From IMG/VR virus record IMGVR_UViG_3300045136_000406: a DNA stretch of 41,151 bases; one strand, 5' to 3'. Shown here piece after piece: positions 1 to 41,151 of this stretch. Origin of the DNA: a virus. The position numbers were made by a program, and so were the translations under genes. The notes below the pieces were generated by a model, which saw only the letters and a list, made by a program, of their open reading frames with translations, made no database searches and had not been told where the DNA came from. Every line of letters starts with the position of its first letter. Position 1 is the stretch's first letter.

Positions 1-127
1 AGCATTTTGAGCATTTTCTGAGCCCGCCAGATCCCACGTCCCGACCCGTCCGCGACCGCGCCCACCCTCGACTAAAATGCTCCGGCCTGCCCGCGTGAGC
101 TGCGCGAGCTCGCGCCGCGCGCTGCTC
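1..127. repeat. Terminal direct repeat, copy 1 (identical to 41025..41151); indicates a circular sequence opened arbitrarily
   Basis: agcattttgagcattttctgagcccgcc...cgcgcgctgctc is present at both window ends, 127 nt, no mismatch seen by eye. Confidence 0.9.
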
Positions 128-1350
128 TCGGTGATCCCGAGCTCGAGCGCTACATCCTCCGCAGTGACCCGCCCGAGCCGACGCAGCGTTGCCACGACCT
201 GCTCGGGGAGGGCGAGCCGCGCCACCAGCGCCGCCACGTCGCGCACGTCCTGGCGGCGGAACGCGACGGACGTCGCCCGCCCCCAGGCGTCGGACTCGAA
301 CTCCACGCGCAGCCCGATCGGGGCGAATTGCCGCGTGTTGTTGCGTTTGATGTGGTAGAGGCCCAGATCGAGGAAATTGCTCTCGGCCTCCTGAGCATTT
401 CGAATTTCCCAGCTCACGCGGGCGTCCGCCATTTTTCGGTCGGCCCCGACCGCCTTCCCCGCCAGGCCCTGGCGCTGCCCATCCGCCGAGACATGGTCGA
501 TCAGCAGGTGCGCCACGGGTCCCAGCAGAGCGACGGCCTCGGCGTACTCGATAGCGATCGACTCCCAGCTCGCGTGCTCACCGGGTCCGCCCGAGAGCCG
601 CTGCACAGAGTCGTGGATCAGCGCGCCGTAGCCCTGCTCGGCGATCTGGCGCGCGAGGAACTCGGTGTGGTCGGACAGGCGCCGCCGCGGCACCCAGCGG
701 TCGACGGCGATCGGGGCAATGCCGAGCCCCGCGCAGACCGCGCGCACGCGCCCGTTGAAGACCTCGAAGGAGTCCTCCTTGTCGAGATAGAGCGGCCTCC
801 GCCGCTCGACCAGCAGCCCGCAGAATGGCAGCCCGAGCTGCATGCACACCGCGAGCGCGACCGACAGAAACCCCTTGCCGGCACCCCGCGGTCCGTAGAT
901 CAGGCTGATGCCGGTCTGCGCCACCAGCCGCTCGACGGCCCAGGGCGACTCCTCGGAGACGGGCTCGAGACCGCCAGCGCGGATCGGCTCGCCCTCCTCG
1001 CGCTGGCGGTCCACCGCGTCGCAGAAGTGGTTGAGCACCCCGAGCCAGTCCGCGGCCGGGATGCGCTGGCGGCCCTCCGGGTCGCGGCCGCACGCCAGCT
1101 CGAGGTGGCGCGCGAGCGTGGCGCGCGCGGTCGAGCTGGACAGGTTGGCGCGCGCGTTGTGGATCACGGTTGGCAGGCCGCTGCGGGTGCTGGTGACGCG
1201 CAGCCGCGCCGAGAGGTCGCCGCCCGACTCGCGCAGCCGGTCGGCCGCGAGCACGAGCCCCAGCGGCCCGAGGTCGAGCGTGTAGCCGAGCCCGAGCGGC
1301 GTCACCTCCGGCAGCGCCGGCCGCAGCGGGATCGGCTCGGCCGCGCTCAC
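1..1350 (-). CDS. RepA/DnaB-like P-loop helicase with C-terminal winged-helix; 5' part (450 codons), ORF continues across the window ends into 41024..40881
   Basis: Absent from the ORF track because there is no stop before the left edge. GTG at 1350-1348 overlaps the TGA of the upstream gene (GTGA). My translation is open throughout and contains LIYGPRGAGKGF (Walker-A-like), RPLYLDKED (Walker-B-like) and VTAEDVALELGITESSARRELAQLTRAG (wHTH-like). Confidence 0.6.
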   Translation of the reverse strand, partial: MSAAEPIPLRPALPEVTPLGLGYTLDLGPLGLVLAADRLRESGGDLSARLRVTSTRSGLPTVIHNARANLSSSTARATLARHLELACGRDPEGRQRIPAADWLGVLNHFCDAVDRQREEGEPIRAGGLEPVSEESPWAVERLVAQTGISLIYGPRGAGKGFLSVALAVCMQLGLPFCGLLVERRRPLYLDKEDSFEVFNGRVRAVCAGLGIAPIAVDRWVPRRRLSDHTEFLARQIAEQGYGALIHDSVQRLSGGPGEHASWESIAIEYAEAVALLGPVAHLLIDHVSADGQRQGLAGKAVGADRKMADARVSWEIRNAQEAESNFLDLGLYHIKRNNTRQFAPIGLRVEFESDAWGRATSVAFRRQDVRDVAALVARLALPEQVVATLRRLGRVTAEDVALELGITESSARRELAQLTRAGRSILVEGGRGRGRVGTWDLAGSENAQNA

Positions 1351-1985
1351 CGGTTCACCAGGGCGGCGCGCAGGTCCCGCGCCGGCGACTCGTCCAGGCT
1401 GATCCCCGCGTAGGCCGCCACGATCCGCAGCGCCTCGACGAACTGGTGCGGCTCGAGCCGCGCGCGGATGCGCGCCCACTCAATCACGTCCCCGCCCACA
1501 GCGCATCCGAAGCACCAGAAGTGGTCGGCCCACACCGTGAAGCTCGGGTCGGTGTCGCGGTGGGTGCCGAGCGGGCAGCGGGCGACCCAGTGGCGCGGCG
1601 CGTGGGGCGGCACCGGCCGCAGGTCCACGCTGCCGCCGTGCTGGATCAGCTCCGGGCACGGCACCGCCGCCTTGACGCGCGCGATCAGGGCGGGCGTCAC
1701 GCGGGCGGGGGCGGCGAGGGCGGTGGTGGGGCGGCGCTGGCGGCGCTCGGCCTCCTCCCGCAGCGCGTCGAGCGTGCCGCCGTAGTAGGCGGCCAGGGCC
1801 GCGCTGGGGGCCGCCTCCAGCTCGCGGGCGGCCCACTCGGCGAGCGCCAGCAGGTCGGCGGTCGGGGTGCGGCGGTAGAGCCGCTGGTGGCCCAGCAGCC
1901 GCGCCGCGGCCACCTCTGGCGCGTCTGGAGGCGTCCGCGGACCATCCTCCGCACGCAGGGCTGGCGCCTGGCCCTGCGCTGTCAC
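1347..1985 (-). CDS. DnaG-type CHC2 zinc-finger protein (primase zinc-binding domain only, no TOPRIM seen)
   Basis: 212-aa track ORF. C-terminal CPLGTHRDTDPSFTVWADHFWCFGCAVGGDVIEWA fits the CHC2 primase zinc finger. GTGA overlap with the helicase gene. Confidence 0.7.
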   Translation of the reverse strand: MTAQGQAPALRAEDGPRTPPDAPEVAAARLLGHQRLYRRTPTADLLALAEWAARELEAAPSAALAAYYGGTLDALREEAERRQRRPTTALAAPARVTPALIARVKAAVPCPELIQHGGSVDLRPVPPHAPRHWVARCPLGTHRDTDPSFTVWADHFWCFGCAVGGDVIEWARIRARLEPHQFVEALRIVAAYAGISLDESPARDLRAALVNR

Positions 1986-2025
1986 GAGACGGCCCGCCCG
2001 TAGTCCCCGATGAGAATGCGCGCGC

Positions 2026-2775
2026 TCACGCCCCCCGCTCCTGGCGCTCCCGCTCGGCCGCGCGCAGGTGCTCGGCGCACAGCACCCGCCCCAGCAGCCG
2101 CCGCCCCCGGCCCGCGATCTGCACCACCGTGCGCACCGTGCCGCGGCTGTCGGTGGCGTCCGCGAGCCGCTCGCCGCACTCCTCGCACAGCGGCGTCTCC
2201 AGCACCAGCGGGTCCGCGGGCGGAGCGGGGGCCTGGCCGTTCGGCTCGTCGCGCTCCCCGCCGTCCGCGGGCAGCGAGGCGGGCAGGCTCAGCCGCTCGG
2301 CGCCAGGGATCGAGTCGACCTCGCTCTCGTCGATCCAGCCCAGCCCGCACAGCGAGAGCGTGACGCGCCGCTTGGCCTTCGTGACGGCCTTCATGGTCGC
2401 GTTGGCGAGCGCCTCGCCGCGCAGCCCCGCCACGTGCACCGCGCCGACGTCGGAGTCCTCGCGGCCGCTGCGGTCGCGCGCGCTCACCGTGACCAGCACC
2501 AGGTCGCCCTGGAGCTCGGTGCGCACCGCGGTCACGCTCACGCCGCGGCGGGTGCGGAGCTGGTCCGCGCAGCCGCGCGTGGCATACAGCACCAGCCTCC
2601 CCGACAGCCGCAGGTAGTCGAACGGTCGGGTGAAGGGGTTGAGCCCGAGCGACTCGCAGGTGCGCAGGTAGAGCTGCACCCGCTCCCGCTCGCTGAGCGA
2701 CGCCAGGTCGCCCGCCACAATCGCCCGCTCCAGCGGGCCGAGCTCGGTCGTCTCCGCCATCTCCGTGTCCGTCAT
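2026..2775 (-). CDS. RecT-like single-strand annealing protein (putative) with Cys-rich C-terminal tail
   Basis: Internal ATG at 2775 (residue 195 of the 443-aa track ORF; the upstream part is R/G/C-rich junk). ATMKAVTKAKRRVTLSLCGLGWIDESE and LGLNPFTRPFDYL resemble the RecT core. ATGA overlap with the upstream micro-ORF. Confidence 0.5.
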   Translation of the reverse strand: MTDTEMAETTELGPLERAIVAGDLASLSERERVQLYLRTCESLGLNPFTRPFDYLRLSGRLVLYATRGCADQLRTRRGVSVTAVRTELQGDLVLVTVSARDRSGREDSDVGAVHVAGLRGEALANATMKAVTKAKRRVTLSLCGLGWIDESEVDSIPGAERLSLPASLPADGGERDEPNGQAPAPPADPLVLETPLCEECGERLADATDSRGTVRTVVQIAGRGRRLLGRVLCAEHLRAAERERQERGA

Positions 2776-2888
2776 CGCAGCACTCCCGAGGTGATCGCGA
2801 CCATCGCCAGCAGGGCCAGGCTGGCGAGCAGCCACAGGATCGTTGCGCCCGTCGGCCCGATCTCGTCGTCGCCGCGCCGCCCGCTCAT
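2772..2888 (-). CDS. Small membrane peptide (38 aa)
   Basis: MSGRRGDDEIGPTGATILWLLASLALLAMVAITSGVLR. ATGA overlaps at both ends (stop of 2885..3529, start of 2026..2775). Below the track length cutoff. Confidence 0.4.
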   Translation of the reverse strand: MSGRRGDDEIGPTGATILWLLASLALLAMVAITSGVLR

Positions 2889-3529
2889 GCGTCGCGTCCC
2901 GCATCGCGCCGCCAGGCATCGCCGCGCAGAATGCGCTGCACGTAGTCGCAGGTGATGCCGTAGCGGTCCGCCAGCGCGTGGTGGGCTTCGCCCGCCCCGG
3001 CGCGGCGGCGCATCTCGGCCACCTGGCTCGCGTCAAGCAGCCGCCCGCGCGGGATCCGCCAGTCGGGCGGCGGCGGGCGCCAGCGGCCCGTCTCCGGCGG
3101 GCAGGGCACCGCGCGGTAGCCGAAATGTCCCCCGTTCTCGATCCGCCAGCCCGCCGCGGCGAGCGGGGGCCGCAGTCGGGCGACGTGCACGCGCAGGTTG
3201 TGCCGCAGCGCCTTATCCAGCCAGTCGAGCCGCCAGACGGCGCGCACCAGCTCCTGGACGGGCACCCACGCCCCTGGCCGTCGCAGCAGCGGCACCGCGA
3301 GCGCCGCGTGCGTCTCCGAGAGCCAGTGCGGCGGGACCCCGTGCGCCTCGAGCACATCCGCCGCGGAGGCGGTGCAGCAGGCCTCCGCGCAGGCCGAGCC
3401 CGAGGCCCGCCCCGCGGCGAACGCGCGCTGCACCAGGGCGGGGATGGGGGCGCCCCGCCCCATCTCGCTGCGCCACCAGGCGCGGAGATCGTCGTCGGGG
3501 TCGCGGTCGGACGCGCGCTCGACGGCCAT
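2885..3529 (-). CDS. OmpR/PhoB-type winged-helix DNA-binding protein with an extra C-terminal HTH
   Basis: ATG at 3529 (residue 36 of the track ORF). VPLLRRPGAWVPVQELVRAVWRLDWLDKALRHNLRVHVARLRPPLAAAGWRIENGGHFGYR fits the Trans_reg_C pattern. C-terminal ALADRYGITCDYVQRILRG is HTH-like. Confidence 0.55.
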   Translation of the reverse strand: MAVERASDRDPDDDLRAWWRSEMGRGAPIPALVQRAFAAGRASGSACAEACCTASAADVLEAHGVPPHWLSETHAALAVPLLRRPGAWVPVQELVRAVWRLDWLDKALRHNLRVHVARLRPPLAAAGWRIENGGHFGYRAVPCPPETGRWRPPPPDWRIPRGRLLDASQVAEMRRRAGAGEAHHALADRYGITCDYVQRILRGDAWRRDAGRDA

Positions 3530-3669
3530 CACAGCGCCCCCCGCGCGAGCCACAGCAGCGCCCCCAGCGCCGCCCCGGCCAGCAGCAGCACGCCCAGCCA
3601 CGCGGCGAACTCGCCGCCCGGCTCCTCGTCCCAATCGCCGTCGCAGGTGGTGTGCGGTCGCTCAGTCAT
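3529..3669 (-). CDS. Small membrane-anchored peptide (46 aa)
   Basis: MTERPHTTCDGDWDEEPGGEFAAWLGVLLLAGAALGALLWLARGAL. ATG at 3669 overlaps the end of 3662..4012. Its stop shares one base with the next ATG. Confidence 0.4.
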   Translation of the reverse strand: MTERPHTTCDGDWDEEPGGEFAAWLGVLLLAGAALGALLWLARGAL

Positions 3670-4012
3670 GCGCGTCCTCCCGCTCGGCGCTGGCGATCGC
3701 GCGCTCGAATGCGTCGAGCACCTCGGCCTGGGTGCGCCCAGGCACATCGTTCCACCCCTCGACCTCACTGACTCTGACGCCCATCGCCTCGGCGAGGAGG
3801 AACCAGGCGTTGTCGAAGGCCGACTCGCGGACAGGCCGCTCCAGCGGATAGGCCTCATGCAGGGCCGCGATGGCGCACCGCTGCACGCAGTTGGGGGCCC
3901 CGAGCATGGTGGTATGCCCGTCGTCGGTCAGCGCATACGCGCCCTGGCACCAGGCGCCCTCGGGCTCGAGCAGCGCGCGGGCGGCGCGCAGCAGGTCGGC
4001 GATGTCGCTCAC
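3662..4012 (-). CDS. Hypothetical protein (116 aa)
   Basis: Track ORF with normal composition (MSDIADLLRAARALLEPEGAWCQGAYALTDDGH...). GTG start embedded in the conserved junction GGGAGGCCAGCCGTGAGC. Confidence 0.6.
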   Translation of the reverse strand: MSDIADLLRAARALLEPEGAWCQGAYALTDDGHTTMLGAPNCVQRCAIAALHEAYPLERPVRESAFDNAWFLLAEAMGVRVSEVEGWNDVPGRTQAEVLDAFERAIASAEREDAHD

Positions 4013-4251
4013 GGCTGGCCTCCCGCGTCGGCGGCGTCGGCCTCCGCGAACACGGCCTCCAGCTTGCGCACGACCGCGCGCAGAAGGCCGTAGTAGTCGG
4101 TGTCCAGCCGCCCGCGCTCGCGCCCGGAGGTCGCCACCTCGTGCCAGGCCGCCATCACGGCGTGTCCCGCCGCCAGCAGCGTGCGCAGCTCCACGGCGGT
4201 GAGCAGCAGCACCGCGCCCTCGTCGTCCTTGAGGTCGAGCGTGCGGCTCAC
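4009..4251 (-). CDS. Hypothetical protein (80 aa), cassette between junction repeats
   Basis: GTG at 4251 (residue 37 of the track ORF) inside the junction repeat. Ends ...DAGGQP with the TGA in the next junction repeat. Confidence 0.5.
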   Translation of the reverse strand: MSRTLDLKDDEGAVLLLTAVELRTLLAAGHAVMAAWHEVATSGRERGRLDTDYYGLLRAVVRKLEAVFAEADAADAGGQP

Positions 4252-4460
4252 GGCTGGCCTCCCGCCGCTTCCTCGAGCGCCTGGGCGGCCTGGGCGGCCA
4301 TCCGGGCAGCGGATCTCCAGTCCATCCACGGGCCGGGCGCGATGTTCGCGCTTGCGCACTGGATCACCGCGAGCGTCTGCACCGCGAGCGTCATCTGCTC
4401 CACCGCCTCGCGCAGGCGCGCGAGGTCCGCAGAGATGCGGAGAACGCCGTCATCGCTCAC
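4248..4460 (-). CDS. Hypothetical protein (70 aa), cassette between junction repeats
   Basis: GTG at 4460 (residue 92 of the track ORF) inside the junction repeat. Ends ...EAAGGQP. Confidence 0.5.
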   Translation of the reverse strand: MSDDGVLRISADLARLREAVEQMTLAVQTLAVIQCASANIAPGPWMDWRSAARMAAQAAQALEEAAGGQP

Positions 4461-4840
4461 GGCTGGCCTCCCGCCTGGGCCGCGTCGTCGAACGCGAGCT
4501 CGGCGTCGAGCACGGCCAGCTCGGCCGCCGTGGCCGCCCGCCGCGCCACCAGCAGCGCCCGCCACTCGCGTCTGCCCGACAGCGGGCTGCCCACCCGCTC
4601 CGCGATGGCGTTGACCCGGCCCCACATCTCCTGCGCGTGGGTGCTGGCCTCGGTGATGGCCAGCCGCAGCGCCTCCAGGTCGCGGGCGCGCTCCGAGGCG
4701 CGGGCGGCGATGCGCCGCGCCAGCGCCCCGCACGGGGCCACGGGCGGCAGCACCTGGGTCAGGTCGCGGGTGTGGTCCGACGGGCTGGCCGCGATGCGCC
4801 GCGCCGTCAGAATCGCCTGGGGAGCCTGTGCTATAGTCAC
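4457..4840 (-). CDS. Hypothetical protein (127 aa)
   Basis: Track ORF, GTG start preceded by ACGAGG. Ends ...AQAGGQP in the junction repeat. Confidence 0.5.
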   Translation of the reverse strand: MTIAQAPQAILTARRIAASPSDHTRDLTQVLPPVAPCGALARRIAARASERARDLEALRLAITEASTHAQEMWGRVNAIAERVGSPLSGRREWRALLVARRAATAAELAVLDAELAFDDAAQAGGQP

Positions 4841-4978
4841 GGTGACCTCGTTTCTCCGCGGGTCGTGGGCCAGGGGCGTCTGCCGCTCCTGGCCCCGTTG
4901 CGTGTCGCGCCGCCGACCGTGCAGGGGTCGGGTGGGGCGCGAGCGGTCAATGGGCGGGCGCCTCCCCGCGCGGCCCGC

Positions 4979-5494
4979 TCACCAGCGGCTCCCCGCCGCC
5001 AGCGGCGGAGCTGGCGCAGTCCCCATGAGCGCGCCTGGCCTGGGGCGCATGCGCACCTCCAGCAGGCGACGGCGGCGTGCCCCGCCCGGCTCGAGCGCGA
5101 CGATGGCGTAGCCGAGCGCATCCCAGAACGCGCGCGCCTCGAGGTCGGCCCCCACGCGCGCGCTCACGGCCGGGCGCTGGAGCCGATCCGCCATGCGCTC
5201 CGCGCGCGCCATGAGCGCGGCCGCGTACTCGCGCCGCCGGGCGTCGGGCTGCGTGCAGACCTGGATCACGCGCACCGCCGCGCCAACTCGGCCCGGCGAG
5301 GCGTAGAGGAATCCGACCGGGTCGCCCGCAGCCACAGCGATCCAGAGACGATCGCCGTGATGCTGCGTCTGCGTGACGATCTTCTCGTAGGCGGCCAGCG
5401 GCAGGAATCCGAGCGTCCCCGATTCGCGCCGTCGCAGTCCGTCCACGTAGGGGATGTCGGCGAGCGTGGCGTCGCGCACGACGAGCCCGCTCAC
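4979..5494 (-). CDS. GNAT-family N-acetyltransferase
   Basis: 171-aa track ORF. GNAT-like core WIAVAAGDPVGFLYA...VRVIQVCTQPDARRREYAAALMARAE...AFWDALGY. Bracketed by 31-bp perfect direct repeats. Confidence 0.7.
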   Translation of the reverse strand: MSGLVVRDATLADIPYVDGLRRRESGTLGFLPLAAYEKIVTQTQHHGDRLWIAVAAGDPVGFLYASPGRVGAAVRVIQVCTQPDARRREYAAALMARAERMADRLQRPAVSARVGADLEARAFWDALGYAIVALEPGGARRRRLLEVRMRPRPGALMGTAPAPPLAAGSRW

Positions 5495-5574
5495 CAGCGG
5501 CTCCCCGCCGCCAGCACGAGCAGCGCCACCAGGCCGAGCAGCAGCGCCAGCCGCAGCGCGTCGCGCGCGCTCAC
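5491..5574 (-). CDS. Small membrane peptide (27 aa)
   Basis: VSARDALRLALLLGLVALLVLAAGSRW. GTGA overlaps with both neighbours. Shares its last 7 residues and 3' nucleotides with the GNAT gene. Confidence 0.35.
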   Translation of the reverse strand: MSARDALRLALLLGLVALLVLAAGSRW

Positions 5575-5786
5575 GCGGGAATCTCCCCCGCCTCGGCCTC
5601 GCGCAGCAGGCGGCGCAGCTCCGAGCGCGCCACCCGGATCGTGCGCGGGCTGAAGCGCGTCGTGCGGATGCGCCCCTGCATCGCCCAGCGGCGGATCGTC
5701 CAGGGATGCACGCGCAGCAGCGCCGCCGCCTCGCGCACCGTCAGCAGCTCGGGGTCTCGGCTCGCCACAACGGCACCCCCTAACAT
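5571..5786 (-). CDS. Excisionase/MerR-type HTH DNA-binding protein, first gene of the leftward operon (Cro-like position)
   Basis: LLTVREAAALLRVHPWTIRRWAMQGRIRTTRFSPRTIRVARSELRRLL fits the excisionase-family HTH. The ATG at 5786 lies only a few nt downstream of the predicted -10. Confidence 0.75.
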   Translation of the reverse strand: MLGGAVVASRDPELLTVREAAALLRVHPWTIRRWAMQGRIRTTRFSPRTIRVARSELRRLLREAEAGEIPA

Positions 5787-5788
5787 TC

Positions 5789-5802
5789 GCTAGCATGCTA
5801 GC
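5789..5802. promoter_or_regulatory. Perfect 14-bp palindrome GCTAGCATGCTAGC (candidate operator) overlapping the leftward -10
   Basis: Read directly; self-complementary over all 14 positions. Confidence 0.5.
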
Positions 5803-5823
5803 ACAGTCGTCCGCCATGTGCAA
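5795..5823 (-). promoter_or_regulatory. Leftward sigma70-like promoter TTGCAC-17-TAGCAT
   Basis: Reverse complement of 5818-5823 is TTGCAC and of 5795-5800 is TAGCAT, with a 17-nt spacer. The predicted start is close to the ATG at 5786 (near-leaderless). Confidence 0.45.
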
Positions 5824-5834
5824 TCACCGCCCTA

Positions 5835-5863
5835 TTGCGCGTTATGTGCGCTATGCGTACAAT
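5835..5863 (+). promoter_or_regulatory. Rightward sigma70-like promoter TTGCGC-17-TACAAT
   Basis: TTGCGC at 5835-5840, TACAAT at 5858-5863, 17-nt spacer. GGGAGG SD at 5885-5890 precedes the GTG at 5899. Confidence 0.5.
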
Positions 5864-5898
5864 TGCTACGGGAGATCACGGATAGGGAGGCCGCCAAC

Positions 5899-6288
5899 GT
5901 GGACAGACGGTGGAGAGCCGCCGGCCTGCGCTGGCTCCGGATGCTGGCCGGCAAGAGCCTGCCGGAGGCCGCGCGGGCCGCACAGGTGCAGCCCGGCCAG
6001 GTGAGCGGCTGGGAGCTCGGCTACCGCACGCCGAGCACCGACCAGCTCCAGGCGCTCGCGGACTGCTACGGGATGGAGCTCGAGACGTTGCTGGGCGCGC
6101 TCGGCTACCGCGTGTCGAGCTCGGCGCGCAGCGTGCGCGACTGGTACGCGAGCCGGAATAGCCTGGCCCGCGGCGCGAACGGAGCGTGCGCCCCCGGCCC
6201 TGCTAATCCGGAGCACAGGGAGGAGCCGCCGCGGTTAGCGAATTCGTCTGCCGGCATGCGGCGGGCGCTGGTCGGCGCGCGCGCATAG
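5899..6288 (+). CDS. XRE-family HTH regulator (CI-like position)
   Basis: GTG at 5899 (residue 28 of the track ORF) after a GGGAGG SD. LRWLRMLAGKSLPEAARAAQVQPGQVSGWELGYRTPSTDQLQALADCYGMELETLL is a typical HTH_3. Confidence 0.75.
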   Translation: MDRRWRAAGLRWLRMLAGKSLPEAARAAQVQPGQVSGWELGYRTPSTDQLQALADCYGMELETLLGALGYRVSSSARSVRDWYASRNSLARGANGACAPGPANPEHREEPPRLANSSAGMRRALVGARA

Positions 6289-6425
6289 GACGCGCGGCCG
6301 TCAGATCGCGCGAATTAGGAGCCACAATCGCCAGGGTCAAGTCGCGACAACGTCAAGCGCGTGCGCTATCCTCACTCTCGCCCGGAGTAGGTGGGGAGCT
6401 CGCTCCGGGAGAGAGGGGGCTCGAG

Positions 6426-6590
6426 GTGCAACTGGCGCGCGCGCGTGACTACCACCTCTCGGTGCTGGGGCAGCGGGGACGCAGCCCATTCACGATCAGG
6501 CTCTACGGGGGCGTCGAGACGCGCTTCGTGGATTTCCTCCGCCGCGAGCTCGCGATCGAGCAGCCTCGGCCAGCGAGCGCGCGGGCCTGA
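6426..6590 (+). pseudogene. Remnant of a tyrosine recombinase: N-terminal SAM-like core-binding segment only
   Basis: My translation VQLARARDYHLSVLGQRGRSPFTIRLYGGVETRFVDFLRRELAIEQP... then TGA at 6588. Resembles the Phage_integrase N-terminal SAM-like helix bundle. No catalytic R..HxxR..Y domain anywhere in the window. Confidence 0.4.
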
Positions 6591-6670
6591 TGCTTCTCGC
6601 CCAGCCCGTGCGCCTCGCCGACTGGCGCCGCTAGTCCAGACATTGTGACACGAATCACCCCCGCGATCGC

Positions 6671-6699
6671 GTGCACAATAGGACATTGTGTGCTATTAT
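6671..6699 (+). promoter_or_regulatory. Possible extended -10 promoter (TGcTATTAT) with inverted repeat CACAAT-N5-ATTGTG
   Basis: TATTAT at 6694-6699 preceded by TGC; weak -35 GTGCAC. GACATTGTG occurs twice (about 6638 and 6682). Upstream of the GAGGAGGAGAGG SD and the ATG at 6745. Confidence 0.3.
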
Positions 6700-6744
6700 G
6701 CGTGTGTGAGGAGCGCGGCCCGATGGTTGCGCGAGGAGGAGAGG

Positions 6745-7152
6745 ATGGACGAGGCCATCGCCGAGTTCGACCCGGCGTACCCGTTCCTGGATGACCAGCC
6801 CGACTGGCTGGTCCAGGCGCGGACGCGCGACGGCTACGATGCCGCGTGCGCGGCGCTCGGGATCGAGACGCGGAGCGACCGCGAGGTCGAGCGCGACGAG
6901 TACGCGCTCGACTACGCCAACTACAGCGGGGCCGAGTGGGCGGCGCTCGGCCGCGCGGCGCGGCTGCACCATCTGCTGGGCCGCCGCCGCCTGGCGGGCA
7001 TCCGCGAGGAGCGCGCCGCCGCCAGAACACGGCCATCCGCCCCGCCGACCCGCCGCTGCGCCCGCTGCGGCGCCGAGACGCGCCTGGCGCTCCTGATGTC
7101 GTCCGCGGACGGGGTGGTGTGCCCCGACTGCTACGACCTGGTGGAGGGCTGA
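6745..7152 (+). CDS. Hypothetical protein (135 aa) with C-terminal CxxC...CxxC zinc ribbon
   Basis: ATG at 6745 (residue 20 of the track ORF) after a strong SD. ...RRCARCGAETRLALLMSSADGVVCPDCYDLVEG. Confidence 0.6.
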   Translation: MDEAIAEFDPAYPFLDDQPDWLVQARTRDGYDAACAALGIETRSDREVERDEYALDYANYSGAEWAALGRAARLHHLLGRRRLAGIREERAAARTRPSAPPTRRCARCGAETRLALLMSSADGVVCPDCYDLVEG

Positions 7153-7153
7153 G

Positions 7154-7387
7154 ATGACGGAGACGCTGACCCAGGACATCGTCCTGGCCGAGCTGGCTGG
7201 CGAGGTGGGCGAGCCGTGGCGGCGGGTGTCCCTGCCGCGCGGGACCGAGATCGTGGTCGAGGCCGACTACCCCGGCCACACGCTCGTGCGTGTGGCCGCC
7301 GGGTTCGGCGTGCTGCTGGTCGGGGATCCGACCATGGTCGCCGCCGCGCTGGGGCGGCCGGGAACGCTGGGGGCTGACCTGTGGTGA
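7154..7387 (+). CDS. Hypothetical protein (77 aa)
   Basis: Track ORF with normal composition; starts 2 nt after the preceding stop. Confidence 0.55.
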   Translation: MTETLTQDIVLAELAGEVGEPWRRVSLPRGTEIVVEADYPGHTLVRVAAGFGVLLVGDPTMVAAALGRPGTLGADLW

Positions 7388-7410
7388 GCCCCGATCTGGA
7401 GGAGAAGCAC

Positions 7411-7761
7411 ATGATGGACGAGCGGACCAGGGCGGCGCATCTGATCGTGGACATGGGCGAGACCTGGCGCGCGCTGGTGCAGCACACCAGCGGCGATCTC
7501 TGGATCGTGGACCTGGACGCCCAGGAGCCCGCGAGCGGCCATCCGCGCATCGTCGGCGCGGTCCAGACGACCGCACGCGAGCTGGGCGCCGCGCTCGGCC
7601 GGGACTGGCCCAGCGGCGAGTACGGGCTCCCGCCCGCGCTCAAGGCCGCCATGGCGGACGTGATCGCGTCCGCGGTCAACCTCGGGATCGAGGATATCGA
7701 GTGGCTCCAGGCGGAGGAGGCCGGGTCCCGGCTGCGCTACCCCCTGGCGCTGGTGGGCTGA
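7411..7761 (+). CDS. Hypothetical protein (116 aa)
   Basis: ATG at 7411 (residue 11 of the track ORF) preceded by GGAGGAG. Normal composition. Confidence 0.55.
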   Translation: MMDERTRAAHLIVDMGETWRALVQHTSGDLWIVDLDAQEPASGHPRIVGAVQTTARELGAALGRDWPSGEYGLPPALKAAMADVIASAVNLGIEDIEWLQAEEAGSRLRYPLALVG

Positions 7762-7765
7762 GGAG

Positions 7766-7954
7766 ATGACCATGACGAGCGACCCGAGTCTGCTGCCGCC
7801 TCGCCCGGCGGGGACGTGCCAGCACTACGTGAGCTACGAGTTTCGGTGCAACGACTGCGCGATGCTCCGCCGCGCCGACCCGCGAGCGGCCGCCAGCCCG
7901 CCGGGCCGGCCCTGCACGCTCTGCGGCACGGATGTCGCGCTGGTGCCGCGATGA
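7766..7954 (+). CDS. Small Cys-containing protein (62 aa)
   Basis: Track ORF, GAGGAG SD. C..C...C..C pattern (CQHY..CNDC...CTLCG). ATGA overlap with the next gene. Confidence 0.5.
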   Translation: MTMTSDPSLLPPRPAGTCQHYVSYEFRCNDCAMLRRADPRAAASPPGRPCTLCGTDVALVPR

Positions 7955-8166
7955 CCCGCATCGAGCTGCGGGACGCGCGGCGCCGTCTGGGGCTCTCCCA
8001 GACGGCGCTCGGGGAGTTGCTGGGGGTCCGTATGCGGACCATCGCCCGCTGGGAGCGCGGCGTGACGCCCGTGCCCGAGTGGGCCGAGCTGGCGCTGGCG
8101 GAGCTCGCGCGGCGGATTGATGCGCTGCCGCCAGCGCGGCGCGAGCGGGCGCTCCCAGGCGCCTGA
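7951..8166 (+). CDS. XRE-type HTH protein (71 aa)
   Basis: ATG at 7951 (residue 46 of the track ORF). LRDARRRLGLSQTALGELLGVRMRTIARWERGVTPVP. Confidence 0.7.
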   Translation: MTRIELRDARRRLGLSQTALGELLGVRMRTIARWERGVTPVPEWAELALAELARRIDALPPARRERALPGA

Positions 8167-8179
8167 GAGGAGGAGAGAG

Positions 8180-8314
8180 ATGATCAGCTTTCCCTACATC
8201 CAGCTCCCGCCCGGCGCCGATGCCCCGCTCGCCCCCGCGGGCGGGCTGCGCGGCGCGAGCCGCACCGACGAGGAGGAGCGCCTCCTCGATGAGATCTGGG
8301 GGCCGCGCCGCTAG
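8180..8314 (+). CDS. Small hypothetical protein (44 aa)
   Basis: ATG at 8180 (residue 22 of the track ORF) after GAGGAGGAGAGAG. Confidence 0.4.
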   Translation: MISFPYIQLPPGADAPLAPAGGLRGASRTDEEERLLDEIWGPRR

Positions 8315-8398
8315 GTCCAGCGCACGCCGCTCGCCTCGGGTGACTGGGGCGGGCGGGGTGCGGGGGATCGGCAGACGATCAGCCGCACGGAGGAGACG

Positions 8399-8689
8399 AT
8401 GACCGCTGACGACATCATTCGCCAGATCGAGACGTGGGAGCCCCACTATCGGCTCCCAGGCGAGGAGACATGTCGCGACAATCGCGGCATCATCGGTGGT
8501 GGCTATGGCGACCACCAGGCCGTTGGCGACGCCGTGCGGCGACTGCGGTTCGGCACGAACCGCTATGGCGAGCTGCGCCGCGGAGGCCAGCTCCCCCCGC
8601 GCCAGTGCGCACTGTGCGGCGCGTTGGTCGTGCTGGAGGTCAGCCAGTCGAGTGGGCGCGGGATGCTCCGCGTGCGGCCGGTCGAGTGA
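8399..8689 (+). CDS. Hypothetical protein (96 aa)
   Basis: Track ORF, GGAGGAG SD, normal composition. Confidence 0.55.
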   Translation: MTADDIIRQIETWEPHYRLPGEETCRDNRGIIGGGYGDHQAVGDAVRRLRFGTNRYGELRRGGQLPPRQCALCGALVVLEVSQSSGRGMLRVRPVE

Positions 8690-8964
8690 CCAGCCCCACC
8701 TGCCCCGTGTGCGGCGAGACGCTCCGCCCCTACGGGCGGGGCGCCACCCGCCGCTACCACGGACCGCGCTGGACCTGCCCGCGCGCCTGGCGCGAGGTGG
8801 CACCCGACGCGGCGGGCATCCTGCGCCTGGCGCCCGACGCCGTGCACGGCGGGTGGCTCGTCGTGCTCGACCAGGCGCAGATCGAGGCGCTGGCGGCCGA
8901 GCACGAGCGCGCGGCCAGCGGCCAGGCGGACCGCGTCCCCGAGGACGACGGCCTGCCGTTCTGA
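8686..8964 (+). CDS. Zinc-ribbon protein (92 aa) ending in an SSB-tip-like tail ...VPEDDGLPF
   Basis: GTG at 8686 (residue 85 of the track ORF), GTGA overlap with the upstream stop. TCPVCGETL...WTCPRAW. C-terminus EDDGLPF. Confidence 0.5.
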   Translation: MTSPTCPVCGETLRPYGRGATRRYHGPRWTCPRAWREVAPDAAGILRLAPDAVHGGWLVVLDQAQIEALAAEHERAASGQADRVPEDDGLPF

Positions 8965-8976
8965 GGAGGAGCTGGA

Positions 8977-9330
8977 ATGGCCACCACGCTGCGCGTACTC
9001 GGCGAGCGGCCGAGCACCATCCCTGCGGGCTGGGAGGTCTGGAACGCGCCGCGCCCGCTGTTCGGCTCGCTGTGCTGGGAGGGGGAGTTCCGCCGCGGCG
9101 TGCACTACGCCGCGATTGACCCCGCGGACGAGTGGGCCACGCGCTGGGCGCGGCGCAACGAGCAGCTCGACGGCTGGCGGCTGGAGTGGCTGCCGCGCGA
9201 GACGACCCTGCGCGCCTACGCGGCGGAGCTCGCGGCGCGGGAGGGCTACCCGCTCGAGGAGCTGCTGGCGGACCTGGACATGGTCGCCGAGTCGTGGCGC
9301 GTGACCCGGTCGGTGGCGCGGGAGGGCTGA
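8977..9330 (+). CDS. Hypothetical protein (117 aa)
   Basis: Track ORF after a GAGGAGGAG SD; Trp-rich, normal composition. Confidence 0.6.
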   Translation: MATTLRVLGERPSTIPAGWEVWNAPRPLFGSLCWEGEFRRGVHYAAIDPADEWATRWARRNEQLDGWRLEWLPRETTLRAYAAELAAREGYPLEELLADLDMVAESWRVTRSVAREG

Positions 9331-9331
9331 G

Positions 9332-9542
9332 GTGGAGGAGCCGCGGCTGCTGCCCGCCAGCCCCGAGGCGCTGGCCGCGCTCGACGCGCGTGAGCTGGCC
9401 GCGCTCGACGCATGGCGTGGCCGTCTACGACGAGCTGTGCACCCGCTACGGGCTCGACCGCTCCGAGCCCGCTGGCGCCCAGCTCGCGGAGCGCGGCATC
9501 CTCACCGATGCCGAGGGCCGCTGGCTCGACGAGGAGGACTGA
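9332..9542 (+). other. Small gene with an apparent frame switch near 9410 (GTG 9332 frame, then +1 frame to TGA 9540-9542)
   Basis: Third-position G/C is high in the 9332 frame only up to about 9410. Beyond that it is high in the frame of the 9132..9542 track ORF (HGVAVYDELCTRYGLDRSEPAGAQLAERGILTDAEGRWLDEED). Confidence 0.35.
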
Positions 9543-9571
9543 TCGCCAACCACGCTCCTGGCTGCTGACCC

Positions 9572-9599
9572 GCCGCCCCCTGCACCCCCAGGGGGCGGC
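9572..9599. terminator. GC-rich hairpin (11-bp perfect stem, 6-nt loop) between convergent blocks; possible bidirectional terminator without a clear U-tract
   Basis: gccgccccctg-cacccc-cagggggcggc, read directly. Lies between the end of the plus block and the stop of 9607..9864. Confidence 0.45.
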
Positions 9600-9606
9600 T
9601 CCGCGT

Positions 9607-9864
9607 CTAGCCCCGCCCCTCTGCGACCGTTTTGCCCGCCGACCAGGCGCCGCTCGCCGCCAGTCCCACCAGCACCCCCAGCAGCGCCGCCTCCGCCAGC
9701 GGCCGCCCCAGCACCGCCGCCAGCGCCAGGTTCCAGGCGACCCCGAGCGCGATCGCCGCCGCCGGCCACAGCCGCTGATCGCGCAGCCATGGTTTCGCGA
9801 CGTGCACGAGCGCGACCACGACGGGCGCCCCCGCCACCCCGACCAGCCCCTGAAGCACGTCCAT
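9607..9864 (-). CDS. Holin-like small membrane protein (85 aa, about 3 hydrophobic segments)
   Basis: Track ORF, SD GGAGAGG. GLVGVAGAPVVVALVHV / WPAAAIALGVAWNLALAAVL / ALLGVLVGLAASGAW. Last gene of the lysis block. Confidence 0.5.
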   Translation of the reverse strand: MDVLQGLVGVAGAPVVVALVHVAKPWLRDQRLWPAAAIALGVAWNLALAAVLGRPLAEAALLGVLVGLAASGAWSAGKTVAEGRG

Positions 9865-9866
9865 CC

Positions 9867-10100
9867 CTAACCTCTCCTGACCGCCGTCCGCGAATCCCGC
9901 CGCGGCGCGCGTTGTCTCCAGCGATGTGGCGCTGCGACTGGTGCGGGGCGCGCTGCAAGTGGGGCGTCTGCTGGCGCTGCGGGGCTCTCGGGTCCGCGGC
10001 CGCAGAGCAGGCAGCCCCAGTCGAGCCCGCGGTCCTCGACGCGCTGGGCGCCGACGAGCACCCCGCCGCAGCCGGGCCAGCGGCAGCGGGGCAGGCTCAC
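9867..10100 (-). CDS. Small Cys-rich protein (77 aa), C-terminal half doubtful
   Basis: GTG start in a GTGA overlap. CRWPGCGG...CLLCG. Third-position G/C drops after about codon 38. Confidence 0.3.
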   Translation of the reverse strand: MSLPRCRWPGCGGVLVGAQRVEDRGLDWGCLLCGRGPESPAAPADAPLAARPAPVAAPHRWRQRAPRRDSRTAVRRG

Positions 10101-10210
10101 CCCTCAGCCCCCGTCCACCAGACGTGCCCGCCGAGGCAGCGCCACTGACGCAGCCACACGCCAGGCTCGGTGCAGCGCTGGAGCACCAGCGAGGCGGCGC
10201 GGCGACACAC
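10097..10210 (-). CDS. Small Cys/Trp-rich peptide (37 aa)
   Basis: My translation VCRRAASLVLQRCTEPGVWLRQWRCLGGHVWWTGAEG. GTG lies 8 nt after the GH25 stop. High third-position G/C. Confidence 0.3.
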   Translation of the reverse strand: MCRRAASLVLQRCTEPGVWLRQWRCLGGHVWWTGAEG

Positions 10211-10218
10211 GGGGCAGG

Positions 10219-10806
10219 TCACGCGCGCGCCGCCCAGCGACCGCGAAAGACCGAGCGGTCCACGGGCTCATCCGTCCATTGCTTGCCCGCCGCCTCGGTC
10301 CAGCCGCCGAACCCTGGCGAGCCGAGCATGGCACGGCCGTCGTAGCTGGCATACCACAGCGGCAGCGCCGAGAATTCCGCGCTGTCGCCGGTGCGTGGCG
10401 ACCACCACCAGGAGCCCGTGTAGATGCCCACCGCGAGCCCGCGCCGCTGGCACTCCGCGACAGCCTGGCGGATTACGCCCAGGCTGGGGTAGCTGCCATC
10501 GGTGAAGTCCTCGCAGTCGAGCCACAGGGGGTTGGACGGCCCGAGCTCGATCTGCGCCCTGGCAGCCGTGGCGAGCGCATTCGCCACCTGCACCCGCCCA
10601 TCGGGGCCCACGTAGACCCACACGTAGCCGCCCACCGTGCAGCCATGCGCTCGCGCCGCCGCCGCCTGCGCGATCGGGTACTCGGCCCCGACCCCACCCA
10701 GCTCCATCGGCTGGTACAACTTGCAGATCACGTGCTCGGGCTGGTAGCGGTCCAGCAGCGGCCCGATGTCGAGTCCCTGATGGCTGGAGACGTCGATCGC
10801 GCTCAC
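10219..10806 (-). CDS. GH25-family lysozyme (muramidase) endolysin
   Basis: GTG at 10806 (last 195 aa of the 480-aa track ORF). AIDVSSHQGLDI, LWLDCED, ...WYASY..., GKQWTDE fit GH25 signatures. Confidence 0.75.
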   Translation of the reverse strand: MSAIDVSSHQGLDIGPLLDRYQPEHVICKLYQPMELGGVGAEYPIAQAAAARAHGCTVGGYVWVYVGPDGRVQVANALATAARAQIELGPSNPLWLDCEDFTDGSYPSLGVIRQAVAECQRRGLAVGIYTGSWWWSPRTGDSAEFSALPLWYASYDGRAMLGSPGFGGWTEAAGKQWTDEPVDRSVFRGRWAARA

Positions 10807-10832
10807 CAGCCCCGTCGCGGGTGACGACGGGG

Positions 10833-11744
10833 CTACGGGAAAGGGACGACCGCGACCTGTCCCTCGAGGGTGGGGTCGAGCGCGTACAGCTCCGCCTCGG
10901 CGCTCTCGGCCCCGAACCCGCTCGCCTGCCAGCGGCCCTCGAGAATGCGGCGGATCGCCGCCGTCTGAAGTGATTGCTGCCGCTCGAGTATCTGAATCTC
11001 CTGGCGCTGCGCCGCCGCCAGCGCCTTCAGTGCCGCGATGTCCTCCGCCTGCGTCACCTGTCCCTCCATCCACTCCGCCGCCAGCGCGCTGAATGCGCGC
11101 TCCAGATCGTCGTGCCCCGCGATCCCCAGCGCCTCGCCCGGACGCGCGTCGCCGGGGGTCTCCAGCCACCAGGCGACCGCTGCCGCCCCCGCCGCCCGCG
11201 CCGCGCGCGCCACGGCCGCATCGGGCCAGCACTCGCTGATCACCAGCGGCAGCGGCGTGACCGCGCGGTAGTTCTCCAACAGAGAACCGACGGTCTCCTC
11301 CGTTGCCGCATAGAGGTGGAGAAGCACCACGTCCGCGCCCGCATCCGCCGCGGGCTCCGCCCATGCGGGCTGCCCGCTGATCAGGCCGGGCCAGCCGACC
11401 AGGATGGACGGGTTGACCGCGCGGAACGCCGCCGCCACGTCGCCGAGCAGCGCCGCGGCCGCTGCCTGGTCCATCGTCCACGAGGCGGGTCCGCTGCCAT
11501 CTGGCTCGTTGCCCGCCACTATCGCCGTGAGGCTCGGGCCGAACAGCGCCGCCGTGCGCTCGAGCGGTCCCGCCTCCCAGGCGCGCCGATCCACGATGCC
11601 GACCACCGCCAGCCCCGCCGCCGCGTGCTCGGCCAGCCGCAGCGGGTCCACCGTCTCCCACAGCGGCACGACCACCCAGGCCGCGCCCCGCTCGAGGGCC
11701 GCCCCCGCCTCGGGGACCGCCAGCGGCGGGAGTTGGAGGCCCAT
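10833..11744 (-). CDS. Clan GH-A-like TIM-barrel glycoside hydrolase 2, with C-terminal coiled coil
   Basis: ATG at 11744 (or GTG at 11756). IVAGNEPDG (NEP acid/base-like) and PLVISECW (nucleophile-like). The upstream part of the 537-aa track ORF is junk. Confidence 0.55.
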   Translation of the reverse strand: MGLQLPPLAVPEAGAALERGAAWVVVPLWETVDPLRLAEHAAAGLAVVGIVDRRAWEAGPLERTAALFGPSLTAIVAGNEPDGSGPASWTMDQAAAAALLGDVAAAFRAVNPSILVGWPGLISGQPAWAEPAADAGADVVLLHLYAATEETVGSLLENYRAVTPLPLVISECWPDAAVARAARAAGAAAVAWWLETPGDARPGEALGIAGHDDLERAFSALAAEWMEGQVTQAEDIAALKALAAAQRQEIQILERQQSLQTAAIRRILEGRWQASGFGAESAEAELYALDPTLEGQVAVVPFP

Positions 11745-11749
11745 CCCGC

Positions 11750-12829
11750 TCAGCACGGACCGCCCGCGCGCTGCCGCTCCGCCAGGGCGAGCGCGTCCAG
11801 CGCCGCGAACCCGTCGCGCGGCGCCCCGCTCGCGTCGCAGAGCTGGTAGCCGTGATAGTCGCTGTCCGCGCCAGGATCGACGAGCATGCTCACGATCCCG
11901 ACCGCATACCCCGCCGCCGCCAGCTGGGGCACGACCGCCGCCAGAAACGCCCGCTGGTCGCCAGGGTCGCCGAACTCGGTCAGCCACACGGGCGCCTCGG
12001 GCGGCACCCCGCACGCCCGCAGCGTGGCGAGCGCCGCCCTCGCGTCCGCCACCGTGCGCGCCGCCCCCGCCGCCGGTGCGATCGCGTGCACGCTCCAGGC
12101 GTCGAGCAGGTGCTGGCCGACCAGCGCCCGCACCAGCTGCTGGCCCCAGTCCGTCGCCAGCACCCCAGCCTGGAGGTCGGGGCCGACCAGCACCGCGCCC
12201 GGCACCGCCCCGCGCACCGCGTCCGCCTGGTCCGTGAGCAGGGCCAGCACCTCCGCCACCGTGCCGTCGCGCGGGCTCGGCTCGTTGGCCAGGCCCCACG
12301 CGGCGATCTGGGCGCCGTAGCGGCGGGCGATCAGCGCGGCGTCCGCGGGGCTCCGGTCCCCGAGCGAGTAGAGGATGCGCGGCCCGCCGTCCGCCAGCGC
12401 CGCGAACACCAGCGGCAGCGCGTGCACCGCCGTGACCCGCACCCACTGGAGGTGCGAGTCGTGCACGACCTTGAGCGCCCCCTGAATCCCAGGCCCGTTG
12501 TTCTGCAGCACGCCGAGCTGAATGCGCGATGCTGGCGGCGGTGCAGGGTCGGGGATTGGCAGCAGCGGCGGCCCAGGATCGGGGATCGGATCAGGGGGCG
12601 GGCCGTCGTCGGGCGGCACGGGCGGGGTGACGCCGCCCTCGAGCCGCGGCGTGGCGTTGGTCCAGCGGCCGGCGTGGGCGGGGTCGAGCGCGTCCACGAG
12701 CATGCGGCCGTAGCCCCAGTCGCCGCGCAGCACGGCCCGCCCCAGCTCCGTGAGCAGCCCCTGCTGCGTCTCCAGCAGCGCCAGCAGCGACTCCGCCGCC
12801 GCCAGCCGCCGCGCCAGATCGTCGCTCAT
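11750..12829 (-). CDS. Clan GH-A (GH5-like) TIM-barrel glycoside hydrolase 1, with N-terminal helical segment and Pro-rich linker
   Basis: ATG at 12829 (residue 47 of the track ORF, ATGA overlap). WGLANEP and VWLTEFG motifs. Linker PPVPPDDGPPPDPIPDPGPPLLPIPDPAPPP. Confidence 0.65.
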   Translation of the reverse strand: MSDDLARRLAAAESLLALLETQQGLLTELGRAVLRGDWGYGRMLVDALDPAHAGRWTNATPRLEGGVTPPVPPDDGPPPDPIPDPGPPLLPIPDPAPPPASRIQLGVLQNNGPGIQGALKVVHDSHLQWVRVTAVHALPLVFAALADGGPRILYSLGDRSPADAALIARRYGAQIAAWGLANEPSPRDGTVAEVLALLTDQADAVRGAVPGAVLVGPDLQAGVLATDWGQQLVRALVGQHLLDAWSVHAIAPAAGAARTVADARAALATLRACGVPPEAPVWLTEFGDPGDQRAFLAAVVPQLAAAGYAVGIVSMLVDPGADSDYHGYQLCDASGAPRDGFAALDALALAERQRAGGPC

Positions 12830-13026
12830 GCCCGCCTCCCCAGGAGCCGCCGCCACACGGCCCGCCGCGCGCGGCGGTGCAGCGCGCACACCGCCACGCT
12901 GCACGTCTCGGTCTGGCCGCCGATGCGCACCGCCAGCACCCGCTCGCCCACCGCTGGCCGCGTGCACAGGCGGCAGCGCGCCGCCAGCGCCCGCTCGACC
13001 AGGTACGCCGCCCGCCGCTCGCTCAC
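12826..13026 (-). CDS. Small Cys-containing protein (66 aa)
   Basis: Track ORF with coupled overlaps at both ends. Confidence 0.4.
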   Translation of the reverse strand: MSERRAAYLVERALAARCRLCTRPAVGERVLAVRIGGQTETCSVAVCALHRRARRAVWRRLLGRRA

Positions 13027-13241
13027 CCGAGATCGGCGCGGACGAACGCCACGACGTCGGCGAAGCTGCCGCTCTTGCCGTGCTTCTTGAAGTAGCGGTT
13101 GATGTGATTGCTGAGCCCGCTGACCTCGGCCAGGTCGGGATTCAGCTCCTTGATTCGGGCCTCAAGCTCATCGTGCGTGTGGTAGCCGTGCGATCGGCAC
13201 CAGTCGGTGCGGTCCTGCTCGAACTGCGCTGCGTTGGCCAC
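13023..13241 (-). CDS. Hypothetical protein (72 aa), visibly lower GC than neighbours
   Basis: Track ORF MANAAQFEQDRTDWCRSHGYHTHDELEARIKELNPDLAEV...; own SD AGGGAG. Confidence 0.6.
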   Translation of the reverse strand: MANAAQFEQDRTDWCRSHGYHTHDELEARIKELNPDLAEVSGLSNHINRYFKKHGKSGSFADVVAFVRADLG

Positions 13242-13286
13242 GTCAGTCTCCCTGTCCGTCTCGTCGCCGTGCGGCCCGCCGCCGCC

Positions 13287-13394
13287 TCAGTCCCAGCCGC
13301 GCCGCCAGCGCACCAGCCGCACCAGCGGCCGCGCGATCCGCTCGGGCAGCACGCACGCCGCCCAGCAGAGCCAGCAGCACGCCCAGGGCGTCAC
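13287..13394 (-). CDS. Small Cys/Trp-rich peptide (35 aa)
   Basis: My translation VTPWACCWLCWAACVLPERIARPLVRLVRWRRGWD. GTGA overlap with the upstream stop. All third positions are G/C in this frame. Confidence 0.3.
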   Translation of the reverse strand: MTPWACCWLCWAACVLPERIARPLVRLVRWRRGWD

Positions 13395-13624
13395 CCCGTC
13401 ACCCGCCCGCCAGGGCCCGCCTCGTCGCTCAGACGGCCGTGCTCGACCAGCCAGAGCGCGAACCAGGCGCGCGACCGATCGATGCTCGGGTCCAGCCGCG
13501 CCGTGTCCCCCTGCCCCGCCGCCGCCGTGCCCAGCAGTGCCCGCACCTGGTCCCAGATGCGCGGCCGCTCGGGGACCCCAGACGGCCAGCCGTCTGGGGA
13601 GCCCCGCTCGCCCTGCCCAGCCAT
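13391..13624 (-). CDS. Hypothetical protein (77 aa)
   Basis: ATG at 13624 (last 77 aa of the 282-aa track ORF), sharing one base with the upstream stop. Confidence 0.45.
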   Translation of the reverse strand: MAGQGERGSPDGWPSGVPERPRIWDQVRALLGTAAAGQGDTARLDPSIDRSRAWFALWLVEHGRLSDEAGPGGRVTG

Positions 13625-14292
13625 CACTCCCCCCCGCGCGGCGCCTTCGCCCCGCGCTGGCGCACCGCGTCCAGCACCGCCGAGCCCGCCAGCAGATCGC
13701 CCAGGATCGTGGTCTGCTGCACCAGGTTGGCCTCCAATCGCTGGTGCTCGGCGCTCGCCGCCCGGTTGCGATCCTCGGTCACGCGCGTGTTGGCCTGGAT
13801 CGCCTCGGCCATCCGCGCCAATCCCGCCTCCGTCGTGCGGATCAGCCCCGTCACCAGCTCGAGCGTCGCCGAGTCCTTGCCGCTCATCGCCGACTGCGCC
13901 TGCTCGAGCCGCGCGTTGAGCGCCATGATGTGCGCCTCCTGGCTGGCGATCTGCTGGTCCTTGGCCCCGACAAGGGCCGCGTTTTTGGCCTCGGTGCTGC
14001 GGAACAGCACCGCGATCGGGGTGGCCAGCGCCCCGAACACGAGGCCGACCAGGGCGACGGTGGAGAACGAGACGTTGGCGTCCGCCTGCTGGAGCGGCAG
14101 GTGCGCCCCGCGCAGCAGCAGCCCGACCGTGGTCCCCAGCCCCACGCTGCTGGCCCCGAGCAGGGTCTCCCAGCGGCCTAGCGCCCACCACATGCGCACA
14201 CCGCCCCTCGCAGACTCGGCCAGCACCCGCGCCACACATTCCGCCGCCATGCTAGCGCCCCCGCGCGCGCGAGACAAGGCGCCGCCACACAT
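13624..14292 (-). CDS. Membrane protein with two hydrophobic segments and a C-terminal coiled coil (start uncertain: 14292, 14250 or 14193)
   Basis: Track ORF. WWALGRWETLLGASSVGLGTTVGLLL and VALVGLVFGALATPIAVLF, then Q/A/E-rich heptad-like sequence. First gene of the lysis-side operon. Confidence 0.5.
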   Translation of the reverse strand: MCGGALSRARGGASMAAECVARVLAESARGGVRMWWALGRWETLLGASSVGLGTTVGLLLRGAHLPLQQADANVSFSTVALVGLVFGALATPIAVLFRSTEAKNAALVGAKDQQIASQEAHIMALNARLEQAQSAMSGKDSATLELVTGLIRTTEAGLARMAEAIQANTRVTEDRNRAASAEHQRLEANLVQQTTILGDLLAGSAVLDAVRQRGAKAPRGGE

Positions 14293-14369
14293 CCGCCCGT
14301 TGTGCGCCAGACGCGTTGCGTAACGCGGCCAACGATGCGCCGCTCACGCGGACGCGCTAGACTGGCGGG

Positions 14370-15404
14370 GTGCGACGCGACGCGCTGCTCCTGGCCCCCG
14401 CGCTGCTGGCGTTCCTGGTCGGCGTCTGGCTGCCGCTGGCGCAGCTCAGCAGCGACTTCCGCGAGGCGTTCGCGCTGGCGGCCGCGCTCTCTCACGGGAT
14501 CGCCCCCCAGGCGCAGGCCGCGTGGGTGGCCCACTGCGAGGCGGGCCGCTGCGTGGCGTTCCCGTCGCCGCTGCCGCCGTCGCTGGCCCTGCTGGTGCTG
14601 CCGCTGGTGCCGCTGGGCGAGGATGCCGCGACGCTGGTCTGGAGCGGGCTCCAGGTGGCCAGCCTGCTCGCGGGCTGCCTGCTCGGTCAGGCCCTCCTCG
14701 GGCTGCGGCCGCGCCTGTGGCTGGGATTGCTGGGCGGCGCGGCGCTCGTGCTCGGCACCGATGCGCGGAGCGACCTCCTCTACGGCAATTTCACGCTTCC
14801 CCAGCTCGCGCTGGTGCTGGGGGCCTGGCGGCTGCGCCAGACGGGGCGGCCTGGCCGCGCGGGCGTGCTGCTGGCGCTCGGCCTGCTCATTCGCCCGAAC
14901 GTCGAGATGCTGGCGGCGGGGCTGTGGCCGCTGGCGCTGCGCGACTGGCGCATGCTGCGCGGCCTGGTGGCGACCTGCCTGGTCGCCGTCCTGGCGGTGG
15001 TCGCGGTGGCACGCCCCGCGGCCTGGCTGCTCTGGCCCAGCGGGATCGATGCCGCGCGCGCCATCTGGCCCGCGGGAATGGTTCCCGCGAGCGCGGGGCC
15101 GCTGGTGGTGGCGGTCCTGCTCATGGTCGGGCTGGGGCTCGCGCTGCGGGCGCGGCCGCCCGGCCTCGCGCTCGCGGTGCTCGTCTTCTGCGGCCTGCTG
15201 GCCGGGCGGCTCACCTGGCACGAGTACGGCGCGATGGCGCCGGTCGCGTGGCTGGGAATCGCGATGCGGATGCATGCTATGCAATCCGCATCGCGACGAG
15301 AAACGAGTCAGTGCGAATCGTCGTATTCTCGGACGCTGCGCTGTTCTGGGCCCAGCGCAGCCTCACGGAGCCGGGCGTCGCTCCGTTCCGCGCAACCCCA
15401 CTGA
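14370..15404 (+). CDS. Polytopic membrane protein, GT-C/DUF2029-like glycosyltransferase (putative); 3' end overlaps the convergent tail-fibre gene
   Basis: 344-aa track ORF with many hydrophobic segments. SSDFREAF loop and FPSPLPPSLALLVLPLVPL resemble DUF2029/GT87-type proteins. The last 40 or so residues are read antisense to 15277..16131. Confidence 0.45.
   Translation: MRRDALLLAPALLAFLVGVWLPLAQLSSDFREAFALAAALSHGIAPQAQAAWVAHCEAGRCVAFPSPLPPSLALLVLPLVPLGEDAATLVWSGLQVASLLAGCLLGQALLGLRPRLWLGLLGGAALVLGTDARSDLLYGNFTLPQLALVLGAWRLRQTGRPGRAGVLLALGLLIRPNVEMLAAGLWPLALRDWRMLRGLVATCLVAVLAVVAVARPAAWLLWPSGIDAARAIWPAGMVPASAGPLVVAVLLMVGLGLALRARPPGLALAVLVFCGLLAGRLTWHEYGAMAPVAWLGIAMRMHAMQSASRRETSQCESSYSRTLRCSGPSAASRSRASLRSAQPH
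15259..15296. repeat. Perfect 13-bp inverted repeat (TCGCGATGCGGAT-N12-ATCCGCATCGCGA) centred on the tail-fibre stop codon
   Basis: Read directly at the junction of the convergent genes. Confidence 0.6.
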
Positions 15405-16131
15405 AGAGGACACCGATCTGCCCGCCGGTGGTGATGCCGATGGTATGCACGCCGCCGCTATCGATATGGTTCGAGTACATCTGCGTGTTCGTGGCATCCG
15501 TCACCCCAAGTTGGGGACCTATGAATGTGCTCCGCACATTCCCCCCGCTGGGAATATCGAAGTCCGCCTTCAGGTCCGGCGTAGCAGATGACGGAGTTGT
15601 GAGCGCGAGCATGCCCCAGAAAGCCCAGATCTCGGATGCGCCGATTGTGAACGTGAGGTGGTCGTCGTTCTGGAGCGTCGTCGAGTTGTTAACCGTCTCG
15701 TCGGCCGTTTTGCGCTTGACGACCAGCGTGCCGACCGTGTGAACATGATCGCGGCGGGCGGCGTAGGTGCTGGTCCCGTCCGCCGCTGTCAGCGCGGTGG
15801 GGGCGGGGTCTCCCTCGGCATCGGAGAAGCTATTGCCAGAGCTCGGCGTCGCCCATACCAGATGGTGCGTGCTCGGGTCCACCGTGAGCACCTGGCCGTC
15901 CGAGCCCTTCGCCAGCCGCGCGGGCACCCCCGATGCGCCCCCGACGACCAGGTCGTCCTGAGTGGTCATCGGGTTGCTGAGCGCCGAACCCACCCCGACC
16001 GTGTCCCAGCTCGAGCCGTTGTCGCGGTAGAGCACGACGTCGTCGGTCGAGTAGTACAGGCGCCCCGCGATGCCCGCGCTGGGCCGCGCGCTCGTCAAGC
16101 CGTAGCCGACCATGCTGGACCAGAGCGCCAT
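15277..16131 (-). CDS. Tail fibre protein
   Basis: 284-aa track ORF. ...GSDGQVLTVDPSTHHLVWATP... and YAARRDHVH motifs common in phage fibres. The C-terminal third has lower GC. Confidence 0.55.
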   Translation of the reverse strand: MALWSSMVGYGLTSARPSAGIAGRLYYSTDDVVLYRDNGSSWDTVGVGSALSNPMTTQDDLVVGGASGVPARLAKGSDGQVLTVDPSTHHLVWATPSSGNSFSDAEGDPAPTALTAADGTSTYAARRDHVHTVGTLVVKRKTADETVNNSTTLQNDDHLTFTIGASEIWAFWGMLALTTPSSATPDLKADFDIPSGGNVRSTFIGPQLGVTDATNTQMYSNHIDSGGVHTIGITTGGQIGVLFSGVARNGATPGSVRLRWAQNSAASENTTIRTDSFLVAMRIA

Positions 16132-16485
16132 CTACGCCTCCACCATGACCACGTCGCCGCCCGCGAACACCAGCTCGGGGCTCGCGGCATCCCCATTCGT
16201 GACGGGCTCCCAGCGCAGCGCGCTGTTGCGCCATGCCGAGCCGTCGTAGCGCAGCCGATCCGCGAGCGCGGGGCTAGTGAGCGTCACGTCGCTCAGGTCG
16301 TCCAGCGCGCTCACGGCCGAGCCCCACTGCCAGGCCGAGCCATCGTAGGTGCCGATCTGGTCGGTGTCGGTGGCGTAGGCAACCGCGCCCTCCGCCACCG
16401 CGTCGCCGCTGAGCGCCTCCACGTTGGCCTGCGTGTCCTGGTAGAGCACCAGCGGGCGCCCGTACTGGCGGTCGTTGACCAGCAT
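16132..16485 (-). CDS. Hypothetical tail-fibre-module protein (117 aa)
   Basis: ATG at 16485 (last 117 aa of the 329-aa track ORF). YDGSAWQW / YDGSAWRN repeats. Confidence 0.45.
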   Translation of the reverse strand: MLVNDRQYGRPLVLYQDTQANVEALSGDAVAEGAVAYATDTDQIGTYDGSAWQWGSAVSALDDLSDVTLTSPALADRLRYDGSAWRNSALRWEPVTNGDAASPELVFAGGDVVMVEA

Positions 16486-18020
16486 CAGGGCACCGCCACC
16501 ACGGCCACCCCGATCGTCGACGGGTCGCCGAACCAGCAGTCGTAGAACAGGTAGTCCGAGCCGCCGATGCGGATCAGCCGCGGCCCCTCGGTCTCGCCGG
16601 GCGCGCTGGCCGCCCCCTCCCAGGTGCGGGTCGCGTGCATCACTACCCCCGCGGCGCTGCTGTCGAGCGTCCAGGTGTGCAGGTCGGTGGATGTCGCCCG
16701 GCCGATCTTGCTGAACCCCAGGTCGCTGGGCTTGCCGGCGACGTAGAGGTAATAGGTGCCGTCGCGCAGAATCAACGTCGAGGGGTTGAACACCGCGCCC
16801 TGCATCCAGTCGCTGCCCGCGGGCGAGATCACGGGATTGCCCGCGTAGCGGCTCCAGCTGATGCCGTCCGTCGAGGTGAGGAGCCCGATGGCGGCGTCGG
16901 TGCTGGCGGGCTCGTTGCCCTGGTACAGCGCCACCCAGTCGCTCGGCCCGCGCTTCATCACGCTGCCGATCCCGAGAATCGACCCCTCCCAGCCCGTGGG
17001 CGAGAGGATCGGGTTGCCGCCGTACTTGGTCCACGGCCCGAAAGGGCTGGTGGCGGTCGCATAGCCGACCTGGATCGTGCCGCCGGGCCAGCTGTCGAAG
17101 CCGCCGAACCACATCTTCCACAGCCCCGCCGCGCGGTCGTGCAGCACGACCGTGCCCGCGACGCTCATCTCGTCCCAGTCGCCGCTGCCGCCGTGGCTGA
17201 GGATCGGGTTACTCGCGTACTTGGTCCAGCCGCTGGTCGGGTTGAAGCCCTCGAGCGGCTGGCTGGCCACCCCGACCTGGTAGACGAACAGGTCCGAGCT
17301 GCCCGTGTAGAACAGATACACGGTGTCGCCATCCACCACGGGCGTGGCGCCGCTGATGCGGTAGTCGTCCCAGGCGCCGCTCGCGCCCAGCGGCAGCACG
17401 ATGTTCGCCGTGTCGCTCCCGTTGGGCTTGCCGCCCGTGAGGTCCCCGCTGGGCGGGGCGGGCCAGGCATCCCAGGCGCCGCCCCACTCGACCTGCACGT
17501 CGAGCTGACCCGCCGCGGTCGCCGCCTGGTCGATGTCGAGCGTGAGCAGGTCCCCCTCCGCCAGCAGGTGCTGGTCGGGGGTGGCCGCCGCGTAGCCGTC
17601 GGCGTCGTCGTGCGCCAGCGTCGGGCGGGTCGCGTCCACGAACAGGCTGGAGCCGTTGCGGTTGAGGTCCACGATCGTGCTCGACGCGCTGCCGAGCGCG
17701 GCGCACGCGAGCAGCACGCGCGAGATGCTGCGCGATGACGGCACCACGAATTGCCCTCCGACTCCCGAGATCGCGGAGATTCGGCCGTCCACCGTCCAGC
17801 GCTCGGGCGAGAATGCCTGCGTGGCATAGGTTGCCAGGATCGGGCTGGTGACGCTCGGGTCGATCCCGATCGGCGCCCCGCTGCCGCCACTGCCGCCCAG
17901 CACCCCGCCGACGTGGCCCGCGTCCAGCGTGTTGCCGCGCCAGCCCCTCCGCATGAACTGGTAGGCGATGCGCTCGTCGATCACCCGCAGCAACTCGCGG
18001 AACGTGCTGTCGAAACTCAT
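16485..18020 (-). CDS. Tail protein with C-terminal beta-propeller glycosidase-like domain (GH43/GH32/GH130-like)
   Basis: 511-aa track ORF. Repeated blades: NPILSHGGSGDWDE..., GGNPILSPTGWEG..., AGNPVISPAGSDWMQG..., YYLYVAG. Confidence 0.5.
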   Translation of the reverse strand: MSFDSTFRELLRVIDERIAYQFMRRGWRGNTLDAGHVGGVLGGSGGSGAPIGIDPSVTSPILATYATQAFSPERWTVDGRISAISGVGGQFVVPSSRSISRVLLACAALGSASSTIVDLNRNGSSLFVDATRPTLAHDDADGYAAATPDQHLLAEGDLLTLDIDQAATAAGQLDVQVEWGGAWDAWPAPPSGDLTGGKPNGSDTANIVLPLGASGAWDDYRISGATPVVDGDTVYLFYTGSSDLFVYQVGVASQPLEGFNPTSGWTKYASNPILSHGGSGDWDEMSVAGTVVLHDRAAGLWKMWFGGFDSWPGGTIQVGYATATSPFGPWTKYGGNPILSPTGWEGSILGIGSVMKRGPSDWVALYQGNEPASTDAAIGLLTSTDGISWSRYAGNPVISPAGSDWMQGAVFNPSTLILRDGTYYLYVAGKPSDLGFSKIGRATSTDLHTWTLDSSAAGVVMHATRTWEGAASAPGETEGPRLIRIGGSDYLFYDCWFGDPSTIGVAVVAVP

Positions 18021-19903
18021 CCCTGCACCCGAAACGAGAATCCCACGTTGTGCCCGCCGCCGCCCGTGTTCTCGGCCTGGATCGCGAGACAGTTCGTGCC
18101 CATGACCAGGAGCTGGGTGAAGGCGGGGCTGGCGCCCCCCGCGCCAGGGACGTTGAGCAGCAATTGGCCGTTGATCCAGACGAACAGCCAGTCGTCGCCG
18201 GCGCAGATGAAGTCCGTCAGGCTGTAGGTCCCGGTCGCCAGCGTGAACTCGTAGCGGTAGAGCAGGTGGCCGTTGGGCAGCGAGCAGCCGGCGTCGTAGG
18301 AGATCGGCCCCGTGCCGGGCGGGTAGACGAGCCCGATCGTCGGGCAGGCGTCCACCGGCGTCGCCCAGCCCGAATCGTCGAAGCCGGCGTACTGCCAGCC
18401 CGCGTAGGCGCTCGCGTCTCCGGCCACGTACTTGAGCTTCCCGCCCAGGAAGCCGCCGACGGTCCCGCTGAACACGCTCACGCTGCTCGATCCCGCCACC
18501 CCGCCCGTCGGATCGCCGCCGCCCGTGCCGTCCCCGATCGGCGGGGTGCCGTCACTGCCGCCGCCCAGCGCCGTGAGGTCGATGGTGGCGCTGGCGTTGT
18601 CCGTCAGCCCGTCGTTGTCCGTGACCGTCTCCGAGACCACGACCGTCCCGGTTGAGAGCGGCACCTCGAAGTGATAGGTGGTGGTGCTCGACGTGTCGGC
18701 CGTCTGGTCGTTGCTGAACGCGATGGTGCTGATGGTCCCGTCAGGGTCGGTCGATTCATCGGTGCAGTCGATGTCGAAGTGGTCGCTCCGCTTGGTGGCC
18801 CGCCAGGTGAACTGGGCGTCGGGCTGGACCTCGATCTCGCCCGGCTCCGAGCCGCCCCCCGTGGCCCCGCCCGTGGCGGTGACGGTCGTGAAGTAGCCCT
18901 GGGGCGTGACGGTGTGCCGCACATGCTTGACGCGGTAGTTCGTGGCCGCGGACCAGCCGAGATCGTCCCACACCACCGCCTCGGTGTCGCCGGGCTGGCA
19001 GGTCGGGTCGCCGACAATCTCGTACTCGATCTCCTCGCGCAGCAGGTTCGTATCCTGAATGATGATGTCCGCGCTCGTCTGGCATTGCTCGGTGCTCTGG
19101 AGGATGTCCTCCGAGACGATCAGCTCGACGTAGCCTGGCGGGTCGGGCACGAGCGGGTTGAATGCGGATGCGCCTGCCGCGACCGATGTCCCGTCCGATT
19201 TCGGCAACCCCTCCACGATCACCTTGTTGCGGATATCCGCGATCGTCTCGCGGCGCTTCAGCGCGAAGAAGTCTGGGCTCGCCTTCGAGCGGGTCACGCG
19301 CGCATTGGCGCTGGGGCGGCCCGTGACCCGCATGCGGCGCACCACGCCCGTCCTGGTGTCGAAGGTCCGCATCCCGAAACAGTTGTCGATCCTGTCGATG
19401 ATCTCCGCGGGGTTCGATCCGTGGCTGACCGCGATCGCCTGCACCGTCCCCAACGTGACCGCGCCACCCGGCTCATCGTCGAGCTTCAGATTGCCCGCCA
19501 GGATGCCCACCTGCTCGAGCTGGTCCGTGATGATCTGCTTCCCCGTCTGGTTGGCGTAGCTGAAGTCCTGGTAGATACCCACCTGCGCCAGGCTCATGCG
19601 GCCGAGCGCGGTGAGCGTGTTGGTGAGCTGGCCCGCGCTCCGCTCCCTGGTCTGCACGACGCCCGTGAACACGCGCGCGGTGACCCCGTTCCAGCCCAGG
19701 TCGATGGCCAGCTGCTGGCGGCGCTGGGAGAACGTCTGCGCGCTGAGGTTGGCCGCGAACACGACCGTCGCGCTGGCGGTGACGCTGTCGTGGCCGAGGT
19801 CCACCATGCACGACAGCACGGGCGTCGTGACCGGGAACGAGTCGAGAGAGACCACGCAGGTGGGGCGGTGAACGGCGGCGGCGCGCTCGGTGGCGAGCGT
19901 CAC
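18017..19903 (-). CDS. Tail tip/baseplate-hub-like protein with PKD-like repeat and C-terminal sugar-binding-like domain
   Basis: 628-aa track ORF. ...DCTDESTDPDGTISTIAFSNDQT...TVTDNDGLTDNAS (PKD-like). Position is two genes after the tape measure. Confidence 0.5.
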   Translation of the reverse strand: MTLATERAAAVHRPTCVVSLDSFPVTTPVLSCMVDLGHDSVTASATVVFAANLSAQTFSQRRQQLAIDLGWNGVTARVFTGVVQTRERSAGQLTNTLTALGRMSLAQVGIYQDFSYANQTGKQIITDQLEQVGILAGNLKLDDEPGGAVTLGTVQAIAVSHGSNPAEIIDRIDNCFGMRTFDTRTGVVRRMRVTGRPSANARVTRSKASPDFFALKRRETIADIRNKVIVEGLPKSDGTSVAAGASAFNPLVPDPPGYVELIVSEDILQSTEQCQTSADIIIQDTNLLREEIEYEIVGDPTCQPGDTEAVVWDDLGWSAATNYRVKHVRHTVTPQGYFTTVTATGGATGGGSEPGEIEVQPDAQFTWRATKRSDHFDIDCTDESTDPDGTISTIAFSNDQTADTSSTTTYHFEVPLSTGTVVVSETVTDNDGLTDNASATIDLTALGGGSDGTPPIGDGTGGGDPTGGVAGSSSVSVFSGTVGGFLGGKLKYVAGDASAYAGWQYAGFDDSGWATPVDACPTIGLVYPPGTGPISYDAGCSLPNGHLLYRYEFTLATGTYSLTDFICAGDDWLFVWINGQLLLNVPGAGGASPAFTQLLVMGTNCLAIQAENTGGGGHNVGFSFRVQG

Positions 19904-20262
19904 GGCGCCGCCCGCTCGAAGACGAGGACGGCCCGCACGCGGCTCCCGTCCTGCCCGAGCCGCGCTTGCGTGACCTGTTTCAGCACCATCCCCGTCCAGT
20001 TCGTGCCGAGCTCGTCCACCAGCGTCCCGCTGGCGACATTCGCCGGCTGGGTGAACGCCTGGAGCGCCTGGAGCACGCTGAGCGTGGCCAGGATCGGGAA
20101 CTCCCAGCGCTGGATCGGGGTGGCCACGCCCTGGACGTCGATCGCGCCCGAGGTGCCGATGAACGGCCGCTCGGAGATCTCGGCGCCGTCGGACATCGGG
20201 AGCGGCAGGTAGCCGTTCGCGTCGGGGAGCTGGGTGAACGCCTGAGAGCGAAACGTGGCCAT
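19900..20262 (-). CDS. Minor tail protein (120 aa)
   Basis: Track ORF immediately downstream of the tape measure. Confidence 0.45.
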   Translation of the reverse strand: MATFRSQAFTQLPDANGYLPLPMSDGAEISERPFIGTSGAIDVQGVATPIQRWEFPILATLSVLQALQAFTQPANVASGTLVDELGTNWTGMVLKQVTQARLGQDGSRVRAVLVFERAAP

Positions 20263-22994
20263 CAGGGGCGCGTCACGCTGTTGACGGCGCGGCTGCCCTG
20301 GCCGAGCGCGCTGCGCCAGGCCGCGAGCGCCTGCTGCGCGACCCGCTGCGCCAGGCGCTCCTCGTCCGCGGGGCTACTGATCTGGTTGCCCGTCACGGTC
20401 ACGTTGATCGAGGGGAGCATGCTCGGCTGGCCGCGGCCCGCGGGCAGCACCGTCTCGCCCCCGTGCACGACCGCCAGCCGCGCCGCCCCGAGCGGCCCTG
20501 GCACCACGCCGCCCGACGCGAAGCCGAGCACGCCCAGCGATGTGCCGCTGCCGCTCGATCCGCCGCTGCTGCTCGCGGCCGCGTCGCTGCGGGCGCTGGC
20601 CAGCGCGCGGAAGGCGGCCGCCAGGCTGTTGACCGCGTCGCGCGCCTGGTCGGCCGCCGTCTGCGTGTCGTGCATGGCCGCGCTCGCCACGTCGCCGTAT
20701 TGGCGCGCGTAGTCGGTCGCGGTCTGGATCGCCCCCGCGACGCCCGCGCTGGAGCCGATCGCGTCGCGCTGCTGGCTGGTCAGGATCCCCCACTGGGTCA
20801 TCTGGTCGAGCGCTTGCTGCATCGCGTCGGGGATGGGCTTCATGGCGTCGATCACGCCGTTCGTTTTGTCGATCTGCGCCTGGATCGCGGCGACGATTGC
20901 CTGCTGGGTGGTCTGCTGCTGCTGGAGCGCGTTCGCCTGCTGCTGGGCGGCGCTGGTCTGTTCGGCCGCGATCGTCTGGTTCAGCTCCTTCTGCTTCTCG
21001 ATCAGGGCGATCTGCGTCTGGAGGTCCGCGATCTGCTTGTCGAGCGGTGACTGCCCCTGCCCCTGATCGGGCGCGTTGACGAGCATCCCTGCCGCCAGGC
21101 CGCGGTGAATCTCGGAGGCGGACAGGCCCGACCGCTTGGCGAGCGCGGCGACCTCCTGATTCAGCGCGTCGGTGGTCTGCCTGACCGCGGTGGTCATGGC
21201 CTGCTGCTGCTGGAGACGCTGCATCTCCAGCCGGATCAATTGCTCCTTGAGCGGCAGCTCCTGGGCGTCGGCCTGGAGGTTCTGCGCCTGCACCGCCAGG
21301 CTCGCCTGCTCGAGCTGCGCCTGCACCGCGGCGAGCTGGCTCTGGGTGTCGCGGAGCTGCGCCTGGGCCGCGTTCAGCGCCTGCGTCTCGGCCGTCAGGT
21401 CGCGGAAATCCTGCGCCAGCGCCTGGATGTCCACCCCGCTGGAGGCGATCGCCTCCAGCCCCGACTGGAGGCTCGCCTGCTGCTCCTGCGCCTTCTGCAC
21501 GCTCTCGACGTAGGCGGCCCATTGCGCCTGCGCCTTCTCGAGCGGGGTGAGCAGCGCGTCCGGGGCGGCGTGATCGGCGATGGCCTGGAGGATGGTCTGG
21601 ATCTGGGCGTCGGTCTCGCGCTGCTGCTCGGCCGCCTGGACGGCCTTCTGCTGGGTCTGGAGATCCTGCGCGCGCGCCTCGGCGATGGACCGCGCCAGGC
21701 TGGCGGTTTTGCCGTCCGCGTCGAGCAGCAGCGCGCGCCCGCGCTGCTGGAGATCCTCGATCCGCTGCAGGACCGCGAACTGCTCCTGGCTGGCGGCGAC
21801 CGTGCGATGCCGCGCCGCCTCCTCCTGGTCGGCCGCCTGCCCGATGGCGCGCTCCTGGGCGTCGATGCGCGCCAGGATCTGGAGCTCGTCGGCGGCGCGC
21901 TGGCGAGCCTGGTCGCGCCGCTCAACCTCGGCATCCAGCGCCGAGGACGGGTAGGTCGGCAGCAGCGCGCCCGGATTGGCCGCCTGGGGCAGCCCCTCGC
22001 CGCCCGCGAGCCCGCCGCCCCCCGTCGCACCGCCCGGCAGCGGCCCGCGAGCCGCCTCGGCCCGCGCGTCGGCGATCGCCTGGCGCAGCGTGGCCATCTC
22101 CCGCGCCGAGTAGCGCGCCTTCTGCGCGAGGTCGTCGATCTGGGGATTGAGCGCGCCGCTCAGCGCGCTGGCGAACGCCTCCAGGCCGCCCGTGTCCTGG
22201 AGCGCGTCCATGAGATCGGCGAGCGCCCCGCCGGTGCGCGTCATGGCGGGCAGGACCGCCTGCCCGAGGTCCTCGCCGACGTTCTGGAGCTCGATGTCGA
22301 ACCGCTGCCAGGCGCCCGCCGAGGTCTCGGCGTAGGCCGCGGCCTGCCCGGCGAACTGCTGCTGCACCGCCGCCAGCGCCTCGGTGCCGCTCGCGCCGTC
22401 GCGCACCGCGATCCCGTAGCGCTTGAGGATCGTGACGTTGCCGTCGTGCACGCGCCCGACCAGCGTCGCCGCGGATAGGAGGTCCATGTTCTTGCCGCGG
22501 GCCACGTCCATGGCGACGGCCTCGAGCTGCTCGGCCTCCGTCAGGCTGTGGGTATGGCGGACCAGCTCGGCCAGCGCGTCGCGCTGCTGGTCGTCGCTGT
22601 AGGCGAGCCGCTCCCGCTGGTGGATGAGCGCCTCGATCTGCTCGCCCTGGTCGGCGTAGCTGATGCCCTGGGCGGCGAGCGCGGCCTGGAGGCGGGCGAT
22701 GCCCACCTGCTCGTCGGCGGCCATCCGCCCGAGCTCCACGAGGCCCGCCCCGAGCGCCGTGGCCGCGGCGACCCCCAGGCCCAGCGGTCCGGTCAGCCCG
22801 CCCGCCGCCGACCCGAGGATGCCGAGGCCGCTGCTGGCGCCGCGGGCCGCCGTCTCGATCGCGCCGAGCGGGCCCGCCAGCTCGCGCGGCAGGGTGCGGC
22901 CCAGCGCCGAGACCTGCGCCTGCACCTGCCGCAGCCCGGCCGTCGCCTCGTCGCGGACGCGGATCAGGATCGCCAGATCAGCGTTCGCCGACAT
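20262..22994 (-). CDS. Tail tape measure protein (910 aa)
   Basis: ATG at 22994 (residue 83 of the 992-aa track ORF). Long A/Q/L-rich helical protein with Gly-rich hydrophobic segment GLGILGSAAGGLTGPLGLGVAAATALGAG. Position is after the chaperone pair. Confidence 0.8.
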   Translation of the reverse strand: MSANADLAILIRVRDEATAGLRQVQAQVSALGRTLPRELAGPLGAIETAARGASSGLGILGSAAGGLTGPLGLGVAAATALGAGLVELGRMAADEQVGIARLQAALAAQGISYADQGEQIEALIHQRERLAYSDDQQRDALAELVRHTHSLTEAEQLEAVAMDVARGKNMDLLSAATLVGRVHDGNVTILKRYGIAVRDGASGTEALAAVQQQFAGQAAAYAETSAGAWQRFDIELQNVGEDLGQAVLPAMTRTGGALADLMDALQDTGGLEAFASALSGALNPQIDDLAQKARYSAREMATLRQAIADARAEAARGPLPGGATGGGGLAGGEGLPQAANPGALLPTYPSSALDAEVERRDQARQRAADELQILARIDAQERAIGQAADQEEAARHRTVAASQEQFAVLQRIEDLQQRGRALLLDADGKTASLARSIAEARAQDLQTQQKAVQAAEQQRETDAQIQTILQAIADHAAPDALLTPLEKAQAQWAAYVESVQKAQEQQASLQSGLEAIASSGVDIQALAQDFRDLTAETQALNAAQAQLRDTQSQLAAVQAQLEQASLAVQAQNLQADAQELPLKEQLIRLEMQRLQQQQAMTTAVRQTTDALNQEVAALAKRSGLSASEIHRGLAAGMLVNAPDQGQGQSPLDKQIADLQTQIALIEKQKELNQTIAAEQTSAAQQQANALQQQQTTQQAIVAAIQAQIDKTNGVIDAMKPIPDAMQQALDQMTQWGILTSQQRDAIGSSAGVAGAIQTATDYARQYGDVASAAMHDTQTAADQARDAVNSLAAAFRALASARSDAAASSSGGSSGSGTSLGVLGFASGGVVPGPLGAARLAVVHGGETVLPAGRGQPSMLPSINVTVTGNQISSPADEERLAQRVAQQALAAWRSALGQGSRAVNSVTRP

Positions 22995-23283
22995 CCGCCT
23001 CGGCCCCCCTCCGCGCCTGGCGCTCCTGCCAGAGCGCCGCCTGAACCTCGCCGACCCAGCCCACGGCGGGCGTGCGCGGCACGTCCTCGGGTTTCTCGGC
23101 TGCCTCGAGCGCCGCTTTGGCCCGCGCGTAGGCCCGCAGCTCGAGCACGTCCAGCGCCAGCGCCAGCGGCTGGTCGAGCGCGCCCCCCGCCACCAGCGGC
23201 ACGCCGAGCTCCTCGCATAGCCGCGACAGGAGCCACTCATCGGGCGGAGCGCCCCGTCCGTCCAGCGCGCGGTCCAGCGCCAT
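22978..23283 (-). CDS. Tail assembly chaperone, second ORF (gpT-like position, -1 frame relative to the upstream ORF)
   Basis: 101-aa track ORF with an ATGA overlap with 23283..23696. Confidence 0.45.
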   Translation of the reverse strand: MALDRALDGRGAPPDEWLLSRLCEELGVPLVAGGALDQPLALALDVLELRAYARAKAALEAAEKPEDVPRTPAVGWVGEVQAALWQERQARRGAEADVGER

Positions 23284-23696
23284 CAGCCTTTTAGGCGCTC
23301 GGCCTCCGGCGGCGGGGCTGGCACGAGCAGCCGCGCGGCCCAGAGCGCGGTCTGCTCGTCCAGCGCGTCGATGGTCTCGGGGCTCACGGGCGGGTCATAG
23401 CTCCACTCCACGATCCCCGCGCGCAGGAGGGTGCCGCGGTCGTAGCTCGCGAGCAGGTCGTCCGCGGTCGGCGAGGCGGCGGCGCGCCCGTTGTCGTCGG
23501 CGCTCGGCTCACGCGCCGAGGCCTGGAGGTCGCGCAGGTAGTCGAGCCCGACGCTGCGGTGGTAGCGCGCGATCGCCAGCACCCGCTCCTGCCGCGCCAG
23601 GTCGAGCTCGCGCCAGGACAGCATCCGCAGGCGCATCCACTCGCCCGGCTCGTGCGGGATCTCGTGGCGGGTGACGACCGAGGAGGTCAGCGCCAT
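23283..23696 (-). CDS. Tail assembly chaperone (gpG-like position)
   Basis: 137-aa acidic track ORF between the tail tube and tape measure genes. Confidence 0.5.
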   Translation of the reverse strand: MALTSSVVTRHEIPHEPGEWMRLRMLSWRELDLARQERVLAIARYHRSVGLDYLRDLQASAREPSADDNGRAAASPTADDLLASYDRGTLLRAGIVEWSYDPPVSPETIDALDEQTALWAARLLVPAPPPEAERLKG

Positions 23697-23697
23697 G

Positions 23698-24123
23698 CTA
23701 GCCCTCCGTCACGGCTCCCGAGGGGCTCAGCACCACCTCGTACTCGGTCAATTTCCCGACCGACGGCAGCCGCCGGTACGATTTGATCCAGACCTCGACC
23801 TGGGTGTATTTGCTGTTGCCCCAGGTCACCTTGAGCGTGCGGGTGCCCGCGCCGCTCGAGCCCGTATTGCCAACGTCGTTGAACATGACGTTCGGGCCCG
23901 TCGTGGCCGTGTCGTCGTACTGGCCCTTGATCGTAATGTCGTTGGCCTTGCGCAGGCCGCTGAACAGCTGCTCGACCCAGGAATCGCCGAACGCGTGGCC
24001 GTCCTCGACCATCGCCTCGACGTCGAAGCCGTTGAACTCGCGGATGTAGTTGCTCATGTCCACCAGGCTGCCGCTGCTGTCATCCACCTGGATCTCGACA
24101 TTCGCGCTCGAGTATTTGGCCAA
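23698..24123 (-). CDS. Major tail (tube) protein, short paralogue (141 aa, TTG start)
   Basis: Track ORF, SD GGAGGGAGAG. Shares MxKxSSA..., AFGDSWVEQ..SGLRK, KGQYDD and GKL blocks with 24166..24903. Confidence 0.55.
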   Translation of the reverse strand: MAKYSSANVEIQVDDSSGSLVDMSNYIREFNGFDVEAMVEDGHAFGDSWVEQLFSGLRKANDITIKGQYDDTATTGPNVMFNDVGNTGSSGAGTRTLKVTWGNSKYTQVEVWIKSYRRLPSVGKLTEYEVVLSPSGAVTEG

Positions 24124-24165
24124 CTCTCCCTCCCCGCCGCCGCGGCGATGCCGCGCGGAATCACC

Positions 24166-24903
24166 CTAGTTGCGCACGAGCCCCACGAGAAACGTTGCCG
24201 ACTGGCCGCTGCCCGCTCCCTCGAACGTCCAGGCGACGGCCGCGTAGCGGCGGATGGTGCCGCTTCTCGCCACGCGCTGGGCGGCGGGGGCGCTGCTGAC
24301 CGCCGCGAACGCCTGGAGGTCCGCGTAGGTCACGTCGTCGGCCGAGTCCTGCACCGTGACCAGGAGGTCGTCGAACCCGCCCAGCGTCAGCGCGCTCACC
24401 TGGAGGTAGACCGCCCCGCCCGCCGTGGTCTGCGCCGCGTTGTCCACCGAGGTGGCGGTCGTGTCGCCATCCGCGGTCTCGGCCGCGTGGGCATGCAGGA
24501 CCACGCCCTCCTCCACCTGGCCCGAGCCGACATAGCTGGCGTTGGCGCGGTGCAGTTTCCCGAGCGCCGCGATCCGCTCGTACCTGGTCTCCAGCGCGCC
24601 CGCGTAGCCGATGAAATGCCGTCCGACCGTGTTCTGCTCCAGGCCGTACACCAGCACGCGGGAGACGCCCGTGTTGGCCGCCAGCGCGTCGTTGACGCTA
24701 TCGGTCGCGTCGTCGTAGAAGCCCTTCTGACTGATGGTGCCCTTGCGCAGGCCCGCGTAGGCCTGTTCGGTCCAGGCGTCCCCGAAGGCGGTCGTATCGT
24801 CGAACAGCGCCTCGACGGTGTCCTCGAGGTCGGTGGAGACGCCGAGCAGGTCGTAGCCGTCGACCAGCAGGCACCCGATGTCGGCGCTACTCCGCTTGCT
24901 CAT
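24166..24903 (-). CDS. Major tail (tube) protein paralogue with C-terminal extension (245 aa)
   Basis: Track ORF. AFGDAWTEQAYAGLRKGTISQKGFYDD aligns with the downstream paralogue. Confidence 0.5.
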   Translation of the reverse strand: MSKRSSADIGCLLVDGYDLLGVSTDLEDTVEALFDDTTAFGDAWTEQAYAGLRKGTISQKGFYDDATDSVNDALAANTGVSRVLVYGLEQNTVGRHFIGYAGALETRYERIAALGKLHRANASYVGSGQVEEGVVLHAHAAETADGDTTATSVDNAAQTTAGGAVYLQVSALTLGGFDDLLVTVQDSADDVTYADLQAFAAVSSAPAAQRVARSGTIRRYAAVAWTFEGAGSGQSATFLVGLVRN

Positions 24904-25108
24904 GCTCCTCCTCCACCACCGCCTCGATCAGCCCGTCGCCCAGCAGCCAGGGCAGGCTCGTCGCGGGCAGGTCGTCGACCACGGCGCCCGCCTCGACATG
25001 CCGCATGCGGCGCTCGCCGAGCGGCACGTCCTCGCCCGCCGCCAGCCGCGCCAGCACGGCGGGGTCGGTCGGGTAGCTGAGACCGACGAGCGCGCGGTAG
25101 CGGCTCAC
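24887..25108 (-). CDS. Hypothetical head-tail module protein (73 aa)
   Basis: GTG at 25108 (residue 24 of the track ORF), GTGA overlap. Confidence 0.4.
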   Translation of the reverse strand: MSRYRALVGLSYPTDPAVLARLAAGEDVPLGERRMRHVEAGAVVDDLPATSLPWLLGDGLIEAVVEEEHEQAE

Positions 25109-25521
25109 CCGGCGTCCACGTCCACGTCCAGGATCGCGCCCAGCACCTCGACCCCCGATATCAGCTCCGATCCCCATTGCCGCGCCCTCCGCACCCAGGT
25201 GCCGTTGGCCAATCCGCCGAGCGTGCGGTCCCCCAGGATCGCGGCGGGCACGCTGGCCGACCCGCTCGGGCTCAAGTAGCCGTCGAGCGCGTCCTGCGCG
25301 CTCCGCAGGTCCCCGAGCCCCACCGCCACGTGAACCTCGAAGTGGTAGAGCGCCTGGGTGCTCGGCCCCAGAACCTCCTCGAACTCCACCATCGGGTCCG
25401 CCGGGCGCACGAGCGCCGCGGGCGGCATCAGCGGGCTGGGCCAGGTGTCGTAGGCGCGCAGGCCGCTCACGGTGGCGATCCTGGTCTGGAGCGCGTCGCG
25501 CAGCGCGGCGATGCTAGCCAC
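25105..25521 (-). CDS. Tail completion/terminator-like protein (138 aa)
   Basis: Track ORF; called on position and size only. Confidence 0.4.
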   Translation of the reverse strand: MASIAALRDALQTRIATVSGLRAYDTWPSPLMPPAALVRPADPMVEFEEVLGPSTQALYHFEVHVAVGLGDLRSAQDALDGYLSPSGSASVPAAILGDRTLGGLANGTWVRRARQWGSELISGVEVLGAILDVDVDAG

Positions 25522-25921
25522 GCCAGCTCCCCTCGACGCGCTGGGCGAGCTCCTCCAGCGCCGAGCGCATCGCGCCCATCACCGACTGGATCGCGTTCCG
25601 CAGCCAGAACTGGTGCCCCATGCGGGCGTCGTACTCCTGCCGCCGCGGGTAGGGAAATGGGCGACCGCGGTAGGGGCGCGGGCTCACCGCGGTCGTGTGG
25701 ATCACGGCGAGCGTGGGCGTCGGGCTGCCGCGGACCTTGCTGGTGAGGAGCCTGCGGGTCGCCCCGGTGCGCACCGGGGCCGCGGCCCGGCCAGCATCGC
25801 GCCCCATGCGCACGATCTGGGCGAAGCCGCGCCGAAAGTCCCTGCGGTAGAGCCGCTCCGCCTGCAGCTTTGCCGCCAGCGCCTCCAGGCCCTGCATCCG
25901 CACCTCGAGCCGCCCGAGCAT
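25514..25921 (-). CDS. HK97 gp10-like head-tail joining protein
   Basis: 135-aa track ORF. ...AAAPVRTGATRRLLTSKV resembles the gp10-family aPv-TG-L motif. Confidence 0.45.
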   Translation of the reverse strand: MLGRLEVRMQGLEALAAKLQAERLYRRDFRRGFAQIVRMGRDAGRAAAPVRTGATRRLLTSKVRGSPTPTLAVIHTTAVSPRPYRGRPFPYPRRQEYDARMGHQFWLRNAIQSVMGAMRSALEELAQRVEGSWRG

Positions 25922-26733
25922 CAGGCCAGCACCGCCCGCCTGAATGGAGCCAGCAACACCCGCACGTCGGGGTCCAGCGCTGCCGAGACGCGCATGGGCG
26001 CCATCGACGGCGACTCGATCACCCCGAGCGGGGCGAGCCGCCGCTGGAGGAGCCGCGCCCCCTGGAGCAGCGCCGCGCGGCTGATCACCGGGTATGTCTG
26101 CCGCTGGAGGCTGGCCCCGTTGGCATGCGTCGCGGCGGTCGTGCCGTTGGCGCCGCGCGTCACGGTGAGCGTGTTCGCCGCGACGTCGGAGACGAACATG
26201 GCCTCCGAGTCGATCCAGAGCGTCTGGCCGACCGCGACCGCCGTCCCGTCCGCCACGTCCATCGCCGTCTCGCTGTCGTCCAGGTCCTCCGCCAGGGTGG
26301 TCCCCACCGTCTCGCGCACGTCGTAGTAGCCCCAGGTGCCGGCGATCTCGACGGCGCGCGGCCCGCTCCAGAAGGCGAGGCTGGTGAGCGGGCGAATCTC
26401 CAGCCGCGTGTACGGCGCCGGCGGCGATTCCTGCGCCGCGTTGAACGGCAGCAGGTCATAGGAGGAGGAGTCGAGCGCCGTCTCGTAGACCCGATCCCAA
26501 TCCAGGTCGAGCGTGACCGCCGAGACGCTGAGCAGGTCGTCCACCAGAAGCCGCTGGGAGCTGATCGGGCTGTAGTGGCGGGTCGCCACGACGGGCCAGA
26601 ACTGCCGCGCGCAGTACAGGTCGATCTGGCGGCTCACCGCCTCGAGCACCGCGTCCACCTCGGCATCAAGCAGCGCGTCCGAGACGTTCACGCTGCTCTT
26701 GAGGTCGTCCCGCGTGACGTACCAGTTCGCCAT
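25921..26733 (-). CDS. Head-tail connector/adaptor (gp6-like N-terminus) with a long C-terminal extension
   Basis: ATG at 26733 (last 270 aa of the 373-aa track ORF). MANWYVTRDDLKSSVNVSDALLDAEVDAVLEAVSRQIDLYCARQF. Confidence 0.45.
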   Translation of the reverse strand: MANWYVTRDDLKSSVNVSDALLDAEVDAVLEAVSRQIDLYCARQFWPVVATRHYSPISSQRLLVDDLLSVSAVTLDLDWDRVYETALDSSSYDLLPFNAAQESPPAPYTRLEIRPLTSLAFWSGPRAVEIAGTWGYYDVRETVGTTLAEDLDDSETAMDVADGTAVAVGQTLWIDSEAMFVSDVAANTLTVTRGANGTTAATHANGASLQRQTYPVISRAALLQGARLLQRRLAPLGVIESPSMAPMRVSAALDPDVRVLLAPFRRAVLA

Positions 26734-26735
26734 CG

Positions 26736-27104
26736 CTAGCGCAGGTAGAGGATGGTCTTGCCACCCTTCGCGTTGCCAGCGTTGGTGACGTGCAGGGTCA
26801 GGGCGCTGGCCACGACTGCCCCCAGGCCGTCGATGGTGGTTTTGGTCGTGATGCCGCTCTGCGAGATGTTGGCGCCGAGCCCGCTCAGCACATCCGCGCC
26901 ATCGGAGTCGAGCACCGTCACGTCGTAGGCGTCCGACGGCTGGGTGCCGCCCGAGTCGGGAATCTGGACCGCGCGCACCAGCTCGCCCGTGAGCACGGCG
27001 GTAGTCGCGCCGTCCGCGGCCCCGCCCGCCGAGCTCAGCCACGTGAAGGTGATCTTCCTGACGGTGTCGTAGAGAATCTCGGTCGTGGTGACGGTGCCCG
27101 CCAT
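26736..27104 (-). CDS. Hypothetical virion-module protein (122 aa)
   Basis: ATG at 27104 (last 122 aa of the 407-aa track ORF); normal composition. Confidence 0.5.
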   Translation of the reverse strand: MAGTVTTTEILYDTVRKITFTWLSSAGGAADGATTAVLTGELVRAVQIPDSGGTQPSDAYDVTVLDSDGADVLSGLGANISQSGITTKTTIDGLGAVVASALTLHVTNAGNAKGGKTILYLR

Positions 27105-27106
27105 CG

Positions 27107-27649
27107 CTAGCTGACCCGCACCGCGAGCACGTACACCTGGGCGTTGACCGCGGAGGCGCCCGCCACGCGCAGCGTGCCCGCCGCCGCGATCTCGTGCGCC
27201 GCGTCGTCGATGCTCGCAGCCCGCACCAGAACCTTGTCCGCGACGTTGAGGTCCATCGCGTCGGTGATGGCGGTCGCGCCGTTCGAGACGGTCACGGTGT
27301 CGCCCGCGCCGCCCGCCGCGGTCGCGATGCACCAGGCGTCGATCACGCGCACCTTCGCGTCCATGATCACGTCCACGTTGCCCGTCAGGGCGGCGGCGGC
27401 GACCCGGAACAGCAGCGGGATGCCTCCCGTCGTGTTGACGTCGGCGACCACCGCGACGTTGGCGCCGTCCTGGTTGTCGGCCGCGAGCGTGGTGCTGTCC
27501 ACCGCCACGCCCGCCACGTCCAGCTCCGAGCCGGTCGGGAGCACCAGCTTGCGGTTGGTGCCGTCCACGTGGAGGATCTCGTTGCCCGCGAGGTCGTAGA
27601 AATACAGGTCGCCGCCGATCCACCTGCTGCGCACGTTGGTGACTGGCAT
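27107..27649 (-). CDS. Hypothetical virion-module protein (180 aa)
   Basis: Second ATG of the track ORF, preceded by GGAGG 5 nt upstream. Ala/Val/Asp-rich beta-type sequence. Confidence 0.5.
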   Translation of the reverse strand: MPVTNVRSRWIGGDLYFYDLAGNEILHVDGTNRKLVLPTGSELDVAGVAVDSTTLAADNQDGANVAVVADVNTTGGIPLLFRVAAAALTGNVDVIMDAKVRVIDAWCIATAAGGAGDTVTVSNGATAITDAMDLNVADKVLVRAASIDDAAHEIAAAGTLRVAGASAVNAQVYVLAVRVS

Positions 27650-27715
27650 GTGTGCCTCCATACGCCGGGGGCGGGCCGATCGGCCCGCCCCCGCGTTCTC
27701 GCGGTGGTTCCGCGA

Positions 27716-28231
27716 CTAGTCGACGATCGCGCTCTTCATGTTCTCCGGCGCGTCCGGGAACCGCGCGCCGTAGAGCAGATAGTAGCAGGCGCCGAGCTGG
27801 GCGTTGCCGCCCACGTCGGCCACGCTCGCCTGGAGGCAGCAGAATCCGTTCTCGACGTCGAGCATGCTGGCGGGAACGTCGATCGCCCAGAGCGCCTCCT
27901 GCTCGGCCGCGGTGGCGTTGGTGTAGGACGTGGCCGCCGCCTGCGTGACCGCGGTCCACTGGCCCGTGGACAGCAGGTTGGTCGCCGCCTGCTTGGTATA
28001 GACCTGCGTGAAAGCCAAGTCCTTCGCGTCGCTCCCCGCCACCACCGTGGCCTGCTGGAGCTTGAGGGTCGGGTCGTCGCCCGCGGTGCCGATCGCGCTG
28101 TGGAACAGCACCAGGCAGCCGGCATAGCCCTTCAGCGACACCCAGTCGCCGTTGTTGTCGGCGGTCTGGAGATCGACAGGGCGGAAGGCGGGCACGATCT
28201 GGATCTGCGAGAGCAGCCCCAGGATGGTCAT
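27716..28231 (-). CDS. Hypothetical capsid-associated protein (171 aa; decoration/cement position)
   Basis: Track ORF, SD AAGGGGGA; immediately downstream of the major capsid gene. Confidence 0.5.
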   Translation of the reverse strand: MTILGLLSQIQIVPAFRPVDLQTADNNGDWVSLKGYAGCLVLFHSAIGTAGDDPTLKLQQATVVAGSDAKDLAFTQVYTKQAATNLLSTGQWTAVTQAAATSYTNATAAEQEALWAIDVPASMLDVENGFCCLQASVADVGGNAQLGACYYLLYGARFPDAPENMKSAIVD

Positions 28232-28253
28232 GGGAATCCCCCTTTCTGCGGCC

Positions 28254-29732
28254 CTAGGCCCGCGTTGCGAGCGTGACGAACGGCGAGAGGGTGTTCGACC
28301 CCTTGTAGGGCGTCACCGCCGATTCGAGCTTGGGCTGGCCGTCCACCCGGTACGTGGCGCGGAAGGCGGTCTCGTCCGTGGTGAACGCGACGTGGATCGA
28401 GCTCGCCTGCTCGGGGCCGCGCTCGATGAGCGCGTAGTCGTCGAAGTCCGCCAGGATGATGTCGCCCACCGTCCCCAGCGTGGCGCAGTACTCGATGGGC
28501 ACGACCGGGCGACCCTTGATGCGGAGGATGCCATCCTGGCCGTAGGAGACGAAGCGGGGCTCCAGGCCAGCCGTGCCCGCGGGCAGGAACAGCTCGTCGA
28601 GCTGAGGCTGGCAGTCCACGTTGATGTACCACTGGGCCGTCGCCTGCGAGCCGGCGTCCAGCCGCGCCCACATTTTGCTGAGGTTGCTGGCGACAATGGT
28701 CGCCGCCGCCTGCCCCGTCTCCTTCGAGACGCTGACGGTGGCGGCGGCATTGAGAATGCCGAGCGGCTGGCCGGCCCCCGTGCCGCGGATGATGGCGTCC
28801 TCGGTCAGGAACAGGAGCTCCTCCGCGAACGCCTTGGTCATGACCGCCTCGAGCGCGACCGCATCGTTGAGCAGCTCGTCGGAGGCATAGCCGAGCGCGA
28901 TGAGCTTGCGGAGCAGCATCGCGACGCGGCGGAACTTCGGCCGGGTGGCCGTGCCGGCCCCGCCCTCGTCGGCCCAGTAGCCCTGCACCCCGCCCCAGCG
29001 GCTGCCCGTGGCGCGGCTCGTCTCCTTGATCGCGGTGAGCGTCAGACCGTTGCTATTCGGCCCGAGCGGAATCTTGTCCACCTGCGACATGATGCGGCCC
29101 ATCTGGTGCATCAGCATCACGATGGCGGTGTTGACCTCCTGCTGGACGAGGAACCCGCCGTCGGCCGGAGTGTTCTCGCCCGCGCCCTGGGCCGCGGCGG
29201 TGTAGTTGAGCCGCGGGTCGTGGGACATGCCCATGCGGCTCTTGGCGACCGCCACGAGGAACTCGCCGAATGGGGCGCCCGTGTCGGAGCCCCACGGCTT
29301 GAGTGCCGCCAGGGGCCGCCCGTTCTCCACCCGGCCCCACGCGTCGTCAGAGACGACGGGGATCAGGCGCGGGAACGAGGCCGCGTGGCTCCCGATGCGG
29401 ATCGTCGTCTGGGCGACCGGGTTGCCGCTCGCATCCACCACGCCCGCCGCGGTGCGGCGCACCTCGGGGCCGTAGCCCGCCGCCCCGTGGACGTGGGCGT
29501 TGGCGGTCAGGTCCACCCCGCCCGCCTGGACCGTGCGCAGCCGCTCCCGCCGCTGCTCCTCGCGCGCCAGGTCCGCGCTGATCTCCGCCAGCCGCGCGTT
29601 GATCGCGTCGTCCCGCGCCCGCTCGTCGGCGCTCAGGGATCGCCCCTCCCGCTCCGAGGCGCCGAGGATCCGCTCGCCCTCGGCCACCAGGTCCGCGCGC
29701 TCCTGGAGGAGCGCCTGCCACCGTCCGGACAT
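28254..29732 (-). CDS. Major capsid protein, HK97 fold, with N-terminal coiled-coil delta/scaffold domain
   Basis: 492-aa track ORF. Charged helical N-terminus of about 70 aa, then capsid-like core. Follows the protease gene. Confidence 0.8.
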   Translation of the reverse strand: MSGRWQALLQERADLVAEGERILGASEREGRSLSADERARDDAINARLAEISADLAREEQRRERLRTVQAGGVDLTANAHVHGAAGYGPEVRRTAAGVVDASGNPVAQTTIRIGSHAASFPRLIPVVSDDAWGRVENGRPLAALKPWGSDTGAPFGEFLVAVAKSRMGMSHDPRLNYTAAAQGAGENTPADGGFLVQQEVNTAIVMLMHQMGRIMSQVDKIPLGPNSNGLTLTAIKETSRATGSRWGGVQGYWADEGGAGTATRPKFRRVAMLLRKLIALGYASDELLNDAVALEAVMTKAFAEELLFLTEDAIIRGTGAGQPLGILNAAATVSVSKETGQAAATIVASNLSKMWARLDAGSQATAQWYINVDCQPQLDELFLPAGTAGLEPRFVSYGQDGILRIKGRPVVPIEYCATLGTVGDIILADFDDYALIERGPEQASSIHVAFTTDETAFRATYRVDGQPKLESAVTPYKGSNTLSPFVTLATRA

Positions 29733-29849
29733 CTCCCTCTCCTCGGGATCGCAGCGCGAGCCGTCGCGCTGGAGCCCCTCCTCGCCGCTCCTGGCGGCGC
29801 TCCGTGCCGAGGGACGCCCACGAGGCCCGCGCCTCGTTGGAGTCCCACG

Positions 29850-29877
29850 AAAAAGCCCGCCCCCGATTGGGCGGGCT
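29850..29877 (-). terminator. Intrinsic terminator (9-bp GC stem, 6-nt loop, T-run) between the protease and capsid genes
   Basis: Minus strand AGCCCGCCC-AATCGG-GGGCGGGCT-TTTT, 24 nt after the protease stop. Confidence 0.6.
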
Positions 29878-29900
29878 GCCGAGGCCTGAGGCTGGGGCGC

Positions 29901-30989
29901 CTAGCGCGCTGCGAGCGCCCCCTGGCGAGCCAGCCGCCGCCGCCGCCATTCCAGATCCGCCGCCACGGCGGGGTCCTCCGCCGCCACGCTCGGCGGCTCC
30001 GTCTCAGCGGCCCGCTCCTCGCCCGCGTCGCCCGGAGCGGCCTCGATCGGGGCGATCTGCGCGGGCAGGAGGTACGGCGCGTCGTCCTCGGCCGCCTGGG
30101 CGCGGCGCCGCGGTCGGCGGTAGCCGCCCGATTGCATCCTCGCGAGCGTCTCGGCGAATGTGCCGATCCGATCGGCCATGCCCTGCGCCACCGCCGCCTG
30201 CGCCCCCACCAGCCGCCCCTCGCCCATCCCGGTCCGCACCGCCGCGTTCGGCACCCCGCGCCCCCCGGCAACCGCCCCGACGAACATGCCGTAGTAGCGG
30301 TCCACCTCGCGCTGGAGCTGCTCGCGGGCCTCGGCCGACAGCGGGAACTCCGAGGCCCCCTCGGCCTTGAATTTGCCCGCGGTCACGAACGTGGTCACGA
30401 TGCCCCGCTGCGCCAGCGCCCCGGAGAGGTCGTCATGCGCGGCGATCACGCCGATCGAGCCCACCAGCCCGCTCGGGGTGACCACGAGCTCGTCGGCCTG
30501 GCTCGCCAGCCAGTATGCGGCCGAGGCCGCCATCGAGTCGGCGACCGCCACGATCGGCTTGCCCTGGCCGCGCGCCGCCGCGATCTCGGCCGCCAGCTCG
30601 GGCACGCCGAACACGCTGCCGCCGGGGCTGTCCACCTGCAGCAGGACGCTGGAGACGCTCGGGTCGGCCAGCGCCGAGCGGAGCTGCTGGGCGAGCCCGT
30701 CGAGGCCCTGGAGGCCGCTCGACTCGCCGATCGCGCCGGTCCGCTGGACGAGCGTGCCCATGATCGGGATCACCGCGACGCTCCCCTGGCGGCTCACCTC
30801 GCCCCGCCGCGCGGCGCCGACCAGCGTCTGCACCTCGTCGGCCGAGACGCGCCCGCCCGCGGCCCGTAGCGCCATCAGGTCGCAGATGGCGGCGAGCTTC
30901 TCCGGCAGGATCGCCCAGGGGGCGGAGCTGAGCGCGCGCAGAATGCGCGGGTACAGCACGACGCCCCCCACCGCCAGATCCTCAGCCAT
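29901..30989 (-). CDS. Prohead protease, S49 (SppA/ClpP-like) family
   Basis: 362-aa track ORF. LQVDSPGGSV, ADSMAASAAYWLASQAD, GSIGV blocks typical of S49 peptidases. Confidence 0.8.
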   Translation of the reverse strand: MAEDLAVGGVVLYPRILRALSSAPWAILPEKLAAICDLMALRAAGGRVSADEVQTLVGAARRGEVSRQGSVAVIPIMGTLVQRTGAIGESSGLQGLDGLAQQLRSALADPSVSSVLLQVDSPGGSVFGVPELAAEIAAARGQGKPIVAVADSMAASAAYWLASQADELVVTPSGLVGSIGVIAAHDDLSGALAQRGIVTTFVTAGKFKAEGASEFPLSAEAREQLQREVDRYYGMFVGAVAGGRGVPNAAVRTGMGEGRLVGAQAAVAQGMADRIGTFAETLARMQSGGYRRPRRRAQAAEDDAPYLLPAQIAPIEAAPGDAGEERAAETEPPSVAAEDPAVAADLEWRRRRLARQGALAAR

Positions 30990-33366
30990 GCCCGTTCCTC
31001 CCCGCGCCGACCAGCGCCCGGAGCTCCTCGAGGTCCGCCCGCGCGTCGGTCCCCTGGGGTCCGGGCGGCGTGGTCCCCAGCGGCGCCATGTTCAGCGGCA
31101 CAAGGTACTCATCGCCACCCTCGACCGGGTTCATGTCCTCGAGCGCGCGGATGTCGTTCACCGAGAGGAACCCCCATTGGCGCCCGATTGCGTAGGCCGC
31201 GAACCTGGTGGCCGTGTCGCCGCGCATCAGCGCCTGCACCTGGTGGCGCGCGAAGTAGGAGCCGTTGGTCAGCAGCCGCTGCTGAATCTTCTGCTCCCAG
31301 CGCGTCAGCCAGGGCATCAGCGTGAACGCCACGAACCCGACTGACATCTGCTCAATCCCCGTGCCCCAGGAGGTCGAGCGGTCGACGGTGCCGATCATAT
31401 GGGGGGGGACGCGGAACCAGCGCGCCACATCCACCACCTGGAACTCGCGCGTGTTGTGCGTAACGAGCCCCCCCGTGATGTGCGTGTGCACATCCTCAAT
31501 TTCAACACCAATGGTGGGTCCGGGCGGGAGTGGCTCGACCGATGTAACGCGGTCATAGAAGAAATTGCGGTCGCTGTATCGACTCGGCGGGAGGTTCCCA
31601 TAGCGCGCAAGCCGCCGCCGCTTGTCGGGATGATGAGGCACGAGCGCGTGAGCCAAAAGACGTAGGGGCATTGTTCCCATGACGTAGAGTCCCCAGGACT
31701 CAAGCGTCGGGCTCTCTCCATGGGGAAACATCCGCCGTCCCGGCAGTTGCATCCGGTAGATGGCGCTCTGAATTCCGAGCATGCTCAGGAGATGCTGACA
31801 GTCCTCAAGCAGTGGACGGCTGACACTACTCCAATACACCGCCGGCGTTTGCCGACCGTCAGGATCGCGCACCGAACCGTCTGTATCGAGGTACCCCGAG
31901 AGGAATCCCCGCCAGGCTGATGGGCCGCCGCGCAACACCGCATCGGGCACGCGCTTCGAATGGGAGTGCTTCCCGACAAGCCCGCTCTCGTTGAACAGGG
32001 AGCGGATTTCCGAGCCGCCCCGTCCTCGCGTCCCACCAGTATTGAGGTTCCAATCATAGGGGCGGCTCGTCGCGTGGGAGAGGCCGCCCCCCATCGTGAC
32101 CGCGACTCGATCCATCTCCTGAATCACACCGGCGTCGGCATTGCAGAATGAAAACCCAGCCGTGCGGATATATCCGTCGCCAGTCATTGCGCCTAGCATC
32201 CATGCTCGGTCAGTGCTCAGCGCATCGGGTTGCGGAACATGCCCCAATCCAACACGAATGAGCATCCCCGGCTTCACTGCAGACAGCGGCACCCAGGAAT
32301 CTGGGGAGTCGTCCACGCGATTCCCAGGAGTGCGGAGTCGCTCGCGCGCCAAACACGGATGATCCGCGCTTGCGATCAACTCGCGTCCGCGCGCCGTCGT
32401 AATGCGCACCAGGGGCTTGACCCGTGGCAGCCCAACCGCATGCACGCGCGCAGAGACGGGGCCATCGCGCCACCCGACGACTTCGTCCCCTGGCCGCAGC
32501 GCCTCAACCGCCATGCGAGTTCCGTCCGCCATGGTTACGGGCGTACCAGGAACAACACAGGCGAGGAACTGGCTATCCTCGTTGCTCAGTCCCATCTGCT
32601 GCCAGGAGAGCCCCTCCTCGAGCACCGCCACGCGGTGGGCGTTGGCCCCGCCATACGCCTGCTCCCAGCGCAGCTTGAGGTCCTCGGCCGCGCCGGGCGA
32701 GAGCTTCCCAGCGGTGGTGAGCACGCCGCCGGGGCGCGAGCCGTTGCCGAAATAGCGACCGCCATAATCCTCGGCCGCCAATGCGAGCCCGAGCGATTTG
32801 CGGGCCGCCGAAATGATCGAGAGCCCCATCACGCCATCGCTGGACGGTCCGCGCAGATGGAAAATCTCATCCTCCAGATAGACCACCCGCTGGGCCATGC
32901 CCTGGGGCTGATAGCTGTAGCGGATCGAGCGGTCGGGCAGTTGCTCGACCCGCATGCGGTCGGGATGCAGCGGGATGAGCTGGTCCACGGGTCCGCGCGG
33001 CCCCGGCACGATGAGCGCGTAGGCGTTGCCCCGAAGCAGGACGTGCCCCTGCATCATGTCCCGGAACTCGACCGCCGTCTGCCATGGGTTCGGCTGGTCG
33101 TGCAGCAAGTCGAACACCGGGTGGTCGCGGGCATAGTCCTTCCCGCCGCCCCGGCGGTACTGGTAGACGTTGAGCGGCAGCATGGCCACCGACTCCGCGA
33201 TCAGCCAGGTGCAGGACCACACCGCCGACGTGGCGAGCGCGGTGTCGGGGGTCACCTGCTGGCCGGCGACGGGCTGGCCCCAGCCCAGCGGCTGGTACCA
33301 GTAGTCCGACGCCCCCGCCCAGCCGCCCGCCGCCCGCAGGTTGGACATGGCGCGGATGAGCCCCAC
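30982..33366 (-). CDS. Portal protein (HK97 family) interrupted by an intein
   Basis: 794-aa track ORF (GTG start). Exteins of 269 + 156 aa; portal motif ...NEDSQFLA / TREFQVVDVARWFRVPPHMIG is split by the insert. Confidence 0.85.
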   Translation of the reverse strand: MGLIRAMSNLRAAGGWAGASDYWYQPLGWGQPVAGQQVTPDTALATSAVWSCTWLIAESVAMLPLNVYQYRRGGGKDYARDHPVFDLLHDQPNPWQTAVEFRDMMQGHVLLRGNAYALIVPGPRGPVDQLIPLHPDRMRVEQLPDRSIRYSYQPQGMAQRVVYLEDEIFHLRGPSSDGVMGLSIISAARKSLGLALAAEDYGGRYFGNGSRPGGVLTTAGKLSPGAAEDLKLRWEQAYGGANAHRVAVLEEGLSWQQMGLSNEDSQFLACVVPGTPVTMADGTRMAVEALRPGDEVVGWRDGPVSARVHAVGLPRVKPLVRITTARGRELIASADHPCLARERLRTPGNRVDDSPDSWVPLSAVKPGMLIRVGLGHVPQPDALSTDRAWMLGAMTGDGYIRTAGFSFCNADAGVIQEMDRVAVTMGGGLSHATSRPYDWNLNTGGTRGRGGSEIRSLFNESGLVGKHSHSKRVPDAVLRGGPSAWRGFLSGYLDTDGSVRDPDGRQTPAVYWSSVSRPLLEDCQHLLSMLGIQSAIYRMQLPGRRMFPHGESPTLESWGLYVMGTMPLRLLAHALVPHHPDKRRRLARYGNLPPSRYSDRNFFYDRVTSVEPLPPGPTIGVEIEDVHTHITGGLVTHNTREFQVVDVARWFRVPPHMIGTVDRSTSWGTGIEQMSVGFVAFTLMPWLTRWEQKIQQRLLTNGSYFARHQVQALMRGDTATRFAAYAIGRQWGFLSVNDIRALEDMNPVEGGDEYLVPLNMAPLGTTPPGPQGTDARADLEELRALVGAGRNGHG
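31453..32559 (-). mobile_element. Intein (369 aa) with LAGLIDADG homing-endonuclease domain
   Basis: Starts CVVPGTPV (Cys1, codon 32559-32557) and ends ...GGLVTHN followed by Thr+1 (Asn codon 31455-31453). Block B IASADHP. LAGLIDADG motifs WMLGAMTGDGYI and FLSGYLDTDGSV. GC is visibly lower than in the flanks. Confidence 0.85.
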
Positions 33367-33525
33367 CTAGAACCCCCCATAGCGCAGGCCGAACCCCGCC
33401 AGCGCCAGGCACACCAGGCCGAGCCAGAGCAGCGCCAGCGGCACGAACACCAGCCCGGCCGCCGCGGCCACCAGCAGGACGCCGCCAACCACCAGGATGA
33501 CCGTGAGCGCGCGGTCGAGCGTCAC
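33367..33525 (-). CDS. Small two-segment membrane protein (52 aa) between TerL and portal
   Basis: VTLDRALTVILVVGGVLLVAAAAGLVFVPLALLWLGLVCLALAGFGLRYGGF. GTGA overlap with the TerL stop. Its TAG is followed directly by the portal GTG. Confidence 0.45.
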   Translation of the reverse strand: MTLDRALTVILVVGGVLLVAAAAGLVFVPLALLWLGLVCLALAGFGLRYGGF

Positions 33526-35033
33526 CCCAGCACCAGCAGCGGGCGGCTATCGGCGTAGAGGTACTCGCTCGCGGGCGCGGGCTCCTGGGCGCGCAGACAC
33601 GCGATCGCACAGGCGACTGCCGCGTCAATCTTCCGCCGCGACCCCTTCGGCTTGCTGAGGCGCCACCCCCGCGGCTTCTGGTCGGCCACGGCGTTGGCCA
33701 CCTGGCGCGCCAGGATCGGGTCGCCGTCGTGGGCCAGCCTGCGCTCGACCACGAGCTGGTAGAGCCGCTGGCTGGCGGGGACCATGCGGCCGTCATGCTG
33801 CGGGAACTCGACCATCGCCAATCCGTCTCCGCTCAACACCTGCGCCGAGCGCTGGAAATACGCGGGGTCGTAGCTGAACTCGGGCCCTGGCTGCACCGCG
33901 CCATCAATCTCGCAGGCGGGAGCCGGGAACCGCTCGCGCAGCGCGCGTAGATGCTCCTCCACCTCGAACAGGTTCAGGCTCCAGTCGCCATGCCGCGGGT
34001 CGTCCTCCGCGTAGGGGTTCTCCCATACCCTCGCCCGCACCACCGTGCGCTCGCCCTGCCGCTGGGCGCATACCACCGCCGTGCTGTCGTTGCGCAGTGC
34101 CACGTCGATCCCGACCCGCAGCGGGAGGGCGGGGTCCAGCTCGAGCGCGGGCTCCCTGCACGCATCCCAGGCCCCGAATGGGAGCCACGCCTCGCTGCTC
34201 GCCGTCCAGGTATTCAGGAAATAGCGCCGAAACACCGCCTCGGTCTTCTTGCTCAACTGATCGCGAAAAAACGGCTCGTGCACCAGCACGCCATAGCTCG
34301 GGTTCGCCGCCGCCCAGACCGCCGGTTCGTGATGATCGGCCGACTCCGGCGCTTCCTGACACCAGGAGAAATACGCCGGGTCATCAATCTCTCCACTCGC
34401 CACCTTGCGGCCATACTGATACTGGCGGTAGCAGATGGAGTCCTGGTCATAGCCCGCCGTCGTCGTCTGGATTACCAGCGGCTGTCGCCGCGCCCCCGTC
34501 CCATTCGTGAGTACGTTCCATACCTGGGTACCCTTCGGCCCCGTCCACTCGTGCAGCTCGTCGAGCAGGCAGGCCGAGATGTTCTGCCCGTCGTTCGTGC
34601 CCGTGACCGCCGCAACGCGCTTCAGACGCGCCCCCGGAATGCTGGGCACCTGAATCTCCTTGTCGAATCGCTCCGTGATCTGGCTCAGGGTCGGCGAGAG
34701 CTCGCACATGCGCTTCGCCGCGCCATACACCAGGTCCGCTTGCTCATCGCTCGCCGCCGCGCAGACCACGAGCGGGCTCGGCTCCCCGTCGGCGATCAGC
34801 AGATAGAGGCCAATAGCCGCCGCGAGCTCCGTCTTCCCGTTCTTCTTCGGCACCGAGATGTAGGCCCAGCGGTGCTTGCGCAGCCCGTCCGCGCCCACCT
34901 CGAAGAGGCCATAGATCAGGCGCTTCTGCCAGTCCAGCAGACGAAACGGCTGGCCGATCCACTCGCCGTTCGTGAAGACGCAATGCGTCTCAATGAACCG
35001 GACGACCCGCGCGCCCTGGCTAGGACGCGGCAT
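33522..35033 (-). CDS. terL: Terminase large subunit
   Basis: 503-aa track ORF. Walker A VPKKNGKTELAA, LLDELHEW, Terminase_1-type layout. Confidence 0.9.
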   Translation of the reverse strand: MPRPSQGARVVRFIETHCVFTNGEWIGQPFRLLDWQKRLIYGLFEVGADGLRKHRWAYISVPKKNGKTELAAAIGLYLLIADGEPSPLVVCAAASDEQADLVYGAAKRMCELSPTLSQITERFDKEIQVPSIPGARLKRVAAVTGTNDGQNISACLLDELHEWTGPKGTQVWNVLTNGTGARRQPLVIQTTTAGYDQDSICYRQYQYGRKVASGEIDDPAYFSWCQEAPESADHHEPAVWAAANPSYGVLVHEPFFRDQLSKKTEAVFRRYFLNTWTASSEAWLPFGAWDACREPALELDPALPLRVGIDVALRNDSTAVVCAQRQGERTVVRARVWENPYAEDDPRHGDWSLNLFEVEEHLRALRERFPAPACEIDGAVQPGPEFSYDPAYFQRSAQVLSGDGLAMVEFPQHDGRMVPASQRLYQLVVERRLAHDGDPILARQVANAVADQKPRGWRLSKPKGSRRKIDAAVACAIACLRAQEPAPASEYLYADSRPLLVLG

Positions 35034-36342
35034 ATGTGCCTGCCGACTCCCGCCGCGCCGTCTCGCCGGTGAGGTTCTGCCAGCGGTTGACGATCACATC
35101 GCAGTAGCGCGGCTCGATCTCCAGCCCATAGCAGATGCGGCCCAGCTGGTGCGCGGCGATGAGGGTCGTCCCGCTGCCGAGAAAGGGATCATACCAGTCT
35201 CGCCCATTCCACGCCTCGAGGAATGCCGCTGGCAATCCAACGGGAAATGGTGCGGGATGATCGTTCACTTCCTCGTCAGGCTTCTGGGGCGAAAGACGAA
35301 TCACGCTGTCTGGAATCTTGAACGGCTGAATCGGATCACCCGCTCCTGTGAATTGTTTGAGGCTGCCATCGGGATTTCGCTGAGTCCTGCCGACGCGGCG
35401 GCCACAATTCTTGCTCGGAGTTACCTTCTCAGGCCGATCTGCAACACGAGCGAAATGGAATATCCACTCATGTGCGGGAGCCAATCTTCCGTTCCAGTCG
35501 CCGGGCATGCCATTGAGTTTGTCCCATACGTACCAAGCAAAAAGCGGCCAACCAGCAGACTCGACGTCATCGAGAAATGAGTCCCAGTAGCGGATAACGC
35601 GGCCATCACGATGCACTAGACCAAGATTCACAAAGACCTGTGCATCCTCCTCCACAAAGGCCAGTCCGGCGGAGAACACGCAGGAGAGGAGAGCATGCCA
35701 ATCGGATGCCATGTTGCCAGCATAGGCACGTTGCTGCAGAAATGGCGGACTGGTAAAAACCCCCCTCGCCCGCTGCCCGCCCATCACCCGCTCCACGTCC
35801 TCGCGCCGCGTGCTATCCCCGCATAGCACCCGGTGCGGCCCCAGCAGCCACAGGTCGCCCGGCCGGGTGATCGGCTCAGCGGGCGGCTCGGGGATGACAT
35901 CCTCTTCGATGCCGCCGCCTACGCCAGCGAGCAGGCGCTCGACTTCGGCCGCATCAGCACCGAGACTGGCGAGACTCACGCCCGACTGGCGCAACTCGTG
36001 GAGCAGCTCCCCGTACTGGTCCTCGTTCCATTCGCCCGCCGCCGCGTTGTCTCGCACCGATCGCGCCTTGGCCTCGGCGTCCGTGATATCGTCCAGCACC
36101 GCCGGGACGGTCGTCCAGCCAAGATGCTGCGCTGCGCGGAACCGCTGATTCCCCGCATAGATAATCCCCTGCGCATTGGCGAGAATCGGCCGCCGCTCCA
36201 GCAGCCCCGGATCGGCCGTGAGGCTGGCACACAAGTCCCGGAAGCGCTTCTCCCTGAGAATGCGCGGATTCCATGGCGCGGGCTGTAGCCGATCCAGCGG
36301 GACCGCTTGGGGGATCACACCGCCTCCCATTCCTCTGTCCAT
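35020..36342 (-). CDS. ParB-like nuclease domain fused to a beta-class N4-C/N6-A DNA methyltransferase
   Basis: 440-aa track ORF. N-terminal ParB-N (LQPAPWNPRIL...IYAGNQRFRAA), then TSPPF (motif IV) before DPFLGSGTT (motif I). Confidence 0.85.
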   Translation of the reverse strand: MDRGMGGGVIPQAVPLDRLQPAPWNPRILREKRFRDLCASLTADPGLLERRPILANAQGIIYAGNQRFRAAQHLGWTTVPAVLDDITDAEAKARSVRDNAAAGEWNEDQYGELLHELRQSGVSLASLGADAAEVERLLAGVGGGIEEDVIPEPPAEPITRPGDLWLLGPHRVLCGDSTRREDVERVMGGQRARGVFTSPPFLQQRAYAGNMASDWHALLSCVFSAGLAFVEEDAQVFVNLGLVHRDGRVIRYWDSFLDDVESAGWPLFAWYVWDKLNGMPGDWNGRLAPAHEWIFHFARVADRPEKVTPSKNCGRRVGRTQRNPDGSLKQFTGAGDPIQPFKIPDSVIRLSPQKPDEEVNDHPAPFPVGLPAAFLEAWNGRDWYDPFLGSGTTLIAAHQLGRICYGLEIEPRYCDVIVNRWQNLTGETARRESAGTYAAS

Positions 36343-36836
36343 GCCTCGCCCCCGGCATCCCCGATCTGGCGCTCTCCCTCTGAGAGCGCGCGGTTCAGTT
36401 CCTCCGCCGTCAGGCGCGCCTGCCCGTAGGCGATCCCAAGCCGCAGCCGAGCGACCGGCGTTAGGCCCAGGTCCGTCTCCGCACGCTGGATCACCGCCTC
36501 AAGCTGATTCAGATAGCCGGCGAGCGGGTTGAGTACCACGCTCCCCGGCGCATTCTTCACGAGCCGCGTCTTGCGAAACACCGGCAGCACGCGCTCGTAC
36601 TCGTCAACGGCCCGGATCCAGCGCTCTACCCGATGGAGGTCCACCACGCGATCAGCCGCCTGCGCCACCGCGCTCGACCAATAGGCCGCCCAGCGCTTCC
36701 GGCTCGACTCCAGTAGACCGCGCGGCGCTTTCGGCATGCTCTGCGTAGGCGCCGGGATTACCAGCCCGATCTCTCGATGCGGGTTGCGATTCTGCCGCTC
36801 AGTCGCCGGCTTCGGCGCCGGCCCTCGTGTGCCCAT
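36315..36836 (-). CDS. terS: Terminase small subunit (P27 family)
   Basis: 173-aa track ORF starting MGTRGPAPKP..., typical of P27-type TerS. Upstream of terL. Confidence 0.75.
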   Translation of the reverse strand: MGTRGPAPKPATERQNRNPHREIGLVIPAPTQSMPKAPRGLLESSRKRWAAYWSSAVAQAADRVVDLHRVERWIRAVDEYERVLPVFRKTRLVKNAPGSVVLNPLAGYLNQLEAVIQRAETDLGLTPVARLRLGIAYGQARLTAEELNRALSEGERQIGDAGGEAWTEEWEAV

Positions 36837-36999
36837 CGGCTCCCGGCTTCTACGGGCAAAACCCGTACAGGAAAAACTCGAGGTGGCGCGCGGGTTCCTG
36901 GCGCACCGAGCCGCAGACTTTTTCGTCCCCCCTGGGGCTCCAGGAAGGGCCAGAGCGTGCGCGGCGCACCCGCGGCGTCATTTTCGCGCTCCGGGCACG

Positions 37000-37311
37000 C
37001 TAGCGGCCGCCCTTGCGGCTGTTGCAGCGGCGGCAGGCGGCCACGAGGTTGCTCGGGTCGTCGGAGCCGCCGCGACTGCGGGGCACGACGTGGTCGGCGG
37101 TCGTGGCCAGCCCGCCGCAGTAGGCGCACTGGTAGCCGTCGCGCGCGAGCACCGCGGCGCTGAGGCGGAGCCAGTCGTTGCCGTAGCCGCGCTCGTGGCG
37201 GGAGCCGCGGCGGGCGTCCTGCCCGCTCCAATGTCGGCGCTGGCAGACCGGGCAGCGCGGGCCATGCGTCGTGATGCGTGCGCAATCGAGGCAGGGGCGG
37301 GGCGGGGCCAT
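37000..37311 (-). CDS. HNH endonuclease (packaging-associated)
   Basis: 103-aa track ORF. CAYCGG...[30 protein letters not shown]. Confidence 0.85.
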
Positions 37312-37323
37312 GGCGAGAATGGC

Positions 37324-37884
37324 TCAGCCCGCCGAGCTGGCGGGCTGACGCTGGGGATGCGGCTGCCGAGCACCCTCAGGATGCGGGATGTTGGCGTCAA
37401 TTGTCAAGCGCCGCCAGCCGAGCGCCAGCGCCATCATGCGCGTGGCGACCTGCCAGGCTCCCGTCGCGGGCTCGATGAGGGCGTCCTGGGGGCGCCCGCG
37501 GGCGCCGCGCCGGTAGATGCCATGGCGGAAGCGCCATTCGCCCAAGCGGGCCTGCTGGGCGTAGATGGCGCGGGTTGCGGTCCAGGTGATGGGCAGGGAG
37601 TCGGCCGCCTGGCGCAGGTCGGCGAGCGTGTGCTGGGCGCCGTGCGCGCCGTCGCCCCAGGCCGAGCGGCGGCCGGCCTGAGCGGGCGGGGTGGGCTCGC
37701 CGAGCGGGCAGAGGCAGTCGCGGCGGGAGCGGTCGGACTGGAGCAGCGCCCACTCGTGGTCGAGGTAGACGCGGAGGTGGGCGGCTGCGGAGGCGGAGGC
37801 CGCGAGCGCCTCGAGCTCCTCCCAATGGGCGAGCACGAAGCGCACGCGGCGGGGGGTATAGAGCGGCGGGCTTGGCGCGGGCAT
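37324..37884 (-). CDS. Hypothetical protein (186 aa) downstream of repeat array 1; position typical of late-gene regulators
   Basis: ATG at 37884 (residue 131 of the 316-aa track ORF) with AGGAG upstream. The repeat-encoded N-terminal extension from ATG 38274 cannot be excluded. Confidence 0.5.
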   Translation of the reverse strand: MPAPSPPLYTPRRVRFVLAHWEELEALAASASAAAHLRVYLDHEWALLQSDRSRRDCLCPLGEPTPPAQAGRRSAWGDGAHGAQHTLADLRQAADSLPITWTATRAIYAQQARLGEWRFRHGIYRRGARGRPQDALIEPATGAWQVATRMMALALGWRRLTIDANIPHPEGARQPHPQRQPASSAG

Positions 37885-37917
37885 GAGGCTGCTCCTGTCA
37901 GTCGTGATCGCGGGGGC

Positions 37918-38286
37918 GGGGCGCTCGCTCATCTGGGTGCTCTCCACTGGGATGGCTCGCGCGTCAAACATGGTGCTCTCTCGCTCTGCGGTTCGCTCAC
38001 TCACCATGGTGCTCTCGCCTATGAGGGCTCGCTCGCTCATCGTGCTGCTCTCCGTCGCTTCGGCTCGCTCGCGCTCTTTGGCGCTCTCCAGGTTCCTGGC
38101 TCGCTCGCGGATAGTGGTGCTCTCCCCGACCCTGGCTCGCTCGCATGATGTGGTGCGCGCGCTCGCTAGGGCTCGCTCCCGTAGCTTGGTGCTCTCGGCC
38201 CTTCTGGCTCGCTCCCATACTGTGGTGCTCGCACACACGTTGGCTCGCTCCGCATCTCTGGTGCATTCCCGCATTCTGGCTAGCGC
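37918..38286 (-). repeat. Repeat array 1: 21 alternating 9-bp boxes (minus strand GAGCGAGCC / GAGAGCACC) on an exact 18-nt register
   Basis: Each box was placed by hand. Plus-strand ggctcgctc at 38026, 38062, 38098, 38134, 38170, 38206, 38242; ggtgctctc at 37936, 37972, 38008, 38116, 38188; variants fill the remaining register positions. Confidence 0.9.
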
Positions 38287-39131
38287 GTGGGGTTCGGCCG
38301 CTCGATCAGGTGGGCATGGCCGAGCTGGGCGATGGCGTAGGGCAGCGGCGGCTCGATGCCGTAGTGCCGCCTGTACGCCTCGCCGTGGTAGTGGGCGAGG
38401 AACAATTTGATGCTCCAGCGGCGGGCGCGGGCGTCGATCTGCGCGGGCGGCAGGCGGCCCGCCGCGTAGGCCTTGAAGGCCTCGGTGTCCTTGCCGATGC
38501 GGCGCGTGGCGAGAATCTGGGCCGCCTGGGCGGCGATCTCGGGGCTGCCGTTGCGCGCCTGCTCGTACGCCTTGCGCTCGACGTAGAGGTGCCCGTAGAT
38601 GTCCTTGGGGTGATTCTGGACCTTCATGAACGACTGGCCCAGCTTCCAGCAGATCACCTTCAGCTGGGCGTTCCAGGGGCGTTTCTGTCCCCGCTCCCAG
38701 GTCAGGGTCGGGTCCAGGCCCGCGAAGCGCCAGAAGTGCCCCGCGGTGGGGGCGCGGGTGATGTCGAGATGAGCGAGCAGGCCCGCGGCGAGCACGGGGC
38801 CGACGCCGACGATCGCGCGCGACCAGGCGCCCATGCCCGTGGGCTCGACCATCGTGTAGCGGTCGAGCACGGCGCGGATGGTGGCCTCCAGGTCGGCCAT
38901 CTGGCCGCGCGCCCAGCCGATGGCCAGGTGCGGCTCGCCGGCGCCGCCGAGCGCGAGAATCTGGAGGTTGGTGGCCAGGCGGTAGTCCTGGATCTGGTAG
39001 TAGAGGTCCACGAGGAACCGCGCCTCGCGCGGGCCGAGGGTGTCGGCGGCGCGTTTGAGGTCCTTGCGCAGCAGGATGGTGGGGTCGATCACAACGGATG
39101 TGGTGTCGGGGTCGTCGAGTGCGGTGCTCAC
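38280..39131 (-). CDS. IS110-family transposase C-terminal (HhH, Transposase_20-like) domain protein lacking the DEDD catalytic domain
   Basis: GTG at 39131 (residue 188 of the 470-aa track ORF) after GAGGAGGAG. GVGPVLAAGLLAHLDITRAPTAGHFWRFAGLDPT...GQKRPWNAQLKVICWKLGQSF. An alternative coupled GTG at 39311 would add the repeat-encoded extension. Confidence 0.55.
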   Translation of the reverse strand: MSTALDDPDTTSVVIDPTILLRKDLKRAADTLGPREARFLVDLYYQIQDYRLATNLQILALGGAGEPHLAIGWARGQMADLEATIRAVLDRYTMVEPTGMGAWSRAIVGVGPVLAAGLLAHLDITRAPTAGHFWRFAGLDPTLTWERGQKRPWNAQLKVICWKLGQSFMKVQNHPKDIYGHLYVERKAYEQARNGSPEIAAQAAQILATRRIGKDTEAFKAYAAGRLPPAQIDARARRWSIKLFLAHYHGEAYRRHYGIEPPLPYAIAQLGHAHLIERPNPTR

Positions 39132-39152
39132 GGGTGCTCCTCCTCGGTGTGT

Positions 39153-39305
39153 GGGGCGCTCACGGTCTGGGGTGCTCTCTCGGTTTCTGGCTCGCTCGCA
39201 CAATTTGGTGCTCTCACGAGGATTGGCTCGCTCTTCTCCCACGGTGCTCGCGGCTACAATGGCTCGCTCTGACGAGGGGGTGCGCTCGATCCTCCTGGCT
39301 GGCGC
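39153..39305 (-). repeat. Repeat array 2: 9 boxes of the same two 9-mers on the same 18-nt register
   Basis: Plus-strand ggtgctctc at 39171 and 39207; ggctcgctc at 39189, 39225, 39261; variants at 39153, 39243, 39279, 39297. Confidence 0.9.
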
Positions 39306-39307
39306 CG

Positions 39308-39940
39308 TCACGCGCGGCCCGCCCTGATCGCCAGCCCCAGCGCCTCGCGCGCCGCGGCCAGGTCCTCCTCCAGCTGGCGCACTCGCTCGAGCAGCGCCAG
39401 CGCCACGCGCGGGTTCCAGGCGGCGATGTGCCGCGCGTCGCACTCGGCGAGGTCCTCCACCACGACGAGGAGCAGTCCCTCTTCGTCGTCCTCGTGGTCG
39501 GGCGATTCGGCCACGACGCGCGCAGGCACCCCGCCCGCCATGCCCGCCTCCTCGTCGGTCAGTGCGTGCTGGTAGGTCCAGGGGCCAGGCGTGGCCGCGC
39601 GGGCGACCGTCTCCAGCAGCGCCAGGTCCACCACCGTGTCGGTCATTGCTCCTCCTCCTCCGCTGGGCGCGGGCTGACGGCGAGAAGCGCATTGCATTGC
39701 GCTATCTCGAACCATCGCGAGCGCCCCCTCCAGCGCCGCGATGCGTCGGAGGGCAGCGTCGCGCTCGGAGATCACCTCGCCCAGCGTCTCGCGCACGGCA
39801 TCGCGCTGCAGCTCGGCGATCTGGAGCGCACGGCGGGCGGCGGCACGGGCGCTCGCGAGCCGATCGACCAGGCGATACTCCAGATCGCGGGGGTTTCCCT
39901 CCATCAGCACCCTCAGGTCCGCGTCACTCAGCATGCTCAT
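39308..39940 (-). CDS. Ead/Ea22-like protein with N-terminal coiled coil (210 aa)
   Basis: ATG at 39940 (residue 37 of the track ORF, ATGA overlap). ...AATPGPWTYQ... and ...CDARHIAAWNPRVALALLERVRQLEEDL are Ea22-family hallmarks. Confidence 0.6.
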   Translation of the reverse strand: MSMLSDADLRVLMEGNPRDLEYRLVDRLASARAAARRALQIAELQRDAVRETLGEVISERDAALRRIAALEGALAMVRDSAMQCASRRQPAPSGGGGAMTDTVVDLALLETVARAATPGPWTYQHALTDEEAGMAGGVPARVVAESPDHEDDEEGLLLVVVEDLAECDARHIAAWNPRVALALLERVRQLEEDLAAAREALGLAIRAGRA

Positions 39941-40314
39941 CGCTGCTCCTCCATCGGGTCGTCCAGCGCCGCGATGCGCAGCGGCGCCGCCAGCAGCTCG
40001 GGGCGGATCAGGATCGCCTCGATCTGGTCCCAGTGCGACGGGCGCCACACGCCGACCCGCAGCCGCCTGCCCGCGAGCAATGCCAGCCAGCGCGTCTGCG
40101 CCGCCGAGAGCCGCCCGCGCTCCCGCTTGAGCTCCACCGCCAGCGCGATCGGCGAGTCGGGGTGGACGAGCAGGAGATCCGGGAAGCCGGGCTCGGAGCG
40201 GCGGCTGTCGCGCGTGTGGTACAGATGCCAGCCCGTGAGGCGGGCGAGGCGGCGCACGCGCTCGAGCAACGCCTCCTCGCTGATCTGGGCCAGCAGGCGC
40301 GGGTCGGCGGTCAC
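39937..40314 (-). CDS. VRR-NUC domain nuclease
   Basis: GTG at 40314 (residue 79 of the track ORF, GTGA overlap). LARLTGWHLYHTRDSRRSEPGFPDLLLVHPDSPIALAVELKRERGRLSAAQTRWL. Confidence 0.75.
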   Translation of the reverse strand: MTADPRLLAQISEEALLERVRRLARLTGWHLYHTRDSRRSEPGFPDLLLVHPDSPIALAVELKRERGRLSAAQTRWLALLAGRRLRVGVWRPSHWDQIEAILIRPELLAAPLRIAALDDPMEEQR

Positions 40315-40568
40315 GCGCGGCCCCGCTGCGTCGATTCTCCGCCCGCAGCGTGCCGCCCCTGGTCGTCGCAGCGGCCCAGGCAGAGATCCCAGACGCTCAC
40401 CGCGCCGCAGAGCCCGCAGTCGTTCCGCTCGCCCGGCTGCGTCGTGCCCTCGCCACCGCACTGCTCGCAGGTCTCCAGCGTCGTGCGGCAGCGGCCGCAG
40501 CGCACGCGGCAGCGCGCCCCAGCGCGGCGGTGGCCAACGAGCAGGCACAGCAGCGAGACCAGGGCCAT
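40311..40568 (-). CDS. Small Cys-rich protein (85 aa) with DnaJ-like CxxCxGxG zinc-finger motif
   Basis: ATG at 40568 (residue 104 of the track ORF, ATGA overlap). CEQCGGEG, CGLCG. Confidence 0.5.
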   Translation of the reverse strand: MALVSLLCLLVGHRRAGARCRVRCGRCRTTLETCEQCGGEGTTQPGERNDCGLCGAVSVWDLCLGRCDDQGRHAAGGESTQRGRA

Positions 40569-40894
40569 CACGGGCGAGCCCTCCACGGATTGCCAGCGGG
40601 AGCGCGGCAGAACGTCATCTCGCCGTTGGCATTGAAGGTGGCGCCCACGCGCCCGTCGGCCATGAGCAGGAGCGCGGAGGCCATGAGCACGGTCTCGCGC
40701 GCCCAGCTCGCCACGCGCAGCAGCTCCTCGTCGCTCATCCCGAGCTCGCCATCGCCCTGCCGCGCCAGCTCCGCGCGTGCCCCGAGCGCGGAGCACAACA
40801 GTTGCGCCAGCGCCCGGCCGGCCTCCTCCTCGTCGTCGCTCGTCAGCGCCTCCGCCCACGCTGGCCAGCCGCGCCACTCCTCAGAACGGCACAT
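40568..40894 (-). CDS. Hypothetical protein (108 aa)
   Basis: ATG at 40894 (residue 66 of the 173-aa track ORF) preceded by GAGGAGGACGAGG. The upstream part of the track ORF runs through the iteron patch. Confidence 0.55.
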   Translation of the reverse strand: MCRSEEWRGWPAWAEALTSDDEEEAGRALAQLLCSALGARAELARQGDGELGMSDEELLRVASWARETVLMASALLLMADGRVGATFNANGEMTFCRAPAGNPWRARP

Positions 40895-41151
40895 CCTCGT
40901 CCTCCTCTTCGAAAATGCTCGGAGAAAATGCGCTCCGAGCATTTTCTGCCTGAGCATTTTCATTTTGTTCGCCGCTCCGCGGCGGCGAACAAAATGCTCG
41001 TAATGGGGGGGTATTAGGGGGGGGAGCATTTTGAGCATTTTCTGAGCCCGCCAGATCCCACGTCCCGACCCGTCCGCGACCGCGCCCACCCTCGACTAAA
41101 ATGCTCCGGCCTGCCCGCGTGAGCTGCGCGAGCTCGCGCCGCGCGCTGCTC
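40881..41151 (-). CDS. Helicase gene, 3' part (41151..41025 duplicates 127..1; unique tail 41024..40884, stop 40883-40881)
   Basis: Continuing the frame of 1..1350 across the junction gives ...SENAQNAPPPNTPPLRAFCSPPRSGEQNENAQAENARSAFSPSIFEEEDEDVPF then TGA. Total 497 aa. Confidence 0.5.
   Translation of the reverse strand, partial: SSARRELAQLTRAGRSILVEGGRGRGRVGTWDLAGSENAQNAPPPNTPPLRAFCSPPRSGEQNENAQAENARSAFSPSIFEEEDEDVPF
40912..41041. repeat. AT-rich iteron/palindrome cluster: 9-mer GAGCATTTT in both orientations plus two inverted repeats
   Basis: GAGCATTTT at 40937, 40952, 41024, 41033. AAAATGCTC at 40912, 40991 (and 41098 = 74). IR AGAAAATGC-N7-GCATTTTCT at 40923-40947. IR CATTTTGTTCGCCGC-N6-GCGGCGAACAAAATG at 40961-40996. 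Confidence 0.85.
41025..41151. repeat. Terminal direct repeat, copy 2 (identical to 1..127)
   Basis: See copy 1. Confidence 0.9.

Follow-up and report, generated by a model that had tools for sequence, protein, structure and literature searches.

SaPI Rep, a helicase that loads itself, has a winged helix at its C-terminus that recognizes 6-12 repeats located directly downstream of rep (PMC9371898). These repeats are element-specific and form two opposed sets flanking an AT-rich centre, and no separate loader is involved (PMC9371898). The location of an origin within or beside an initiator gene is not new and has long been known. In lambda, the O protein stays active in the ori- mutants r99 and ti12 (PMC4488673), while the genes for TP901-1 ORF13 and Tuc2009 Rep carry repeats within their own sequence (PMC8965321). 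Plasmid RSF1010 divides these tasks among a RepA helicase, a RepC initiator and an oriV with repeats and the ssiA and ssiB hairpins (PMC8567376). Two further points of reference are the tail of bacterial SSB, which consists of a disordered linker and the acidic tip DDDIPF (PMC5872125, PMC7145534), and the AAA_25 proteins, for which no function had been described as of 2022 (PMC8965321).

The locus described here comes from IMG/VR virus record IMGVR_UViG_3300045136_000406, a stretch of 41,151 nucleotides that is referred to as the window. It contains a cluster of short repeats at bp 40912-41106 that is probably the replication origin of the phage, recognized by the winged helix of the ATPase encoded around it. 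Judging from sequence comparison, the same layout of gene plus origin, with different repeat words, appears to recur across dozens of uncultured phages. The genes and protein regions relevant to this reading are as follows.

1-127 (no strand): exact 127-bp terminal overlap, identical to bp 41025-41151
1-1350 (minus strand): 5' and central part of the ATPase gene, encoding an N-terminal beta-rich domain, a RecA-fold AAA_25 core and a winged helix
28-210 (minus strand): winged-helix domain, residues 381-441 (AlphaFold2 model and HTH_11); bases 28-127 are duplicated at 41052-41151
40568-40893 (minus strand): 108-aa gene downstream of the ATPase gene (gene call; same call at bp 4481-4807 of the L093 contig)
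40884-41018 (minus strand): coding DNA of the linker and tip, residues 453-497 (APPPNTPPLRAFCSPPRSGEQNENAQAENARSAFSPSIFEEEDEDVPF), with pLDDT <50
40884-40910 (minus strand): coding DNA of the acidic tip EEEDEDVPF, which resembles the SSB C-terminal tip (translation)

The terminal overlap identifies the window as a genome of 41,024 bp that is circular or was assembled as a circle; an overlap of 127 bp is what a circular path usually leaves in an assembly with k=127. A contig from Logan (SRR30649429, locus L093) shows 100% identity across a stretch of 7,494 bp that spans the junction and contains a single copy of the 127-mer. Because this independent contig has only one copy, the terminal repeat is an assembly overlap and not a genome end. 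Physical genome ends at the 127-bp repeat were considered and rejected, as the length fits a k-mer overlap and L093 reads through the junction. The genome is that of a complete tailed phage, encoding a large terminase, portal protein, head protease and major head protein, with an HNH endonuclease, the small terminase and a fusion of a ParB domain to a methylase at 35.0-37.3 kb. In the replication module, a DnaG-type zinc-ribbon gene lies upstream of the ATPase gene, which is followed by the 108-aa gene and then, further downstream, by a VRR-NUC nuclease gene. There is no intergenic gap after the ATPase gene, since the ATG of the 108-aa gene (bp 40891-40893) overlaps the codons for the ATPase tip.

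As the window represents a circle whose ends overlap by 127 bp, the ATPase ORF wraps around the window ends: it runs on the minus strand from a GTG start at bp 1350 across the junction into bp 40881-41024, ending at a TGA stop codon (bp 40881-40883), and encodes 497 aa. An independent gene call (P0001) gives the same 497-aa product, which is contiguous on the L093 contig. The minus strand and the wrapping of the ORF are corrections to the initial annotation of this DNA.

The ATPase matches Pfam AAA_25 (E-value: 5e-16, 59 bits against a cut-off of 27) and, weakly, HTH_11 (residues 384-433). As in hexameric helicases of the RSF1010 RepA type (AAA_25, SF4-like), it has a RecA-fold core with Walker A (GPRGAGKG) and Walker B motifs that match the family model, and K159, E192, D247 and H286 are invariant among 50 sequences. 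An AlphaFold2 monomer model based on the 50-sequence alignment (mean pLDDT 87.9, pTM 0.83) likewise has a RecA-fold core. The winged helix is modelled as helices 381-392, 397-404 and 408-420 and strands 424-428 and 438-441, mostly with pLDDT >90. Fold matches of the model in the PDB are to RecA, Rad51, KaiC and DnaB, while comparison by sequence matched RadA/Rad51 and, weakly, RSF1010 RepA (1g8y, E-value: 0.004). Because these matches are general to RecA, Rad51, KaiC and DnaB and the RSF1010 RepA match is weak, "helicase" is an inferred label for this protein. The initial annotation had placed the repeat cluster in the 3' end of a replication helicase ORF, after the winged helix; the position is correct, but the protein is more safely named an AAA_25 ATPase.

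The repeat word GAGCATTTT has nine exact matches in the 41,151-nt window, compared with 0.01 expected from dinucleotide-preserving shuffles. The matches at bp 9 and 74 are duplicates of those at bp 41033 and 41098, since bp 1-127 are identical to bp 41025-41151. Seven unique copies remain, four on the plus strand (starting at bp 40937, 40952, 41024 and 41033) and three on the minus strand (bp 40912, 40991 and 41098). All seven are confined to the 195 bp between bp 40912 and 41106, with zero copies elsewhere in the genome. The elements of the array are listed here.

40912-40920 (minus strand): repeat copy, GAGCATTTT on the minus strand
40925-40933 (minus strand): variant repeat, GCGCATTTT on the minus strand and AAAATGCGC on the plus strand
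40937-40945 (plus strand): repeat copy, AAAATGCTC on the coding strand, encoding the ENA of ENAR
40952-40960 (plus strand): repeat copy, encoding the ENA of ENAQ on the coding strand
40961-40996 (no strand): GC-rich palindrome with 15-bp arms and a 6-nt loop, the arms extending into the flanking repeats (inverted-repeat search)
40991-40999 (minus strand): repeat copy that faces the pair at 41024-41041 inward over the central core
41000-41023 (no strand): central core gtaatGGGGGGGtattaGGGGGGG, candidate melting site between facing repeats
41024-41041 (plus strand): two abutting repeat copies (41024-41032 and 41033-41041), encoding ENAQNA
41098-41106 (minus strand): outlying repeat copy in DNA coding for a wing strand (peptide RSIL), duplicated at 74-82

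These results agree with the initial annotation, which had counted at least seven copies of the 9-mer, split four to three by orientation, within about 200 bp. The genome-wide count that it had proposed as a check finds the word in this cluster only. The other elements that it had listed were recovered as well: the variant AAAATGCGCTC (bp 40925-40935), the 12-mer GAGCATTTTCTG (bp 40937 and 41033), an inverted repeat with 9-bp arms (bp 40923-40947) and the 15-bp-arm palindrome with its 6-nt loop. An inverted-repeat search also identified a pairing of 14 bp, longer than the 9-bp arms, between bp 40911-40924 and bp 40933-40946. With seven exact copies and one variant in 195 bp, the site exceeds the three short copies at one locus that are expected at least of an iteron origin, and a genome-wide scan found that the densest window of 7-mer repeats is this cluster.

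The patch had also been described as the most AT-rich stretch noticed in this DNA. This is true at the scale of 60 bp (43% GC) and 100 bp (50% GC), where the patch is the minimum of a genome with 72% GC overall. In windows of 150-200 bp it drops to second or third place, as the GC content is lower at approximately 35.2-35.5 kb. Read on the coding strand, the central core has TAATA between two C-runs, with ATTAC after the second; at the equivalent position in many relatives, CCCC precedes TTAAG or TATA. The repeat-free AT stretch is very short, being limited to TAATA and ATTAC between G/C runs in a patch of 43-50% GC (compared with 72%). Unless melting extends to the A/T-rich repeats, the site therefore lacks an unwinding element of normal length. 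The palindrome at 40961-40996 is predicted by folding to form a 15-bp hairpin as single-stranded DNA, and relatives have an analogous GC-rich palindrome at the same position.

Other signals were sought at the site. No sigma-70-like promoter or intrinsic terminator was found within bp 40300-41151, and there is no DnaA-box cluster, the only two boxes with one mismatch being distant from the site. A search for Rfam families gave no match and a search for tRNAs found none. The inflection in cumulative GC skew that had been suggested as a test of an origin is absent from the cluster, the turning points lying at approximately 37.0 and 39.5 kb; GC skew here appears to track gene orientation and is uninformative on the origin. 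A promoter was considered as an identity for the site and rejected based on the convergent flanking genes of two related loci (L011 and L015) and the lack of a promoter-like site in the window.

The ATPase belongs to a family that is large, yet is known from metagenomes only. An exhaustive profile search collected 1,654 cluster representatives at E ≤ 1e-30, while a word-indexed homologue search returned four proteins and an 11-sequence profile the same four. When the window's protein was compared by tblastn with cultured phages (INPHARED) and PLSDB plasmids, no match was found; the protein of locus L016 had none among cultured phages, and a scan of reference genome contigs found no relatives. 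We fetched 98 related loci, and the first 90 of these, reduced to 47 non-redundant loci, were used to count how often a repeat cluster accompanies the gene. A cluster was considered strong if a 7-mer occurred at least four times in 200 bp, with both orientations counted. Strong clusters were present in 31 of the 47 loci, and in 29 of these 31 the top window lies within 200 bp of the ATPase stop codon, compared with 2.6 expected for a uniform position. This comparison supports the suggestion made in the initial annotation that the cluster is a candidate origin. The remaining 16 loci lack a 7-mer repeated at least four times, and L003, at 39% identity, lacks any obvious repeat cluster at its 3' end.

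The repeat words are lineage-specific, and include CGCTGCA, CGTAGCA, CCGGACA, CCAGACA, AGGAGAC, ACAGACA, GGGTGCA, CATAACA, CGTGACA and others. A common layout recurs around them: direct copies come first, CCCC and a short core rich in AT (often CCCCTTAAG) are next, and copies in the inverted orientation come after the core; in many cases a palindrome rich in GC and additional copies follow. The density of such CCCC/AT cores in 63 non-redundant loci is 0.46 per kb up to 300 bp from the stop codon, compared with 0.06 per kb elsewhere. As the ATPase gene served as the anchor for collecting the loci, this linkage alone does not single out the protein's own winged helix over another protein as the binder. 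Two pairs of loci share both a word and a recognition helix, namely L012 and L056 (CCAGACA and SVRTLL) and L011 and L051 (CGGACA and VRRMLDR), although these cases are anecdotal and shared ancestry would give the same signal.

It is conceivable, though unlikely, that the array is instead a regulatory operator, bound by the ATPase winged helix or by another protein and acting on the transcription or the translation of either the early genes that lie downstream or the ATPase gene itself. Winged-helix proteins are frequently repressors, the array lies just upstream of the 108-aa gene, the start of which overlaps the ATPase stop, and the strong single-strand hairpins of the array could work at the RNA level. 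Four observations argue against this explanation. First, no promoter-like or terminator-like site was found in bp 40300-41151. Second, the equivalent array of L011 and L015 is flanked on both sides by the 3' ends of genes that converge on it. Third, the array follows the 3' end of the ATPase gene whatever gene comes downstream. Fourth, 6-15 copies in two orientations with an AT core are typical of an origin and not of an operator.

We consider it less probable still that the array is another type of cis-acting site, such as a pac or cos site, a partition centromere or a second replication enhancer like crr of phage P4, the alpha protein of which binds repeats at both ori and crr. The window does end exactly in the array, but the 127-bp overlap is an assembly signature that an independent contig reads through with a single copy, and a cos site would be expected near the terminase (small and large) and HNH genes, which are located at 36.8-33.5 kb, 4-7 kb from the array. 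Similarly, a ParB-domain protein is encoded at bp 35020-36342, but this domain is fused to a DNA methylase, an arrangement that we take to be common in phages and unrelated to partition. The repeat word is confined to the array, which leaves the genome with no second site that the array could enhance.

The origin reading has to account for the fact that the repeats of the window are also coding sequence. They fall at approximately residues 424-488 of the ORF, and the bulk of the cluster (bp 40912-41041) encodes a disordered tail (...GSENAQNAPPPNTPPLRAFCSPPRSGEQNENAQAENARSAFSPSIFEEEDEDVPF, followed by the stop codon). The low-complexity translation of the ENAQ type mentioned in the initial annotation is indeed seen, within the predicted disordered tail that follows the winged helix. 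This tail has the organization of an SSB C-terminus, with an acidic run and a hydrophobic-Pro-Phe end after a disordered linker. The tip is kept in frame among relatives, and a P[FW] ending is found in 28 of the 50 nearest representatives of the family. Among the relatives that have both linker and tip, the five closest carry every repeat copy of the locus within linker-coding DNA.

P0002 / L001: repeat AAAGCGCAC, 6 copies
P0005 / L094: repeat AAACCGTACA, 7 copies
P0008 / L095: repeat AAACCCGATC, 6 copies
P0011 / L096: repeat AAACCGTAG, 6 copies
P0025 / L097: repeat AAAACCGAA, 6 copies

The window and these five relatives have a common order of elements: one or more direct copies, the CCCC/AT core, an inverted copy, the GC palindrome, further direct copies and the tip. 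The outlying copy has a counterpart in L001, L094 and L095, located approximately 100 bp upstream in winged-helix-coding DNA. P0009 (L098) is intermediate, with four copies in the ORF and 11 after the stop codon. In P0007 (L091) and in most of the distant relatives the array is beyond the stop codon, P0004 (L004) has no tail and its array begins at the stop codon, and in tip-less or short-tailed relatives generally the cluster is non-coding. When the 9-mers were compared with the encoded peptide in relatives, as had been proposed, the repeat layout proved to be conserved, but the words are lineage-specific and the peptides that they encode are not conserved.

This comparison bears on whether the repeats have a function as DNA at all, or are a by-product of slippage or peptide selection in a linker of low complexity. 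The region does encode a disordered, low-complexity tail, and the four copies with the coding-strand reading AAAATGCTC all lie in a single frame and are translated as repeated ENA(Q/R) peptides. However, copies in the two orientations encode unrelated peptides (ENAQ, RAFC, SIF and RSIL), and copies of the same orientation occur in two frames (bp 40912 and 41098 versus bp 40991). One copy is within the structured wing of the winged helix, and the single word of L094 is read in different frames (NRTNRT versus ETVQTV, or NRT versus ETV). With homologous arrays that are non-coding in most relatives and a layout that is conserved where the peptide is not, an origin in peptide sequence alone is very improbable. 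The use of both orientations and several frames, together with the non-coding clusters of tip-less and short-tailed relatives, indicates selection on the DNA words and not on the peptide. Selection also keeps the ORF open: although TAA or TAG is present in the core of relatives, these triplets are out of frame, and translation continues to the conserved acidic tip, which ends in [VIL]PF in the embedded lineages. A single segment could serve as both origin and coding sequence because a disordered linker tolerates almost any sequence.

If the cluster is the origin, replication might begin as follows. The winged helices of several ATPase subunits would bind the repeats of 9 bp, which read AAAATGCTC on the coding strand. 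The bound repeats would face each other over the C-run/TAATA core, with direct copies resuming past the GC-rich palindrome, and oligomerization would then melt the AT-rich DNA of the repeats and core. The RecA-fold ATPase could load itself as a ring helicase with no separate loader, probably once per side, and priming might involve the extruded palindrome and the DnaG-like zinc-ribbon protein encoded upstream. The acidic ...DVPF tip at the end of the disordered linker may recruit proteins that dock on the SSB C-terminal tip. The helicase-primase gp4 of T7 also has an acidic tail with Phe as its last residue; by analogy, a polymerase could be the docking partner of the tail instead. The analysis shows how the sequence is laid out, that the array is statistically linked to the 3' end of the gene, that the repeat words are specific to lineages and that the reading frame is maintained, and it predicts the fold and the disorder. 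From these we infer the other parts of the scheme: binding to DNA, its melting, activity as a helicase, self-loading, priming and the recruitment of partners. The broader proposal that the RecA-fold ATPase family consists of self-loading initiator-helicases with their own origin at the 3' end of the gene, and that in one clade this origin occupies the coding DNA of an SSB-like linker that doubles as a tether for the tip, seems to us evenly balanced between being right and wrong.

If this proposal is correct, it would provide a function and a cognate DNA site for a large family known only from metagenomes, along with a simple rule for finding the origin of many uncultured phages: inspection of the 3' end of the ATPase gene. 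The family would be a RecA-fold counterpart of the AAA+ self-loading helicases of SaPIs, which suggests that the design of an initiator plus helicase has more than one evolutionary origin. The clade with embedded repeats would be a case of dual coding in which the frame for a disordered linker contains a full origin and remains open through stop-rich AT DNA in six lineages, and a disordered protein region would be shown to house a complex cis-acting DNA element. Finally, the SSB-like tip suggests a route by which such phages might hijack parts of the host replisome.

Comparison with the systems introduced above shows what is shared and what is particular to this locus. RSF1010 RepA is the characterized helicase nearest to the AAA_25 fold, although the sequence match is marginal (1g8y, E-value: 0.004). 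The RSF1010 oriV combines repeats, AT- and GC-rich segments and hairpin-forming palindromes that serve priming, and the window likewise has a GC-rich palindrome beside its repeats. In RSF1010, however, a separate RepC protein binds the repeats and the RepB' primase reads the hairpins, whereas here the winged helix is fused to the ATPase. The likeness to SSB is in the predicted disordered linker ending in EEEDEDVPF; the difference is that the tail is carried by a replication ATPase and not by an OB-fold single-strand-binding protein.

The lambda origin, which lies within gene O and had been cited in the initial annotation, is an apt analogy, as the principle of embedding is common to both. In each case, origin repeats and an AT-rich segment are inside the gene of the protein that binds them (here putatively), so that the origin, a candidate one in the window, is within the coding sequence of the initiator. 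The resemblance does not extend to the proteins. Lambda O acts purely as an initiator and depends on P for the recruitment of host DnaB, whereas here the DNA-binding domain is fused to an ATPase. There is no sequence relationship to O, as Pfam gives only AAA_25 and a weak HTH_11, and neither the ATPase nor the scanned neighbours had an O-family match in Pfam or PHROGs. The repeats differ too, lambda having four direct repeats of 19 bp while those of the window are 9 bp long and in both orientations.

The closest working analogue of the predicted system is the self-loading helicase SaPI Rep rather than lambda O. As in SaPIs and PICIs, a replicative-type ATPase and a C-terminal winged helix are predicted to be combined in one protein, and most of the relatives have a SaPI-style layout of repeats at the 3' end of the gene. 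The window also has 3'-end repeats in opposed sets around an AT-rich centre, in its case in the ORF. The ATPase cannot be classified as a SaPI Rep, because its core is a RecA-fold AAA_25 domain (with AAA_25 as the only match and RecA, Rad51, KaiC and DnaB as fold relatives) and not an AAA+ domain of the SF3/MCM-like type. A further difference is one of position: in SaPIs the repeats lie past the stop codon, whereas in the window and its closest relatives they are inside the ORF, before the codons for the acidic tip.

An exact 127-bp repeat occupies both ends of the window (1-127 and 41025-41151), which is a complete tailed-phage genome of 41,024 bp, circular or circularly assembled. These artificial ends are crossed by both the ATPase ORF and the repeat-cluster region.

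The core between the facing repeats is near-constant in related loci, although the repeat words themselves vary among loci: it consists of CCCC followed by TTAAG, TTAAC or TATA. This arrangement is found no more than 300 bp from the ATPase stop codon in loci L001, L006, L011, L012, L016, L023, L028, L056, L059, L060, L094, L096 and L097, and the CCCC-type core is approximately 7.5-fold enriched close to that stop codon. It may represent a conserved site of melting or of priming. The core of the window departs from this pattern, being composed of a C-run, TAATA and a second C-run.

Two one-mismatch copies of the 9-mer repeat lie within coding DNA of the ATPase core, in the stretch that specifies the conserved peptide RNAQEAES:
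374-401, inverted pair of one-mismatch repeat copies, GAGCAATTT on the minus strand and GAGCATTTC on the plus strand, 10 bp apart
The number of copies here is compatible with chance, as 1.28 one-mismatch matches are expected genome-wide; their inverted pairing is curious despite this chance-level number.

Two regions of the window outside the ATPase gene were also noted:
37969-38264 and 39132-39184, degenerate 36-nt tandem repeats (sub-period 18 nt)
approximately 38280-39130, minus strand, gene for an IS110-like "transposase" (phrog_4285)
30982-33366, minus strand, portal protein of 794 aa with portal profile matches
The tandem repeats bracket the IS110-like gene and rank second and third in repeat density among the windows of the genome, and GC skew switches sign between approximately 37.0 and 39.5 kb. 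Long minus-strand ORFs in this region, of doubtful coding status, translate as EST..ERA peptide repeats. In the portal protein, the profiles match residues 21-269 and 638-766, separated by an insertion of approximately 370 aa that may be an intein or inserted domain (residues 270-535 weakly match a "helicase" PHROG).

Among the relatives, the 130,935 bp viral contig IMGVR_UViG_3300028802_000007 carries the ATPase and repeat-array module twice:
20.8-29.8 kb, module L006
96.1-105.2 kb, module L023
Their repeat words are related yet distinct (AGCGTAGC and ACCGTAGC), and the contig could be either two related phages joined during assembly or a single element with two origins. At locus L003, the ATPase (39% identical) carries a DDLPF tip on a short linker, and its stop codon is overlapped by a convergent HTH_Crp_2 gene. 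No repeat cluster was detectable at the 3' end of this ATPase gene (L003 bp 2500-2900); if L003 has an origin at all, it has to be either at another position or too degenerate for detection.

The typical C-terminus of the ATPase family is a predicted disordered linker followed by an acidic tip with terminal [VIL]-P-F:
40884-40910, minus strand, acidic tip of the ATPase
Such a tip is also found in the homologous proteins P0002, P0003, P0007-P0010 and P0025 and at loci L005, L013, L014 and L024, and 28 of the 50 nearest family representatives end in this way (scored as terminal P[FW]). The tip resembles the C-terminal DDDIPF of bacterial SSB, a likeness suggesting, by analogy, that it may recruit SSB-interacting replisome proteins.
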